From NCBI GenBank assembly GCA_946407635.1, contig CAMJOZ010000001.1, forward strand, positions 2,763 to 66,762: DNA of 64,000 bases, written 5' to 3'. Position numbers and translations under genes: made by a program. The notes below the pieces were generated by a model. That model saw only the letters and a list, made by a program, of their open reading frames with translations. It did no database searches and was not told the origin of the DNA. Below, one piece after another: positions 1-64,000 of the stretch (positions are counted from its first letter, which is position 1; the number at the start of each line of letters is the position of its first letter). This DNA comes from an uncultured Bacillales bacterium (GTDB lineage: Bacteria; Bacillota_I; Bacilli_A; Acholeplasmatales; Anaeroplasmataceae).

Positions 1-388
1 AAAATATACCTACACCTAAGCCAATTGAAATCATTAAAATCCAATTGTTTAAAATTGATGATACCTGATCAGCTAATACTGATAAATCAGGTTCAGCAAT
101 TGTTATTAATAAGCCCATAAAAAACAACACAAGGGCAATAATCCATATCTTTTTAGATTTAATTAAAGTACTACCAACTTTTTCTCCCATTACGCTCATT
201 GCCATATCAGCACCCAAATTAAATAAGCTGATACCTAATATTAATAATACGGCACTTATTGCGAATAAACCTAGCTCTCCACCTGTAGGATTAAACAAAG
301 GTGTTAAAGCTAAAATGAAAACTATTATAGTAACCGGTAAAACTGATATCAATGATTCTTTTGTTTTTAACCATAATTGTCTTAACAT
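1..388 (-). CDS. DUF1538-like integral membrane protein, N-terminal part (gene runs off the left window edge)
   Basis: Not in the supplied ORF track. Hand translation of the minus strand from the ATG at 388 gives MLRQLWLKTKESLISVLPVTIIVFILALTPLFNPTGGELGLFAISAVLLILGISLFNLGADMAMSVMGEKVG...ITIAEPDLSVLADQV. It stays open to position 1 and is strongly hydrophobic. Family assignment is by recall only. Confidence 0.5.
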   Translation of the reverse strand, partial: MLRQLWLKTKESLISVLPVTIIVFILALTPLFNPTGGELGLFAISAVLLILGISLFNLGADMAMSVMGEKVGSTLIKSKKIWIIALVLFFMGLLITIAEPDLSVLADQVSSILNNWILMISIGLGVGIF

Positions 389-424
389 TTCAACACCACC
401 AAAAATCAATAATATTATAACATT

Positions 425-454
425 AAAAAAAAATCTATACAATAAATGTATAGA
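425..454 (-). terminator. Rho-independent terminator after the glycosyltransferase gene
   Basis: Perfect 8-bp stem tctataca/tgtataga (434-441 / 447-454) with a 5-nt loop, followed on the minus strand by a 9-T run (425-433). Confidence 0.75.
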
Positions 455-456
455 AA

Positions 457-1701
457 TTAAATTTTAGGCATTTCTTCAATAACACCTTGTTTATATAGTT
501 TTTTAAAGATTTTCTTCCTTTTTTTCTTATCTTTCTTTCTGTTATTCAAAGATTGTTTATCTTTCTTTTCTTTATTAAACAGAATAGCATCATTTAAAAA
601 TTCTTCAAAAAGTGTAACCTGCTTACCAAGTGCATATTCTTTAGCAGATTCTTCATATTTTAATGAATATTCTTCTCTTTTTTCTTTATTTTCATACCAA
701 TATTCAATCTTTTTCATTAAATCCTTATATCTACCATGTTTGAATAAAGATTCATCACATAAAGAGAATGTATGTGTCGCAGAAAGTTTCGAATTTGATA
801 TAACAGGAACAACACCACAAGCGAATGCCTCAACACAAGATAATCCTTCAATTTCAGCATCACTACAATGTGCATATAAATCTACTGATGATAAGAATTC
901 TCTTAATTGTTCTTGAGATAAAAATTGAATTACAGGTTCATTAGTAAAATTAAGCTTTTTAATTTGTTTCTTAAGTTTTCTTTTGTTAGGACCATCACCA
1001 CATAAAACTAATTGAATATTTTTTTCATATTTAGAATGTCTAACAGCTTTAATTAATAAATCCTGACGCTTTTCTTTAGATAATCTACCAACCATAGTAA
1101 CTACAAATTTATCACCATATTGACGGTTAGCAGGTACCTTATGCCAAAATTCAGAAATACCATTAGACATAACTCTTAATTCATTATCATAACCAACAGA
1201 AATTAATTTATTTTTAATCATTTCAGATGGACAATGAACAAATGATACCCAGTTATATAAATATTTATGAAATGATTTATATAAAATCCAGTTAAAAAAG
1301 TTATTACATAAATGTATAGCTGAGGTAATAGAATTTGGTTGTAAATGAAATGCACATGTCACAGGTACACCTAATTGATCTGCAATTAATCTAGCATTTG
1401 ATTCTAGCTTAAATGGCAAAAATAGATGTACAACATCTACAGATTTAATAAGCTCATATAAAAGCTTATTATCAACATGAGTAAATTGAAAACCATCATT
1501 ACGAATTAATCCGTTAAATGGCCACATATTATAGTCATTAACTACATAATAATAAGGATATTCAAAATCATCTCTTATTCGGCAGCCAACAATTTTAACT
1601 TCATGCCCTCTTTTATTAAGTTCTTCTGCGAATCTTCGACACGATGTAGTAGTCCCATTTGCTAAAAAACCACTACATTCTAAAACAAATAATATTTTCA
1701 T
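457..1701 (-). CDS. GT-B fold glycosyltransferase, GT4-like (possibly a glycolipid/diacylglycerol glycosyltransferase)
   Basis: 414 aa. The N-terminus KILFVLECSGFLANGTTTS and the C-terminal EIEGLSCVEAFACGVVPV block are typical of retaining GT4 enzymes. It has a lysine-rich C-terminal tail. The substrate is not determinable from sequence. Confidence 0.6.
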   Translation of the reverse strand: MKILFVLECSGFLANGTTTSCRRFAEELNKRGHEVKIVGCRIRDDFEYPYYYVVNDYNMWPFNGLIRNDGFQFTHVDNKLLYELIKSVDVVHLFLPFKLESNARLIADQLGVPVTCAFHLQPNSITSAIHLCNNFFNWILYKSFHKYLYNWVSFVHCPSEMIKNKLISVGYDNELRVMSNGISEFWHKVPANRQYGDKFVVTMVGRLSKEKRQDLLIKAVRHSKYEKNIQLVLCGDGPNKRKLKKQIKKLNFTNEPVIQFLSQEQLREFLSSVDLYAHCSDAEIEGLSCVEAFACGVVPVISNSKLSATHTFSLCDESLFKHGRYKDLMKKIEYWYENKEKREEYSLKYEESAKEYALGKQVTLFEEFLNDAILFNKEKKDKQSLNNRKKDKKKRKKIFKKLYKQGVIEEMPKI

Positions 1702-1712
1702 AACTACTCCAA

Positions 1713-2600
1713 TTATAAGAAAGCTGCTCTTATTATATCATATTTTGTTTCTTTTTTTATATCTTCTTTAAATGCTTTAAATACCATATATGTAGTAAAG
1801 CTATCATCTAATGCGTCATGAGTTTGTTCATCGTCTACATTATAATATACTTCATATAATTTAAATAAACCTGGATCATTTTTTAATGAATAATAAGTTT
1901 TTATTAATTTTAATATATTAATAAATCTTGTTTTATTCTCTAATGATTCTTTTTTATTAATTTCATATGATTCATTAATAACCTTAATATCATTTTTACC
2001 AAAAACAATAATTGCAGGATTATATTTATCTAAAACATTATTAAAATCATCATAAAACTTATCATATGTTATAGCATTATTATAATAAGTTTCTTTATCA
2101 ATATGTAAAAAATCAAATGCTCTTTTTGTTAATCCTTCATTAACTGTTGGTAAAACATAATTATTATATTTACATAATTCATTGCCATTTTTATCAAAAA
2201 TAACTAAACCAGCTTGAATTAATTCAGTAACAAATCCTTTACCTTTAAATTGGTAGCTAGGCATAGTCATTTCTAAATCTAAAAACATTACATTTTCTAA
2301 ATCATTTAAAAAATCATATAAATTATTATTTACTTTCTTCTTATTATAATAAACAATATGATCATATTTACCAAAAGCTTCAATTCTATTAATTATATTT
2401 ACCGGATGAGCTAAAAAATGACCTTTTTTCACCAATTCAGGATTATATTCTAAATCAATCCAATTATCTTGATATAAATATCTTTTAAATAGATTCATTT
2501 GACTATTTTGAAAATAAAAAAACATAATTTTCTTATTTTGTTTAATTCCAATGATTTTATTATCAAGTTCAATCATATGAATTGGTCCAAAAATATGCAT
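1713..2600 (-). CDS. DEDDh 3'-5' exonuclease domain protein (KapD/DnaQ-like) with an uncharacterised ~100-aa N-terminal region
   Basis: 295 aa. FLDLEMT matches the Exo I DxE motif and HDALDDS matches the Exo III H-x4-D motif. I recognise no motif in the N-terminal third. Confidence 0.6.
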   Translation of the reverse strand: MHIFGPIHMIELDNKIIGIKQNKKIMFFYFQNSQMNLFKRYLYQDNWIDLEYNPELVKKGHFLAHPVNIINRIEAFGKYDHIVYYNKKKVNNNLYDFLNDLENVMFLDLEMTMPSYQFKGKGFVTELIQAGLVIFDKNGNELCKYNNYVLPTVNEGLTKRAFDFLHIDKETYYNNAITYDKFYDDFNNVLDKYNPAIIVFGKNDIKVINESYEINKKESLENKTRFINILKLIKTYYSLKNDPGLFKLYEVYYNVDDEQTHDALDDSFTTYMVFKAFKEDIKKETKYDIIRAAFL

Positions 2601-2601
2601 C

Positions 2602-3795
2602 TTAACTCCTCCTTCTTTTAATAATAAACATAATACTTAAAATTAATGTACTTGTTATACAAACAAAAGCACATATAAAAAACAATCTATTTCTATTTTC
2701 AATTTCATAATTATAATAAATTAATCCACCTAGGATAGGTCCAATTACCGCACCTAATGAATAAAAAGATTGTCTTACACCTAAAATAACACCTTTATTC
2801 TCACTTTCCCTTGAAATATAAGTAACAGAGGCTGATTCAATAATAGCCTTAGTTGCCATAAATACTAAGAATGTTGAATAAATCATATAAAGTAATGCTT
2901 CATTTTTAAACATAAATGTAACAAATAATGTTACACTACCTATAACACCAGCCAATATTATTGATAAAACAGGTTTTAATCTTTTTAATATAAACGGAGT
3001 TATTAAAACATTACAGAATAATGTTGAAAGTCCAATAGTTAAATTTAATAAGCCTAATTCAGATGTTGTTCTTCCTATATCAGAATAATAATAATCTAAA
3101 TATCTTGTAGCGTTAGTAAATACTATTGAAAATAATGTTAAGCATATTAAGAATATAATATTCCAAAATCCAATATTCTTAACATTTTTTAAATTATAAA
3201 TAAAGCTTTTCTTGTTAGCTTTAAATGATAAATCTTCATCATCAAGTCTAAATAAGAAAAACATAATTATACCACATGTGGTTAATATTAATGCTTGAGC
3301 ATATAATACTAAATTTAATCTAGAAAAATAATCACCCATTAGTCCACCTAAAAATGAACCAAATGAATTACCTACAAGTTGAAATGATAAAACCCAAGGT
3401 ATTAATCTTGTTTTATCAAAATCCCTTAAATCTTTAGACGAAGATAAATAGCTAACTAAAGCTACATTCAATCCCCCACTAAAAATACCAGAGAAAAATC
3501 TTGCAAAAATAACTAAATATAAATTATCAAATAACCCAAACATAATCTGTCCTAAGGAATAACCTATAGAACAAATCAAGAATACAAATTTCTTACCATA
3601 TTTGTCACCAAACGATCCCCATATAGGAGCGAATATTAACATACCTAAACTCATTGATGAGAAAAATATCGAAAATGATATTTCAGGCCATCCCATAGTT
3701 TTAACTAAATATGGAGTAACTGGATGAGCTAGATTTGTACATATTCCAATCATTAATCCAATAATGGTAACTATAACATATTTACTTCTTTTCAT
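2602..3795 (-). CDS. MFS transporter
   Basis: 397 aa with about 12 hydrophobic helices and an MFS motif-A-like loop WGSFGDKYGKKFV. It overlaps the upstream gene by 4 nt. Confidence 0.7.
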   Translation of the reverse strand: MKRSKYVIVTIIGLMIGICTNLAHPVTPYLVKTMGWPEISFSIFFSSMSLGMLIFAPIWGSFGDKYGKKFVFLICSIGYSLGQIMFGLFDNLYLVIFARFFSGIFSGGLNVALVSYLSSSKDLRDFDKTRLIPWVLSFQLVGNSFGSFLGGLMGDYFSRLNLVLYAQALILTTCGIIMFFLFRLDDEDLSFKANKKSFIYNLKNVKNIGFWNIIFLICLTLFSIVFTNATRYLDYYYSDIGRTTSELGLLNLTIGLSTLFCNVLITPFILKRLKPVLSIILAGVIGSVTLFVTFMFKNEALLYMIYSTFLVFMATKAIIESASVTYISRESENKGVILGVRQSFYSLGAVIGPILGGLIYYNYEIENRNRLFFICAFVCITSTLILSIMFIIKRRRS

Positions 3796-4400
3796 TTTAA
3801 TATAGACACAGCCATACCATCACCAATATCATATATTGTTGAATTATAGCTTTCATTATTAAGTAAATACTCGTGGAAATTCTTTAATTTTCTTACTAAG
3901 CCTCTTAAGCTTCTAGACATATTTTCATAATTAGTATCATTAACTAATCCATGAAATAGCATATTATCGCAGACAACCATTCCATCTTTATTTAAAAGCT
4001 TAGTATAAATTTCAAAGAATTTCGTATATTGAGCTTTAGCAGCATCTATAAATATTAGATCAAATTTAATATTCTTAACATCATCAAACGCTTCTAAAGC
4101 ATCCTTAAATATAACATTAATTCTATCATTTAATTTACATTCATTAATGTTCTTTAAAGCTTCGTTATACATTTTTTCATCACGTTCAATTGTATAAATA
4201 TTACAATTTGAATCCTTAGCCATCATAATTGATGAATAACCTATTGCCGTACCTATTTCTAAGATATTAATAGGTTTCTTTATATCAATAAGCATTTTCA
4301 AAAATACCATTCCATCATCTTTAATAATAGGAACATTATTTATTTTTGCATAATCTCTTATTTTGATTAATTTATCATCAAACTGTAATGTGTTAGTCAC
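3792..4400 (-). CDS. SAM-dependent O-methyltransferase, YrrM/TrmR-like
   Basis: SAM motif ILEIGTAIGYSS plus DLIFIDAAK. Its position after ruvX and DUF1292 matches the B. subtilis alaS-yrrK-yrzB-yrrM neighbourhood. The track start (4484) reads through the Cys-rich tail of the upstream gene in another frame. I place the start at the GTG at 4400, which overlaps the upstream stop (GTGACTAA). The start is uncertain. Confidence 0.65.
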   Translation of the reverse strand: MTNTLQFDDKLIKIRDYAKINNVPIIKDDGMVFLKMLIDIKKPINILEIGTAIGYSSIMMAKDSNCNIYTIERDEKMYNEALKNINECKLNDRINVIFKDALEAFDDVKNIKFDLIFIDAAKAQYTKFFEIYTKLLNKDGMVVCDNMLFHGLVNDTNYENMSRSLRGLVRKLKNFHEYLLNNESYNSTIYDIGDGMAVSILK

Positions 4401-4734
4401 AACAGCCTTCGCATCCTCCACATTCACAGTCACAATCTCCTTGGCATCCTCCACAAGAACCGCCTCCACATGAACATCCACCATAAGTAGAATTAATATA
4501 ATCAGTTGCTATTTTTTCAAGCATTTCCCATTCTACTTCAGTTTTAATTGGTAAAACCTGATCAATTTCATCTTCATTATTTAATGTGTATGAAAAAGCT
4601 GAAATTTGATTAGTTTCTCTATCTTTAAATATTGCATAATCATTATTGAAATTATCAGAATGATAAGTAAATAAGATATCACAAATTATCTCTAAACTAT
4701 CATTTAATTTCATTGTCACTGTTTTTGTTTTCAT
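4393..4734 (-). CDS. DUF1292 (YrzB-like) protein with a C-terminal Cys/Gly-rich tail
   Basis: 113 aa. The core EIICDILFTYHSDNFNNDYAIF...EVEWEMLEKI resembles YrzB/UPF0473. The tail is GGCSCGGGSCGGCQGDCDCECGGCEGCCD. Synteny downstream of ruvX supports the call. Confidence 0.75.
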   Translation of the reverse strand: MKTKTVTMKLNDSLEIICDILFTYHSDNFNNDYAIFKDRETNQISAFSYTLNNEDEIDQVLPIKTEVEWEMLEKIATDYINSTYGGCSCGGGSCGGCQGDCDCECGGCEGCCD

Positions 4735-5153
4735 TAAAAAGAAATCCTATCTAAATAATTTTGTAAAATGACTACAGCGGCCATTTCATCTTTTTTAGCT
4801 TTTCTATCTTTCCTTCTTACATTACCCATAATCATTGTTTTATCAACAATAACAGTAGTTAATCTTTCATCTTCTAAAATAACCTTTAAATTAGTTCCAT
4901 TTTCAAGGTTATTCTTAAAATCAGTAGATATTTGAGCTCTTATACCGCTATCACCATTCATATGCTTTGGATATCCTAAAACAATGCTTGTTACCTTTTC
5001 TTTTGCACAAATATCCTTAACATATTTTATAGCACTATCATAATCATCATCAGTAAATCTAAATGTATCATAGGCTCTTGCAATCATACCTAGCTCATCT
5101 GAGATTGCAACACCCAAAGTTCTTTGTCCTAAATCTAGACCAATATATTTCAT
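4734..5153 (-). CDS. ruvX: Holliday-junction-resolvase-like pre-16S rRNA nuclease YqgF/RuvX
   Basis: 139 aa. N-terminus MKYIGLDLGQRTLGVAISD. Located immediately after alaS with a 1-nt overlap, the conserved position. Confidence 0.85.
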   Translation of the reverse strand: MKYIGLDLGQRTLGVAISDELGMIARAYDTFRFTDDDYDSAIKYVKDICAKEKVTSIVLGYPKHMNGDSGIRAQISTDFKNNLENGTNLKVILEDERLTTVIVDKTMIMGNVRRKDRKAKKDEMAAVVILQNYLDRISF

Positions 5154-7762
5154 TAGATTGTAGCCTTTAAATGTTCTAATGCTTCTTTAACTTTAGAAGG
5201 ATCTTTACCACCTGCTTGAGCTAAATCAGGCTTTCCTCCTCCGCCACCACCAGTAATCTTAGTAGCTTCTTTTACAATGTTTGAAGCATTATAGTTACCT
5301 TTTGTAGCACATACAAAAGTGACTTTACTAGAATCAGAAGCTGCTAATAAAACAACATCTAAATTCTTGTTATTTCTTAACGCAGTTGCCATATCCTTTA
5401 ATAAATTAGAATCAAGTGTATCTACTTCAACAAATAATTTGTTATTAACAATAAACTTGTCATATTTGTCTAATTCTTTTAAAGCATTTTGACTCTTCTT
5501 TAAATTGTATTCTTTTTCAAGCTCTTTAACTTCATTTTGAATTTTTTGAAGTTCTTTTCTTAAAGCTAGAATATATCTATATCCTTCAACTAAAATCTCA
5601 CGAGGCAAGTAATTGAAATGAAGTTCAATATTACTATATTTAGCTTCTTTAATTATTTCATTTGCCTTAGCAAGAGTTTGATTAATTGTTGAAATAATAT
5701 TTTCTTGGCTCTTCTTAATTAATTCTTGAGCATTATCAGATGTATATGCTAATGCTCTAAATGTACCAGAACCAATTGATTCAATTGAAGCAATATAGAA
5801 TTTCTTAATGTCAGATGTATTGATAACATGTGTACCAGCACAGAATTCTTTAGATACACCCATATCAACAACTCTTACTACATTACCATATTTTTCACCG
5901 AATAACATCATCGCACCAAGCTTCTTAGCTTCTTCAATTGGTAATACTAATGTATTAACATTATGAGCCTCATTAATATATTTATTTACTAAATCCTCAA
6001 CCTTAATAATTTCATCATCAGTTAAATTTTGATAATTATTAAAATCAAATCTACAATATTCACTTGAAACCTGGCTACCTTGTTGGTGAATATGAGAACC
6101 TAAAGTGTTTTGAAGTGCAGCTTGAAGTAAGTGACAACCAGAATGATTCTTACGAGTTAAATCACGATTATCCTTATCAACAATTGCCCATACTATATCT
6201 CCAACCTTAAATGGATTATTAGCTAATTTATGTAAATGTTGGCCATTAGGCATCTTAGTAACATCTAATACTTCAATGTCATTAATTGTACCCTTATCAC
6301 ATAATTGACCACCAGAGAATGCGTAGAATGGTGTTTCATCTAAAACAACTGAATCACCAAATACAGCGATTACTTTACTCTTTTGGTTTGTTATTTCATA
6401 TCCTGAGAATCTAGATGGTTCTTTGAATTTTAAGAATTCTTCATTTTGACCCTTCATAGAATTTTCTTCTTTTCTAGCATTTCTAGCACGAACCTTTTGT
6501 TCTTCTAGATATTTCTTGAAGCCTTCCTCATCAACTTCATATCCAGATTCTTCTGCATATTCTTTAGTTAATTCAATTGGGAATCCATATGTATCATATA
6601 AAACAAACGCATCCTCACCTGAAATAACCTTATTTGATTTTTCAATAATTGATTGTAATCTCTTTTCACCTGAAGATAATGTTTGTAAGAACTTTTCTTC
6701 TTCAGCTGAAATGATTTGTTTACAAATATCCTTCTTTTCATGTAAATAAGGATAATATGGATCCATAATCTTAATAACAACATCTACAAGCTCACTCATG
6801 AATGGCTTATTAATACCTAATGATTTAGCATATTTAGATGCTCTTCTTAATACTCTACGAAGTACATATCCTCTACCTTCATTTGATAAAGTAGCACCAT
6901 CAGCGATTGCGAATGTTACTGTTCTAACATGGTCAGCAATAACCTTAAATGCCATTTGACCTGTATATTTAACACCAGATATTTCTTCAGTCTTTTTGAT
7001 TATTGGCATAAATAAATCTGTATCATAATTTGTATCTACACCTTGCATAACACAAGCAAGTCTTTCTAGACCACATCCTGTATCAATGTTTTTAGAAGGT
7101 AATTCTTTATAATTTTCTCTTTTTAGTCCAGCCTTTGAATTAAATTGAGAGAATACAATATTCCAAATTTCAATAAATCTATCATTTTCAATATCATCTC
7201 TAATTAATTCAGGTCCACGCTTATCATATTTTGGCCCACGGTCATAAAACATTTCAGTATCAGGTCCACAAGGTCCTTCACCAATTTCCCAGAAATTACC
7301 ATCTAATGGAATTAAATGATCTTCACTAATTCCATTTTGAATCCAGAAGTTTCTAGCATCAATATCATCTGTATAATGAGTGATATATAATTTATCCTTA
7401 TCAAATCCAAACCACTTATCTGAGAATAATAATTCAACAGCGAATTTAATAGCTTCTTCTTTAAAATAATCTCCAATAGAGAAATTACCTAGCATTTCAA
7501 AGAATGTATGATGTCTAGCTGTTTTACCAACATTTTCAATATCATTTGTTCTAATACATTTTTGAGCATTAGTAATTCTTGGATTTTCTGGTCTTATTGA
7601 ACCATCAAAATATTTTTTAAGTGGTGTTACACCAGCGTTAGTCCATAATAAAGTTGGATCATTTACTGGTACTAGTGAAGCACTTGGCTCAACACTATGT
7701 CCTTTTGATTTAAAGAAATCTAACCACATTTGTCTTATTTCACTTGATGTCATATATTTCAT
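5153..7762 (-). CDS. alaS: Alanine--tRNA ligase
   Basis: 869 aa. Contains FFEMLGNFSIGDYFK, the editing-domain HSGCHLL...CAGTHV metal motifs and a C-terminal GGGGGGKPDLAQAGG (DHHA1). Confidence 0.97.
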   Translation of the reverse strand: MKYMTSSEIRQMWLDFFKSKGHSVEPSASLVPVNDPTLLWTNAGVTPLKKYFDGSIRPENPRITNAQKCIRTNDIENVGKTARHHTFFEMLGNFSIGDYFKEEAIKFAVELLFSDKWFGFDKDKLYITHYTDDIDARNFWIQNGISEDHLIPLDGNFWEIGEGPCGPDTEMFYDRGPKYDKRGPELIRDDIENDRFIEIWNIVFSQFNSKAGLKRENYKELPSKNIDTGCGLERLACVMQGVDTNYDTDLFMPIIKKTEEISGVKYTGQMAFKVIADHVRTVTFAIADGATLSNEGRGYVLRRVLRRASKYAKSLGINKPFMSELVDVVIKIMDPYYPYLHEKKDICKQIISAEEEKFLQTLSSGEKRLQSIIEKSNKVISGEDAFVLYDTYGFPIELTKEYAEESGYEVDEEGFKKYLEEQKVRARNARKEENSMKGQNEEFLKFKEPSRFSGYEITNQKSKVIAVFGDSVVLDETPFYAFSGGQLCDKGTINDIEVLDVTKMPNGQHLHKLANNPFKVGDIVWAIVDKDNRDLTRKNHSGCHLLQAALQNTLGSHIHQQGSQVSSEYCRFDFNNYQNLTDDEIIKVEDLVNKYINEAHNVNTLVLPIEEAKKLGAMMLFGEKYGNVVRVVDMGVSKEFCAGTHVINTSDIKKFYIASIESIGSGTFRALAYTSDNAQELIKKSQENIISTINQTLAKANEIIKEAKYSNIELHFNYLPREILVEGYRYILALRKELQKIQNEVKELEKEYNLKKSQNALKELDKYDKFIVNNKLFVEVDTLDSNLLKDMATALRNNKNLDVVLLAASDSSKVTFVCATKGNYNASNIVKEATKITGGGGGGKPDLAQAGGKDPSKVKEALEHLKATI

Positions 7763-7852
7763 AATAATACCCCCTAAGCTAAATTTAGCTTTTTAATATT
7801 ATAAATATTAACAGTTGATATTTTATCATTTATGATAAATATATTCAAGAAT

Positions 7853-7880
7853 AAAAAAAGGACTACACTAATTGTAGTCC
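7853..7880 (-). terminator. Rho-independent terminator after the guaB-like gene
   Basis: Stem ggactaca/tgtagtcc (7860-7867 / 7873-7880) followed on the minus strand by a 7-T run. Confidence 0.8.
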
Positions 7881-7890
7881 CTAAAAATTA

Positions 7891-9393
7891 TTAATTATGA
7901 GTATTTGTGTCTTTAACAACAACATCATGTGCTCCACCTTCAACGATAGATACACTTGAAACTAATGTTAATTTAGCCTTTTGTTGTAATTCAGAAATTG
8001 TTAAAGCACCACAGTTACACATTGTATGTCTAATCTTAGATAAAGTAACCATAACTGTATCATGAAGTGGTCCAGCATATGGAACATATGAATCAACACC
8101 TTCAACGAATGAAAGCTTCTTAGAACCACCTAAATCATATCTTTGCCAGTTACGAGCACGAGCTGAACCTTCGCCCCAATATTCCTTCATATAGTTACCA
8201 TTAACTAAAACCTTTTGAGTTGGAGATTCATCAAATCTAGCAAAATATCTACCTAGCATACAGAAATCACAGCCCATAGCTAAAGCTAATGTAATATGAT
8301 AATCATGTACGATTCCACCATCAGAACAAATAGGTACATATATACCAGTTTCTTTATAATATTCATCTCTTGCCTTAGCAACATCAATTACAGCTGTTGC
8401 TTGACCTCTACCGATACCTTTAGTTTCTCTCGTAATACAAATAGATCCACCACCGATACCAATCTTAACGAAATCGGCACCAGCTTCAGCTAAGAATCTA
8501 AATCCTTCTTTATCAACAACATTACCAGCACCAACTTTTACTTTGTCGCCATATTTAGATCTAATCCAAGCGATTGTATTCTTTTGCCAGCAGCTGAATC
8601 CTTCACTTGAATCAATACATAACACATCGGCACCAGCTTCAACTAATGCAGGTACTCTTTCTTCGTAGTCTCTAGTATTAATACCAGCACCAACGATATA
8701 TCTCTTATCCTTGTCTAGTAATTCAAGTGGATTATCTTTATGAGATGAATAATCCTTTCTAAATACGAAAGCTACTAAACAACCGTTCTTATCAACGATT
8801 GGTAAGCTATTTAATTTATGTTCAAATATTATATCATTAGCTTCTTTTAGTGTTGTTCCTTCAGGTGCAGTAACAAGCTTAGCAAGTGGAGTCATAAACT
8901 CCTTAACCTTTAAAGAGCCATCCATTCTTGAAACTCTATAATCTCTTGATGATACGATACCAACTAACTTACCAGAAGGTGTACCATCACTAGTTACAGC
9001 AACAGTTGAATGTCCTGTTTCATCCTTTAATCTTAATACATCTTCTAATGTATCTTCAGGTGATAGATTTGAATCACTATCAACAAATCCTGATTTATAT
9101 TTCTTTACTTTTCTTACCATAGCTGCTTGTTGTTCAATAGTTTGAGATCCATAAATAAATGAAACTCCTCCTTCTTTAGCTAAAGCTATAGCCATAGTAT
9201 CATTAGATACAGATTGCATAATTGCTGAAATTAAAGGTACATTCATAGTAATTTCAGGTTCTTCACCCTTTTTGAATTTAACTAAAGGTGTCTTTAAACT
9301 AACATTACTTGGAATACAATTCTCATCAGAATAACCTGGAACTAATAAATATTCACTAAAAGTATGAGATGGTTCATCATAATAAAAAGCCAT
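7891..9393 (-). CDS. guaB: IMP dehydrogenase family protein (IMPDH with CBS pair)
   Basis: Catalytic loop [13 protein letters not shown], a CBS-pair insert and the CSDGGI motif. Start moved to the ATG at 9393 ([12 protein letters not shown]), which lies 9 nt after AGGAGG. The track start at 9426 lacks an SD. Confidence 0.8.
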
Positions 9394-9468
9394 ACAATAT
9401 TTTCCTCCTAATTTTTGATATTTCAATTATTTTATCACTTGATTAAATGTATTTCAACATAAATTTTA

Positions 9469-9840
9469 TTATTTTTTTTGATTACAAATATTAAACATAT
9501 TTGATGATTTAAATTTATTCGAAATATTAGATTTTATTTCATCTAAATCTTTATTGATACTATCATTTATTTTTCTTTCTAAATCAAAATATTCCTTCAC
9601 TTCTTCATGAGAATAAAGCTTTGCTTTAGCATTAATAAAATCTTTTTTTATTTGATAAAAATCTTTATAATAATCTTTATTTTTTGAAGCATCTAAATAT
9701 TTAGATTCTAGTGTTTTAAAACTAACAATTTCTTTTTTATAATCATTATTAATTTTATTTTTTAAATCAATTAATCTTTTAAAATCATCACTTGATTCAA
9801 TTTCATCAATATAAAGATCTATTAATTCATTAAAATCCAT
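9469..9840 (-). CDS. YlbF/YmcA (RicA/RicF)-like helical protein
   Basis: Start moved to the ATG at 9840 (MDFNELIDLYIDEIESSDDFKRL...). The heptad-rich helical pattern is typical of the Com_YlbF family. A RicT homolog is also in the window. Confidence 0.5.
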   Translation of the reverse strand: MDFNELIDLYIDEIESSDDFKRLIDLKNKINNDYKKEIVSFKTLESKYLDASKNKDYYKDFYQIKKDFINAKAKLYSHEEVKEYFDLERKINDSINKDLDEIKSNISNKFKSSNMFNICNQKK

Positions 9841-9938
9841 TAATATCACCAGAAACAATTTTATCATAAACCTCAAAAATATAAAAGTTTTTAGCATTTA
9901 TAATATTATTATGATATAATTCAAACGGAAGTGATATT

Positions 9939-10553
9939 ATGAAGTATTTTGAAAAAGATATAGTTAAAGAAGGTTGCCCAATTTTAAGAGAAAAATGTAC
10001 AAAAGTAAACCTTCCATTATCAAGTGATGATTTGGCTTGTATAAGAGGATTATATGAATATGTACTCGCATCTGCGATAGATGAATTAGTTAAGCAATTT
10101 GGAATAAGACCTGGTGTTGGTATAGCCGCTCCACAGGTTGGTGTTACTAAAAGAATGTTTGCAATGAACGCTGATGATTTTTTAGACGAAAAAGGAACTA
10201 AATATAATTATGCAGTAATAAATCCACAAATTATTGAGAAAAGTGAGCAATTAACATATTTACCTGGTGGTGAAGGATGCTTATCAGTTGATAGACCAAC
10301 ACCAGATTTAGTAACTCCAAGACATTATAGAATTAAAGTTAAATTTGCATCATTTGATTACAATACAAATAAAATCAAAAATGTAACAATGACTTTAGAA
10401 GGTTATCCTGCAATAGTATTCCAACATGAATATGATCATTTAGATGGAATAATGTATGTTGATAAAATGTATAAAGTTAAAGATTTAGATGAAAATATTC
10501 TTCCTCTTTATACAACTGAAGATGATGAAGAAACTATAGATGAAGAAAAATAA
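9939..10553 (+). CDS. def: Peptide deformylase
   Basis: 204 aa with all three signature motifs: GIAAPQVG, EGCLS and HEYDHL. Confidence 0.95.
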   Translation: MKYFEKDIVKEGCPILREKCTKVNLPLSSDDLACIRGLYEYVLASAIDELVKQFGIRPGVGIAAPQVGVTKRMFAMNADDFLDEKGTKYNYAVINPQIIEKSEQLTYLPGGEGCLSVDRPTPDLVTPRHYRIKVKFASFDYNTNKIKNVTMTLEGYPAIVFQHEYDHLDGIMYVDKMYKVKDLDENILPLYTTEDDEETIDEEK

Positions 10554-10580
10554 CAGCCAACAAGCTGTTATTTTATTTTT
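10552..10580 (+). terminator. Rho-independent terminator after def (may act on both strands)
   Basis: Stem aacagc/gctgtt (10552-10557 / 10564-10569) followed by ttttattttt. Confidence 0.65.
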
Positions 10581-11229
10581 CTACTAGATCCTCTATATTA
10601 CAATTTAATGCTTTAGATAGCATATAAATTGTTTCTAAGCTAGCCTTATTAATATCTTTATTTCTTTGTTCATACATTTGAATAGATCTTAAGGATACAT
10701 TTGATTTAATTGATAATTCTTTTTGTGATAAACCATTCATTATTCTAAATCTTTTTAAGTTAGTTTCTGGATATTTATTAATTATTAAATCATTAACAAT
10801 TTCTACAAATTTTGAAATATCTGCCTCATGTAATGTATAATACATTTTTTCTAAATCATCAAATGATAATACATCAAATATTTCTTTAAATTTTCTACTT
10901 GTATACCATTGATAATATGAAATAGCATAACCAATCCAATACTCAATTGTTCTTTCAAATTTGCTGATTGGTTCAAATCCTATTTCATATTTTTTTATTT
11001 CATAAATAATATCATATACTATTTCGTAGCCACTTCTACCTAAAACCATAAATATATTACCATTTTCAAGGTTTTTAGATACACTACTAGCTAAGAACAA
11101 ATTAATAAAATCATTCTTATTAATACCACAATCATTTATTGCAAAATCAAATGCTAAGCCTATTCTTTTTTGAATACTATTAAGATATATTTCTTGGTAT
11201 GCGTGGGTCATCATTTTTGATACCTCCAT
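10573..11229 (-). CDS. DUF3791-like domain fused to a C-terminal XRE-family helix-turn-helix (putative antitoxin/regulator)
   Basis: 218 aa. The C-terminus LKRFRIMNGLSQKELSIKSNVSLRSIQMYEQRNKDINKASLETIYMLSKALNCNIEDL is a classic Cro/C1 HTH. The N-terminal ~150 aa resembles DUF3791 by recall. It overlaps the upstream gene; alternative Met starts at 11214 and 11211 still overlap it. Confidence 0.6.
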   Translation of the reverse strand: MEVSKMMTHAYQEIYLNSIQKRIGLAFDFAINDCGINKNDFINLFLASSVSKNLENGNIFMVLGRSGYEIVYDIIYEIKKYEIGFEPISKFERTIEYWIGYAISYYQWYTSRKFKEIFDVLSFDDLEKMYYTLHEADISKFVEIVNDLIINKYPETNLKRFRIMNGLSQKELSIKSNVSLRSIQMYEQRNKDINKASLETIYMLSKALNCNIEDLVEK

Positions 11230-11869
11230 TCATAATATCTCTAATATATAAATCACTTGAATCTTCTTCTAATATTTTTAAATACAATTGATTTGCTTCA
11301 ACATTTCTATTAACTCTTTTTATATAGTATTCATCTTTATTAGCTTCTTCATATCCATCAAATTTTAATAATGAAAAAGCATATTTAGATTTAATTACAA
11401 TTTGTTCACCAAGCTTACCTAATTTCATACTTCTTGCAAGCTGATTAATAGATATACTATTATTAATAAAGCTTTCCGCAAAATCAAAATATGAATCATC
11501 TGCTCTATAACCAATAATTAAATCATATTGATTTAAATTAATACTAAAATTATCTATTAAATATTGTCTTGCTTTTTTAGCATTTGGAGTATTTATAGAA
11601 AATAATCTATGCTCAAGTAAAATAGCAATCCAATTTAAAATTGTATATTTTTCACTATTAAGATTTAATATATTCAAATATTCAGTATCAATTTTATAGC
11701 AATTACAAAAGCCATCCTTTAAAGAATTAACAGCCCATTCCTTTGCTAATTCTTTGCTCTCTGTACAGTAAAACCCTAATCCAAAATCATTATTTTTTCT
11801 TCCTTCACCAAAAATAGGTTTTTCTATAATATTGTTAGAGCCATGATATATAGTTATAATTTTTGACAT
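11180..11869 (-). CDS. DUF3990-like protein (possible H-Y-E type ADP-ribosyltransferase fold; putative toxin/effector)
   Basis: 229 aa. The N-terminus ITIYHGSNNIIEKPIFGEGRKNNDFGLGFYCTESKELAKEWA matches the DUF3990 signature as I recall it. It is the first gene of a two-gene operon with its own promoter. Confidence 0.55.
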   Translation of the reverse strand: MSKIITIYHGSNNIIEKPIFGEGRKNNDFGLGFYCTESKELAKEWAVNSLKDGFCNCYKIDTEYLNILNLNSEKYTILNWIAILLEHRLFSINTPNAKKARQYLIDNFSINLNQYDLIIGYRADDSYFDFAESFINNSISINQLARSMKLGKLGEQIVIKSKYAFSLLKFDGYEEANKDEYYIKRVNRNVEANQLYLKILEEDSSDLYIRDIMNGGIKNDDPRIPRNIS

Positions 11870-11891
11870 GTAATCATCACCTTCTAGCTAT

Positions 11892-11920
11892 ATTATATCA
11901 CTATGGTGATACAGTTTCAA
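11892..11920 (-). promoter_or_regulatory. Sigma-A type promoter of the DUF3990 operon with an embedded palindromic operator
   Basis: The minus strand reads TTGAAA-17 nt-TATAAT with a TG extension. The spacer contains the perfect 16-bp palindrome TATCACCATAGTGATA (11896-11911). Confidence 0.65.
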
Positions 11921-11930
11921 ATGTGCAAAT

Positions 11931-11960
11931 AAAAAACACCTCAAATTTGAGGTGTTTTTT
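11931..11960 (-). terminator. Bidirectional rho-independent terminator
   Basis: aaaaaacacctcaaatttgaggtgtttttt. The perfect 18-bp palindrome at 11937-11954 is flanked by A and T runs. Confidence 0.8.
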
Positions 11961-11962
11961 AA

Positions 11963-12382
11963 CTAATTATTATAAATATATTCTGATGGTTTATTCTTAT
12001 TATTCTCGTCTGTTACACCATAAATTAATAGTAAAATACCAATAATTAAAGAACCTAAGAATAATGCTAAAGCACCAATAACAATATATGGTACATTTAC
12101 TTTTGGATTAACAAATACTACAACTAAAGCTGCAACATTAATACCAAAAGGTAAAATACATAATACTCCAGCTACATTAAATAATATTTTAAATAGCTTT
12201 TGAGCAAGCTCAATTTCTTCTGTATCAGTTGGACGTAAAAATCTACCATTATAAGTAACTGACATACCTTCTTTAACCATTTCCTCAACGTCAATAACAT
12301 TTCCAACAACGAAGAACAAAATCATACCAATTAAAGCTAAAATAATACCAATTATTGATAAAATTTTTATTGCTAATTTCAT
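11963..12382 (-). CDS. Small integral membrane protein (4 predicted helices)
   Basis: 139 aa and hydrophobic (MKLAIKILSIIGIILALIGMILFFVVG...). SD AAGGAGGAAA lies upstream. Confidence 0.5.
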   Translation of the reverse strand: MKLAIKILSIIGIILALIGMILFFVVGNVIDVEEMVKEGMSVTYNGRFLRPTDTEEIELAQKLFKILFNVAGVLCILPFGINVAALVVVFVNPKVNVPYIVIGALALFLGSLIIGILLLIYGVTDENNKNKPSEYIYNN

Positions 12383-12463
12383 AATTAATTTCCTCCTTAA
12401 CCAAAAACATTATAAAATATCTAATCATTTAATTCAATAAATATAGATATGTAAATGTTTTAT

Positions 12464-13165
12464 TTAATCTTTTAAAACATACATAATAATACCACCAGCA
12501 ACACTAACATTTAATGATTCAGTATTGTTAAGTGGTATATAAATATTTTTCTTTACTAATTCTTTTACTTTTTGACTCACGCCATTGCCTTCATTACCTA
12601 AAATGATAGCAATTTTATTTTTTTCTTTTATTTCATTTACATCAATACCATTAACTACATCAGTACCATAAATATCATAATCTTTTAAATTTGATATAAA
12701 TTCAACTAAATTAGCATGAATAAAAGATAATTTAAAAATAGCTCCTTGACTTGATCTTATAACCTTATCATTATAAATATCACAACAGCCTTCACCTAAA
12801 ACTATTGTTTCAAAACCAAAAGCTTTTGCGCTTCTCATCAAAGCTCCTAAATTACCTGGATCTTGTACAGCATCTAATATTAATATTTTATTAGATAATT
12901 TATTGTTTTCTAATATTTTACATAAACCTACTTCTGTTGGGATTGTGTCTGTATTAGAAATTTTTTTCATTATCTCTTTAGTTACTTTAATATAACCATC
13001 AATATCATTTACTGAATAAGCTTCAACAAGTAAATTAAGGTTTTTAGCTTCCTTTACTAGGTGTGCTCCTTCTACTATAAATAAACCTTCTTTTTTTCTA
13101 TACTTCGATTGATTTAATTTTAATAATAATTTAATTTTTGGATTATCTAATGATGTAATTTCCAT
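12464..13165 (-). CDS. TrmH/SpoU-family RNA 2'-O-methyltransferase
   Basis: 233 aa. Contains LDAVQDPGNLGALMRSAKAFG, ILGNEGNGVS and SLNVSVAGGIIMY, the SPOUT motifs. Confidence 0.85.
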   Translation of the reverse strand: MEITSLDNPKIKLLLKLNQSKYRKKEGLFIVEGAHLVKEAKNLNLLVEAYSVNDIDGYIKVTKEIMKKISNTDTIPTEVGLCKILENNKLSNKILILDAVQDPGNLGALMRSAKAFGFETIVLGEGCCDIYNDKVIRSSQGAIFKLSFIHANLVEFISNLKDYDIYGTDVVNGIDVNEIKEKNKIAIILGNEGNGVSQKVKELVKKNIYIPLNNTESLNVSVAGGIIMYVLKD

Positions 13166-13169
13166 AATA

Positions 13170-14579
13170 TTATCCTATAGATTCAGTCATTTCTAGCTTA
13201 ATTAATCTATTAAGCTCTACAGCGTATTCCATTGGTAATTCCTTTGAAAAAGGCTCAATAAATCCCATAACAATCATTTCAGTCGCTTCAGCCTCTGTTA
13301 AGCCTCTACTCATCAAATAAAATAATTGTTCTTCATTTACTTTTGAAACTGTAGCCTCATGTTCAATATACATATCACTATTCTTACCAATATTTGTAGG
13401 AATAGTATCAGATGTTGATTTATCATCTAATATTAATGTATCACATTCAACATGGCTTCTAGCTCCCTTAGCACTCTTTTCACAAGAAACGATACCACGA
13501 TAATTAACTTTACCACCACTACGACAAATACTTTTTGAAATGATTCTTGAAGTTGAATCTTCACCTATATGAATCATCTTCGCACCAGCATCTTGAAGTT
13601 GTCCTTCTGATGCGAATGCGATAGATACTGTTGTACCTCTAGATTTTTTACCTTTTAAAATACATGCAGGATATTTCATATTTAATCCAGAACCAACATT
13701 ACCATCTATCCATTCCATGTGACCTTCATCATCAACTAAAGTTCTTTTTGTAACTAAATTAACAATATTGTTAGACCAGTTTTGAATAGTTGAATATCTA
13801 CAGTGTGCTCTTTTACCAACAAATATTTCAACTACAGCAGCGTGAAGTGAATCTTTTGAATATAAAGGAGCTGTACATCCTTCAACATAATGGATATCAG
13901 CATCATCATCTACAATAATTAGAGTTCTTTCAAATTGGCCCATTCTTTCTGTATTAATTCTAAAATATGATTGAACAGGCTTATCAAGCTTTACTCCCTT
14001 TGGAACATAAATAAATGAACCACCACTCCATACACAGCTATTTAAAGCAGCGTATTTATTATCATCAGATTTTACTAATGTTCCAAAATATTTTTTAAAG
14101 ATTTCAGGATGTTCTCTTAATCCTGTATCTGTATCACAGAAAATAACACCTTGATCTTCTAGTTCCTTTAAATTGTTGTGATAAACAACCTCTGATTCAA
14201 ATTGGCTTGATGAACCAGCTAAATATTTTCTTTCAGCCTCAGGAATACCTAGTTTATCAAAAGTTTCTCTTATTTCTTCTGGAACATCTTCCCATTTATT
14301 CTCAGTCTTATCACTTGATTTAATATAATATGTATAATCATTAAAATTAATAAAGCTTAAATCAGGTCCCCATTTAGGGTTATCTATCTTTAAGAAATTT
14401 TTGTATGCTTCAAGTCTATATTCAAGCATCCATTCTGGTTCATTTTTAGCTTTAGAAATAAATCTAATAACATCCTCATTTAAACCTTTACCAGATGATA
14501 ATACAGTTTTAGCATCAGTATGAAAGCCATATTTATAATCACCGACTATATCGTTAGCTAAATCTTTACTATTTTTCAC
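13170..14579 (-). CDS. sufB: Fe-S cluster assembly protein SufB
   Basis: 469 aa. Contains the SufB blocks YSTIQNWS..., [15 protein letters not shown] and [20 protein letters not shown], in suf operon context. Confidence 0.95.
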
Positions 14580-15009
14580 TATTTATCACCTCATCAATTC
14601 CTTTTTCGATAGCCTTCCATGCTAATGTTGCACATTTAATTCTAGCAGGGAAGCTTCTAACACCCATATAAGCAATTGCTTCACCTAAGGCTTCATCATC
14701 AATGTCATCTTTACCCATAACCATTTCATAGAAATCGTTAATGATTTTTTTAGCTTCTTCTACTGTTTTACCTATTAAAACATCAGTCATAACTGAAGCA
14801 CTAGACATTGAGATTGAACAACCAGAAGCTTCTTGCTTAACATCAACAATCTTACCATTTTCGATTTTAACTTCAACATTCATGTTATCACCACATGATG
14901 GATTATTTAAATGAACGAAATGATAATCATCAGTATGGACTAAACCTCTATTTTTTGGATTTTTATAATTATCCATGATAACTGTTCTATATAATTCGTT
15001 TAAATCCAT
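14569..15009 (-). CDS. sufU: Fe-S cluster sulfur-transfer/scaffold protein SufU
   Basis: 146 aa. Contains [14 protein letters not shown] and CATLAW, the three Cys ligands. Confidence 0.92.
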
Positions 15010-15024
15010 TTTTAAATCAACTCC

Positions 15025-16230
15025 CTAAAATTGTCCAAAAAAATCTTTTGCATCCTTAACAGCTTCAATAAATCTATCTACATCCTCAAGTGTATTGTAA
15101 AAATAGAATGAAGCTCTTACTGTACCAATAGTATCAAGCCATGAAGTAATTAATTGAGCACAGTGATGTCCTGCTCTAATACAGACTCCATGATTATCAA
15201 AAACACTTGCTGCATCATGAGGATGAATTCCCTTTAAATTAAATGAAACTGTACCTGTTTCACATGTTTCATTATAAACAATAACCTCAGGTATTTCTTT
15301 TAATTTACTAATTGCATATTTAGCTAATTCATTCTCATATTTAGAAATATTATCAAAACCAATTTTATTTAAATAATTAAATGCTTCTGATAAACCAATA
15401 GCACCAGCTATTATAGGTGTACCTGTCTCAAATTTATATGGTGTAGCTTTATATGTTTGAGAATCCTTAGTAACAGTATCAGCCATATCTCCACCAAATT
15501 CAATTGGAGGCATTTTTTCTAATAATTTCTTTTTACCATATAAAACACCAATACCAGTTGGTCCACACATCTTATGGCCTGAAAAAGATAAGAAATCACA
15601 ATCTAAATCTTTAACATTAACCTTCATATGAGGAACTGCCTGAGCTCCATCAAGTGATACTATAGCGCCAACCTCATGTGCTAATTTAATTATTTCTTTT
15701 ATTGGTGTAACATAGCCTAAAACATTTGAAACATATGTTATCGCAACAACCTTAGTATTCTTAGTTAAAACCTTTTTAAAGTTTTCAACAGTAATTCTAC
15801 CTTCTTTATCTAGTGGTATATATTTTAAAGTCGCACCTGTTTTTTCACATACATTAAACCAAGGCATATGTGATGAATGATGCTCAAGCTCTGAAGTGAT
15901 AACCTCATCGCCTTCTTTAATAAAATTCATACCATAGCTTTGAGCAACTAAATTAAGTGAAGCTGAAGCTCCTCTTGTAAATACAATTTCTTCAAACTCT
16001 GCTCCTAAACAGTTAGCTATATTAGTTCTAGCTGCTTCATATTTATCAGTTGCTTGATAGCTTAAGCCATAAACACCTCTATGAACATTTACACCAAGCT
16101 TATTGTAATAATCATCAACTGCCTTAATAACACAATCAGGCTTTAAAGCCATCGCAGCTGAATCTAAATAAGCTAAATTTGGATTATCTCTTAATACAGG
16201 GAAATCCTTTTTATATACTGATAAATCCAT
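15025..16230 (-). CDS. sufS: Cysteine desulfurase SufS
   Basis: 401 aa. PLP lysine in SFSGHKMCGPTG and active-site loop RAGHHCAQ. Confidence 0.95.
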   Translation of the reverse strand: MDLSVYKKDFPVLRDNPNLAYLDSAAMALKPDCVIKAVDDYYNKLGVNVHRGVYGLSYQATDKYEAARTNIANCLGAEFEEIVFTRGASASLNLVAQSYGMNFIKEGDEVITSELEHHSSHMPWFNVCEKTGATLKYIPLDKEGRITVENFKKVLTKNTKVVAITYVSNVLGYVTPIKEIIKLAHEVGAIVSLDGAQAVPHMKVNVKDLDCDFLSFSGHKMCGPTGIGVLYGKKKLLEKMPPIEFGGDMADTVTKDSQTYKATPYKFETGTPIIAGAIGLSEAFNYLNKIGFDNISKYENELAKYAISKLKEIPEVIVYNETCETGTVSFNLKGIHPHDAASVFDNHGVCIRAGHHCAQLITSWLDTIGTVRASFYFYNTLEDVDRFIEAVKDAKDFFGQF

Positions 16231-16237
16231 AATAAAT

Positions 16238-17014
16238 TTACCCCTTAATCAAATTACTTAAACGATTAGATATTTCTTCTTTAAATTTTTCATCTGGAAT
16301 AGAATCAATATATGGATTAACAATTCCTGAAATAATTAAGAAGAAAGCATCTTCTTTTGTTAAACCTCTACTTCTTATATAAAATAAAGCTTCATCACTC
16401 ATTTTTCCAATTGACGCACCATGATTTGCAAAACAATCATATTCATCAATCAATAAAATTGGTTTAGCATTAATAACTGACTCATCATCCATCAAAATAC
16501 CTTTAGATAGTTGAGAACATCTACTTTTAGCCATACCACTTTCAATTTTGCCTGTTACATCAAATATAATCTTCGCTCCATTTGAAGCAATACCTACATT
16601 TTCAATATTAGAGAATGTAGATTTATTTTTATGATCAACATAATAAACAAAACCTGATTTAAAATTATCTGAATATACTAATCTTTTTAAATTAAATTTT
16701 GCATTTTCAGATAATAAATTAACATTAATCATTTCATGTGTTTCATCTAAAGAAACAGAAATAACATTAACATTACCAAAGATATCAAATATTCTATCTG
16801 TGTTTTGACTTAATAATATAAAATATTTCAACACTGAATCTTTATTAACATTAACAGTTACATTACCATTTTTTGTAACATCGATAATAGTAACATTTGA
16901 ATTAATGATTTCAACATTAGTGTTCTTATCTATTAAATATATTTCATCAAATCTATTTTCTATTATAACAATATCCAAAGAACCCAATTTGGAAACATTA
17001 ATAATATTTGCCAT
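16238..17014 (-). CDS. sufD: Fe-S cluster assembly protein SufD (short form)
   Basis: 258 aa. The C-terminal block ANHGASIGKMSDEALFYIRSRGL is characteristic of SufD/SufB. It sits between sufC and sufS. The flanking genes leave no room for a longer N-terminus. Confidence 0.8.
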   Translation of the reverse strand: MANIINVSKLGSLDIVIIENRFDEIYLIDKNTNVEIINSNVTIIDVTKNGNVTVNVNKDSVLKYFILLSQNTDRIFDIFGNVNVISVSLDETHEMINVNLLSENAKFNLKRLVYSDNFKSGFVYYVDHKNKSTFSNIENVGIASNGAKIIFDVTGKIESGMAKSRCSQLSKGILMDDESVINAKPILLIDEYDCFANHGASIGKMSDEALFYIRSRGLTKEDAFFLIISGIVNPYIDSIPDEKFKEEISNRLSNLIKG

Positions 17015-17016
17015 TA

Positions 17017-17841
17017 TTAATTATTATTCTTTGGGTTAAAAGCACATGAAGATAACATCGCATGGGTTCTCTTTTCTTCTTTTTTCTCGATATCAACTCC
17101 AAGTTCTTCCTTTACCCAATCATAACCGTTCTTATCAATCTTTTCGATTAATTCCTTACCACCAGTTAAAACAATTTTACCGTTAATCATAATATGAACG
17201 AAATCTGGTTTTATATAATCTAATAATCTTTGGTAGTGAGTAATTAATAATACACCTAGATTATCATCTACCATATTATAAACATTTTCACCAACTATTC
17301 TTAAAGCATCTACATCCAAACCAGAATCTATTTCATCTAATATTGCAAATTTAGGCTTTAGCATCTTCATTTGTAAGATTTCATTTCTCTTCTTTTCTCC
17401 ACCAGAGAATCCTTCATTTAAATATCTATGAGCTAAATCCTCAGGCATTTTTAAATCATTTAAGGCTTTGTCATAATCCTTAATGAAATTAAATAATGAA
17501 GGAGCCTTACCAGTTTGAGCCTTTAAAGCCGCTCTAATAAAATCATTATTAGTAACACCAGGAACCTCAACAGGCATTTGGTATGCAAGGAAAATTCCTA
17601 ATCTTGCACGTTCATCTACTTCCTTATCTAAAATAGATTCACCATCTAGCTTTACATCTCCACCTGTAACCTGATATCTAGTTTGACCCATAATAACAGA
17701 TGACATTGTAGATTTACCAGTACCATTAGGTCCCATAATTGCATGAACCTCACCTGATTTTATTTCTAGATTTAATCCTTTTAAAATTTCTTTTTCTTCT
17801 ACTCTTGCGTGTAGATTCTCAATCTTTAATACATGTGACAT
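17017..17841 (-). CDS. sufC: Fe-S cluster assembly ATPase SufC
   Basis: 274 aa. Walker A GPNGTGKST, signature FSGGEKKRNE and Walker B AILDEIDSGLD. Confidence 0.95.
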   Translation of the reverse strand: MSHVLKIENLHARVEEKEILKGLNLEIKSGEVHAIMGPNGTGKSTMSSVIMGQTRYQVTGGDVKLDGESILDKEVDERARLGIFLAYQMPVEVPGVTNNDFIRAALKAQTGKAPSLFNFIKDYDKALNDLKMPEDLAHRYLNEGFSGGEKKRNEILQMKMLKPKFAILDEIDSGLDVDALRIVGENVYNMVDDNLGVLLITHYQRLLDYIKPDFVHIMINGKIVLTGGKELIEKIDKNGYDWVKEELGVDIEKKEEKRTHAMLSSCAFNPKNNN

Positions 17842-17898
17842 AAAGATTCCTACCTTTCAAATTCTTTCCCACAAAAAGTGTTGTGATATTTTAAATCA

Positions 17899-20325
17899 CT
17901 ACTTTATAACAATGTTTACAATCTTACCCTTAACTACGATAACCTTAACAATTTCTTTACCAGTAGTTAATTCTTGAATTCTAGGTAAAGCAAATGCCTT
18001 TTCTTTAACCTCTTCATCAGTTGAAGATAATGAGATACTGAACTTATCTCTTACTTTACCATTTATAGATACTACATATAAAACATCATTATCTTTTGTT
18101 TTTTCTTCATCATATGTTGGCCAGCTTTCAAAAGCGATAGTTTTATTATGACCTAGTATCTCCCACATTTCTTCACATATATGAGGTGTTACAGGTGATA
18201 ATAATTTAACTAAGCCTTCAATGAATCCAATATAAATTTTATCTGCCTTATAGGCTTCATTAACAAATACCATCATTTGACTTATAGCTGTATTGAATGC
18301 TAATTGTTCAAAATCATTAGTTACTTTCTTAACTGTTTGATGATATACCTTCTCTAAAGTATTATCATATTCTTTAGTGATTCTTTTTGTATATTGTTCA
18401 TCAGTAACTAATCTAAATACTCTATCAATAAATCTCTTAGCACCTTCAACACCTTGATTGCTCCAAGGCTTAGATGCCTCAAGTGGTCCCATGAACATTT
18501 CATATAAACGAAGTGTATCAGCACCATAATCTCTAACTATATCAGATGGATTAACAACATATTCTGGGAATCTCTTACCCATCTTAATACCGTTTGATCC
18601 TAAAATCATACCTTGGTGAACAAGCTTTTTAAATGGTTCTTTAACTGGAGAAATACCTTTATCATATAGATATCTATTCCAAATTCTAGAATACATTAAG
18701 TGTCCTACTGCATGTTCAGGTCCACCGATATATAAATCAACAGGCATCCAGTGCTTTAATAATTCTTTATTTGCAAGTTCCTTATCATTATCTGGATCAA
18801 TATATCTTAAGAAATACCAGCTTGAACCAGCAGAACCTGGCATAGTTGATGTTTCTCTTAAGCCCTTAACACCATTCTTATTATAATTCTTCCATTCTAC
18901 TGCGTTTTCAAGTGGAGCTTTACCATTTCTTCCTTTATAATCATCAAGTTCAGGTAAAACAAGTGGTAATTCCTCATCAGGAAGTATATACACACCATTT
19001 TCTGTATGAACTACAGGTACTGGCTCACCCCAATATCTTTGACGAGCAAATATCCACTCACGGAAACGATAATTAACTGTTCTTTTCGCAACACCCATTT
19101 TTTCAAGCTTAGATGTGATTGCTTCCTTAGCTTCTTCAACTGTTAAGCCATTGAATTCTTCTGAATTAATTAATTTACAGCCTTTTCCTAAATAATCTTC
19201 TTTTTCAAAAGCATGATCCTTACAATCTCTACCATCAATAACTTGAATCATAGGAATATTATGAGCTACAGCGTATTCAAAATCTCTTTGATCATGGCTA
19301 GGTACTGCCATAACTGCACCTGTACCATAATTAGCTAATACGAAATCACCAATAAATACTTGAACCTTTTTACCATTTACTGGGTTGATTGCATAAATAC
19401 CCTTTAATGGACAACCAGTCTTAGTCTTACTTAATTCAGCTCTATCTAAATCGCTCTTCTTTAATGTTTCATCTATATAAGCTTTAACTTCATCAATGTT
19501 TTCAACTCTATCAAGTAATGATTTAGTTACTTCTCCATCTGGTGCTAAAACCATGAATGTAATACCATAAATTGTTTCAATACAAGTTGTGAAGATTGAA
19601 AATTTACCACCATCTACAATTTCAAATTCAACCTCAACACCAGTTGATTTACCAATCCAGTTTCTTTGCATATCCTTTGTTGATTCAGGCCAATCAATTT
19701 CATTTAAACCATCTAATAATTTTTCAGCGAAGGCAGGTTGGTCAATAACCCATTGTTTCATATTCTTTCTAATAACAGGATATCCACCACGCTCACTCTT
19801 ACCATCGATGACTTCATCGTTAGATAAAACTGTACCTAATTCTTCACACCAGTTTACTGGCATATCGATATATTTAGCATAACCATCCTTATATAGATTT
19901 TTAAAAATCCACTGAGTCCATTTATAATATTTAGGATCAGATGTTGAAATACATTTACTCCAATCATAATCAAATCCTAATTCTTTTAATTGTTTAGTGA
20001 ATGTTTCAATATTTTTCTTAGTAAATCCTTCTGGATGATTACCAGTTTGAATTGCATATTGTTCTGCAGGTAAACCAAATGAATCATATCCCATTGGATG
20101 TAATACATTATATCCTTGCATTCTCTTCATTCTTGAAATTATATCTGTAGCTGTATATCCTTCAGGGTGTCCAGCATGTAAACCTACACCACTTGGATAT
20201 GGGAACATATCTAATGCATAAAATTTAGGTTTAGAAAAATCCCAAACATCAGTTTTAAATGTTTGATTCTTCTCCCAATATTCTTGCCATTTCTTTTCAA
20301 TTTTTTGATGATTAAAATCACTCAT
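17899..20325 (-). CDS. leuS: Leucine--tRNA ligase
   Basis: Start moved to the ATG at 20325 (MSDFNHQKIEKKWQEYW), after TAGGAGG. HIGH-region PYPSGVGLHAGHPEGY. KMGKR occupies the KMSKS position. Confidence 0.95.
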   Translation of the reverse strand: MSDFNHQKIEKKWQEYWEKNQTFKTDVWDFSKPKFYALDMFPYPSGVGLHAGHPEGYTATDIISRMKRMQGYNVLHPMGYDSFGLPAEQYAIQTGNHPEGFTKKNIETFTKQLKELGFDYDWSKCISTSDPKYYKWTQWIFKNLYKDGYAKYIDMPVNWCEELGTVLSNDEVIDGKSERGGYPVIRKNMKQWVIDQPAFAEKLLDGLNEIDWPESTKDMQRNWIGKSTGVEVEFEIVDGGKFSIFTTCIETIYGITFMVLAPDGEVTKSLLDRVENIDEVKAYIDETLKKSDLDRAELSKTKTGCPLKGIYAINPVNGKKVQVFIGDFVLANYGTGAVMAVPSHDQRDFEYAVAHNIPMIQVIDGRDCKDHAFEKEDYLGKGCKLINSEEFNGLTVEEAKEAITSKLEKMGVAKRTVNYRFREWIFARQRYWGEPVPVVHTENGVYILPDEELPLVLPELDDYKGRNGKAPLENAVEWKNYNKNGVKGLRETSTMPGSAGSSWYFLRYIDPDNDKELANKELLKHWMPVDLYIGGPEHAVGHLMYSRIWNRYLYDKGISPVKEPFKKLVHQGMILGSNGIKMGKRFPEYVVNPSDIVRDYGADTLRLYEMFMGPLEASKPWSNQGVEGAKRFIDRVFRLVTDEQYTKRITKEYDNTLEKVYHQTVKKVTNDFEQLAFNTAISQMMVFVNEAYKADKIYIGFIEGLVKLLSPVTPHICEEMWEILGHNKTIAFESWPTYDEEKTKDNDVLYVVSINGKVRDKFSISLSSTDEEVKEKAFALPRIQELTTGKEIVKVIVVKGKIVNIVIK

Positions 20326-20403
20326 AATTAATCCTCCTAAAAAATGAGTATATATATACTCATAACATTTTATCATAAAAATTTCAAATATGATATATTA
20401 AAC

Positions 20404-20439
20404 AAAAAAAATCTAGCAATTCATACCAAATCGCTAGAT
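20404..20439 (-). terminator. Rho-independent terminator after the GH105 gene
   Basis: Stem atctagc/gctagat (20411-20417 / 20433-20439) followed on the minus strand by a run of T. Confidence 0.65.
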
Positions 20440-20446
20440 TTTATTA

Positions 20447-21610
20447 TTACTTATCTGCCTTTATAACCTCAGTATAAGCCATTACAAGTGGACCTACACC
20501 CTTAGCATCATTATTTACAACTGGTTCAGAAATATAATATTCATAAGAACCATCTCTTCTTAAATTGTTTTCTGGTCCTAAACCAGCAACTAAACAAATA
20601 CCACCTAAATTTAAATCTCCATTTTCATCTTGAGATAAATATTTCTTACAGATACCATCAAAAATATCTAAACCGATTTGTTGATATCTAGGAGGTAAAG
20701 CTTCAAGTCTAACACCCTTTAATAAAGCATACGCAATCATTGCAGAGCCTGATGTTTCTAAATAATTACCCTTCTTTCCTGGATAATTAGGAACTTGATA
20801 GAACATTTTAGAATCCTTATCTTGATATTCTAAAATACCATCAACAGTTTCTTTTAAAATAGATTTAATAGTATTATATTCATCATACATTTGTTCGTCC
20901 ATATAATCTAATACATCGACTAAAGCAACTGTAAACCAACCAATACTTCTTAACCAGAAATTCTTTGATAAACCAGTTTTCTTATCAGCCCAGAACATAG
21001 TTCTTTCACTATCATATCCATGATAATAAAGCTTTGCTTTAGGATCAAACATAATCTTTCTAACATTCTTAAATTGATTAACAATGTCAGCGTAATTCAT
21101 TTTACCTCTTAAAGTTTGATATCTTGTATAAAATGGTTGAGCCATATATAATCCATCAAGCCATACTTGATTTGGATAAATCTTCTTATGCCAGAAATTA
21201 CCTTCTTTAGTTCTTGGATGAGTCTTAATTTGTGAGAAAGTTAATTCGATAGCCTTATCATATTTTTCTTCTTTTGTTAAATCTAATAAATCAAATAATA
21301 CTCTAGATTCACAAATATCATCAGTAGAATATTTTTCTGGCTCATAGCCTCTTATAGTTCCATCATCAAAAACATAATAATCTACAAACTTCTTAACAAA
21401 ATTAATGTATTTTTCATCTTTAGTTGTTTTATACATTTCTAAAAGTGATGTCATCATACAGCCATCAATATAATTCCATGCTGGTTTTTTACCATGATTA
21501 ATTGATTCGATATTCCATAAAGGCATATCTGGCTTAGATGTCATAAGCTTATCTATATATTTATCAATAATTTTATTCATCGCTTTATACCTCGTATATT
21601 TATTATACAT
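20447..21610 (-). CDS. Glycoside hydrolase family 88/105, unsaturated rhamnogalacturonyl/glucuronyl hydrolase (YteR-like)
   Basis: 387 aa. Contains WNYIDGCMMTSLLEMY, WHKKIYPNQVWLDGLYMAQPFY and WLRSIGWFTVALVD, typical of the (alpha/alpha)6 GH88/105 family. Confidence 0.75.
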   Translation of the reverse strand: MYNKYTRYKAMNKIIDKYIDKLMTSKPDMPLWNIESINHGKKPAWNYIDGCMMTSLLEMYKTTKDEKYINFVKKFVDYYVFDDGTIRGYEPEKYSTDDICESRVLFDLLDLTKEEKYDKAIELTFSQIKTHPRTKEGNFWHKKIYPNQVWLDGLYMAQPFYTRYQTLRGKMNYADIVNQFKNVRKIMFDPKAKLYYHGYDSERTMFWADKKTGLSKNFWLRSIGWFTVALVDVLDYMDEQMYDEYNTIKSILKETVDGILEYQDKDSKMFYQVPNYPGKKGNYLETSGSAMIAYALLKGVRLEALPPRYQQIGLDIFDGICKKYLSQDENGDLNLGGICLVAGLGPENNLRRDGSYEYYISEPVVNNDAKGVGPLVMAYTEVIKADK

Positions 21611-21642
21611 AATAAAAAAATTATTTACAAGAAAAGATTTTT

Positions 21643-22188
21643 TTAATTATTTAGACAATCTTTAATATTATCTAATGTAATATCTCCATCTCTTAAGACC
21701 TTTATGCCATCAACTAATGATAATACAGTTGAAGGATGATTAGATGATTGTTTATCACTATCATAAATATAATCAACTAAATCATTATATTTTTTATAAA
21801 TTTCATCATATTCATTAAGTGGTACATTACCACTTTCATTAACACTTGTTGTAAGCATAGGACCATTTTCTTTTAGAATATCAATAGCTTTAGAATAATT
21901 AGGTATTCTAACACCAATAGTTTCATATCCTATTTTTTCATAAACTTCCTTTTTAGCTTTAAGTATTAATGTTAAAGCACCTGGTAAGAATTTATTAATT
22001 AATTTAATTGCATCACTAGATACAATACAAATAGATTTAATTTGTTCTAAATCACTACATAAACAAGCTAAAGGCTTATCAAGTGGTCTATTTTTAATTT
22101 CATAAATTCTTTTAATTCCTTCTAAATCAAAAATAGGAGTTCCTATACCATAAACAGTATCAGTTGGGAAAATAATAACTTTACTCAT
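21643..22188 (-). CDS. tsaC: L-threonylcarbamoyladenylate synthase, short TsaC/YrdC type
   Basis: 181 aa. Contains FPTDTVYGIG...LTLILK...IGVRIP, and lies downstream of prmC. Confidence 0.85.
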   Translation of the reverse strand: MSKVIIFPTDTVYGIGTPIFDLEGIKRIYEIKNRPLDKPLACLCSDLEQIKSICIVSSDAIKLINKFLPGALTLILKAKKEVYEKIGYETIGVRIPNYSKAIDILKENGPMLTTSVNESGNVPLNEYDEIYKKYNDLVDYIYDSDKQSSNHPSTVLSLVDGIKVLRDGDITLDNIKDCLNN

Positions 22189-22190
22189 TT

Positions 22191-23036
22191 TTATATACCG
22201 ACATAAATAAATGTCATTCTGTCCCTTCCTTCTAAATCCTTAATAACTTCAACCTCAGAATTTGGAAAATATTTTTTAGCAAGCTTTATCATTTCTTCTT
22301 TCTTATCATAGCCATGCTCAAATGCAATTAAAGCTTTATCATTTAATAATGGCTTTAATCCTTCTAAAATGATTCTGTAAAATTTCATACCATCATTTCC
22401 ACCAAATAAAGCTATATTAGGCTCATTATCCTTAACTAAAGGCATTACCTCTTCATCTTCAGGAATATATGGTGGATTAGATACAAATATATCAAATTTC
22501 ATACCCTTTAAAGGCTCTAGCATATCACCTTGTAAAAATTTAACATTCGCACCTAATTTTTCATTATTCTTCTTCGCAACCTTTAAAGCATCATAAGATA
22601 TATCAGTTGCGATAACTTCCATATTAGGCTCTTCTTTTGAAAGTGATATAGCAATACAACCAGAACCAGTTGCTAAATCACAAACCTTAACCTTTTTACC
22701 TTTAAAATATTCATCATAACGGTATAATATATTTTCAACTAATTCTTCAGTTTCAAATCTAGGAATTAAAACATCTTCATTTACTATAAAATCATAACCA
22801 TAAAATGTAGTATAGCCAATCAAATATTGAATTGGTTTGTTTTCATGTAAATATTTCTTAAATATTTCATTAAATTTATTTATTGTATTTTCATCTATTT
22901 CTTCACTCATTTTTAAATATAAATCATGAGCTTCACAATTTAAAATAGATTCAAGTAATAAAATTACTGATGATTCTTCTTTATCATTATCTATAGCTTC
23001 TTGTTCTTTAATTTTTATAAATTTTTGATAAATCAT
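22191..23036 (-). CDS. prmC: Release-factor glutamine N5-methyltransferase PrmC/HemK
   Basis: 281 aa. Contains DLATGSGCIAISL and FVSNPPYIP. Confidence 0.9.
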   Translation of the reverse strand: MIYQKFIKIKEQEAIDNDKEESSVILLLESILNCEAHDLYLKMSEEIDENTINKFNEIFKKYLHENKPIQYLIGYTTFYGYDFIVNEDVLIPRFETEELVENILYRYDEYFKGKKVKVCDLATGSGCIAISLSKEEPNMEVIATDISYDALKVAKKNNEKLGANVKFLQGDMLEPLKGMKFDIFVSNPPYIPEDEEVMPLVKDNEPNIALFGGNDGMKFYRIILEGLKPLLNDKALIAFEHGYDKKEEMIKLAKKYFPNSEVEVIKDLEGRDRMTFIYVGI

Positions 23037-23485
23037 AAGAATTTCATCTCCTTTAATATACCATTATCATAAAATAATTCTAATTTAAAAAAGTCATAAT
23101 TTTCATCAATTATTCTTTTTAAGAATATTTTATCACCTTCAAATAAATTAAGTGATAAAACATCTTCTTTATTTATCCATTTAAATGTCCCTTCATCATT
23201 AAAGATTTCTAATCCTTTAAAATCTAAAACAACATATAAATGCATCAATTCAGAATAAGAATTATCATAAAAATAAACATCACCTAAATATTTATAATCT
23301 AAAATATCTAAATTTGTTTCTTCTTTAACCTCACGATATAAAGCTTCAATTGGTGTTTCATTTTTTTCTATATGACCACCAACACCAATCCATTTACCCA
23401 TATTTATATCATTTTCTTTTTTATTTCTATAAAGCATTAAATATTCATTTTTCTTTTTAATATAACATAATACAGTTTCATTCAT
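23033..23485 (-). CDS. NUDIX hydrolase (MutT-like)
   Basis: 150 aa with the Nudix box GGHIEKNETPIEALYREVKEETNL. Confidence 0.85.
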   Translation of the reverse strand: MNETVLCYIKKKNEYLMLYRNKKENDINMGKWIGVGGHIEKNETPIEALYREVKEETNLDILDYKYLGDVYFYDNSYSELMHLYVVLDFKGLEIFNDEGTFKWINKEDVLSLNLFEGDKIFLKRIIDENYDFFKLELFYDNGILKEMKFL

Positions 23486-23492
23486 ATTCTTT

Positions 23493-23520
23493 AAAAAAAG
23501 AATTAGAAAAAATCTAATTC
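23493..23520 (-). terminator. Rho-independent terminator
   Basis: Perfect stem gaattaga/tctaattc (23500-23507 / 23513-23520) followed by a 7-T run on the minus strand. Confidence 0.7.
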
Positions 23521-24069
23521 TTATAAAAACCTATTTTTTTCATCAATTATAGCTTTACATAATTCAGTCAATTTAGCATCAAATTCTAATGTTTTATCTT
23601 CTAAATTACCTTCCTCATGTAAAAATGGATCTTTTGAATCCTTAATTAAAGATGGTGTGTAGTATTTAACACAAACTCCATTTTTAATAGCTAAAAAAGT
23701 AGGAAGATTCATCTTAGCTATTAAAGTATCCTTAACTAAATTATCACTTTTATAGCCAGTATGTTCAATAATATAATAATATTTAAGTTTGTTTTCAAGT
23801 GTTAAACAATCTCTTAAATCTTCTTCTTCCTTAAATACATTTACAAATTTAGGATTATAAACAAATACTTCTTCTAATCCTTCTCTTTTACAAATGTCGT
23901 TTGTTTCTTTCATGATTGATTGACATTTATTATGCCATGGTCCACCAACCAATATTAAACCAGTTTTAAAGCTGTCTAAAATATCTTTTAATTCATCATA
24001 ATTGATTTCTTTAAAAATATTATTTTCATCAGTTAAATACTTATATTGCTCACAAAAATTCAATTTCAT
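23521..24069 (-). CDS. Thioredoxin-fold-like protein with a degenerate active site (WHNKC instead of WCxxC)
   Basis: 182 aa. LILVGGPWHNKCQ ... LPTFLAIKNG follows the Trx beta1-alpha1 and cis-Pro pattern. It overlaps rsmI by 4 nt. Function is unknown. Confidence 0.35.
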   Translation of the reverse strand: MKLNFCEQYKYLTDENNIFKEINYDELKDILDSFKTGLILVGGPWHNKCQSIMKETNDICKREGLEEVFVYNPKFVNVFKEEEDLRDCLTLENKLKYYYIIEHTGYKSDNLVKDTLIAKMNLPTFLAIKNGVCVKYYTPSLIKDSKDPFLHEEGNLEDKTLEFDAKLTELCKAIIDEKNRFL

Positions 24070-24914
24070 TCACCTTTATTCTTGTAATCTAGATATTTTT
24101 TATATAATTCATTTTTATCTAGATTAAACTCATTTGCTACCTCTTTGATAGCTTGGCTAGTTTTAGTGCCTAAAGCGATTCTTTGTTCTATTTCACTTAT
24201 TGGATCTAAATTACTAGCTATTTCTTCTTTAGCTCCTTCAACAATTAAGACAATTTCACCTTTAATATTGTCATAATTAATTATTTCTGAAACACGACCA
24301 CGAATAAATTCTTCATTAATCTTAGTTAATTCTCTAGCTATACAAATATTTCTATCACCTAACACCTCTAAAATATCATTTAAAGTATCATGAATTCTAT
24401 GAGGAGCTTCATAAAAAATCATAGTATATCCTAAATTCTTTAGGTTTAATAATTGCTTAATTCTTTTTGTTTTTTGGCTCTCTAAAAAACCAAAAAATAG
24501 ATATGGCATAGGAACTAATCCTGAAGAAATTAAAGCTGAAATACCAGCACTCGCACCAGGAATAGTAGAAACTCTAATACCATTTTCAATTGCTAGAGTA
24601 GAAATTTTATAACCAGGATCTGAAATGACAGGTAGGCCTGCGTCAGAAATAATAGCAATCTTCTTTCCAGATTTTAATTCGTTTAAAATTTCTTCACTTT
24701 TAATATCTTGATTAAATTCATGATAGCTTAATAATTTAGTTTTAATATTATAATGTCTTAATAAAATACTAGAGTTTCTAGTATCCTCAGCGTAGATTAT
24801 ATCCACATTATTTAATACTTCAATCGCACGATAAGAAAAATCACTCAAATTTCCTATTGGTGTAGCAACTAAATATAAAATGGCGCCATCAGAATCAAAG
24901 CTTTTGATACGCAT
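24066..24914 (-). CDS. rsmI: 16S rRNA (cytidine1402-2'-O)-methyltransferase RsmI
   Basis: 282 aa. Contains LYLVATPIGNLSDFSYRA...AEDTR...ISDAGLPVISDPG. Confidence 0.92.
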   Translation of the reverse strand: MRIKSFDSDGAILYLVATPIGNLSDFSYRAIEVLNNVDIIYAEDTRNSSILLRHYNIKTKLLSYHEFNQDIKSEEILNELKSGKKIAIISDAGLPVISDPGYKISTLAIENGIRVSTIPGASAGISALISSGLVPMPYLFFGFLESQKTKRIKQLLNLKNLGYTMIFYEAPHRIHDTLNDILEVLGDRNICIARELTKINEEFIRGRVSEIINYDNIKGEIVLIVEGAKEEIASNLDPISEIEQRIALGTKTSQAIKEVANEFNLDKNELYKKYLDYKNKGE

Positions 24915-25321
24915 TAGTTTTTAATAATACGAATGCCTTTTTCTCTTAAGTCACGTTGAGCGTAAACTAAAGAGATTAACTCTCTACGCTTTTCATTAGA
25001 TATTTCAAATTCTTCTTGAACCTTTTGTAAGAATAATAATTCAGATGTATTATATAAGTCATCTTCCATTGAAATAGTAACTAGATTTAAGTAAACAATA
25101 TTCTTTACAACTTGATTACAATTGATGAAAAAATTAATAGTATTTTCAATTGTATCAGTCTTACGGAATGTATATTCATCCTTTACTTGATCTAGTTCAG
25201 CTATCATCTTGTTTAATACCTTCTTTTCAACATCTGTTGGTTCACCATCGATATCAACCATGTAAACAGCTAAATCTAAGAACTTTAACATTTCCTTTTT
25301 GTTTAAATAGCTTAAAAACAT
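24914..25321 (-). CDS. Small helical protein, TerB-like (weak call)
   Basis: 135 aa. LDLAVYMVDIDGEPTDVEKKVLNKMI resembles the TerB/DjlA N-domain pattern. It is coupled to rsmI through a 1-nt overlap. Confidence 0.3.
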   Translation of the reverse strand: MFLSYLNKKEMLKFLDLAVYMVDIDGEPTDVEKKVLNKMIAELDQVKDEYTFRKTDTIENTINFFINCNQVVKNIVYLNLVTISMEDDLYNTSELLFLQKVQEEFEISNEKRRELISLVYAQRDLREKGIRIIKN

Positions 25322-25323
25322 TG

Positions 25324-26061
25324 TTAATCAACTCCTTCATAATTATATATTTTTAAGACTTCTTGAGTCCATGTATTATCATCATTATAAACATATAACG
25401 GTGCCTCTATTTTAAGTGATCCTGGATTAGAATCATAGGTACCTTCAATTAATATATGATTACAATCATAACCCATTTTAGGATAAATAAACCTTAATCT
25501 TTTAGGTTCTATTCTATATTTTTTAAATACTTCTAATATTTCCATAAGTCTATCAGGTCTATGTACCATCGCAAATCTACCTTTAGTTTTTAAAAGTAAA
25601 CTTGCTTCCTTAACGATATCATCAAGTGTCGCAAGTATTTCGTGTCTTGCAACAGCTTTGTTATCATTAGGATTAATATTATTATTTCCTACCTTAAAAA
25701 AAGGAGGATTACAGGTAACTAAATCAAATTTATGATTACCTATTTTTTTATTTATATCAATTAAATTATCATTTAATAATTCAATTTGATTTTGTAAATT
25801 ATTCTCATTTATAGATTTAATACCTAAATCATAAGAATGTTTTAAAACTTCTACTCCTACTATTTTAGATTTACATCTTAAAGATAAATATAAAGGTATT
25901 GGAGCATTTCCACTACATAAATCACATATATTATTTGTTGTTTTAGTTATTTTACAAAAGCTAGCAAGTAACATTGAATCTAGTGAAAAATTGAAATATT
26001 CAGTATCTTGATATATTTTAAGTAGTGGTCTACCTAAAAGTTCATTAGAAACTATCGTCAT
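25324..26061 (-). CDS. tRNA (adenine-N6)-methyltransferase-like, YabB/TrmN6 family
   Basis: 245 aa. Contains DLCSGNAPIPLYLS and VTCNPPFFKV. Same synteny position as B. subtilis yabB. Confidence 0.8.
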   Translation of the reverse strand: MTIVSNELLGRPLLKIYQDTEYFNFSLDSMLLASFCKITKTTNNICDLCSGNAPIPLYLSLRCKSKIVGVEVLKHSYDLGIKSINENNLQNQIELLNDNLIDINKKIGNHKFDLVTCNPPFFKVGNNNINPNDNKAVARHEILATLDDIVKEASLLLKTKGRFAMVHRPDRLMEILEVFKKYRIEPKRLRFIYPKMGYDCNHILIEGTYDSNPGSLKIEAPLYVYNDDNTWTQEVLKIYNYEGVD

Positions 26062-26890
26062 CCTCGTACCTTACAACCTTATCTTTTCTTGGAGTAAATT
26101 CAACATCACTTATTTTTAAATATCCAAATTTATTATCTTCATTTAAATATTTAACCTTTAAATTCTTGTTAATAACATCACAAGATAAAACCTTAGCCTC
26201 GCCATCAGCTGTCTTTACTATATCACCAATATCAGGAGCGTTCTTTCTTAATTCAGTATATAAATCATTTTCATAATTTATACAGCATAATAATTTACCA
26301 CAATTACCTGATATCTTTACTGGATTTAAGGATAATGATTGATTCTTCGCCATCTTAACACTTACGTTTGCAAATTCAGTAATAAATGTTTGGCAACATA
26401 CAATTAATCCACAAGGACCAATACCACCAAATACCTTCGCACCATCTCTAGAACCAACCTGTCTTAATTCAATTCTAGTATGATATATTTCAGCTAAATC
26501 CTTAACAAGATTTCTAAAATCAACTCTACCTTCAGATTCAAAATAAATAATTAATTTTGATCTATCTAGTGTATATTCACATTCTAATACCTTCATATCA
26601 AGGTCATTTCTTTTAGCAAGCTCTTTAGTTTTCTTTAATATAAAAGGTTCATCTTCCTTATTCTTTTCATAACCTTTTATATCATCATCTGTTGCTATTC
26701 TAACAATATCTTTCAATTCAGAAGTTAAATCTTCTTCCTTTAAATCAAAAGATTCACCTACAACAAAACCTAATTCAAGACCTCTTACTGTATTTACAAT
26801 GACCTTAGCTTTATCAGTTATATTTAAATTTCCATATGAGAAAAAATATCTTTTTCCAGCTGGTTTAAACTGAACCCTAATTGCCTTCAT
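26045..26890 (-). CDS. ricT: PSP1-domain protein RicT/YaaT
   Basis: 281 aa with a Cys cluster GPCGLIVCCQTF...SGNCGKLLCC. Lies downstream of holB, as in Bacilli. Confidence 0.85.
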   Translation of the reverse strand: MKAIRVQFKPAGKRYFFSYGNLNITDKAKVIVNTVRGLELGFVVGESFDLKEEDLTSELKDIVRIATDDDIKGYEKNKEDEPFILKKTKELAKRNDLDMKVLECEYTLDRSKLIIYFESEGRVDFRNLVKDLAEIYHTRIELRQVGSRDGAKVFGGIGPCGLIVCCQTFITEFANVSVKMAKNQSLSLNPVKISGNCGKLLCCINYENDLYTELRKNAPDIGDIVKTADGEAKVLSCDVINKNLKVKYLNEDNKFGYLKISDVEFTPRKDKVVRYEDDDSF

Positions 26891-26900
26891 AATTTCACCA

Positions 26901-27863
26901 TTAAATAAATTTATCTACGATATCAAAAAATACGTTTTTAGCAAGAACATTTGCCTTAAGCATCTTAAAATCATTTAAGATGTTTTCGTACTTTTCTTCT
27001 AGATTATTGTTTTTCTTCTTATATGATAAGATTTTATCACACAAAGGCTTTAAAATCAATTTATCAGTACTATTTTTGGATAAATTAACATCCTCTAAAA
27101 ATTGTAAAATAAATGATAATAACATATTAAGATTTTGATAATCACTATAAAACATTTGGTTTTTCAAATAAAATAGTGTCATATCTTTTTTTGTTTTAAT
27201 ATCTAATAATTCTAAAAAAGAATCACGAACCATAAAATAATTATCATTTTTATATATTTCAAGTGCCTCATCAGAATCATTTGTTAAGCAAGATAATAAG
27301 CTTGCATCAATTAATTCAATACCACTTTCATGAATAATATCTCTTAATGAATCTCTAGGAATATTATCAAAATGTTCTAAAACACATCTTGATTGAATTG
27401 TTGTCACAACATTAGATAATTCAGTAGCGATAAAAATACCAATTGTTTTTTCTTTATTTTGTGGCTCCTCAATAAATTTCAATAATGAATTTTGACCACT
27501 TATTGATGTTTCATCTATACCATCAACAATATAAACTCTAGGACCTTCCTCTAAGCTTGTTTTAGAAAACTCATCTTGAAGTTGTATTATTTGTTCTTTT
27601 GATATTTGTCTTTTATCATCATCAACAGTAATATAAGACACATTAATATGATTACCAGATAATATTCTTTTACATTCAGGGCATTCAAAACAACAACCAT
27701 TTTTACAATATAGCATGCAAGCTAAAGCATATGCCATTTCTTTTTTACCAGTACCCTTTTCACCGTAAAATAAATATGCATGAGATAATCTATCATTATC
27801 ATATGCTTGTTTTAAGATATTAAAATTCTTCTTTTGAGTAACTAAAACATCTTTAACCTTCAT
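26901..27863 (-). CDS. holB: DNA polymerase III subunit delta'
   Basis: 320 aa. Contains HAYLFYGEKGTGKKEMA, the Zn module CKNGCCFECPECKR and SRC (IQSRC). Confidence 0.9.
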   Translation of the reverse strand: MKVKDVLVTQKKNFNILKQAYDNDRLSHAYLFYGEKGTGKKEMAYALACMLYCKNGCCFECPECKRILSGNHINVSYITVDDDKRQISKEQIIQLQDEFSKTSLEEGPRVYIVDGIDETSISGQNSLLKFIEEPQNKEKTIGIFIATELSNVVTTIQSRCVLEHFDNIPRDSLRDIIHESGIELIDASLLSCLTNDSDEALEIYKNDNYFMVRDSFLELLDIKTKKDMTLFYLKNQMFYSDYQNLNMLLSFILQFLEDVNLSKNSTDKLILKPLCDKILSYKKKNNNLEEKYENILNDFKMLKANVLAKNVFFDIVDKFI

Positions 27864-27864
27864 T

Positions 27865-28488
27865 TTATACTCCTAAATATTTTAATACTGCCTTCTTACA
27901 ATCATTAACAACATCATTTAAAGGTTGATTCCCATCTATAACAACAAATCTATCTGGATATAATTTTAAAGCTTCATGATATCCTTCATAAACTTTATTA
28001 TGAAAATCAATTGTTTCTAAATCTAATCTATCAGTTTTATCTCTTAAAGATAATCTTTTTAAAGCAACCTCAGGCTTAACATCAATAAATATTGTTAAAT
28101 CAGGTAAATGATCTAACGCAAATGAATTAATCTTTAAAATATTTTCTAATCCTAATCCACGAGCAACACCTTGATATGCAATAGATGAATCTAAATATCT
28201 ATCACATAAAACAATTTTACCTTCTTTTAGTGAAGGTATTACTTTTTTATTTAAATGTTCCATACGAGCAGCCGCGTAAAGTAAAGCTTCACATTCAGGC
28301 TCCATACCAACATTATCAACATTTAAAATAACCTTTCTAATATCTTCAGCTATTTTAACTCCACCTGGTTCTCTTGTTGAAACATAATTTATATTTAATT
28401 CATCAAACATTTTAACTATTTCAGCTATAACAGTAGTTTTACCACTACATTCTCCACCTTCAAAAGTAATAAAATTCTTCTCTCTCAT
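27865..28488 (-). CDS. tmk: Thymidylate kinase
   Basis: 207 aa. P-loop FEGGECSGKTT and DRYLDSSIAYQG. Confidence 0.93.
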   Translation of the reverse strand: MREKNFITFEGGECSGKTTVIAEIVKMFDELNINYVSTREPGGVKIAEDIRKVILNVDNVGMEPECEALLYAAARMEHLNKKVIPSLKEGKIVLCDRYLDSSIAYQGVARGLGLENILKINSFALDHLPDLTIFIDVKPEVALKRLSLRDKTDRLDLETIDFHNKVYEGYHEALKLYPDRFVVIDGNQPLNDVVNDCKKAVLKYLGV

Positions 28489-28497
28489 AATGGATTC

Positions 28498-28923
28498 CTA
28501 CTTTCTATTATTATTGACTCTAAACTTAGGTTTATTATCATTACCATCTTTTTTAGAATGATAATTAAAAATCATAAACATAACTACAATTAATATAGTT
28601 CCTACAAAACTTAGAATTAAATATAAATAATTATAAACTTCATAACCACCGACATATTTAACTAAATAATAAGCACCTACATTTAATACTGTATAAAATG
28701 CGTGCATAGCAATTGTAAATCTTTGAGCTTGATATTCTTTAATAACCATTTCTTCAATCATAATAGCAATTAAATTAAATAAACCTAAACCCATTATAAT
28801 TCCTAATGAAGAATAATAAAAATTAATATCTAATTTTAATACTATTGCTAAAACAATTATAGCAACAATAGCTAATATATCTACTAAAAGCTCTATACCT
28901 AAAAATATTTTCTTCTTATCCAT
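28498..28923 (-). CDS. Integral membrane protein (4 helices), unknown function
   Basis: 141 aa and hydrophobic, with a basic C-terminal tail. Confidence 0.45.
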   Translation of the reverse strand: MDKKKIFLGIELLVDILAIVAIIVLAIVLKLDINFYYSSLGIIMGLGLFNLIAIMIEEMVIKEYQAQRFTIAMHAFYTVLNVGAYYLVKYVGGYEVYNYLYLILSFVGTILIVVMFMIFNYHSKKDGNDNKPKFRVNNNRK

Positions 28924-28926
28924 AAC

Positions 28927-29394
28927 TTACCTCAATAATTCAATAAGCTTATCAAAAACAAAATCACATGCTTTCATTCTAACATTATTTCTACCAATAT
29001 CATTAAAATTAACATCATATGTATGAATATCACCATTAATATAAAATCCAAAACAAACATATCCAACTGGATTTATACCATCTGATGAAGGTCCAGCAAC
29101 ACCTGTTACTCCAACTCCTACATTAGAATTAGTATTAATAGCTACTCCCTTAGCCATTTCATAAGCTACTTCTTTAGAAGATACACCATATTTATCAATT
29201 GTATTTTTTGATACATTTAAATATTTAATTTTTGATTCATTTGAATATGTAATAAATGATTCATTTAAAACCATAGATGCGTTAGCAACATTAATTAATC
29301 TTGATGCACACATACCACCAGTACATGATTCAGAAAATGAAATATGATATTTTTTTTCAATTAAAATTTTAACTAATTGTTCTTCTTTATTCAT
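28927..29394 (-). CDS. CinA C-terminal domain protein / nicotinamide-nucleotide amidohydrolase PncC-like
   Basis: 155 aa. Contains FSESCTGGMCAS...GVTGVAGP. Confidence 0.85.
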   Translation of the reverse strand: MNKEEQLVKILIEKKYHISFSESCTGGMCASRLINVANASMVLNESFITYSNESKIKYLNVSKNTIDKYGVSSKEVAYEMAKGVAINTNSNVGVGVTGVAGPSSDGINPVGYVCFGFYINGDIHTYDVNFNDIGRNNVRMKACDFVFDKLIELLR

Positions 29395-29440
29395 ACATAA
29401 ACACCATAAAATATTATAACATTTTATTTATATAAATAAA

Positions 29441-29478
29441 ATAAAAATGCGTACAATTAGTAAACTAATCATACGCAT
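29441..29478 (-). terminator. Rho-independent terminator after the KH-domain gene
   Basis: Outer stem atgcgta/tacgcat (29447-29453 / 29472-29478) encloses an inner attagt/actaat stem, followed by a T-rich run on the minus strand. Confidence 0.7.
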
Positions 29479-29482
29479 ATTA

Positions 29483-29728
29483 TTATTGATTACTATCAAT
29501 ATCTAAATGAATTTTCTTTCCTTCCTTAGAAGCTCCAGCGTAAAGAATTGTTCTAATGGCCTTAGCTAAGCTACCACCTTTACCAATTACTCTACCTAGA
29601 TCATTAGGACTAACCTTTACTTGAAATTCTAAATTATTATCATCTTGAGATTTATCAATAATTTGAACATCGTTAGGATAAGCAACTAAAGGAAGAATTA
29701 AACTTTTAATCAATTCTTCAAACTTCAT
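29483..29728 (-). CDS. KH-domain RNA-binding protein (YlqC family)
   Basis: 81 aa with GRVIGKGGSLAKAIRTI. Lies immediately after rpsP, as in Bacilli. Confidence 0.88.
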   Translation of the reverse strand: MKFEELIKSLILPLVAYPNDVQIIDKSQDDNNLEFQVKVSPNDLGRVIGKGGSLAKAIRTILYAGASKEGKKIHLDIDSNQ

Positions 29729-29746
29729 TACTTAATCACCATCCTA

Positions 29747-29992
29747 TTACTTTGAAATTACTTTGTTAGCGATTAAGATATTCTTTACTGTTACAGTTGG
29801 TTGAGCACCATTTTTAATCCAAGCTTGAATCTTTTCAGCATTTAAAGTTACAGTAGCTGGATCAGTTAAAGGATTGTAAGTACCTAAAATTTCTAAGAAC
29901 TTACCATCACGAGGTGATCTTGAGTCTGCAGCAACGATACGATATTTTGGAGCCTTATGAGCACCAAATCTTTGTAATCTAATTTTTACCAT
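29747..29992 (-). CDS. rpsP: 30S ribosomal protein S16
   Basis: Start moved to the ATG at 29992 ([20 protein letters not shown]). The track start is a GTG abutting the SD. Confidence 0.95.
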
Positions 29993-30030
29993 ATATATAA
30001 ACACTCCTTCTTTTCTAATCTACGGATAAA

Positions 30031-30058
30031 ATTATACCATATAAAAGTATACTGTCAA
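30031..30058 (-). promoter_or_regulatory. Sigma-A type promoter of rpsP
   Basis: The minus strand reads TTGACA (30053-30058), a 16-nt spacer, then TATAAT (30031-30036) with a TGg extension. Confidence 0.65.
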
Positions 30059-30076
30059 GTATTTTTTCTTGACAGA

Positions 30077-30109
30077 ATAAAAACAAAAGATAAGTCAAAT
30101 TTGACTTAT
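30077..30109 (-). terminator. Rho-independent terminator at the end of bioY
   Basis: The perfect palindrome ataagtcaaatttgacttat (30090-30109) includes the bioY stop codon and is followed by CTTTTGTTTTTATT on the minus strand. Confidence 0.75.
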
Positions 30110-30684
30110 TCTTTATTCTTATTTAATTCAATTGAATTATTAAATTCACCAATGTTATTAATAGCTGGTTCTAATCTTATAGCTATTAATGATGCTAAAA
30201 CTACACTTATAGAATCTTTTATAATAAATGGAGTAAATCCTACTTCTAAAACATATAAAATACTTGATGGTTTATCCATATAGAAATTTAAAATTAAATA
30301 CATATAAATTAAACCAACTATATCTATTACAATTAAACCTAATAATGCTTTAGGTATCAACATCCATTTATTTTTATTAAATAAATTAGATCCTGTTACA
30401 AAACTTGATAACATAAATCCAATTATAAAACCAAAAGATGGATAAAAAATATATTGATATCCTCCACCTGTAGAAAATACTGGAATACCTATTAAGCCCA
30501 TAACAATATATGTAAAAAATACTATCAAGGCTTTTTTCCACTTTAAAATCAAACCTATTGAAGCAACAGCGAATGTTTGAAGTGTTAAAAATATTATTCC
30601 AATATTAAATGAAATTTTAGAACATACAATTAATATGGCAAGCATCATTGCCATAATAGTTAAATCCTTAATTTTTATTTTCAT
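30106..30684 (-). CDS. bioY: Biotin transporter S component BioY
   Basis: 192 aa with 6 hydrophobic helices and LTLQTFAV...GYIIGF-like blocks. It overlaps birA by 17 nt. Confidence 0.85.
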   Translation of the reverse strand: MKIKIKDLTIMAMMLAILIVCSKISFNIGIIFLTLQTFAVASIGLILKWKKALIVFFTYIVMGLIGIPVFSTGGGYQYIFYPSFGFIIGFMLSSFVTGSNLFNKNKWMLIPKALLGLIVIDIVGLIYMYLILNFYMDKPSSILYVLEVGFTPFIIKDSISVVLASLIAIRLEPAINNIGEFNNSIELNKNKE

Positions 30685-31375
30685 ATTTTAACAACGATTC
30701 CTTAATATTAATTTCATCTGATGAAACAGTTATTTTACCTTTTAAATTTGATAATACTAAATGTCCATTTAAATCAATATCAACAACCTTATATGTTAAT
30801 CCTTGATAATAAACATCTTTATTAATAATAGTACTATAATCACGATATAGCTTAATTAAATCAGATTTATTTAAATCTAATAATTTATCAAATTCTTCTA
30901 TAATACTATCAATAATTTCAAATTTATCTTTATTTATATTTAAACCAACTCCATATAAAGATGGTTTATCAGTCATATTAATACCTATACCAACAATTGA
31001 AGCTACAAATTTAGAATTAAAAATATCTTCAATTAGAATGCCTGATAATTTTTTATTATTTAAATAAACATCATTAGGCCATTTAATACCAGCTTTAATA
31101 TTATATTTTTTTAATCCTAAACAAATAGCTAAAGGAGCTATAATTGCATAATTCTTATTTTCTTTTAATAAAATAGAGAAAATAATATCATTATTAGAAG
31201 ATTTCCAAATTCTATCATATCTTCCTCTTCCATTTGTTTGTTCTAAAGCAATTAAAATAGACTTATCCTTATAGCTTTTATAATTTTCTTTAAAATAAGT
31301 ATTCGTAGAAGGGATTGTATCAACTAAATAATATTCATATTTCAAATGAGGTCCTTTATTTAGTTTAGTAATCAT
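30668..31375 (-). CDS. birA: Biotin--[acetyl-CoA-carboxylase] ligase, class I (no N-terminal DNA-binding domain)
   Basis: 235 aa. Contains EQTNGRGRYDRIWKS and GIKWPNDVY. The protein starts directly with the catalytic domain. Confidence 0.88.
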   Translation of the reverse strand: MITKLNKGPHLKYEYYLVDTIPSTNTYFKENYKSYKDKSILIALEQTNGRGRYDRIWKSSNNDIIFSILLKENKNYAIIAPLAICLGLKKYNIKAGIKWPNDVYLNNKKLSGILIEDIFNSKFVASIVGIGINMTDKPSLYGVGLNINKDKFEIIDSIIEEFDKLLDLNKSDLIKLYRDYSTIINKDVYYQGLTYKVVDIDLNGHLVLSNLKGKITVSSDEINIKESLLKYENKN

Positions 31376-32280
31376 ATATTCTTTAAAGCCTCAACTGTCT
31401 TATTAAATGATTCAAAATCATTAACAGTATAAATATTTAATTTTCTATCAACTCTTTTAATAAAGCCAGATAAAGCTTTACCAGGACCAACCTCAATAAA
31501 TGTATCTACACCCTTATCAATTAAATATCTAATTGAATCTTCAAAATAAACACTATTATGAATTTGTGCTTCTAATAAATCATAAATAGGTCTTTCATCC
31601 TCTTTACCAGTGTAATTATAAATCATTTTATATTTTGGATTATTAACCTCATATTTATCTAATACTTTTCTTAATTCTTTAGATGCATCATCTAGTAATC
31701 TAGAATGGAAAGCTCCACTTACATTAAGTGGTATTAATTTTAAAGCTCCAAGCTTAGCCATATTTTCAACTGCTAAATCAACACCTTTATTATCACCAGT
31801 GATAACAATTTGTCCAGGACAATTGTAATTAGCAATTTGACATAAGCCCTCTTCTACTTTAATTCCTTCTAAAACTTGTTCTCTTGAAAGTCCAATGACA
31901 GCAACCATCTTAGATGTACCTAAAGGTAATGCATTTTGCATGATTTCACCACGACATTTAACTATTTCTAATACATCATCTAATTTCCAACAATCAGAAA
32001 AAGCAAGGGCACCATATTCACCTAAAGATAAACCACATGTATATTCAGGTTTTATACCACTTTTTTCTAATTCCTTAGCCATAACATATTCAGTTAATAA
32101 AATAGCCTTTTGAGCATAAACAGTTTGATTTAATACTTGATCTTTATCAATAAAGCATAAATCTCTTATTTCTGGATATCTATCATATAATTCTTTAGAT
32201 AATTCTAAATTATCATAAAAATCTTTACCCATTCCTTGATATTGACTGCCTTGGCCTGCAAAACAAAATGCAATTTTCAT
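31372..32280 (-). CDS. fabD: Malonyl-CoA:ACP transacylase
   Basis: 302 aa. Contains FAGQGSQYQGMG, GLSLGEY and VSGAFHS. Confidence 0.93.
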   Translation of the reverse strand: MKIAFCFAGQGSQYQGMGKDFYDNLELSKELYDRYPEIRDLCFIDKDQVLNQTVYAQKAILLTEYVMAKELEKSGIKPEYTCGLSLGEYGALAFSDCWKLDDVLEIVKCRGEIMQNALPLGTSKMVAVIGLSREQVLEGIKVEEGLCQIANYNCPGQIVITGDNKGVDLAVENMAKLGALKLIPLNVSGAFHSRLLDDASKELRKVLDKYEVNNPKYKMIYNYTGKEDERPIYDLLEAQIHNSVYFEDSIRYLIDKGVDTFIEVGPGKALSGFIKRVDRKLNIYTVNDFESFNKTVEALKNI

Positions 32281-33203
32281 TATCTTCCACTTCCAATTTT
32301 TCTATACTTTTCGTATCTATTATTAATTAATTCTTCATCACTTAGCTTTTCAAGCTCATCGATTTTATTAATTAATTTATTTTTTAATTCATTTGCGAAA
32401 TCATTTGATACATATCTAATTCCACCAAGAGGTTCATTTATTATTTCATCAGCGATTCCATAATCCTTTAAATCATGAGATGTTAATTTCATAACATCAC
32501 ATACTTCTGATACAGGAACCTTATCCTTAAATAGTATTGATGTAAATCCTTCAGGTGAAAGTACTGAATATATAGCATTTTCAAACATAAAAACATAATC
32601 AGAAACTGTTAAAGCTAAAGCTCCACCAGAACCACCTTCTGATAATATTATTGCGATAACAGGTGTTTTTAAACTAGAAAATTCTAATAAATTTTGAGCG
32701 ATAGCACGTGCTTGACCACGTTCTTCCGCACCCTTACCAGGATAAGCACCTGATGTATCAACGATTGTAATAATAGGTCTTCTAAATTTTTCAGCTTCTT
32801 TAGCTAATCTTAAGGTTTTTCTAAAACCTTCAGGTGAAGTCATACCAAAATTTCTTTTTAAATTATCATTTAAATTTTCACCCTTAGCTTGAGCTAAGAT
32901 AGTTACAGGCTTATCACCTAAAAAACCTATACCTGAAATAATTGATTGATCATCTGAAAAATATTGATCTCCATGAAGCTCAATAAAATCAGTAATCAAT
33001 TTATCAATTAATTGTTTAGCTCTTATTCTTTTTTCACTTCTAGCAATTAAAACTCTATCCCACGCACTTAAATTAGAATAAGTTTCAATTTTTAATTTTT
33101 TTAATTCTTCTTTAATTTCATTATATCTAGGATCATCACTTTCAAGATTTAATAATTCTTGTTCAAGTGAAGTAATCTTATTTTCATTTTCTGAGAGTAT
33201 CAT
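32280..33203 (-). CDS. accA: Acetyl-CoA carboxylase carboxyltransferase subunit alpha
   Basis: 307 aa. Contains RPIITIVDTSGAYPGKGAEERGQ and GEGGSGGALAL. Confidence 0.93.
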   Translation of the reverse strand: MILSENENKITSLEQELLNLESDDPRYNEIKEELKKLKIETYSNLSAWDRVLIARSEKRIRAKQLIDKLITDFIELHGDQYFSDDQSIISGIGFLGDKPVTILAQAKGENLNDNLKRNFGMTSPEGFRKTLRLAKEAEKFRRPIITIVDTSGAYPGKGAEERGQARAIAQNLLEFSSLKTPVIAIILSEGGSGGALALTVSDYVFMFENAIYSVLSPEGFTSILFKDKVPVSEVCDVMKLTSHDLKDYGIADEIINEPLGGIRYVSNDFANELKNKLINKIDELEKLSDEELINNRYEKYRKIGSGR

Positions 33204-33204
33204 A

Positions 33205-34080
33205 TTACTTATAATTATGAAGTCTTAAGATTGTACTTAAGTTCTTCTTTAAGTCCTTTCTATCAGAAATCATATCAATATAACCTTTTTCAAGTAAGAA
33301 TTCAGCAGTTTGGAATTCCTTTGGTAAAGTTTCTTTGATAGTTCTTTCGATAACTCTTTTTCCAGCAAAGCCTATAAGTGCATTAGGCTCTGATATTGTA
33401 ATATCAGCTAATGATGCAAATGATGCAGATACACCGCCTGTAGTAGGATCTGTCAATACAGCAATATATAAACCCTTTTCTTTATATCTAGCTAAAGCTT
33501 GGCTTGTTTTAGCCATTTGGAATAAGCTTATTACACCCTCTTGCATACGAGCACCACCAGAGCATGTAAAAATGATTAATGGTAGGTTTTCATCAGTTGC
33601 CATTTCGATTAATCTTGTGATTCTTTCACCACAGACACTACCCATAGAACCCATCATAAAGAATGAGTCCATAACACCAACTAAAACCTTAATACCATCA
33701 ATTGTTCCCTTAACACATAAAACAGATTCATCCTCACCTGTTAGCTTTTTGGCAGCCTCAAGCTTTTCTTCATATTCAGGGAAATCAAGATATTTTTCTT
33801 TAATATTCATGAATAATTCTTGATATCCTAAATCCATTAAATCGATAATTCTTTCTTTAGAAGTCAATCTTCCATGATAATTACAATAAGGACAAACCTT
33901 ATGATCTAAAATGAAATTATCTTTTAAAATAAATTTAGTACACTTAGGACATTTAACAATTAAATCATCAGGAATTTCTTTAGGAATAGATGTTTCATAT
34001 CTTTTCCTTAAATTTAATTCCTCTAAGGCTGTATTAAATTCAAGAATTTTCTCTTTTCTTTTATTGAACGAGTCTTGCAT
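33205..34080 (-). CDS. accD: Acetyl-CoA carboxylase carboxyltransferase subunit beta
   Basis: 291 aa. N-terminal Zn ribbon CPKC...CPYC, plus SGGARMQEG. Confidence 0.93.
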   Translation of the reverse strand: MQDSFNKRKEKILEFNTALEELNLRKRYETSIPKEIPDDLIVKCPKCTKFILKDNFILDHKVCPYCNYHGRLTSKERIIDLMDLGYQELFMNIKEKYLDFPEYEEKLEAAKKLTGEDESVLCVKGTIDGIKVLVGVMDSFFMMGSMGSVCGERITRLIEMATDENLPLIIFTCSGGARMQEGVISLFQMAKTSQALARYKEKGLYIAVLTDPTTGGVSASFASLADITISEPNALIGFAGKRVIERTIKETLPKEFQTAEFLLEKGYIDMISDRKDLKKNLSTILRLHNYK

Positions 34081-35428
34081 TCTCCTTCAACTCCTCTATA
34101 AATCCTTCTATAAATGATGTGTCGTAATGACCTAAAATAAATGTTGGATGGTGAAGTAAAACATAATGGAATTCAACTGTAGTTTTAATACCATCAATAA
34201 TTAATTCTTCTAGTGCTTCACGCATCTTTCTTATACATTCAAGTCTTGTTTTTGCAAAACAAATAACCTTTAAAATCATTGAATCATAATAAGGTGGAAT
34301 AACATATCCTGGATATACCGCAGAATCTATTCTTACACCCATTCCTCCAGGAACATGCATAAATGTAATCTTACCTGGATTTGGTCTGAAGTCATTATCC
34401 ATATCCTCTGCGTTAATTCTACATTCAATTGCATAACCAGAAAGCTTAATATCTTCTTGTTTATAAGCTAAAGGTAACCCATAAGCTATTTTAATCATGT
34501 TTTTAACTATATCAACGTTAGTTACAGCTTCAGTAACACAGTGTTCAACTTGAACACGAGTATTCATTTCAATGAAGTAATAATTTTCTTCACCATCAAC
34601 TAAAAATTCAATAGTACCAACACTATCATAGCCTACATATTTACAAGCCTTTAAAGCACTTTGATATAATTTATTTTTAAGATTTTGAGAAATACTAATA
34701 CAAGGAGCTTCCTCAACCATCTTTTGATTTCTTCTTTGTAATGAACAATTTCTTTCAAATAAATGAATACAGTTACCTAATTTATCACACATAATTTGAA
34801 CTTCAATGTGTTTAGGATGACTGATATATTTTTCAATATACAATTCATCATTAGAAAAGAATTTTAAAGCTTCTTCTTTAGCTTCATTAAATAATAATTC
34901 AAATTCATTCTTATTTTCAACTAGACGTATACCTTTTCCGCCACCACCAGCAGATGCTTTAATCAAAACAGGAAATCCTATAGATTCAGCTATTGCTAAA
35001 CCTTCTTCTTTATCAACTGCCTTATATGAACCTGGAACGATAGGAACACCAGCTTCTTTCATTAATCTAATAGCTTCACTTTTGTTACCCATTTTTTCCA
35101 TAACATCTGGATTAGGTCCAATAAATGTTAAACCACAAGTTTCAACCATTCTAGCAAATTGTGGATTTTCAGATAAAAAACCAAAACCTGGATGAATAGC
35201 ATCACATCCAGTTAAACAAGCAGCACTAATAATATTTTCAATATTTAAATAAGAATCTAAACTATTTTTATCGCCAATACATACTGCCTCATTAGCAAGT
35301 TCTCTATGTAAAGCATCCTCATCAGCCTTTGAATATACAGCAACTGTTTCAATACCTAATTCTTTACAAGCTCTAATGATTCTTACAGCAATTTCTCCAC
35401 GATTGGCAATTAATATTTTCTTAAACAT
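34061..35428 (-). CDS. accC: Biotin carboxylase
   Basis: 455 aa. Contains KILIANRGEIAVRI, GGGGKGIR and EMNTRVQVEH. Confidence 0.95.
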   Translation of the reverse strand: MFKKILIANRGEIAVRIIRACKELGIETVAVYSKADEDALHRELANEAVCIGDKNSLDSYLNIENIISAACLTGCDAIHPGFGFLSENPQFARMVETCGLTFIGPNPDVMEKMGNKSEAIRLMKEAGVPIVPGSYKAVDKEEGLAIAESIGFPVLIKASAGGGGKGIRLVENKNEFELLFNEAKEEALKFFSNDELYIEKYISHPKHIEVQIMCDKLGNCIHLFERNCSLQRRNQKMVEEAPCISISQNLKNKLYQSALKACKYVGYDSVGTIEFLVDGEENYYFIEMNTRVQVEHCVTEAVTNVDIVKNMIKIAYGLPLAYKQEDIKLSGYAIECRINAEDMDNDFRPNPGKITFMHVPGGMGVRIDSAVYPGYVIPPYYDSMILKVICFAKTRLECIRKMREALEELIIDGIKTTVEFHYVLLHHPTFILGHYDTSFIEGFIEELKENARLVQ

Positions 35429-35430
35429 AA

Positions 35431-35850
35431 TTAATCACCAATTACAAAAAGCTTCTTACCAAAATCAACCATATCACCATCAGAAGCACAGATTTCTTTT
35501 ACTGTACCTGAATATGATGATGTTATTTCATTCATAACCTTCATGGCTTCAATTATACAAAGCTTATCGCCCTTCTTAACTTTATCTCCAACATTAACAA
35601 AAGGCTTAGCATCCTTATATGGTGCTGAGTGGAATGTACCTACAAGTGGAGATGTAATAACATTACCACTTACTTCTACATTTTCTTCTTTCTTTTCTTC
35701 AGATTTAGCTTCAGTTTTTACTTCTTCTACTAATCTAGCACCACTATTTTTATCTAATTTAATTTTAAATCCATTTTCTTCAATTTCTAAATATGATAAT
35801 TGAGATTCTTCAAGCATATGGATTAGCTTTTCTATTTCTTCAAAATTCAT
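35431..35850 (-). CDS. accB: Biotin carboxyl carrier protein
   Basis: 139 aa with the biotinylation motif IIEAMKVMNEI. Confidence 0.92.
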   Translation of the reverse strand: MNFEEIEKLIHMLEESQLSYLEIEENGFKIKLDKNSGARLVEEVKTEAKSEEKKEENVEVSGNVITSPLVGTFHSAPYKDAKPFVNVGDKVKKGDKLCIIEAMKVMNEITSSYSGTVKEICASDGDMVDFGKKLFVIGD

Positions 35851-35855
35851 CTTAA

Positions 35856-36098
35856 TTAACCTCTTAGCTTTCTATTAACTAGATCAACAACATCTTGGAC
35901 TTTAATTAAGTCTTCCATTTCTTCAATTTGGATATTAATACTAAATTTTTCTTCAAGTTCTAGAATCATTTCTACAGCGTATAATGAATCTATATTTAAA
36001 TCATCTTTTAATATTGAATCAGGAGTAAAATCTGTAGTAACATTAGCACATTCGATTATTAATTTTTTAATATCTTCAAAACTAACTTCTTTTACCAT
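35856..36098 (-). CDS. Acyl carrier protein (ACP-2 of the operon)
   Basis: 80 aa. The phosphopantetheine site DLNIDSLYAVEMILELEEKF follows the DSL-type motif. Its start overlaps the upstream flavoprotein gene by 17 nt. Confidence 0.8.
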   Translation of the reverse strand: MVKEVSFEDIKKLIIECANVTTDFTPDSILKDDLNIDSLYAVEMILELEEKFSINIQIEEMEDLIKVQDVVDLVNRKLRG

Positions 36099-36831
36099 CT
36101 TTTTCCTCCTGCCAAAATTGATCTAAAAATATTTTATAAGCTCCGTCGCTAAATGGTGGTTTAGATAAATTAGATAATGTTTCCTTATCTAAATTACCAT
36201 TTTCCATAAAGCTTTTGCCAGCTTGAGAAAACTTAACTAAAAATCTGTTTAGCTTGTTTTCATTTTTAATATCAACTAATGTTTTTAATTGTGGAACAAA
36301 TATTCCGTAATACCCATCTTTACCACAAATAAAATCAAATTGAGCTTTTACAGAATCATAAACTAAATCAACCTCATTATAAGCACATGATGAAATTACA
36401 ACAAATCTTTTGTTTTCATCATAATATCTTAACCCATGTAATGATTCACCATTCTCTGGTGGTTTATGACCACGATATGTAAGCATCATTGACAAAAGTC
36501 TATCTGTGAATAATTTAAGAATGCCTGGCATACCAAAGAAAAATAATGGAAAGCTTTCAATAATTATATCAGCATTTAATATTTTTTCTTTTACCATTTT
36601 AATATCATCATCTCTGATGATGCATTCACCTTCAGTTCTACCCCAGCAAGATAAACAACCAAGACATGGTTTAAAATTTAATCTTTGAACATTAATGATT
36701 TCTAAATCATAATCTTCATATTCTTTCATGCCCTTTAAAAAAGCATTTGTGACAACCATTGTAGAACTATTTTCACATTTAGGACTTCCGTTAATAACAA
36801 GAACTTTTTTCTTCTTGTTTGAACCCCACAT
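36082..36831 (-). CDS. Flavodoxin-fold NAD(P)H-dependent FMN reductase-like protein with a compact Cys motif (iron-sulfur flavoprotein-like)
   Basis: 249 aa. KVLVINGSPK is a typical FMN-reductase N-terminus. CLGCLSCWGRTEGEC has CX2CX2CX7C spacing like the Isf-type [4Fe-4S] motif. It is embedded between fabZ and an ACP gene. Confidence 0.6.
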   Translation of the reverse strand: MWGSNKKKKVLVINGSPKCENSSTMVVTNAFLKGMKEYEDYDLEIINVQRLNFKPCLGCLSCWGRTEGECIIRDDDIKMVKEKILNADIIIESFPLFFFGMPGILKLFTDRLLSMMLTYRGHKPPENGESLHGLRYYDENKRFVVISSCAYNEVDLVYDSVKAQFDFICGKDGYYGIFVPQLKTLVDIKNENKLNRFLVKFSQAGKSFMENGNLDKETLSNLSKPPFSDGAYKIFLDQFWQEEKDGKRS

Positions 36832-36840
36832 AAAATCACC

Positions 36841-37287
36841 CTATCTACTATAAATAGTTTTTCTATCTACCTTAGTAAAAGTTAAAGTACCCTTTGAATA
36901 AACATTACCATCAACTAAAACCTTACAATCAAATGATGTAAGAGGTCCTAAAACCTTTGACTTGTTTACCTGTAATTCTAATATATCTCCAGGAATAACA
37001 GCCTTAACAAATTTAAAGTTATCAACCTTTAATAACACATAAATATTTTCTTCATCAGTTCCATCAGCTTCAAAAACTAATGAACATAATTGAGCACAAG
37101 ACTCAACAATTAATACACCTGGCATAATTGGAGAGCCAGGGAAATGACCCATAAAATATGGTTCATTTACAGAAACACATTTTCTTCCAATTGCACTTTC
37201 ATTTGGTACAATTTCTAAAACTCTATCAATCATTTGAAATGGTGGACGTTGTTTAATCTTTTCATTGATTTCATCAATTAAAATCAT
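36841..37287 (-). CDS. fabZ: 3-hydroxyacyl-ACP dehydratase FabZ
   Basis: 148 aa. Contains PPFQMIDRV and GHFPGSPIMPGVLIVESCAQL. Confidence 0.92.
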   Translation of the reverse strand: MILIDEINEKIKQRPPFQMIDRVLEIVPNESAIGRKCVSVNEPYFMGHFPGSPIMPGVLIVESCAQLCSLVFEADGTDEENIYVLLKVDNFKFVKAVIPGDILELQVNKSKVLGPLTSFDCKVLVDGNVYSKGTLTFTKVDRKTIYSR

Positions 37288-38012
37288 AGTGATAAACCTC
37301 CATCAATTGTAATGATTTCACCTGTAATATAATTTGCTTTGTCAGATGCTAGGAAAGAAACTAAATTAGCAACATCAGTAGCATTACCTAGCTTATGAGT
37401 TGGAATAACCTTTAAGTATTCTTCTTTCTTTTCTTCAGGAATAGCATTAAGCATTTCAGTTTCAATAAAACCAGGAGCAACAGCATTAACTCTAATACCA
37501 TAGCCACCTAATTCTTTAGCTAAAGTTCTTGTTAATTGATTAACAGCACCCTTAGTTGCACTATAAACTGCTTGACCAGGAAGTGAAAATTTACCACTTA
37601 CAGAAGACATATTAATAATTACGCCTTTTTTCTTTCTAAACATCTTCATAGCACAAGCTTGAGCACAATAAACATAGCCCTTAACATTTAATTCAAAACA
37701 CTCATCTAAGTTTTTCTTAGTAAGCATTAATAAATATTCATCTCTAACTATACCTGCATTATTAACTAACACATCAATTTGGCCATATGTTTTATAAACA
37801 TCTTTAACCATTTGATTAACTTCTTCTTGGTTTGAAACGTCAGCCTTATAAATCATTCCGTCTCCACCTTTAGATTTAATTAATTCTAAAACATCTTGTG
37901 CTTTAGCTTCATTATGTGAAAAGTTAATAACAACTGTATAACCATCTTCTGCTAATTTAATAGCGCATGCTCTACCAATACCACTAGAAGCACCTGTAAC
38001 AATAGCAATCAT
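37284..38012 (-). CDS. fabG: 3-oxoacyl-ACP reductase (SDR)
   Basis: 242 aa. Contains TGASSGIG, NNAG and the S...YSATK catalytic residues. Confidence 0.88.
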   Translation of the reverse strand: MIAIVTGASSGIGRACAIKLAEDGYTVVINFSHNEAKAQDVLELIKSKGGDGMIYKADVSNQEEVNQMVKDVYKTYGQIDVLVNNAGIVRDEYLLMLTKKNLDECFELNVKGYVYCAQACAMKMFRKKKGVIINMSSVSGKFSLPGQAVYSATKGAVNQLTRTLAKELGGYGIRVNAVAPGFIETEMLNAIPEEKKEEYLKVIPTHKLGNATDVANLVSFLASDKANYITGEIITIDGGLSL

Positions 38013-38021
38013 ATTATCCTC

Positions 38022-46361: not shown

Positions 46362-47240
46362 TTAAATTTCCTCTTTTGAAGTTAAATCTTTAGTTATATA
46401 TAAAATACCAATAGTACCTGGACCACAGTGTGATGCGATAACACAACCAGCAGTTGTATGTATAATATCAACACCTTCAAATTCTTCTTTTAATTTTTTA
46501 TCTAAATATTCATATGACTCAGGAGCAATTGAATCAGTAATGAAAATATGATCTAAATCAATATTATTCTTTTCTTTATCTTCCCTAATCATATCAAGCA
46601 TTGCATCTAATGCAATTTTCATTTTACCTATAGGCTTTTTACCAACGCACATCTTACCATTTCTAACAAAAATCACGGGTTTAATTTTTAATAATGTTCC
46701 AAAGAATTTAGCCATTCCAGAACATCTTCCACCCTTATATAAATATTCCATTGTTTCGATGGCAAATTGACTTTTCACTCTCTTATTTAAATCATTTAAA
46801 AGTTCTGAAATTTCTTTAGCACTTTTTCCTTCATCTCTAAATTTACAAGCTTTTAAAACTAGTAAACCTATACCAGTAGATAAATTCATAGAATCAACAA
46901 CGAATACTCTTGAATCATCTAATTCTCTTGCTGCTAATACGGCAGACTCATAAGTTCTACTCATTTGTTTTGAAATACCTGTAAAAACAATGTCATATCC
47001 TAGATCGAGATATTCCTTAAATACACTATAAAATGTCTCTTGAGTAACCGCAGCTGTCTTAGGTAAATATCCTTTTTCAGCTACTTTTTCATAAACATCT
47101 TGAGTCTTAATTGTCTCTCCATCTAAATAGGACTCTTCATTAAATGTAACATAAAGTGGAACTATTCTAACATCTAACTCTTTAGCTAAATCTAAATCTA
47201 AGTCACATGTTGAATCAGAAATAATTTTAACTTTATTCAC
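46362..47240 (-). CDS. DegV family fatty-acid-binding protein (FakB-like)
   Basis: Contains KIISDSTCDL...VPL and a C-terminal AGCVIASHCGPGT. Start placed at the GTG at 47240, 8 nt after GAGG. The track start overlaps the SD. Confidence 0.88.
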   Translation of the reverse strand: MNKVKIISDSTCDLDLDLAKELDVRIVPLYVTFNEESYLDGETIKTQDVYEKVAEKGYLPKTAAVTQETFYSVFKEYLDLGYDIVFTGISKQMSRTYESAVLAARELDDSRVFVVDSMNLSTGIGLLVLKACKFRDEGKSAKEISELLNDLNKRVKSQFAIETMEYLYKGGRCSGMAKFFGTLLKIKPVIFVRNGKMCVGKKPIGKMKIALDAMLDMIREDKEKNNIDLDHIFITDSIAPESYEYLDKKLKEEFEGVDIIHTTAGCVIASHCGPGTIGILYITKDLTSKEEI

Positions 47241-47312
47241 AATAAACACCTCACAATTAATATAATTATACTATAAATTTCACAATTATGCTATAATTTT
47301 TACGGTGGTAAA

Positions 47313-48575
47313 ATGAAGGTATTATTAGTTGGAATACAAACTAAATATGATAGATATGATATAGATTATTCTTTAAATGAATTAAAGAATCTAGCTGAAG
47401 TTTTAGATTATGAAGTAGTAGATAAATTTACTCAAACTTTAGAAAAACCAAATGCCAAAACTTATATAGGATCTGGTAAGCTTGCTGAAGTAAAAATAGC
47501 AGTTTATGCAAATGATATAGATATAGTTATTTTTAATGATGAATTAACACCATCTCAGTTAAGAAATACTGAACTTGAGCTTAGCTGTGAGGTTATTGAT
47601 AGAAGCTATTTAATATTAAAGATATTTGAATTAAGAGCTTCTGATAAGGATGCTAAATTAGAAATAAAATTAGCTAAGGATTTATATTTATTACCTAGAA
47701 TTCAATTTTTCCACGAGGGTCAATCTAGAATTGGTGGTGGTTCTTCTACTAAAACTCGTGGTAGTGGTGAAACTCAAAGGGAATTAGATAGACGCCACAT
47801 TGAAGCTGAAATTAATCATTTAAAATCAGAAATAATTAAATCAAGAAAAATGAAGGAAGCTCAAATCGTAAGAAGACAAAAAAATGAAGTGCCTATTGTT
47901 GCGTTAGTTGGATATACAAATAGTGGCAAATCATCCACTATGAATAAATTAATAAATTATTTGAATTTAGATGATGATAAGATGGTACTTGCAAAAGATC
48001 AATTATTCGCTACACTTTCAACATATAATAGATTATTAGAATATAAAAAAAATAAGTTTATGCTTGTTGATACAATTGGTTTTGTATCAAAATTACCACA
48101 TAACCTTATTAATAGCTTTTATCAAACATTAAAAGAAGTTCAAAACGCAGATTTAATTATTCATGTTCTTGATTCATCTAATGAATATATTAATGAACAA
48201 TTAAAGGTTGTAAATGAAGTATTATTTGGATTAAATGCAAATGATATCCCAACGATTTATTTATTAAACAAATGGGATAAAACAATAAATACAAATATGG
48301 ATATAATGGGTGTTAAAACAATTAGATATTCTAATTATAATGAAACTGGAATAGATGAATTATTAGAAGAAATCTATATAAATACAGCTAAATCAAAAAT
48401 ACACGCAAGAGTATTAATACCTTATAACAAAGGTGAATTACAAAAAATCATAGAAAATGAAGCCGAAATCTTAAAAAGAAAATATGAAGAAAACGGTGTT
48501 TACTATGAAATAGAAATACCATCAACCAAATATCATTTATTTAGAGATTATGATATTGATATGATGGTATCTTAG
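47313..48575 (+). CDS. hflX: GTPase HflX
   Basis: 420 aa. G1 GYTNSGKSS, G3 DTIGF, G4 NKWD, plus an HflX N-domain and GGGSSTKTRGSGETQ. Confidence 0.93.
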   Translation: MKVLLVGIQTKYDRYDIDYSLNELKNLAEVLDYEVVDKFTQTLEKPNAKTYIGSGKLAEVKIAVYANDIDIVIFNDELTPSQLRNTELELSCEVIDRSYLILKIFELRASDKDAKLEIKLAKDLYLLPRIQFFHEGQSRIGGGSSTKTRGSGETQRELDRRHIEAEINHLKSEIIKSRKMKEAQIVRRQKNEVPIVALVGYTNSGKSSTMNKLINYLNLDDDKMVLAKDQLFATLSTYNRLLEYKKNKFMLVDTIGFVSKLPHNLINSFYQTLKEVQNADLIIHVLDSSNEYINEQLKVVNEVLFGLNANDIPTIYLLNKWDKTINTNMDIMGVKTIRYSNYNETGIDELLEEIYINTAKSKIHARVLIPYNKGELQKIIENEAEILKRKYEENGVYYEIEIPSTKYHLFRDYDIDMMVS

Positions 48576-48602
48576 AGTTCTTTAATTAGAACTCTTTTTT
48601 TC
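48574..48602 (+). terminator. Rho-independent terminator of hflX, embedded in the 3' end of the convergent nnr gene
   Basis: Stem agagttc/gaactct (48574-48580 / 48589-48595) followed by a T run. Confidence 0.65.
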
Positions 48603-50078
48603 TAAATATTTAACTGTACTTCTAATCTTAAAAATAGTATCTTGAGCAACCATTGAGATTGTTCCATTTTCTTCTTCTGCCTTTTCACCTGAAAAGCCAT
48701 TAATATAAACACCTACTATGGCAACATCTAAAGGTTCAGAAACAAATCCAGAAACACCTGCCAAAACACCACATAAAACATCTCCACTACCAGCAGTTGC
48801 CATACCACTTGAGCCTTTATCAACAAAATAGATTTCTTCGTTTTTAGAAATGATAGTTGTAGGTCCTTTTAAAATTAAAATTGATTTATATTTTTTAGTA
48901 AAGTTTTTTGCAAATTCAACAGGATTATTTAATATATCATCAACCTCTATCTTAGATAATCTAGAAGCTTCTTTAACATGAGGTGTTAATATAACATCTG
49001 CCTTTGTTTTATTTAAAATATCTAAATTCATTTTCGATAATGCATTTAAGCCATCAGCATCAATGATTAATGTCTTATCATAATTATTCAATAAATATTC
49101 TATTATTTTAGATATAGAACTATTTTGACCTAATCCCATACCAATAGTAATAGATTTATATCTATTCATTATTTTATCTAATTCTTCTTTATTAAATTCT
49201 AATCCATCTTGATTAGAAGATAAATTTAAAATAGTAGCCTCTAATATATTCTGAGATACAATCTCACTAATATTTTTTGGAACACATATTGTCGCAACAC
49301 CCGCTCCACTTCTTAAAGCAATATTAGCTAGTCCTGCAAGTCTAATCGCTCCACTATAATTTTTAGATCCACCAATTAAGGCAACATATCCATAATCACC
49401 TTTATTAGAAAAATTCTTTCTTTTTTGCATAAAAGGAATAATATCCTTTTCTTCAACTAGGTGATAAACCTTATCAATTGCTTTTATACCACATTTAACT
49501 AGCTTTAGCTTACCAATATAATCCTTTGCCATATTTAATAAATGACCAGGCTTAATATAATCAATTGCGAAGGTTACAGTTGATTTTATTGCCAAATTAG
49601 TTAATCCATTATCAGAATCTAATCCTGAATTAATATCAATTGAAATAACTTCTTTATTTAAGCTATTTAATGATTTGGCAATCATAGCCTCCTCATCCTT
49701 TAAATCGCCTTTAAATCCAATTCCAAATAAACCATCAACGAATATATCATAATTATTAAAATCAATTTTATTATAATCATTAATTATTTTGATTTTTTTA
49801 TCTAATTTATCAAAATAATATTTTGAATCTTCAGTAAATTTATCATTTTTCTTATATAAACTAACATCATAATTATTATCAAATAATAGTTTTGTTATAA
49901 CAAACGCATCTCCACCGTTATTACCAGAGCCTGCCAACACTAAAATTCTTCCATAAAAATCATATGATTTAAAAATATTATATCCAGCATCATACATTAA
50001 TTCTCTACTGCTTTTAATATTTATAGATGTAAATTCATCTGATTTTTTCATATTATCTTTACTAATAACATCTAGCAT
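48582..50078 (-). CDS. nnr: Bifunctional NAD(P)H-hydrate repair enzyme Nnr (epimerase + ADP-dependent dehydratase)
   Basis: Contains AGSGNNGGDAFV (YjeF_N) and ATAGSGDVLCGVLAG (dehydratase). Start placed at the ATG at 50078 (MLDVISKDNM) after AGGTGA. The track start at 50099 has no SD. Confidence 0.88.
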   Translation of the reverse strand: MLDVISKDNMKKSDEFTSINIKSSRELMYDAGYNIFKSYDFYGRILVLAGSGNNGGDAFVITKLLFDNNYDVSLYKKNDKFTEDSKYYFDKLDKKIKIINDYNKIDFNNYDIFVDGLFGIGFKGDLKDEEAMIAKSLNSLNKEVISIDINSGLDSDNGLTNLAIKSTVTFAIDYIKPGHLLNMAKDYIGKLKLVKCGIKAIDKVYHLVEEKDIIPFMQKRKNFSNKGDYGYVALIGGSKNYSGAIRLAGLANIALRSGAGVATICVPKNISEIVSQNILEATILNLSSNQDGLEFNKEELDKIMNRYKSITIGMGLGQNSSISKIIEYLLNNYDKTLIIDADGLNALSKMNLDILNKTKADVILTPHVKEASRLSKIEVDDILNNPVEFAKNFTKKYKSILILKGPTTIISKNEEIYFVDKGSSGMATAGSGDVLCGVLAGVSGFVSEPLDVAIVGVYINGFSGEKAEEENGTISMVAQDTIFKIRSTVKYLEKKSSN

Positions 50079-50113
50079 AATATCACCTAAAATTATCATA
50101 TCATTTTTTAACT

Positions 50114-50137
50114 AAAAAAGCACTACATATGTAGTGC
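50114..50137 (-). terminator. Rho-independent terminator after the lipoprotein gene
   Basis: The perfect 18-bp palindrome gcactacatatgtagtgc (50120-50137) is followed by a 6-T run on the minus strand. Confidence 0.8.
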
Positions 50138-50143
50138 AATCTA

Positions 50144-51412
50144 TTAAAACCAAAACCTAGGTCTAATAATTCCAGGTCTTGATGGAATTATTGGTTCTTC
50201 TTTATCTAAAGATGAATCAATGCTCGAAGTTGATAATGTAGGAAGCTCAACCTGATAATCAATTCCATATGATGAATTATTTGATGGAGTATGAGCCTTA
50301 TTCATTACTTTACTTGAAACTAAGAAATAATCATAACTAATTTTATCTCCATCATCCCATGTTAAATCAACTCCATACCAAACACCATCTATTTCAGTAT
50401 AATTCCAAGCATGTCCGGATGATTGAGTACCAGAATAACCTACTACAGTTAAAGTATTTAAATCCATTAAATATGATAAATAATCATAACATTCTGCGTA
50501 TGATTCACAAACAGAACCTTTATTTAAAGCAACACCTAAAATATTATGTGCCCAATATTCTTCCGATGCATTACCTTGGCTATCATATGCATAATCAACC
50601 TTATTTAAAATATAATCATGAGCAAGTTTAGCTTTATTATAATCAGTCTTTTCTTCTAAATCATTATATTTATTTAAAAAATCATTAGTCATATCTAAAA
50701 TAGCTTCATTATATAAATATCTATCTTCACTATCCTTATAATCAGTTCCAGCAAGTAAACAGAATGTATAATATTTATTATTTCCAGATCCATATTGTCT
50801 TAATGTATATCCAGTATATGAAAAATATAACATAGGGTTTTCTTCAATCATTGTAATCCAGGCAGACGCGATAATACTTGCATAATTATAATTTTCAAAT
50901 TTATATTCATAAATGATTAAATATTCTTCATTATTTAATTTAGTTAATTCATAATCCTTATCAGAAACTAAGAAATTGTAAGATGCATTGTATAATGTTT
51001 CATAAATATTTTTGAAATCATCACCATAATATTCATCTTCTAATAATTTTTGATAACCATATAATGTTTTATAATCAACAATATATAAATCTAATTCTTC
51101 CTTTTGAGCTAAGAATAATTCATTAGTTGTATCAAAAACTATTTCATCTTGAATAATATTACCATTTTCATCTTTAAGAAGTGTAGTATCTTCAGTTGTT
51201 GTAGTTGTAGAACTTGATGATTTAGATGGATTATAAGGATAATATGAGGTATTATCACTACTTGATGATTCTGGAATTTCAACAGTATCATCAGTTGTTG
51301 TACTAGTATTATTTTTTATAATATTAACTACATTTTCAAAACATGATGTCATAAAAAATAACATTAATCCTAGTAATGACAATATTGATAATAATTTAAC
51401 AAATCTTTTCAT
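50144..51412 (-). CDS. Lipoprotein with a transglutaminase-like cysteine protease domain
   Basis: Start moved to the ATG at 51412. Signal peptide plus lipobox MKRFVKLLSILSLLGLMLFFMTSC, then a Ser/Thr-rich linker. Cys-His-Asp candidates are GSVCESYA, SGHAWNY and GVDLTWDD. Confidence 0.7.
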   Translation of the reverse strand: MKRFVKLLSILSLLGLMLFFMTSCFENVVNIIKNNTSTTTDDTVEIPESSSSDNTSYYPYNPSKSSSSTTTTTEDTTLLKDENGNIIQDEIVFDTTNELFLAQKEELDLYIVDYKTLYGYQKLLEDEYYGDDFKNIYETLYNASYNFLVSDKDYELTKLNNEEYLIIYEYKFENYNYASIIASAWITMIEENPMLYFSYTGYTLRQYGSGNNKYYTFCLLAGTDYKDSEDRYLYNEAILDMTNDFLNKYNDLEEKTDYNKAKLAHDYILNKVDYAYDSQGNASEEYWAHNILGVALNKGSVCESYAECYDYLSYLMDLNTLTVVGYSGTQSSGHAWNYTEIDGVWYGVDLTWDDGDKISYDYFLVSSKVMNKAHTPSNNSSYGIDYQVELPTLSTSSIDSSLDKEEPIIPSRPGIIRPRFWF

Positions 51413-51491
51413 ATCAATCACATCCTTTTGTAATTTAATTTTAGTAAAAATAAATGTCATTAATATGTTTGAATTATGTTAAATTATGGTA

Positions 51492-51917
51492 TTAATCGAA
51501 TAAATAATTATCAAAAATTTCACTTTCTATATCTATGATATTTTTAATATTTATTTTTGTATTATCATCTAATATTATTAATTTTTCTACATAATCAAAT
51601 TTTTTAATATATCCTTCTTTATTGATATATTTACCACCTTGTTTTTTCAAATCATCTATGAAATAGATAATATTAACTAAAGGTTTTTCACTTAAATTAT
51701 CATTTAAAATATTAAATTTAATATCCAAGATTTTTTTATCATCTTGAGATATGGTTAATTTACTTAATGTAATTCTAGAAGCCTCATCAATAGATTCTTC
51801 ATATCCAGTTAAAGCAGCGAATGGAGAAAACTGGGCACTACGATTATAAATAGACATTTGAGGCCTTTTTCTAGATTTATAATTTTTGATATTTATAATA
51901 TCATCATAATTACTCAT
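51492..51917 (-). CDS. YolD-like protein (accessory factor of Y-family polymerases)
   Basis: 141 aa. RPQMSIYNRSAQFSPFAALTGYEE resembles the YolD family signature. It overlaps the polymerase gene by 4 nt. Confidence 0.7.
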   Translation of the reverse strand: MSNYDDIINIKNYKSRKRPQMSIYNRSAQFSPFAALTGYEESIDEASRITLSKLTISQDDKKILDIKFNILNDNLSEKPLVNIIYFIDDLKKQGGKYINKEGYIKKFDYVEKLIILDDNTKINIKNIIDIESEIFDNYLFD

Positions 51918-53395
51918 TTCCTATGACCTCCTATTTGATTATTTCTTTCTATTGTAGTCGCTCCTTCTTCTAGATTCATTCCTTTTATTACAGAATTCTT
52001 ACCAAATTTATTATGCAAATCTACTATTGTTTTTTGTAATTTATTTTCTGTTTCTAATCTTTTTTCTTCTACAACTGTCTTTTCTTTTAAATTATCAAAA
52101 TCAGTAAATATGTCTAATTGTTCTATATTATTAATTTTTACATCGTTACTAATTAAATTATTAAAGCATACATTTACTCTTCTTATTTGTAAATTAGGAT
52201 TACAAATCTTTTTATATAGCTTTTTTACAGAATCTAAAATTATTTTAGTAGATGATGTAAAAGAACCTAAATTAATTGAACCATGTCCACTCTTAGGTAT
52301 TAATCTACCAATATAATCAAAAGATGTTTCACCTTCATAATTTGGTGTATTTGCAATTGTTTCATAACCGATATTTAATACAACCTGATCACATAATAAA
52401 TTTTTAGAAACTAAATCTAATACTAATAAATCAGTCATTTCAAGAATTATTAATAATCCTTTTTTATAATCATATGGACATGATAATACCTGTCCAGATG
52501 ATAATGATGATGCCTTAGGCTTATAATTTTTAATATCTTCTATAGTAACAGGCTCATAGCCCCAGGCATGATCTATTAATAATTCAGCATTTACACCAAA
52601 TAAATTATATAATAAATCCTCATCCTCAATTGATTTTCTAGCAATATCACCCATAGTATAGATTCCATATTTTTCTAATTTATTGGCAATACCATGGCCT
52701 ACTCTCCAGAAATCCTTTAAAGGCTTATGATCCCATAATAATTCTCGATATTTTAATACATCAAGCTCGGCAATTCTAACACCATCAGAATCTGCCTCTA
52801 TATGCTTAGCAACAATATCCATAGCAACCTTAGCTAAATAAAGATTAGAACCTATTCCAGCTGTCGCAGTAATGCCTGTTTTTTTCAAAACATCTTTAAC
52901 CATTTTCATTGCTAATTCATGAGGTGTTATATTATATAATTTTAAATAATTAGTTACATCCATGAATACTTCATCTATTGAATATACATGAATATCATTT
53001 TTAGAAATGTATTTTAAATATGTTTCATATACATTTGTACTTACATTTATGTAATGACTCATTTGAGGTGTAGCAATAACAAAATCTAATTCCAAATTAG
53101 GATTTTCTTTCAATTCAATATCATTGAATGATTTACCAATAAATTTATGATTTTTAGCGTACTTTAATCTTTCTTTATTAATTTCTTTAACCTTTTCTAA
53201 AACCTCAAATAATCTAGCTCTACCAGGTATACCATAAGCTTTAAGTGATGGTGATACAGCCAAGCATATTGTTTTTTCAGTACGGGATTTATCCGCAACA
53301 ACTAAATTAGTTGTCAGTGGATTTAAACCTCTTTCTTGGCATTCGCAAGATGCATAAAATGATTTTAAATCAATCGCAATATAAACTTTTTCCAT
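51914..53395 (-). CDS. Y-family (translesion) DNA polymerase, UvrX/DinB-like
   Basis: Contains IAIDLKSFYASCECQERGL and YSIDEVFMDVT, the catalytic Asp/Glu motifs. Start placed at the second ATG (53395), 9 nt after AGGAGG. Confidence 0.88.
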   Translation of the reverse strand: MEKVYIAIDLKSFYASCECQERGLNPLTTNLVVADKSRTEKTICLAVSPSLKAYGIPGRARLFEVLEKVKEINKERLKYAKNHKFIGKSFNDIELKENPNLELDFVIATPQMSHYINVSTNVYETYLKYISKNDIHVYSIDEVFMDVTNYLKLYNITPHELAMKMVKDVLKKTGITATAGIGSNLYLAKVAMDIVAKHIEADSDGVRIAELDVLKYRELLWDHKPLKDFWRVGHGIANKLEKYGIYTMGDIARKSIEDEDLLYNLFGVNAELLIDHAWGYEPVTIEDIKNYKPKASSLSSGQVLSCPYDYKKGLLIILEMTDLLVLDLVSKNLLCDQVVLNIGYETIANTPNYEGETSFDYIGRLIPKSGHGSINLGSFTSSTKIILDSVKKLYKKICNPNLQIRRVNVCFNNLISNDVKINNIEQLDIFTDFDNLKEKTVVEEKRLETENKLQKTIVDLHNKFGKNSVIKGMNLEEGATTIERNNQIGGHRK

Positions 53396-53419
53396 TTTAT
53401 ACATCCTCCTTTTGAGATT

Positions 53420-53446
53420 AAAAAATATATGAGAAAACTCATATAT
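53420..53446 (-). terminator. Rho-independent terminator after the thioesterase gene
   Basis: Stem atatatgag/ctcatatat (53425-53433 / 53438-53446) followed by a T run on the minus strand. Confidence 0.7.
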
Positions 53447-53463
53447 TATTTTAATTTATATAA

Positions 53464-53850
53464 CTAAATTGTCTTTTTAGAATTAGCTTTATCTAAAAAT
53501 TTATCATAATTAACAATAACTCTAGAATGCTCTCCTGTCGCAACTAATGATACCTCATCATATGCTTCTACCTTGAATTTTAGGTTTCTCTTATCCTGAC
53601 TAATTAATGTTGCGATACATCTAACCTTCATACCAATTGGTGTTGGAGAAATATGATTAACATTTATGTTTGTTCCAACAGTTGTCTCTCCATCCTCAAG
53701 CCATCCTCTAACACATTCCTTGGCTGCCTTTTCAAAGAATACTGCAATTATAGGTGTTGCTAAAACATCTACATCACCGGAACCAAGTGTTTTGGCAGAT
53801 ATCCTTTCAGTAACTAAAAATTCAATTTCACTCTTAATACCCAATTCCAT
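53464..53850 (-). CDS. Hotdog-fold thioesterase-like protein (FlK-like family)
   Basis: 128 aa. The length and pattern LGSGDVDVLATPIIAVFFEKAA...GTNINVNHISPTPIGMKV fit small hotdog thioesterases. Confidence 0.55.
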   Translation of the reverse strand: MELGIKSEIEFLVTERISAKTLGSGDVDVLATPIIAVFFEKAAKECVRGWLEDGETTVGTNINVNHISPTPIGMKVRCIATLISQDKRNLKFKVEAYDEVSLVATGEHSRVIVNYDKFLDKANSKKTI

Positions 53851-53852
53851 AA

Positions 53853-55010
53853 TTAAGCCTCCTCTTTAAATAGCTCTATTCCATTTTTAAATCTATTTAA
53901 TCCATCTTTAACATTATTAAATGAAGTTGCTAAATTAATTCTAACAAAACCAACTCCTGTTTTACCATATTGATCTCCATCAGAAATCCATAAGCCAGTT
54001 TTATTCTTAATAAAATTAACAAACTTTACTGTATCTTTTGTTATTTTAGATACATCTAGCCAAGCTAAATATAAAGCTTCTCTTTTTATACAAACAATAT
54101 CTTTAAAATTCTCATTTAAAAATTTATATAAATAATCAAAATTATTATTTACATACTGATTCATTTCCTTAAGCCATAAGTCTCCCTTATTTAAGGCTTC
54201 TATTGTCATTTCATAACCAAAGAAATTACCTTCAGCTACTTCATCAGTATTTAATCCTCTATTTACTTTTCTATATAACTCTCTATTCTTACAAATAACA
54301 ATAGATGATTGCGCACCAGCCATGTTGAAGCACTTAGTCGCAGATAAACATACTACAGTATTTTTTTCTGAACCTTCAACCTTATAAATTGGTGTGTATT
54401 TTCTTTTTGCAATATCACAATGTATCTCATCTGATATAATTGTAACATTATATTTATTACATAAATCTACTACTTTTTTTAAATCATCATATTCCCATAT
54501 TTTACCAATTGGGTTATGAGGATTACAAAATATTAACAAAGTTGTGTTATCATCCTTTAATTTATCTTCTAAATCGAGAAAATTAATACTATATTCATAA
54601 TTATTATAATCTAAAGGACATTCTAATATCACTCTATGATTATTTCTAATTGAATTAAAAAATATATTATATACAGGTGTTAATATTACTACATTATCAC
54701 CTATATTTGTTAAGCTTCTAACCATTGATGATATTGATGGAACAACACCAAGTGAAAATATCATATCCTTTTTATCATATGAAATATCATGATTTCTTAA
54801 AAAGAAATTCTTATATGCATCAAAATATTCATCTGGTGTTATAGAATATCCATAAGATTCTATATTACTTCTTCTAATTATAGCTTCTTTTATTTCAGGT
54901 AAAACCTTAAAATCCATATCAGCTACCCACATAGGTAATATATTCTTATCACAATCCCATTTTAGTGAATAGGTATTATATCTATCACTAATATCATCAA
55001 AATTATACAT
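53853..55010 (-). CDS. PLP-dependent C-S lyase / aminotransferase, MalY/PatB type
   Basis: 385 aa. Contains RYNTYSLKWD, NPHNP and the PLP lysine in SATKCFNMAG. Confidence 0.85.
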   Translation of the reverse strand: MYNFDDISDRYNTYSLKWDCDKNILPMWVADMDFKVLPEIKEAIIRRSNIESYGYSITPDEYFDAYKNFFLRNHDISYDKKDMIFSLGVVPSISSMVRSLTNIGDNVVILTPVYNIFFNSIRNNHRVILECPLDYNNYEYSINFLDLEDKLKDDNTTLLIFCNPHNPIGKIWEYDDLKKVVDLCNKYNVTIISDEIHCDIAKRKYTPIYKVEGSEKNTVVCLSATKCFNMAGAQSSIVICKNRELYRKVNRGLNTDEVAEGNFFGYEMTIEALNKGDLWLKEMNQYVNNNFDYLYKFLNENFKDIVCIKREALYLAWLDVSKITKDTVKFVNFIKNKTGLWISDGDQYGKTGVGFVRINLATSFNNVKDGLNRFKNGIELFKEEA

Positions 55011-55012
55011 AA

Positions 55013-55855
55013 TTATTCTTCCTCAATAATTTTAGTTTTTGAAGGATCAACAATATCCTTATCTAAAATAATTTCTCCAATTTTTTTAGCTTTAATAACT
55101 CCAGAATATGGATTTTTAACACTATCAATTTTAGATTTAATATCCGCATCGATATTAGATACTCTTTCAAATGATAAATTTGTATTAACTAATTTACAAT
55201 TAACCATTTTTATATTATCGATATAGCACATACCTTGCTCTGAATCAATTGAACAATTAATAAATGTCAAATTCTTACTATTCCATCCTAAATATTCACC
55301 AACAATTACAGAATCATAAACAGTTACATTTTCACAATTCCAAAAAGAATCTTTAGAATCTAATCTAGCATTATGAATTTCTATATTTTTACAACCATCA
55401 AAAATATAATTACCACTATGGTTCATACCATTAATATAAATGTCCTCTGAATTCATTAAAAAATAATCACCACATGTTTGACAATTAACCATTTTTATTT
55501 TTTTACAATTCCATAATGTTTCATCAGCGTGAGGTATAGAAACATTTTCTAATGTAATATTAGAGCTTCTTCTAAATTGTTTAGGTGTATCAATTGAAGA
55601 ATTTTTGATAGTGATATTATTTGTATACCAAATACCACTTCTAGCTAATTCTAAAAATGTTACACCATTACATTCAATATTATTACAATACCAAAGTGGA
55701 TACTTCCATTTAAATACTGTATCTTTAATAACTAAATTCTTACATTCCTTTAATGGTGATTCACCATTATCAAATGTACAATCTATTATTTCAGAATCAC
55801 TAATATTATATAAAGCTCTTTCTCCTTCATAATATCCTTGTACATACTTTTTCAT
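55013..55855 (-). CDS. DUF3737 family beta-helix protein
   Basis: 280 aa. Contains GERALYNISDSEIIDCTFDNGESPLKE, KDSFWNCENVTVYDS and GEYLGWNSKNLTFINC, which match my recollection of DUF3737. Confidence 0.7.
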   Translation of the reverse strand: MKKYVQGYYEGERALYNISDSEIIDCTFDNGESPLKECKNLVIKDTVFKWKYPLWYCNNIECNGVTFLELARSGIWYTNNITIKNSSIDTPKQFRRSSNITLENVSIPHADETLWNCKKIKMVNCQTCGDYFLMNSEDIYINGMNHSGNYIFDGCKNIEIHNARLDSKDSFWNCENVTVYDSVIVGEYLGWNSKNLTFINCSIDSEQGMCYIDNIKMVNCKLVNTNLSFERVSNIDADIKSKIDSVKNPYSGVIKAKKIGEIILDKDIVDPSKTKIIEEE

Positions 55856-55873
55856 AATATAATCTCCCTTTTT

Positions 55874-57340
55874 TTAAGCTTCAATAGTTTTACCATCTAT
55901 ATTGAAATATAAATCAGAATACCTAACTACTGTCCCATTAGTTGAAAACATTCCAACAAACAAATAATTTAAATCAACAGATGTAATATCAAAATCAGTA
56001 AATACCTTTTTATATTCTTTATCATTATATTTACAATAAGCTTCAATTACTTGTCCTAATCTTTTAATTTTTAAATCAAGCTCATCATTTTCTTTATAAA
56101 AGCCATCAAAATTATAATTACCTTTATCTAGCTCGGTAGTCGCTTCTCTTGAAAAAATAATGAAGCTTACACCATCAGTAGTTACTATACCTGATGATAT
56201 ATGATTAGTTTGATAACTCATATTAGGCTTATTTTGATTAATATAAGAATCACTTCTTAGCATGATACCAAAGCCTGATTGTCTAATATTTAATGTTTTA
56301 ATTATTTTGGCATGACAACTAAATGTAAAATTATCAGTTTTATTTATTCTTTTAAACATAAAGCTATAGCCTTCATTTGAAGCATTAATTTTACCATTTG
56401 GTTTATCGCAACCAACAATAAAATCATTTCCATCCTTGTAAGCAACAAATCCTGATTCCTTATTAGGTATAGCGCCTAACATACCAAAGGCAGTACCATA
56501 CCAATCATTAGATTTATTGAAATTATCAGTTGGATTATAATTATCTAAATCTGGTGTATGATATTCTATAAATTGGTATTCTGGATTAACTATAATATCT
56601 TTTTGAGTTGGTTCTTTTTTGTTATAAATAAACTCTCTAAACTCTGGCATTTTGTCATATAATTCATTTATTAAGAAATAACAAATATATTTTGCACCAT
56701 AATAGCTTAAATGAGTATTATCTGTGCTCTTAATATCATATGTTATTTTATTATCAATTATTTTACCTTTAGTTATTGCATGATGAATAACTGAATTATT
56801 ATATCCTAGTTTTTTATAAAGATTTACTGTAGGGTCAGTTAAATTAATTGTAGTAACACCTAATTCTTTACCTAATTCAATTATCGCATTTTTATAATTA
56901 CCATTAATAGTATCATGGATAACAAAACCAGTATAATCATCTGTTTTAGATAATCTAGATATTGGAGTACATAAAATTGGAGTCGCACCCTTTTCTTTAG
57001 CAACCTTAATATATTTTTCATATAATACATTTTTAAAAGAACCTTCTTTATCTTTACCATATAAGGCGCTAGAAAAACGAACTACATCATCTTCTTTTTC
57101 ATCATTATGACCAAAGCCAATAATTAAATAATCACCTTTAGAAATACCATTTACAAATGTTTGGTAATTTGGTTCTAATAAAAAGCTTTTAGAAGATCTC
57201 CCACTCATAGCTAGATTAATTATTTCTAAACCTTTAATAAATTCAGGAAGTAAAACACCATAGCCGTGTCTTGGAAAATAATACGATGCATCATTAAATT
57301 TTGCTAAAGTCGAGTCACCAACAACATACAATTTATTCAT
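55874..57340 (-). CDS. SGNH/GDSL esterase (rhamnogalacturonan-acetylesterase-like) with a ~230-aa C-terminal beta-rich domain
   Basis: Start moved to the ATG at 57340 (MNKLYVVGDSTLAKF), 8 nt after GAGG. Block I GDS, block III GHND, and DNTHLS (block V-like). Confidence 0.7.
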   Translation of the reverse strand: MNKLYVVGDSTLAKFNDASYYFPRHGYGVLLPEFIKGLEIINLAMSGRSSKSFLLEPNYQTFVNGISKGDYLIIGFGHNDEKEDDVVRFSSALYGKDKEGSFKNVLYEKYIKVAKEKGATPILCTPISRLSKTDDYTGFVIHDTINGNYKNAIIELGKELGVTTINLTDPTVNLYKKLGYNNSVIHHAITKGKIIDNKITYDIKSTDNTHLSYYGAKYICYFLINELYDKMPEFREFIYNKKEPTQKDIIVNPEYQFIEYHTPDLDNYNPTDNFNKSNDWYGTAFGMLGAIPNKESGFVAYKDGNDFIVGCDKPNGKINASNEGYSFMFKRINKTDNFTFSCHAKIIKTLNIRQSGFGIMLRSDSYINQNKPNMSYQTNHISSGIVTTDGVSFIIFSREATTELDKGNYNFDGFYKENDELDLKIKRLGQVIEAYCKYNDKEYKKVFTDFDITSVDLNYLFVGMFSTNGTVVRYSDLYFNIDGKTIEA

Positions 57341-57456
57341 AATTATACCTCGCAAATATCCATATTAATTATATCATAATTAGCATAAATCTCAACTTTA
57401 AAATCATGGATGAAACCATTTGAAACTTATGGTATAATTGGCTTTGGAGGTTTATT

Positions 57457-58014
57457 ATGGAAAAAGAACAAAATGTATTAAATATCAGAGCCTCTAAAAA
57501 GGCTTTAGATATAATTTACGCTGTATTAATTTTTGTTTTAGGTTTATTGCTTGTGTTATTAAGATCAGCAAATGAAATATTAAGTTATGTATTTGGCTCA
57601 CTATTTATATTAATCGCTGTTATTTCATTAATATTAGATATTACATCAAAGAAAAAAACAATTACTTCTACAGCTCCAGTAGCAATATCATTATTCGCTA
57701 TGGGTCTAATCGCAATAATATATAAATTACCAATTGAACAATTTATCGTATATTGCTTAATCGTATTAGGTTCATATTTATTAATTGAAATGATTATTGA
57801 TATAGCAATGAAAAGGGACAAAAAACTATTAATAATTAAAGGTATTGTTGGAATAGTAATTATAACTCTAGCTGTTTTATATTTATCAATAGAAGATTTT
57901 AGAAATGTATTATTTATAATCATTGGTATATTATTAATGACCTTTGCGGTAGTAAGATTAACATTAATAATTGCTGATTTAGTTAGAAAAAACGATTCAT
58001 ATAATATGCAATAA
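57457..58014 (+). CDS. Integral membrane protein (DUF308/HdeD-like, weak family call)
   Basis: 185 aa with 6 hydrophobic helices. GGAGG lies 7 nt upstream of the ATG and the gene has its own terminator. It is preferred over the antisense ORF 57585-57923. Confidence 0.55.
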   Translation: MEKEQNVLNIRASKKALDIIYAVLIFVLGLLLVLLRSANEILSYVFGSLFILIAVISLILDITSKKKTITSTAPVAISLFAMGLIAIIYKLPIEQFIVYCLIVLGSYLLIEMIIDIAMKRDKKLLIIKGIVGIVIITLAVLYLSIEDFRNVLFIIIGILLMTFAVVRLTLIIADLVRKNDSYNMQ

Positions 58015-58018
58015 AAAG

Positions 58019-58045
58019 CCTGTTAAAAAACAGGTTTTTCTTTTG
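58019..58045 (+). terminator. Rho-independent terminator of the plus-strand membrane protein gene
   Basis: Stem cctgt/acagg (58019-58023 / 58030-58034) followed by tttttcttttg. Confidence 0.6.
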
Positions 58046-58049
58046 CCTT

Positions 58050-58077
58050 AAAAAATAAAAAGCTCATTTCTGAGCTT
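58050..58077 (-). terminator. Rho-independent terminator after rplL
   Basis: Stem aagctca/tgagctt (58060-58066 / 58071-58077) followed by TTTTTATTTTTT on the minus strand. Confidence 0.75.
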
Positions 58078-58106
58078 AATATTTTAAATTGAATTATTAA
58101 ATATAA

Positions 58107-58484
58107 TTACTTAACTTCAACTGTTGCGCCAGCAGCTTCTAACTTAGCCTTTAATTCATCAGCTTCAGCCTTAGAAACCTTTTCCTTAACTGGCTTAGGT
58201 GCACCATCAACTAAATCCTTAGCTTCTTTTAAACCAAGACCTGTTACTTCCTTAACAACCTTGATTACACCTAACTTAGCAGCACCAGCAGATGCTAAAA
58301 TTACATCGAATTCAGTTTTTTCAGCAGCAGCAGCGCCTGCACCTGCACCAGCAGCTGGAGCAGCAGCTACAGCAGTTGGGTCAATACCAAATTCTTCCTT
58401 CATAGCGTCAACTAATTCTTTGATTTCAAGAATAGTCATTTCCTTTAATGATTCAATAAATGTTTCTTTTGTTAACTTAGCCAT
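58107..58484 (-). CDS. rplL: 50S ribosomal protein L7/L12
   Basis: 125 aa with an Ala-rich hinge and a C-terminal [20 protein letters not shown]...AGATVEVK. Confidence 0.97.
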
Positions 58485-58515
58485 TTTCTTTATCCTCCGT
58501 ATATTCTAAATTTAA

Positions 58516-59016
58516 TTAGGCTTCTTGTCCTTTTTCAACTAACATATTTAAGCCGATAGCTAATTGGCTTACAGTACCTAACATACCAGCAGCTAGTTGA
58601 GTTAATAATGTTTCGTATGATGGTAATACTGATAATGCATGTAACTTGTCATAATCATAAACAACACCATCAACAACACCTTTTACTACTTCAATCTTGT
58701 TGTCCTCAGCTTTTAAAGCTTGGAATAATACTTTAGCAGGTGCTACAACATCTTTCTCAGAGAAAGCGATAGCTACAGGGCCTGATAAAGCATCTGTAAA
58801 ATCATCATATCCACATGCCTTAGCTGCACGTGAAGAGATGTTATTCTTAATAACTGATACTTCACAACCATTCTTACGCATTTCTCTACGTAATTGTTGG
58901 AACTTATCAACAGTTAAACCTTGATATTTGAAAGCAACGATTGCTTGAGAAGCTTTCATCTTTTCAGTTACTACTGTTACTTCTTCTTGTTTCTTAAGAA
59001 TACTTTCTTTCATCAT
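58516..59016 (-). CDS. rplJ: 50S ribosomal protein L10
   Basis: 166 aa with the typical L10 N-terminus and a position between rplA and rplL. The start may be the second ATG (59013). Confidence 0.95.
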   Translation of the reverse strand: MMKESILKKQEEVTVVTEKMKASQAIVAFKYQGLTVDKFQQLRREMRKNGCEVSVIKNNISSRAAKACGYDDFTDALSGPVAIAFSEKDVVAPAKVLFQALKAEDNKIEVVKGVVDGVVYDYDKLHALSVLPSYETLLTQLAAGMLGTVSQLAIGLNMLVEKGQEA

Positions 59017-59029
59017 TACACCTCCATTA

Positions 59030-59140
59030 TTTTTTAATGAAAAAATCCTTCTCCACCAAGGTAAAGAAGGATTAATTATCCTAAAATTCCTCGGTAGGAG
59101 ATTAAGAGCTTACGCTCACCTACTGTCTTCGGTTACTACT
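59030..59140 (-). promoter_or_regulatory. Ribosomal protein L10 leader (autoregulatory 5' leader of rplJL) with an attenuator hairpin
   Basis: The minus strand contains ACCGAAGACAGTAGGTGAGCGTAAGCTCTTAATCTCCTACCGAGG, with stem GTAGG/CCTAC enclosing a GAGC-GUAA-GCUC tetraloop hairpin. It then has AATCCTTCT-ttaccttggtgg-AGAAGGATTTTT just before the rplJ SD. This is the layout of the Firmicutes L10 leader. Confidence 0.7.
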
Positions 59141-59146
59141 TTTAAA

Positions 59147-59839
59147 TTACTTTGCGATTGAATCAGAATCGACTTTAATACCAGGACCCATTGTAGATGA
59201 TACAGATACATTCTTAATATATCCACCCTTAATTGTTGAAGGACGTGCCTTCATAAGAGTATCATATACAGTCTTTAGGTTTTCTTGTAACTTCTTAGCA
59301 CCAAAAGATGCTTTACCGATAGTCATTTGGATATTACCAACCTTATCAGGACGGTATTCAACTTTACCAGCCTTGATTTCCTTAACTGCTTTTGCAACAT
59401 CCATTGTTACAGTACCAGTCTTAGGGTTTGGCATTAATCCTTTAGGTCCTAATACACGACCTAATTTACCTAATTGTCCCATCATATCTGGTGTAGCTAC
59501 AATTACATCAAAATCAAACCAACCTTGGTTAATCTTGTTGATAATTTCTGCCTCACCAACATAATCTGCGCCAGCTTCTGTAGCTTCTGCTTGCTTTGCT
59601 CCACGGCAAATAACTAAAACCTTACGAGTTTTACCAGTACCATTTGGTAACACGATAGCACCACGAATATTTTGTTCAGCTTTACGTGGATCAATATTTA
59701 AGCGGAATGAAACATCAACTGATGCATCAAATTTTGCTGTTGAAGTCTTGCATGCTAATTCTAAAGCTTCACTAGCAGTATATGCTTTAGCTTTATCTAC
59801 AAGCTTAGATGCTTCAACGTACTTTTTTCCTCTCTTCAT
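59147..59839 (-). CDS. rplA: 50S ribosomal protein L1
   Basis: 230 aa. Contains MKRGKKY..., [10 protein letters not shown] and [24 protein letters not shown]. Confidence 0.97.
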
Positions 59840-59912
59840 ATTTTCCTCCTAAAATGTGGTTAAGCGGGAATTCCTCCCACAGGTTTTAGGCTGTATTTAA
59901 CAACCCGAAAAA

Positions 59913-60338
59913 TTAGTCTTTGACAACGATACCCATGTTTCTAGCACTACCAATGATAATGTTAGTTGCAGCTTCAATGTCGTTTGCATTAAGGTCAGGC
60001 ATCTTCATCTCAGCAATTTCTCTAGCTTTTGCTCTAGAAATAGTTGCTACAGTGTGCTTCTTAGAATTTTCAGAACCCTTCTCGATTCCTGCAGCTTTCT
60101 TTAATAGATCTGATGCAGGTGGAGTCTTTACAACGAATGTAAATGAACGGTCCTCATAAACTGAGATTACTACTGGAAGTACAAATCCCATTTTATCCTT
60201 AGTAGCGTCATTGAATTGAGAACAGAATCCTGGAATGTTTACACCTGCTTGTCCTAATGCTGGACCAACTGGTGGAGCTGGATTAGCTTTACCGGCTGCA
60301 ATTTGCAATTTTACAACCTTTACGACTTTCTTAGCCAT
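59913..60338 (-). CDS. rplK: 50S ribosomal protein L11
   Basis: Start moved to the ATG at 60338 ([30 protein letters not shown]), 8 nt after GGAGG. Confidence 0.97.
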
Positions 60339-60430
60339 AATCATTTCCTCCTTATTTCCAATGATGTGGTATACAGAACAACCTAATGATTGTTCCTCCC
60401 ATCCCGTATACTACGTACACGTGCTTTTAC

Positions 60431-60459
60431 ATTATATCAAATAGAAAATATATAGTCAA
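60431..60459 (-). promoter_or_regulatory. Strong sigma-A type promoter of rplKAJL
   Basis: The minus strand reads TTGACT (60454-60459), 17 nt, then TATAAT (60431-60436) with a TG extension (TGATATAAT). Confidence 0.7.
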
Positions 60460-60500
60460 ATACTTTTTCTAAAAACTTATAATCTAAAGATTATAGCAAT

Positions 60501-60529
60501 AAAAAAGGTGATTATTTTTTATAATCACC
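60501..60529 (-). terminator. Rho-independent terminator after the HesB-like gene
   Basis: Perfect 9-bp stem ggtgattat/ataatcacc with a 5-nt loop, followed by a 6-T run on the minus strand. Confidence 0.8.
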
Positions 60530-60535
60530 ATAATT

Positions 60536-60790
60536 TTAAATACAATCATATATAATCATATCATTTTTATAATCAATTTTAAGATTATCAAAATATGATT
60601 TATCATCGCTATCTAATACAAATTTAATATCATCTATAATTATATAGTTATCTAACCCGTCTTCAAATGATATATGGATATTCTCCCCTATTGAACAACA
60701 TGAAGTCATTACAACAATATTAACAATAGATTTATTTTCTTCTTTTAATTTATTTTTGAAATAATTTATAGCATCTTTAGTTAAAAACAT
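60536..60790 (-). CDS. HesB/IscA-fold-like miniprotein (lacks the canonical C-terminal Cys motif)
   Basis: 84 aa. FLTKDAINYFKNKL...VVMTSCCSIGENI...IDDIKFVLD...LKIDY follows the Fe-S_biosyn topology but ends in YDCI. Its start overlaps the Sel1 gene stop (TAATG). Confidence 0.4.
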   Translation of the reverse strand: MFLTKDAINYFKNKLKEENKSIVNIVVMTSCCSIGENIHISFEDGLDNYIIIDDIKFVLDSDDKSYFDNLKIDYKNDMIIYDCI

Positions 60791-61956
60791 TATCCTTTTT
60801 TAACCTTTACTTTACCATTTAAGCTCTTTGTAAATCTTTTTGAAGCCTCAATAGCATCTTGATTACCATTTTGAGCTGATAATCTATACCACTTATAAGC
60901 ATCATCAATGTTAATTGTTGAAACACCTATTCCTCTTTCATAACAATCACCTAAACGATACATTGCATAAGCATCTCCTGCTTCTGCAGCCTTACTCCAC
61001 CAATACTTGGCAGTAACTAAATCTTCATCAATAAATTCATCAGTAGGGTCTGTTAGGTTTTCAGCTAAGTGAATCATCGCATCAACATTTCCACCATTAG
61101 CAGCTTTACTCCACCAGTTAATAGCAGTTTGGTCATCTTTAGGAACACCATCACCTAAGTGGTAACATTCAGCTAAAGCGTTTTGTGCTTCAGGGTTTTC
61201 ATTGTTAGCAGCCTTTTGATACCAATAAACAGCATTCTTAATAGATTGTTTTACACCTTCACCCTTAAAATATCTATTACCCATTTTAAGTTGTGCAGTA
61301 ACATTTCCTTTTTCGGCAGCCATTTCATAATAGTGAATTGCAAGCTCTGTACATTGTAATGTACCATTACCATCTGCATAACAGTCAGCAATCTTTTCCA
61401 TACAATAATCATCACCATTTTCAGCACCTGCTAAATATAGTGTCGCAGCACCTTTCATTTTACCTAATTCTTCATAGCACATAGCAGCTTCTCTTTGAGC
61501 ATCAACAATACCAGCCTTAGCAGCATGGACTAACCATTGAGCAGCACGAGGAACATCTTTATGAATGCCTTCACCTTTTAAATAAGCTAAACCTAAATAA
61601 TATTGACTCATAGTATGCGCATATTTAGCGGCTTCGGTGAACCACGCAACAGCTTGTGTTGAATCCTGCATAGTACCATTACCTTCCAAATAGCAAATTC
61701 CTACCATATATTGAGCTTCTGTTACCTTATTAAAAGCAGCAGTTGAATATAATTGGAAAGCTCTTTTCATATTTTTAGCAACACCTTTGCCATAATATAG
61801 CATGTCAGCTAAATAATATTGAGCTTGATAATTTTCAGGGTCGTTTTGAACAACTGTTTCAAACATAAATGCACATTCTTTATATTTTTCATCCTGATAT
61901 AATTCAAGCGCTCTTTTATAAACACCTCTATATTGATTTATAGTATAATCTGCCAT
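60790..61956 (-). CDS. Sel1-like (SLR) tetratricopeptide repeat protein, cytoplasmic
   Basis: 388 aa with about 9 tandem ~36-aa repeats of the form A..WY.KAA..G...AQ..LG.CY..G.GV..D. No signal peptide. Confidence 0.85.
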   Translation of the reverse strand: MADYTINQYRGVYKRALELYQDEKYKECAFMFETVVQNDPENYQAQYYLADMLYYGKGVAKNMKRAFQLYSTAAFNKVTEAQYMVGICYLEGNGTMQDSTQAVAWFTEAAKYAHTMSQYYLGLAYLKGEGIHKDVPRAAQWLVHAAKAGIVDAQREAAMCYEELGKMKGAATLYLAGAENGDDYCMEKIADCYADGNGTLQCTELAIHYYEMAAEKGNVTAQLKMGNRYFKGEGVKQSIKNAVYWYQKAANNENPEAQNALAECYHLGDGVPKDDQTAINWWSKAANGGNVDAMIHLAENLTDPTDEFIDEDLVTAKYWWSKAAEAGDAYAMYRLGDCYERGIGVSTINIDDAYKWYRLSAQNGNQDAIEASKRFTKSLNGKVKVKKG

Positions 61957-62038
61957 ATATAACCACTTCCTACTTATATATAATTTTACCTTATAAGAAA
62001 ATTAAATACAATAATTTAAGTAATAAAAACTCAATACA

Positions 62039-63004
62039 TTATTCAACCTCATTTAATTTCTTTTCTAAGTATTCAGGTAATTCTTCAAGTAATTTATATT
62101 TAGATATACCTAATTTAGATATATTCTTTTTTAAAGATGTTTTAGCAACATAACTATCCGCTTCCTTACATAATAAAAGACCAACAGTATCATTATCAAT
62201 TTCTGTTTTTTCTAAATCATCAATCGCATTAACATAAAATATTAATTGACCTAAATCTCTAGGATCAAATTTACCAATTTTTACTTCTATTACTACATAA
62301 GCATGTATCTTTGTATGATACATTAATAAATCTATATAAAAATGTTCATTGGTTGGAGTAACTAATTTGTATTCTTTACCTATTAATGCAAAATCAGGTC
62401 CTAATTCTTGTAAAAACTTTAATACATTATTAAGTAATCTATTCTTAAAGTTTTCTTCACTCTTTAAATCATCAGATTTAATAAAATCAAAAACATAAGT
62501 ATCTTTAAATATTTGATTTGTTATCTCATTATTTTTTACTATTTCTGTTGTTTGTGGTTCTATCAAAGATCTTTCGTATGCTTTTAATTCAATTTGATTT
62601 AATAGCATAGATCTACTCCAACCATTATTATGTGTGGCATTAATATAAAATAACATTTCTTCGTGAGATTTAGACTTTTGCATAATTTTTACAATTGTGA
62701 ACCATGGAATTTTTTGAGCAGGTTGCTCGACTATTTCCTTTTTGGTAAAATTTGACGCAAATTTTGTCATAAAATTCAAATTGTCATAACTATATCCTTT
62801 GCCATATTCACTTAAATCATTAGATAGTTTTTCTATATATTTACTACCCCATATTTTTCGTTGATTTATGATAGTACCTATTTGATAATAGGTTAATATC
62901 ATCTGACTATTTACATAAACCATAGCTTTATTTTGGTTTTGTCTAATAGTTTCTTTAATTTTTTTAAGATCATTAAAGTAATCTTTTTCAATTATTTCTT
63001 TCAT
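62039..63004 (-). CDS. YhcG-type PD-(D/E)xK nuclease family protein (DUF1016)
   Basis: 321 aa. The C-terminal core FYIDLLMYHTKIHAYVVIEVKIGKFDPRDLGQLIFYVN carries the D...E-V-K motif. The N-terminal helical domain is typical of DUF1016. Confidence 0.75.
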   Translation of the reverse strand: MKEIIEKDYFNDLKKIKETIRQNQNKAMVYVNSQMILTYYQIGTIINQRKIWGSKYIEKLSNDLSEYGKGYSYDNLNFMTKFASNFTKKEIVEQPAQKIPWFTIVKIMQKSKSHEEMLFYINATHNNGWSRSMLLNQIELKAYERSLIEPQTTEIVKNNEITNQIFKDTYVFDFIKSDDLKSEENFKNRLLNNVLKFLQELGPDFALIGKEYKLVTPTNEHFYIDLLMYHTKIHAYVVIEVKIGKFDPRDLGQLIFYVNAIDDLEKTEIDNDTVGLLLCKEADSYVAKTSLKKNISKLGISKYKLLEELPEYLEKKLNEVE

Positions 63005-63090
63005 ACGTGTTCTCCTCTTTTTTTTAATTATTCATATAAATAATAGAGAGGTAACTATCATTTTTTTTGAAACTTTTTTTAATTTTGTTC

Positions 63091-63119
63091 AAAAAAGAGA
63101 CAAATCGCATTGATTTGTC
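63091..63119 (-). terminator. Second of two tandem rho-independent terminators after rpoC
   Basis: Stem gacaaatc/gatttgtc (63099-63106 / 63112-63119) followed by a 6-T run on the minus strand. Confidence 0.75.
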
Positions 63120-63127
63120 GCCAAACA

Positions 63128-63161
63128 TAAAAAAATGAATCTGCCATAAAGACAGATTCAT
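63128..63161 (-). terminator. First of two tandem rho-independent terminators after rpoC
   Basis: Stem atgaatctg/cagattcat (63135-63143 / 63153-63161) followed by a 7-T run on the minus strand. Confidence 0.8.
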
Positions 63162-63168
63162 TAATTAA

Positions 63169-64000
63169 TTATAATTCGTTTACATCAGTTTCTTCATATT
63201 CAGCTGTAAAGTCTTGAGATTCATCATCATCACCATAAATTTCTTTTAAGTAGCTTTCATGATCTTCAGAGAATTCATTTTTCTTTTCAACTGAATCTAA
63301 TACATCTGCATAAACATTTTCTTCTTGAGGTTTATGTTCACATTCAAATGATTCTTCTTCAAGAATACCTGTACCAGCAGGGATTAAACCACCGATTAAT
63401 ACATTTTCCTTTAAACCAACTAAAGAGTCACTCTTACCTTGAATAGCGGCAGATGTTAAGATTCTTGTTGTTTCTTGGAATGAAGCAGCTGATAAGAATG
63501 AATTAGATGCTAAGGCAGCCTTAGTAATACCTAATAATAATTGCTTAGCAACTGGTAATTTACCATGATTCTTAATTACTTTCTTAACTGCATCTTGATA
63601 TTCTTGTAAAGAAACATCATGACCAGGTAATAATTTAGTATCTCCTTCAAGATTTACTCTAACCTTACGCATCATTTGACGAACAATAATTTCGATGTGC
63701 TTATCAGAAATTTCAACTGATTGAGAACGATATACCTTTTGAACTTCTTCAACAATATATTTTTGTGTAGCTTCTGTATTTAAGATTCTTAATAAATCCT
63801 TAGGATAAATAGAACCCTTGATTAACTTAGCACCACGCTTAATTTCCATACCTTCAGATACTAAAAGTTCACTTGTTGCATCTACAGTATATGCTTTCTT
63901 TTCACCTGTTAAGTTATCTTTAATAGTGATTTGCTTACCAAGTCTTGTTGTTTCAATCTTCTCAACAATACCATCGAATTCAGAAATCTTAGCTTCACCT
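63169..64000 (-). CDS. rpoC: DNA-directed RNA polymerase subunit beta', C-terminal part (gene continues beyond the right window edge)
   Basis: The frame is open from the window edge. The track ORF is only the segment after an internal Met. Contains VYRSQSVEISDKHIEIIVRQMMRKV and LLGITKAALASNSFLSAASFQETTRILT...GLKENVLIGGLIPAGTG, with an acidic C-terminal tail. Confidence 0.93.
   Translation of the reverse strand, partial: GEAKISEFDGIVEKIETTRLGKQITIKDNLTGEKKAYTVDATSELLVSEGMEIKRGAKLIKGSIYPKDLLRILNTEATQKYIVEEVQKVYRSQSVEISDKHIEIIVRQMMRKVRVNLEGDTKLLPGHDVSLQEYQDAVKKVIKNHGKLPVAKQLLLGITKAALASNSFLSAASFQETTRILTSAAIQGKSDSLVGLKENVLIGGLIPAGTGILEEESFECEHKPQEENVYADVLDSVEKKNEFSEDHESYLKEIYGDDDESQDFTAEYEETDVNEL

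Follow-up and report, generated by a model that had tools for sequence, protein, structure and literature searches.

What is the function of two overlapping genes that lie between def and a block of housekeeping genes in an uncultured Bacillales bacterium? The window, i.e. the whole stretch of DNA that was analysed, comprises 64,000 nucleotides. A first-pass annotation had described the pair as a candidate toxin–antitoxin or defence module and had stated that no function was described for it. The latter statement is correct: the pair is only catalogued, as the PADLOC candidate PDC-M42. PDC systems are candidates predicted by 'guilt-by-embedding' (Payne et al., 2024, bioRxiv 10.1101/2024.01.29.577857), and literature searches on PDC-M42 and DUF3791 did not return a functional study.

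Both proteins match this candidate system nearly end to end: gene 1 matches PDC-M42A (E 2.3e-39; profile positions 3–204 of 215) and the N-terminal domain of gene 2 matches PDC-M42B (E 2.8e-13; positions 2–135 of 138). The gene order is also shared, with a long-form DUF3990 gene first and a helical partner second. The 138-position PDC-M42B profile stops before the helix-turn-helix (HTH), so the partner in the window carries an additional Cro/C1-type HTH. Judged by sequence comparison, the cassette is a real, horizontally mobile two-gene unit. We lean towards its being a toxin-first module of the type II toxin–antitoxin kind, maybe an abortive-infection or addiction cassette.

Organization and genomic position of the gene pair

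Both genes are located on the reverse strand. Gene 1 (11180..11869) encodes a DUF3990 protein of 229 amino acids, as identified from its open reading frame, Pfam and PADLOC matches, and an AF2 model. Gene 2 (10573..11214) encodes a partner of 213 amino acids and was delimited from its reading frame and the lengths of its homologues; 11229 and 11211 are alternative starts. Nearly all homologues have 212–215 amino acids, and a Shine-Dalgarno sequence, GGAGG (11227–11223), falls within the first five codons of the longest reading frame (10573–11229, reverse strand, 218 amino acids), inside gene 1. The true start is therefore most likely the ATG at 11214 or 11211, so that gene 2 would share 35 or 32 nt with gene 1. 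The overlap of up to 50 nt proposed previously holds as an upper bound, and the likely value is about 35 nt (start at 11214). The two genes overlap out of frame at positions 11180..11214 (reverse strand). The length of the overlap in related loci is 35 nt (n = 46), 20 nt (n = 18), or 38 nt (n = 10), and equals 2 modulo 3 without exception. The overlap and the Shine-Dalgarno sequence inside gene 1 are consistent with translational coupling.

The pair has a promoter and flanking terminators of its own, in line with the earlier reading. The predicted sigma-70-type promoter (11892..11920, reverse strand) consists of TTGAAA (11920–11915), a 17-nt spacer, and a TG-extended TATAAT (11897–11892), and matches 11 of 12 positions in the promoter scan. 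The arrangement TTGACA...TATAAT was seen again at orthologous loci. The Shine-Dalgarno sequence of gene 1, AGGTGA (11882–11877), lies just beyond the promoter. Upstream, a palindromic hairpin (11930..11961) with a perfect 19-nt palindrome and runs of T and A on both sides is predicted to end the preceding DUF4064 gene and to insulate the cassette. At the other end, a bidirectional hairpin terminator (10547..10574) is common to gene 2 and the convergent def. These two flanking hairpins compare with 0.5 expected by chance in the terminator scan. Two adjacent, overlapping genes under one promoter and flanked by terminators have the layout of a type II toxin–antitoxin operon. The survey of four RNA-labelled runs yielded a single low-depth contig on gene 2 (217 nt), and the type of its library is uncertain. 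Rfam and tRNA scans revealed nothing relevant near the cassette.

The insertion between def and a housekeeping block, which had been suggested from the window alone, was confirmed by a metagenome scan with Def. In related contigs (Def 60–79% identical), def is followed by spoU-sufB within about 70 nt, so the window holds approximately 1.9 kb of extra DNA. This insert between def and spoU contains a DUF4064 membrane gene and the gene pair, and the site is empty in the related genomes. Exact-protein look-ups found neither Def nor the DUF4064 protein of the window on record, and the look-up with NifU returned only cassette carriers or contigs too short for the question of an empty site. The DUF4064 gene accompanies the pair solely in this lineage and was rejected as a part of the module.

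The GC content of the cassette (23%) is close to that of the host (28%), so that the cassette is no recent arrival. Replacement of the cassette by horizontal transfer in the sister lineage L170 was considered and rejected: gene 1 of L170 is still the closest to that of the window (75%), and the cassette has thus simply diverged faster than its flanks. Neither direct repeats nor any other scar of an insertion could be recognised convincingly next to the cassette. The copy in the window sits among housekeeping genes without mobility genes.

The DUF3990 protein and its predicted active site

Gene 1 has more than 8000 homologues and matches Pfam DUF3990 (PF13151) over the full profile (positions 1–152 of 152; 155.8 bits versus a cutoff of 32.2; E 8.5e-46). 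This family is assigned to the Pfam ADP-ribosyl (ART) clan, as are RES and DarT (PMC7955679), so that both the family and the clan named in the first-pass annotation were correct. A second Pfam match, to ART-PolyVal (E 1.5e-3), spans the His and Tyr motifs and is below the gathering threshold. PDB sequence searches with gene 1 and with a 60-sequence family profile gave nothing meaningful.

A structure prediction had been proposed as a check of the fold, and the resulting AF2 model (pLDDT 86.8) matches ART-PolyVal and PARP-like proteins. Taken one by one, the Foldseek matches in PDB lack significance (best E 0.18, TM about 0.3, none at E ≤ 1e-3); PARPs, diphtheria toxin, and pertussis-like toxins account for approximately 45 of the 50 highest-ranking ones. 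Comparison with BFVD gave five matches at E ≤ 1e-3. These include annotated ART-PolyVal proteins (E 2e-4 to 5e-5), the closest fold relatives of gene 1. An ADP-ribosyltransferase-like fold is accordingly predicted from the model. ART-PolyVal is found as a domain within giant injected polyproteins of phages and conjugative elements and, in this respect different from gene 1, has no dedicated repressor partner.

The conserved motifs of gene 1 are Y8-H9-G10-S11, D28-x-G-x-G-F-Y34-x-T36, W45, D116, A123-D-D125, and Q156. Residues from about 170 to 229 form a C-terminal helical extension, which is lacking in short-form family members of approximately 160 amino acids. The sequence I-Y-H9-G-S is located at the end of a predicted strand (4–11), and its His is shared by 184 of 189 non-gap family sequences; G-F-Y34-C-T lies on a predicted strand (33–36), with Y34 present in 190 of 197. 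The predicted helix 39–46 bears W45 (165 of 197 sequences). The predicted strand 156–159 begins with Q156, which 177 of 187 non-gap sequences share; D116 is found in 194 of 197.

The earlier assignment of H-Y-E elements holds for the His (IYHGS) and the Tyr (GFYCT), both nearly invariant, but not for the Glu. E155 is present in gene 1 of the window, but of the 197 family members only 61 share it; a strict H-Y-E triad with E155 was therefore rejected as a family feature. As far as the alignment of 197 members can tell, the nearly invariant signature is H9-Y34-Q156 together with D116, i.e. H-Y-Q(+D). A Gln-type site of this kind may indicate a different chemistry or a weak activity.

The absence of the canonical Glu across the family and the weak matches to solved ADP-ribosyltransferases are also what would be seen if the DUF3990 fold were a catalytically dead relic, serving as a scaffold or binding protein within a selfish but inert passenger. 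We regard such a relic as highly improbable: H9, Y34, D116, G120, and Q156 are strongly conserved over several phyla, and conservation is higher in gene 1 than in gene 2 (mean identity 63% versus 45%), a pattern that points to an active site under purifying selection.

The partner protein and its candidate operator

Gene 2 has 4509 homologues, and its AF2 model is all helical (pLDDT 86.9). Two parts can be distinguished: an N-terminal helical domain of the PDC-M42B type (10780..11214, reverse strand; about 145 amino acids), delimited by PADLOC and alignment, and a Cro/C1-type HTH (10585..10758, reverse strand) with the recognition helix VSLRSIQMYEQ. The latter matches Pfam HTH_3 (residues 158–215, E 3.5e-8) and HTH_26 (E 5.4e-6), and shows a weak match to the MqsA-family HTH (E 0.016). 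Its fold relatives revealed by Foldseek are 434 Cro, P22 c2, SinR, C.AhdI, and CapH, with TM (target) values of about 0.8 and rmsd of 1.1–1.8.

Gene 2 had been described as a fusion of a DUF3791-like domain with a Cro/C1 HTH. The HTH stands, but the assignment to DUF3791 does not. The N-terminal domain has no Pfam match at E ≤ 10 for the protein of the window or at E ≤ 1 for about 35 diverse orthologues, and its profile gave nothing meaningful against PDB sequences. Comparison by hhalign with single DUF3791 sequences and small alignments yielded probabilities of 0.3–2%. The link between the two consists of transitive jackhmmer/HMM matches via phage proteins of 144 amino acids, with marginal E-values in a tiny database. 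The tie being weak and transitive only, the domain was not filed under DUF3791 (PF12668). Stand-alone homologues without an HTH are encoded on Treponema pTS1 (hhalign probability 93.7%) and on phage contigs (96.4%), in both cases directly downstream of DUF3990. The N-terminal domain is presumed to bind the toxin or to act as a sensor, and gene 2 is a putative antitoxin and autorepressor.

Among orthologues that are about 30% identical, W93, G95, H129, and E130 (numbering of the 213-residue protein) are invariant. Such residues could belong to an enzymatic antidote, in which the helical domain with its invariant His-Glu removes the modification made by gene 1 catalytically, following a logic similar to that of DarTG; the His indeed persists in the stand-alone homologues and in the 'LH' motif of DUF3791. 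We consider this distinctly unlikely, given that E130 is replaced by D or T in stand-alone homologues and that the domain is small. It resembles neither macrodomain nor ARH hydrolases, and comparisons by fold and sequence gave no match to an enzyme.

A candidate operator, the perfect palindrome TATCAC-N4-GTGATA, was identified by sequence comparison at 11896..11911. It fills the −35/−10 spacer, extends 2 nt into the −10 box, and is unique within the 64-kb window. In 1.18 Mb of related loci, 70 copies of the strict motif were counted, of which 69 fall in the 150 nt that precede gene 1. Of 76 distinct upstream regions, 64 contain a perfect TA-6/4/6 palindrome; the background rate is 0.017 per 150 nt. 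Half-site and recognition helix co-vary: TATCAC, TATCAT, TACTTC, and TACTCC are each accompanied by a distinct helix. The operator is conserved across phyla and almost exclusive to the position upstream of gene 1. Gene 2 thus very probably represses the promoter of its own operon, which agrees with the autoregulating HTH partner envisaged in the first-pass annotation. To judge from these comparisons, an operator that is placed in the promoter spacer, recurs, and co-varies with its helix is new in the present analysis.

In each of the 86 related loci whose sequence continues past gene 1, gene 2 follows directly, and the identities of gene 1 and of the N-terminal domain of gene 2 co-vary (r = 0.93). 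The tight overlap and this co-divergence point to a protein–protein partnership. They are less easily reconciled with a one-component regulator that controls an inducible, non-toxic modifying or detoxifying enzyme, such as an Arr-like small-molecule ADP-ribosyltransferase, with the helical domain binding a ligand and derepressing the operon. The composition of gene 2 (a sensor-like domain and an HTH), the operator in its own promoter, the many copies among housekeeping genes, and the non-conserved catalytic Glu would all suit such a regulator. We nevertheless find it rather unlikely, since homologues of the helical domain in Treponema pTS1 and phage contigs lack the HTH altogether, and short-form enzymes pair with tiny DUF3791 proteins without a DNA-binding domain. 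The use of DUF3990 as a toxin tip of Rhs proteins and the carriage of the pair on plasmids and prophages also argue against it.

Relation to known systems and distribution

The preferred toxin–antitoxin-like module would operate as follows. Gene 1, a DUF3990 enzyme with an ART fold of the H-Y-[E/D/Q] kind (H9, Y34, Q156, plus D116), would use NAD+ to modify an essential target of the cell or of a phage, possibly a protein or a nucleic acid. Translation of gene 2 would begin at its start codon within the last part of gene 1, and the helical N-terminal domain of this partner would bind and neutralise the gene 1 product. A dimer of its HTH on TATCAC-N4-GTGATA, between the −35 and −10 boxes, would keep the operon repressed. 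Loss or titration of the partner, upon loss of a plasmid or prophage or upon infection, would then set the enzyme free. We infer toxicity, neutralisation by binding, NAD+ chemistry, this trigger, and a role in phage defence.

In the searchable literature, toxicity, binding, or NAD+ use is experimentally reported for no DUF3990 protein. As a precedent for a toxin role, DUF3990 has been described as the C-terminal domain, in toxin position, of T6SS Rhs effectors followed by a putative immunity gene (PMC4524185; PMC10763514). Examples are Rhs5 of S. marcescens and RhsA of E. bugandensis. This tip is delivered between cells within a large Rhs protein, and its toxicity is putative in those papers.

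Small toxin enzymes of the ART clan with a cognate neutralising partner, like the pair in the window, are known from DarTG, ParST, and RES-Xre. The antitoxins of RES-Xre and ParST also bear an Xre HTH. The pair belongs to none of these systems. The signature of DarT is H-Y-E as opposed to the H-Y-Q(+D) of the DUF3990 family; DarT (DUF4433), DarG, and macrodomain had no match in Pfam, PADLOC, or NCBIfam, and the partner is all helical. Neither RES nor DUF2384 was matched in Pfam, which does not support membership in RES-Xre or ParST, and RES-Xre shows the opposite gene order and HTH position to the window, where the toxin comes first and the HTH is C-terminal.

The organization of the pair resembles that of MqsRA/HigBA-type systems, in which the toxin gene also comes first and the HTH of the antitoxin is C-terminal. 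MqsA combines an N-terminal toxin-binding domain with a C-terminal Xre/Cro HTH that acts on a palindrome in its own promoter. The toxins of these systems, however, have no relation to the ART fold, being RelE-like RNases, and the N-terminal domain of MqsA is zinc-binding, in contrast to the helical domain of gene 2.

Another relative is the trio DUF3791-DUF3990(-small protein) encoded, for example, on C. botulinum pCLI, C. tetani plasmids, and B. fragilis pBF9343. Its enzyme shares the motifs LYHGS, DFGxGFYxT, QAxKWA, D...G..ADD, and Q with gene 1, and the enzyme gene similarly overlaps genes for small helical partners at a mobile location. Differences are the short-form enzyme (about 160 amino acids) without the C-terminal helical extension, the absence of an HTH, and the arrangement of the partners: the gene upstream encodes a 75-residue DUF3791 protein, the overlaps there measure 4 nt, and a further DUF3791-like gene follows downstream. 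The partner in the window, unlike those of the trios, has no Pfam match to DUF3791.

A broader generalization can be offered tentatively. DUF3990 enzymes would make up a very widespread class of toxins that have an ART fold and an H-Y-Q(+Asp) active site and are held in check by a helical 'LH-motif' partner distantly tied to DUF3791. These toxins would form abortive-infection or addiction modules of gut anaerobes, borne by prophages, plasmids, or chromosomes and organized as a trio, a pair, or a pair with an autorepressing HTH, with a target or chemistry unlike those of DarT, ParT, and RES. Nucleic-acid ADP-ribosylation and NAD+ depletion are examples of such a differing chemistry.

If gene 1 were an active ART-type toxin, it would represent a large new branch beside DarTG, ParST, RES-Xre, and CmdTAC, and a Gln/Asp active site, if true, could imply that its chemistry or its target is new. 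The likely catalytic residues (H9, Y34, D116, and Q156), the start of gene 2, and the 16-bp operator make the question directly testable, and the natural HTH-less and trio architectures are on hand for comparison. The sets of operators and repressors could also find use as orthogonal regulatory parts.

Carriers of the pair comprise at least 586 gut species from several phyla. DUF3990 pairs were found in Bacillota, Actinomycetota, Spirochaetota, Verrucomicrobiota-related phyla, and Pseudomonadota. Many copies sit among housekeeping genes without mobility genes. The prophage-borne copies adjoin an integrase, an S24 repressor, or a terminase, and the pair also occurs on IMG/VR viral contigs. Small plasmids carry the short-form DUF3791-DUF3990 trios, with rep, parA, or a zeta toxin as neighbours.

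The viral contigs, together with the ART-PolyVal domains of phage polyvalent proteins as the closest fold relatives, raise the idea of a function on the side of the phage, the pair being a prophage moron for host takeover, anti-defence, or superinfection control. This appears improbable to us. The majority of copies, including that of the window, are outside recognisable prophages, and short-form relatives reside on non-phage plasmids. The operator is confined to the promoter of the pair itself (69 of 70 sites), so that other phage genes are not under its control.

Some copies of the pair adjoin ToxN/AbiQ, HEPN, NB-ARC, restriction enzymes, or MADS. A recognisable defence gene was among the four nearest open reading frames in only approximately one third of the sampled loci, and the enrichment near defence genes appears only moderate. 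The raw counts among the 146 nearest open reading frames of 38 species loci are 5 for PDC-S01, 2 each for type I and type IV restriction enzymes, 2–3 for MADS, and 2 each for PbeA, AriA, and AbiLi; the remainder are mostly housekeeping genes.

The DUF3990 enzyme and its partner

The two minus-strand genes are best explained as a toxin-first module resembling type II toxin–antitoxin (TA) systems. In this model, translation of an ART-fold enzyme (gene 1; ORF at 11180-11869, 229 aa) would be coupled to that of a partner (gene 2), which would neutralise the enzyme through its helical domain and autorepress the operon through its HTH. We infer for the pair toxicity, direct binding, NAD+ use, a target, a trigger and phage protection.

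Gene 1 matches the whole Pfam DUF3990 profile (E 8.5e-46), and the Pfam ART clan includes DUF3990 (PMC7955679); both confirm the first-pass annotation, which had placed the protein in this family and grouped the family with the ADP-ribosyl fold. The N-terminal 100 residues also hit Pfam ART-PolyVal at a sub-threshold value of 1.5e-3. No solved structure was detectable by sequence search. An AlphaFold2 model with 39 homologues as input was confident, with a pLDDT of 86.8 and a pTM of 0.82. None of its Foldseek matches in the PDB was individually significant (best E 0.18, TM ~0.3), but approximately 45 of the top 50 were ART-fold proteins, namely PARP1/2/3/4/10/12/13/16, tankyrases, diphtheria toxin and pertussis-like toxins. 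Predicted viral structures gave five matches at E ≤ 1e-3, including ART-PolyVal-annotated proteins (2.3e-4 and 2.4e-4) and a polyvalent protein (5.3e-5). The anticipated ART-like fold is thus favoured by the matches as a set, though by no single PDB entry.

Residue conservation was assessed in 197 family members of long and short forms. Conserved N-terminal motifs are [YF]8-H9-G10-[ST]11, D28-x-G-x-G-F-Y34-x-T36 and W45; W80, R88, D116, G120, A123-D-D125 and Q156 are also conserved. G10, Y34, D116, G120 and Q156 are invariant in a 60-sequence alignment. In the predicted strand order, strand 1 ends with H9, strand 2 contains Y34, and a late strand starts with Q156. The H-Y-E type of ART proposed earlier is retained in its His and Tyr but not in its Glu: E155, although present in the window's protein, occurs in just 61 of the 197 members, while Q156 and D116 are conserved. 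The family signature therefore reads as H-Y-Q with a near-invariant Asp, not as the canonical triad, and is consistent with the 'H-Y-[E/D/Q]' clade described by Aravind and colleagues. Some long-form DUF3990 relatives, such as P0258 (393 aa), P0316 (381 aa), P0288 (791 aa) and P0334 (533 aa), carry fused N- or C-terminal extras of 150-560 residues.

The C-terminal 60 residues of gene 2 form the clear Cro/C1 HTH that had been recognised from the sequence (Pfam HTH_3, 3.5e-8), with Foldseek matches to 434 Cro, P22 c2, SinR, C.AhdI and CapH at an rmsd of 1.1-1.8 Å. The N-terminal ~145 residues are all-helical in the predicted model (pLDDT ~87); they matched no Pfam family, including a scan of 36 diverse orthologues at E ≤ 1, and no relative was found in the PDB. 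Orthologues only ~30% identical share invariant W93, G95, H129 and E130 (numbering of the 213-aa form). HTH-less homologues of this domain lie directly 3' of DUF3990 in Treponema pTS1 (hhalign 93.7%, E 1.9e-7) and on IMG/VR phage contigs (96.4%, E 1.4e-9). The DUF3791-like label previously given to the domain could not be upheld. Direct profile comparison yielded a probability of 1-2%, and the sole relatives that HMMs from DUF3791 proteins recovered were the 144-aa homologues from phages, at borderline E-values in a very small database. Kinship is thus not established, and a '...Y..LH...' motif common to both is suggestive and no more. An enzymatic antidote as the role of gene 2 is ranked below neutralisation by its helical domain. 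In one related locus (L053 10653-11295; CP091718.1, a complete MAG chromosome), gene 2 is apparently frameshifted between the N-domain and the HTH, which may reflect either an error in the sequence or a genuine separation that leaves the partner without its HTH.

Expression signals and candidate operator

As noted in the first reading, the cassette has its own promoter and flanking terminators. The near-consensus promoter consists of TTGAAA (11920-11915, minus strand) and a TG-extended TATAAT (11897-11892, minus strand) separated by 17 nt, with the gene 1 Shine-Dalgarno sequence AGGTGA (11882-11877, minus strand) located 3' of it. A perfect palindromic hairpin (11930-11961) ends the preceding DUF4064 gene, and a second hairpin (10547-10574) is common to gene 2 and the convergent def; these two terminator-like sites compare with 0.5 expected by chance. 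The longest ORF of gene 2 (10573-11229, minus strand, 218 aa) overlaps gene 1, but the overlap is probably shorter than the 50 nt given as its upper limit. Nearly all homologues have 212-215 aa, and GGAGG (11227-11223, minus strand) precedes the ATG at 11214/11211; translation therefore most likely begins at 11214 (35-nt overlap) or at 11211 (32-nt overlap). The ribosomal protein L10 leader at 59031-59150 (minus strand; RF00557, 82 bits) is the sole Rfam match in the window, and a tRNA scan of the window revealed no tRNA genes.

The -35/-10 spacer is filled by a 16-bp perfect palindrome, TATCACTATGGTGATA (11896-11911), which occurs once in the 64-kb window. Orthologous loci from different phyla possess TATCAC-N4-GTGATA at the same position relative to TTGACA/TATAAT boxes. 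Related loci totalling 1.18 Mb contain 70 strict matches to the motif, 69 of them within 150 nt upstream of gene 1. Among 76 distinct upstream regions, 64 carry a perfect TA-6/4/6 palindrome, where chance predicts 0.017 per 150 nt. Divergent clades use other half-sites, and their HTH recognition helices differ accordingly: TATCAC is accompanied by VSLRSIQMYEQRNK, TATCAT by V[SD]IR[NS]IQMYEQRHN, TACTTC by VNLRTLQQYE, and TACTCC by [IV]P[IV]RTIQQYEQRQK. This position in the promoter spacer, its conservation and the co-variation are strong comparative evidence that the gene 2 product binds the palindrome and represses its own promoter, in line with the autoregulating partner suggested earlier. 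The candidate operator is newly described here. A non-toxic inducible enzyme with a one-component regulator is ranked lower than the toxin-first module.

In many orthologous loci (L006, L015, L018, L021, L033, L045, L053, L054, L060 and L089), a second TATCAC-N4-GTGATA copy lies ~40-60 bp upstream of the promoter-embedded one, commonly at ~55 bp, an arrangement suggestive of looping or of cooperative binding. In the window, the DUF4064 terminator directly adjoins the promoter, which accounts for the single copy there.

Distribution, neighbours and insertion site

Databases contain more than 8000 relatives of gene 1 (2473 clusters at 50% identity), and they are present in at least 586 species when one genome per species is scanned. 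Carriers include Lachnospiraceae, Oscillospiraceae, Peptococcaceae, Negativicutes, Erysipelotrichaceae and Anaeroplasmataceae, as well as Coriobacteriia, Bifidobacteriaceae, Treponema, Sphaerochaeta, Verrucomicrobia, Lentisphaerae, Kiritimatiellae, Oxalobacter and Parasutterella. Gene 2 is the next, overlapping gene in all 86 loci with DNA extending downstream; the overlap is always 2 mod 3 (35 nt in 46 loci, 20 nt in 18, 38 nt in 10). Mean identity to the window is 63% for gene 1 versus 45% for the gene 2 N-domain, and the two identities co-vary (r = 0.93). The pair is obligate, mobile and co-evolving; an inert relic is ranked lower than a TA-like module.

The neighbourhood varies between loci. 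Copies are found at the ends of prophages, near a serine integrase and an S24 repressor, and adjoining a phage terminase; 14 IMG/VR contigs carry the pair in all. Other copies adjoin HEPN-Toprim, NB-ARC/kinase, ToxN/AbiQ or HEPN genes, and others have nothing but housekeeping genes around them, as in the window and in Collinsella. The two nearest ORFs on each side were sampled in 38 species (146 proteins). By raw counts, the top family was PDC-S01/AAA_14-DUF4143 (5-6 loci), followed by type I and type IV restriction enzymes, MADS, PbeA, AriA and AbiLi (2-3 loci each). The remainder were largely metabolic or transport genes; by these counts, the association with defence genes appears real but moderate. 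A role in addiction or abortive infection would agree with carriage on prophages and plasmids and with the defence-island neighbours seen in some loci. A function on the phage side is ranked lower.

The window's Def protein served as the query against metagenomes to find relatives of the insertion site (Def 60-79% identical). Seven of them (L171, L174, L178, L180, L183, L184 and L187) have spoU and sufB within ~70 nt after def, while the window and its close relatives L001, L002, L160 and L170 have ~1.9 kb comprising a DUF4064 membrane gene and the pair. This arrangement bears out the earlier reading of the cassette as an insertion between def and a housekeeping block. The DUF4064 gene, which accompanies the pair in this lineage only, was ruled out as a module member. 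Between the window (9400-13300) and the sister lineage L170, the flanks are 95% (Def) and 93% (SpoU) identical at the protein level versus 75% for the DUF3990 protein, 72% for the partner and 70% for the DUF4064 protein; the closest relative of the L170 gene 1 is still that of the window. The whole inserted block, cassette included, thus diverges much faster than its surroundings. The def-spoU site (window 10553-12464; L171-L190, L160) is a variable spot in the lineage, ~70 nt long and empty in several relatives. It holds two genes (218 and 125 aa) in L176, a MacB-like ABC transporter in L185, a cation-diffusion facilitator in L190, and an IS200-type Y1 transposase with a membrane protein in L160. 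The public runs with this DNA come from gut metagenomes of sheep, goats and cattle.

Relation to known systems

Gene 1 matches PADLOC PDC-M42A (2.3e-39), and the gene 2 N-domain matches PDC-M42B end to end (2.8e-13). These profiles assign the pair to PDC-M42, one of 145 predicted candidates from 'guilt-by-embedding' (bioRxiv 10.1101/2024.01.29.577857), from which the window's version differs in the HTH fused to its partner. MqsRA and HigBA have the same architecture as proposed for the pair, whereas its putative toxin would be of the DarT/ParT/RES-like class. The pair does not qualify as DarTG, RES-Xre, ParST or MqsRA. The literature searched reports no function for DUF3990 or DUF3791, in agreement with the first-pass annotation, which knew of no described function for the pair. 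We therefore rate the pair as an uncharacterised, putative ART-fold TA or defence family, to which this analysis adds several concrete, testable features.

In T6SS Rhs effectors, DUF3990 occupies the toxin position at the C-terminus, and a putative immunity gene lies downstream (PMC4524185, PMC10763514, PMC12165300). A short-form enzyme (~160 aa) occurs on small plasmids of C. botulinum, C. tetani, a Clostridiaceae isolate, and Bacteroides or Phocaeicola. In these cassettes, a 75-aa DUF3791 gene, the enzyme and another small gene follow each other with 4-nt overlaps. The third gene (L094 3488-3712; L096 2988-3218; L099 2992-3222; L097 2989-3264) is annotated 'hypothetical' and has no Pfam match; it is DUF3791-like by iterative search, so a partner-like gene stands on both sides of the enzyme. 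Plasmid DUF3791-DUF3990 sets adjoin rep, parA or zeta toxin. In B. fragilis pBF9343 (L093 3508-4621), the next gene after the cassette is small and overlaps a gene of the zeta-toxin family; the cassette thus putatively represents the first of two TA modules in tandem.

Follow-up and report, generated by a model that had tools for sequence, protein, structure and literature searches.

The flavoprotein gene and its operon

The window, that is the whole 64-kb stretch of DNA analysed here, contains a 13-gene operon encoding an acyl carrier protein (ACP), a KS-KS didomain protein, FabG, FabZ, a flavodoxin-fold protein that we refer to as FLAV, a second ACP, AccBCDA, FabD, BirA and BioY, in this order (Table 1). 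Judged by its sequence, the hairpin directly after BioY likely marks the operon end. The N-terminal half of the KS-KS protein is FabF-like with the Cys/His/His residues present, while the C-terminal half, although KS-like, is without the active-site Cys and shows the C-domain consensus ..TVTNGxQSG... FabG is the sole SDR of the operon and scores 198 with the FabL model against a cutoff of 328.

An enoyl-ACP reductase (ER) is absent from this operon, which otherwise holds ACP, KS, KR, DH, MAT, ACC, BirA and BioY. Besides FabG, FLAV is the only oxidoreductase, and its translation is coupled to that of FabZ and ACP2. The fabZ stop codon (36843-36841) is followed by GGTGATTTT and then by the FLAV ATG at 36831, leaving a spacer of 9 nt. 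The first-pass annotation had let FLAV begin 10 nt after fabZ, and the ATG does start at the 10th nucleotide past the stop. It had also described a 17-nt overlap with the following ACP gene, in accordance with the start of the ACP2 ORF at 36098, and had seen FLAV in the slot expected for an ER, which agrees with the lack of FabI, FabK, FabL and FabV in the operon.

Table 1 Features of the FLAV operon, in order of transcription.
Feature	Position	Strand	Basis
Promoter-like site TTGACA-16-TAAAAT with TG, upstream of ACP1	40800..40827	minus	Consensus match only
ACP1	40498..40740	minus	Pfam PP-binding
KS-KS didomain	38022..40412	minus	Two ketoacyl-synt + Ketoacyl-synt_C pairs; TIGR03150 514 bits
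FabG-type 3-oxoacyl-ACP reductase	37284..38012	minus	TIGR01830 270 bits
FabZ, 3-hydroxyacyl-ACP dehydratase	36841..37287	minus	NCBIfam NF000582 133 bits, cutoff 113
SD-like GGTGA, between fabZ stop and FLAV ATG	36836..36840	minus	Sequence
FLAV, candidate ER	36082..36831	minus	ATG-start ORF, 249 aa, flavodoxin-fold FMN protein
N14-G-S-P-K18, putative FMN-phosphate loop after strand beta1	36778..36792	minus	N14, S16, P17 invariant in alignment
Codons of the C56, C59, C62, C70 motif, putative [4Fe-4S] ligands	36622..36666	minus	Sequence and invariance in homologues
ACP2	35856..36098	minus	PP-binding and acyl carrier protein models; start overlaps FLAV 3' end by 17 nt
AccB	35431-35850	minus	ORF; conserved order, Pfam labels in homologous loci
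AccC	34061-35428	minus	ORF; conserved order, Pfam labels in homologous loci
AccD	33205-34080	minus	ORF; conserved order, Pfam labels in homologous loci
AccA	32280-33203	minus	ORF; conserved order, Pfam labels in homologous loci
FabD, malonyl-CoA:ACP transacylase	31372..32280	minus	Pfam Acyl_transf_1
BirA	30668-31375	minus	ORF; Pfam BPL_LplA_LipB in homologous locus L081
BioY, last operon gene	30106-30684	minus	ORF; Pfam BioY in homologous locus L081
Terminator-like hairpin directly after BioY	30052..30075	minus	Consensus match only

FLAV combines a flavodoxin fold with a conserved cysteine motif

Read from its ORF, FLAV has the N-terminus MWGSNKKKKVLVINGSPK and the internal segment KPCLGCLSCWGRTEGECIIRDDD. 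It matches the Pfam families Flavodoxin_2 (2.6e-17) and FMN_red (2.7e-14), its homologues reach E 1e-166, and its AF2 model (pLDDT 89) displays alternating beta/alpha elements in a flavodoxin-like fold. Pfam, AF2 and Foldseek are thus at one with the first-pass annotation, which had called the protein flavodoxin-fold and FMN-reductase-like and its cysteine spacing Isf-type. The latter also holds, as the motif CLGCLSCWGRTEGEC (residues 56-70) has the spacing CX2CX2CX7C, inside the published range CX2CX2CX5-7C of the [4Fe-4S]-ligating motif of Isf (PMC3164229). The four motif cysteines and a fifth, C149, are invariant in 29/29 aligned homologues, and a C..C..C(3-15)C motif occurs in 260 of the 269 retrieved family members; the nine without it are mostly short or missing the N-terminal part. 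Because of this invariance and prevalence, the motif is, on sequence grounds, not a product of chance. The wider family bears the signature CxGCxxCWxxTPGxC. FLAV probably binds FMN, and probably a [4Fe-4S] cluster too.

The best solved-structure match by sequence is the flavone reductase FLR from Flavonifractor plautii (PDB 7D38/7D39). FLAV matches 7D38 with E 1.1e-8 (phmmer, single sequence) or 1.1e-10 (profile), both covering only about residues 9-112, and with E 4.7e-8 and TM 0.48 by Foldseek. FLR is an FMN ene-reductase with a flavodoxin/WrbA-like fold and FMN at the dimer interface; it passes a hydride from reduced FMN onto a C=C conjugated to a carbonyl (Yang et al., Nat Commun 2021, PMC7862272), which by analogy is the same chemistry as that of an ER. 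The N14-K18 loop of FLAV aligns with the FMN-phosphate-binding loop of FLR (role in FLR: PMC7862272) and the invariant D110 with the FMN contact Asp103. FLR also carries a Cys motif at the same position, with the spacing CX2CX2CX11C; in term searches of the FLR paper, cysteine is not mentioned and no Fe-S cluster is ascribed to the enzyme (PMC7862272). The two proteins differ in their C-terminal parts. FLR has a C-terminal 'tail' domain that builds the substrate pocket in trans and that the enzyme requires for activity (PMC7862272). With 310 residues, FLR has a long tail shaping the flavonoid pocket, whereas FLAV is 61 residues shorter (249 aa), shows no sequence alignment to FLR past residue ~112 and has a different, conserved helical region there (helices 191-246 of the AF2 model), in which P226, F227, Y232 and W240 are invariant among the FAS-linked set. 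Moreover, the FLR substrates are free flavones, without ACP or fab linkage.

Like FLAV, the Isf prototype from Methanosarcina thermophila is a flavodoxin-like FMN protein with a compact Cys motif, which in Isf ligates a [4Fe-4S] cluster (PMC3164229). Both the fold and the compact motif are found in FLAV (sequence, AF2, Foldseek), and the motif sits after strand beta2 of the AF2 secondary structure, as in Isf. Isf is, however, described as a general redox protein of anaerobes (PMC3164229) and not as a member of fatty-acid synthase operons, and the FLAV family differs from it by a further conserved region at the C-terminus and by its wider signature. No entry named Isf is among the PDB sequence matches of FLAV at E<=10. 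A link by way of a Methanosarcina Isf sequence was discarded, as no PDB Isf entry matched that sequence and its best match was again FLR.

The best Foldseek matches are azoreductases and NQO1/NQO2 (TM 0.5-0.57), with which FLAV shares its top Pfam family, Flavodoxin_2. These enzymes are only 13-20% identical to FLAV and have neither the Cys motif nor ACP/fab linkage; the best NCBIfam match of this kind, NF007280, scores 33 bits, far below its cutoff of 162. We rejected ACP phosphodiesterase as the identity of FLAV: the 'AcpD' label among the matches (PDB 1TIK/1T5B) is one that we take to be a historical misannotation of azoreductase.

Two further enzymes resemble FLAV in proposed function but not in fold. 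FabK is a stand-alone FMN enzyme for enoyl-ACP reduction and is usually encoded within Firmicute fab clusters, yet it is an unrelated TIM-barrel of the NMO family. FabX from Helicobacter pylori, as PMC11091888 reports it from Zhou et al. 2021, acts with FMN and [4Fe-4S] at C2-C3 of acyl-ACP as a dehydrogenase/isomerase. Its fold is FabK/NMO-like, and it works in the oxidative direction with isomerisation rather than as an elongation-cycle reductase.

Genomic linkage and the search for a canonical enoyl-ACP reductase

Scanning a single genome for each species, we obtained 440 FLAV relatives. In the best 80 of these 440, the closest relatives, a fab cluster surrounds FLAV in 80/80 loci; 78 of them also show the didomain KS, the contigs of the other two being truncated. 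Six further, distant members also show fab linkage. Gene order varies by lineage. Acholeplasmatales and Anaeroplasma bactoclasticum share FabZ-FLAV-ACP2-Acc (type A), while Lachnospira eligens, Eubacterium spp. and Christensenellales-like bacteria have FabZ-FabD-AccD-AccA-FLAV-PlsX (type B). Type C reads PlsC-ACP-KSKS-FabG-FabZ-PPTase-FLAV and the minimal type D ACP-KSKS-FabG-FabZ-FLAV. The invariant core across types A-D is exactly KS, KR, DH, ACP and FLAV, and the linkage of FLAV to KS/KR/DH persists through at least four rearranged architectures in two phylum-level groups. PlsX lies directly after FLAV in L. eligens and in 27/30 type-B metagenome loci, and an acyl-ACP thioesterase follows FLAV in locus L086. 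AccB and AccC are not near the type-B clusters, so other lipid genes must lie elsewhere in those genomes.

Starting from the didomain KS instead, 55 metagenome loci were informative, and 50 of these carry FLAV. The KS-KS loci without it are four Fibrobacter-like and one Firmicute-like. Loci L160 and L162 have KS-KS proteins that are 91% identical, yet FLAV occurs in L162 only; it is therefore dispensable there. A sister subclade (P0295, P0283), which retains the conserved residues of the FAS-linked proteins, is found in TetR-SCP2-PlsC-AMP-binding-ACP-FLAV-DegV loci (type E), where KS, KR and DH are absent and the AMP-binding gene is acyl-ACP-synthetase-like.

FLAV itself belongs to none of the established ER types. 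It lacks any adh_short or enoyl-reductase Pfam match and is thus not of the SDR type (FabI, FabL, FabV), with tblastn matches of FabI falling on the neighbouring FabG only; nor does it match the FabK/NMO Pfam family. Using tblastn with 2Z6I as the query, we found no FabK homologue in the window and 83 loci, and the same DNA holds no FabI-like gene by tblastn save the FabG of the cluster and one stray SDR (L076). Neither FabK nor FabI was found in 80 further loci, which brings the DNA covered to the window and 163 related loci, ~2.5 Mb in total. Pfam detected no FabV among ten window ORFs, eight of which are of FabV size. The first-pass annotation had proposed that a new ER should co-occur with the didomain KS and with the absence of fabI/K/L/V. 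Co-occurrence is strongly positive in both directions, among the 80 closest loci and in 50/55 in reverse; the absence is borne out for the window and ~2.5 Mb of flanks only. ER genes often lie apart from fab operons, as does E. coli fabI. For a flavodoxin-fold or Isf-like ER we found no curated family, and no paper in the literature that is open to full-text search without subscription.

Enoyl reduction and competing roles of FLAV

Weighing these data, we lean towards FLAV being an ER that uses FMN, and probably also a [4Fe-4S] cluster, in a fold not known for such a function. FLAV would then probably be a non-orthologous replacement of FabI, FabK, FabL or FabV in an unusual type II fatty-acid synthase. 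Of the four options raised in the first-pass annotation (ER, desaturase, redox partner or tailoring enzyme), a new ER class is the best supported, and the acyl-ACP dehydrogenase/desaturase and redox-partner options are reduced. Precedents favour this reading, FabK being an FMN-dependent ER and FabX an FMN and [4Fe-4S] enzyme acting on acyl-ACP. The fold also speaks for it, being shared with FMN enzymes that carry out two-electron reductions (azoreductase, NQO1/2, FLR). Against it count that the similarity to FLR is limited to the first ~110 residues, that some KS-KS clusters can do without FLAV, that an ER would have no obvious job in the type-E loci, and that a simple NAD(P)H-dependent ER needs no Fe-S cluster.

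We propose the following scheme, in which the cofactors, substrate, electron donor and catalytic residues are predictions. FLAV would be a flavodoxin-fold FMN enzyme, probably dimeric, in which a hydride passes from reduced FMN to C3 of trans-2-enoyl-ACP and C2 is protonated by a conserved residue near the flavin, possibly C149, Y151, Y119 or H132. The Isf-type four-Cys loop would hold a [4Fe-4S] cluster passing electrons to FMN. In these strict anaerobes, the most plausible donor to the cluster would be reduced ferredoxin or reduced flavodoxin. Alternatively, FMN may be reduced directly by NAD(P)H in a ping-pong reaction, as in NQO1 and azoreductases. The acidic ACP may dock on the conserved basic residues K106, R111 and R135. 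KS-KS, FabG, FabZ and FLAV would then form a complete elongation cycle, whose acyl-ACP product would go to PlsX or PlsC.

FLAV might instead be an ACP-dependent redox enzyme of acyl chains outside the cycle, with the true ER encoded elsewhere. It could be a FabX-like dehydrogenase/isomerase for anaerobic unsaturated fatty acids, or could saturate conjugated C=C bonds of externally loaded acyl-ACP. We consider this unlikely, though it has several points on its side. In every context examined in detail an ACP gene is near FLAV, often with a PlsC-type acyltransferase, while KS is not always present; the type-E loci, which read PlsC-AMP-binding-ACP-FLAV-DegV, and the KS-KS clusters that do without FLAV fit the same picture. 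FabX, as described in the source cited above, shows that FMN and [4Fe-4S] acyl-ACP chemistry exists, and neither Pfam nor NCBIfam points to a FabA/FabM-type isomerase in the operon. Yet this reading leaves the ER step unfilled in compact operons that hold everything else, including BirA and BioY; the minimal conserved module of KS, KR, DH and FLAV is what an elongation cycle needs; and FLR, the closest characterized relative, reduces a C=C and does not form one.

The cluster could also serve a specialised lipid or polyketide-like pathway rather than housekeeping synthesis, with FLAV as its tailoring reductase and bulk fatty acids supplied by a canonical FASII encoded at another site. Types C, D and F, which have their own ACP, PPTase, PlsC-like acyltransferase and patatin but neither FabD nor Acc, are consistent with such a pathway, as are the KS partner domain without catalytic Cys, which recalls CLF/aryl-polyene systems, and the dehydratase, which also matches ApeI-like proteins. 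Fibrobacter, a Gram-negative, presumably has a normal FASII. Nevertheless, AccBCDA, FabD, BirA and BioY of type A, in small low-GC Acholeplasmatales genomes, and FabD, AccDA and PlsX of type B are typical of primary lipid synthesis, making this explanation improbable; even if it held, the likeliest role of FLAV would stay enoyl reduction on a dedicated ACP. Still less probable is an Isf-like flavoprotein that transfers electrons to another component or detoxifies oxygen or peroxide, with no action on acyl chains. The flavodoxin fold and compact Isf-type motif would suit it, Isf being redox-active proteins of anaerobes (PMC3164229). But the clusters conserve no partner that needs electrons and contain no FabK-like or radical enzyme, and a stress protein is unlikely to stay linked to KS/KR/DH over so many architectures. 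The conserved C-terminal helical region together with H132, R135, C149 and Y151 further suggests a defined substrate pocket.

In the wider family, some paralogues are fused to SCP2 or GDSL-lipase domains, a pointer to lipid substrates. In paralogues of 530-590 aa, the last ~300 residues match nothing in Pfam, NCBIfam or the PDB. An apparent AccA-FLAV 'fusion' (P0122) lacks the N-terminal 68 residues of FLAV, including the FMN loop and Cys motif; its appearance suggests a deletion or an artefact of assembly, and it was not used as Rosetta-stone evidence.

Among the steps of bacterial fatty-acid synthesis, the ER reaction sets the pace and is the one most targeted by drugs (triclosan, isoniazid, afabicin, FabK inhibitors). 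To our knowledge, the enzymes described for it are all of either the SDR type (FabI/L/V) or the TIM-barrel type (FabK). Taking the preferred reading of FLAV as an ER further, we tentatively propose, with rather less confidence, a fifth structural class of bacterial ER of the flavodoxin-fold FMN/[4Fe-4S] type, which may draw its electrons from ferredoxin instead of NAD(P)H. Such an enzyme would be the partner of a FabH-less KS-KS synthase and the sole ER of Acholeplasmatales/Anaeroplasma and many gut Clostridia (e.g. Lachnospira eligens), and the thousands of uncharacterised CxGCxxCWxxTPGxC flavoproteins, SCP2/lipase fusions included, would form a broad family of lipid ene-reductases. FLAV accompanies the didomain-KS synthase across gut and rumen bacteria. 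If it is an ER, this would explain the seemingly incomplete fatty-acid synthesis in annotations of Acholeplasmatales, RF39-like bacteria and several abundant gut Clostridia, and these commensals would be predicted to be intrinsically insensitive to FabI and FabK inhibitors. Fatty-acid synthesis could then tie into the ferredoxin pool of anaerobes, and a first functional handle would be gained on a family of over 5,000 'flavodoxin family' proteins that lack annotation.

A flavoprotein gene within a fatty-acid synthesis operon

FLAV is a flavodoxin-fold protein encoded in an operon whose genes all lie on the minus strand. Its reading frame was confirmed, with an ATG start and 249 aa; the protein begins with MWGSNKKKKVLVINGSPK and carries the internal motif KPCLGCLSCWGRTEGEC. 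The first-pass annotation had placed it in the slot expected for an enoyl-ACP reductase (ER), 10 nt after fabZ and overlapping the next ACP gene by 17 nt. Both distances are correct: GGTGATTTT separates the fabZ stop codon (36843-36841) from the FLAV ATG (36831), and the ACP2 frame opens at 36098, 17 nt ahead of the FLAV stop, which ends at 36082.

The only oxidoreductases of the operon are FLAV and a single SDR, which scores as FabG (TIGR01830, 270 bits; FabL model, 198 vs a cutoff of 328). FabH, FabI, FabK, FabL and FabV are all absent from the operon. Since there is no FabH, priming may run via malonyl-ACP decarboxylation. The ketosynthase (KS) is a KS-KS didomain conserved in more than 150 loci; its N-terminal half keeps the Cys/His/His residues, and the catalytic Cys is missing from its C-terminal half (TVTNGNQSG in the window, TVTNGxQSG as family consensus). 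The latter half resembles a chain-length-factor partner. The two ACP genes are distinct, ACP1 upstream of KS-KS and ACP2 directly after FLAV. BirA and BioY end the operon, which places biotin supply on the same transcript as ACC. Some relatives have BioY immediately after FLAV (L044, L054, L055, L081) or upstream in the opposite orientation (L017, L038, L040). The window has a GC content of 28%; the named relatives nearest to it are MAGs of rumen Acholeplasmatales and Anaeroplasma bactoclasticum, which makes an uncultured Anaeroplasma-like bacterium the probable source.

The queries for canonical ERs were S. pneumoniae FabK, taken from the 2Z6I alignment in the PDB, and the FabI of E. coli NC_000913.3. 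By tblastn, no FabK homologue was found in the window and 83 loci (1.4 Mb), nor in 80 metagenome loci, and in the same 1.4 Mb FabI had no match apart from the FabG of the cluster itself and a single stray SDR at locus L076. For FabV, the ten ORFs of the window that were inspected (eight of FabV size) all carry unrelated Pfam domains.

Features of the operon (window coordinates) and of compared loci (locus coordinates)
Feature	Coordinates	Strand	Remark
ACP1	40740-40498	-	
KS-KS didomain	40412-38022	-	796 aa
FabG	38012-37284	-	
FabZ	37287-36841	-	
FLAV	36831-36082	-	
Cys motif of FLAV	36622-36666	-	residues 56-70; sequence reading
ACP2	36098-35856	-	
AccB, AccC, AccD, AccA (in order)	35850-32280	-	
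FabD	32280-31372	-	
BirA	31375-30668	-	biotin ligase
BioY	30684-30106	-	biotin transporter
Promoter-like site, operon 5' side	40827-40800	-	consensus match only
Terminator-like hairpin, operon 3' side	30075-30052	-	consensus match only
Fibrobacter-like cluster, L160	8708-14653		ACP-KSKS-FabG-FabZ-(FLAV)-PlsC-patatin
Fibrobacter-like cluster, L162	5527-11713		same order
Fibrobacter-like cluster, L166	8382-13922		same order
Type E, L087	6422-11871		(TetR-SCP2-)PlsC-AMP-binding-ACP-FLAV-DegV(-DegV)
Type E, L172	4588-9630		same order

Co-occurrence with the didomain ketosynthase

Scanning GTDB r232 at one genome per species gave 440 FLAV relatives, and the loci of the best 80 were compared by tblastn with the operon proteins. 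FLAV lies in a fab cluster at all 80 of these loci, and the didomain KS is visible at 78, the contigs of the other two being truncated. About 41 loci keep the gene order of the window (type A: Acholeplasmatales MAGs, 'Ca. Enterosoma', Clostridium sp. CAG:307 and A. bactoclasticum ATCC 27112, at 77% identity). Another 37 are arranged ACP1-KSKS-FabG-FabZ-FabD-AccD-AccA-FLAV (type B: Lachnospira eligens, Eubacterium spp., Christensenellales-like and other Clostridia); PlsX follows FLAV in L. eligens and in 27 of 30 type-B metagenome loci. The remaining arrangements are PlsC-ACP-KSKS-FabG-FabZ-PPTase-FLAV (type C: L088, L090) and ACP-KSKS-FabG-FabZ-FLAV (type D: L089 and L171, the latter with PlsC upstream and TetR and patatin downstream). 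Types B, C and D retain ACP1 only. Even members with only about 40-45% identity to the window FLAV remain cluster-bound: P0123 and P0296 belong to type-B loci preceded by patatin and PlsC genes, and the P0296 locus also has an acyl-ACP thioesterase downstream. The core conserved across these architectures is therefore ACP, KS, FabG-type reductase (KR), FabZ dehydratase (DH) and FLAV, that is, an elongation cycle with FLAV at the ER position.

The reverse metagenome scan, with the KS C-terminal domain as query, returned 80 loci, among them L092 (JGI Ga0247611_10005670), 100% identical to part of the window. FLAV is present at 50, so that the proposed association with the didomain KS appears from both directions; 25 end too soon after the KS gene for judgement, and five informative loci have no FLAV. 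Four of the five (L160, L164, L166, L168; GC 0.49-0.55) read ACP-KSKS-FabG-FabZ-PlsC-patatin, and L166 encodes a Fib_succ_major protein, pointing to Fibrobacter. The KS-KS proteins of L160 and L162 are 91% identical, and only L162 has FLAV, between FabZ and PlsC. In L160 a PIN-domain gene is inserted between FabG and FabZ. The fifth locus, L153, is Firmicute-like and apparently rearranged after FabD. These five loci show that FLAV is dispensable in some lineages, which is compatible with a housekeeping enzyme supplying the ER there, without proving it.

Cysteine motif, fold and wider family

FLAV matches Flavodoxin_2 (2.6e-17) and FMN_red (2.7e-14) in Pfam. Its NCBIfam matches all fall far below threshold (e.g. 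NAD(P)H oxidoreductase, 33 bits vs a cutoff of 162), and no curated family in Pfam or NCBIfam (copies dated 2025 and June 2026) names it; sources annotate such proteins merely as 'flavodoxin family protein' or 'multimeric flavodoxin WrbA'. The CX2CX2CX7C spacing, likened earlier to iron-sulfur flavoproteins (Isf), indeed lies within the published Isf range CX2CX2CX5-7C, a motif said to ligate a [4Fe-4S] cluster (PMC3164229). All four motif cysteines and a fifth, C149, are invariant in 29 homologues (52-81% identity), and a comparable motif is present in 260 of 269 retrieved family members.

An AlphaFold2 model (29-sequence alignment; pLDDT 89, pTM 0.88) predicts a flavodoxin-like alpha/beta core with C-terminal helices (191-246), the Cys loop (about 55-75) being its lowest-confidence internal part. 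Foldseek matched the model in the PDB to FMN azoreductases, indigo reductase, NQO1/NQO2 and flavone reductase 7D38 (E ~1e-8, TM 0.48-0.57). By sequence, 7D38 (FLR) is the closest solved relative (E 1.1e-8 single sequence, 1.1e-10 profile), over an alignment spanning only residues about 9-112, Cys region included. According to PMC7862272, FLR is an FMN ene-reductase hydrogenating the flavone C2-C3 double bond: reduced FMN gives a hydride to the beta-carbon, a proton is added at the alpha-carbon, and Asp103 touches the FMN of the partner subunit; its authors regard it as a previously unidentified ene-reductase class. Asp103 aligns with the invariant D110 of FLAV, and in the alignment FLR has its own motif, CX2CX2CX11C (residues ~45-70), at the position of the Isf-type motif. 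A term search of PMC7862272 returned no mention of cysteine and no Fe-S cluster attributed to FLR, which may be an Fe-S protein studied without its cluster.

Searched exhaustively, a set of 1.84 billion representative proteins gave 5,658 matches (E<=1e-3), of which 73 reach E<=1e-30; CxGCxxCWxxTPGxC occurs in nearly all of the top 150 representatives listed, and the family (P0137, P0153, P0159, P0152, P0167, P0124 and others) comprises over 5,000 flavodoxin-fold members, all uncharacterised. Fusions to SCP2 or to a GDSL lipase occur among the paralogues, and many paralogues have 530-590 aa, with a C-terminal domain of ~300 aa unmatched in Pfam, NCBIfam and the PDB. An apparent AccA-FLAV fusion, P0122 (390 aa), is missing the N-terminal 68 FLAV residues (FMN loop and Cys motif region) and probably represents a deletion or assembly artefact of a cluster of type B, in which AccA comes before FLAV. 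L075 has a divergent second paralogue (228 aa; 36% identity; 11800-12486, minus strand) with the motif CIGCFECWRTLDGRC; encoded immediately downstream of FLAV-PlsX, in the opposite orientation, it does not keep the conserved Y119/H132/R135/C149/Y151 set. In a neighbour-joining tree the FAS-linked clade stands apart from the fused and 530-590-aa forms. K106, D110, R111, Y119, H132, R135, C149 and Y151 are kept in FAS-linked, type-E and most outgroup members, and this conservation suggests one shared chemistry on lipid-like substrates across the family.

Candidate role in enoyl reduction

The most economical reading, which we consider somewhat probable, is that FLAV is the ER of the KS-KS synthase. 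FMN would pass a hydride to C3 of the enoyl-ACP and a proton would be added to C2, in parallel to FLR and FabK; electrons could reach FMN from ferredoxin via the Isf-type cluster or, alternatively, directly from NAD(P)H. FMN, a [4Fe-4S] cluster and an active-site acid are also combined in 2,4-dienoyl-CoA reductase and dihydropyrimidine dehydrogenase. FabX, as cited in PMC11091888, is a precedent for FMN and [4Fe-4S] chemistry on acyl-ACP.

Type-E loci, represented by P0295 and P0283 of a 236-aa sister subclade, bear on this reading. No KS, KR or DH is encoded within 8-9 kb there, and the loci look like a module for exogenous fatty-acid activation or incorporation that includes the flavoprotein; their PlsC is a PlsC-like acyltransferase. 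In L172 the FLAV start overlaps the ACP gene, and in every context examined in detail FLAV has a nearby ACP gene, often with a PlsC-type acyltransferase too. This setting is compatible with FLAV acting on acyl-ACP and not obviously with a cycle ER, unless the remaining cycle enzymes are encoded elsewhere in the genome. FLAV might instead be a different acyl-ACP redox enzyme, either a dehydrogenase/isomerase like FabX or a saturase acting on exogenous acyl chains, which we think unlikely. That the cluster serves a specialised lipid pathway with FLAV as its tailoring reductase is quite improbable. We give least credence to an Isf-like electron-transfer or protective protein, a role the cysteine motif would suit.

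The ER folds known so far are SDR (FabI/L/V, InhA), TIM barrel (FabK, fungal FAS ER) and MDR (type I FAS/PKS, mitochondrial), in line with the earlier statement that this fold occurs in none of the known ER families. A full-text literature search likewise found no description of a flavodoxin-fold ER. The operon is a type II fatty-acid synthase with a candidate non-orthologous ER.
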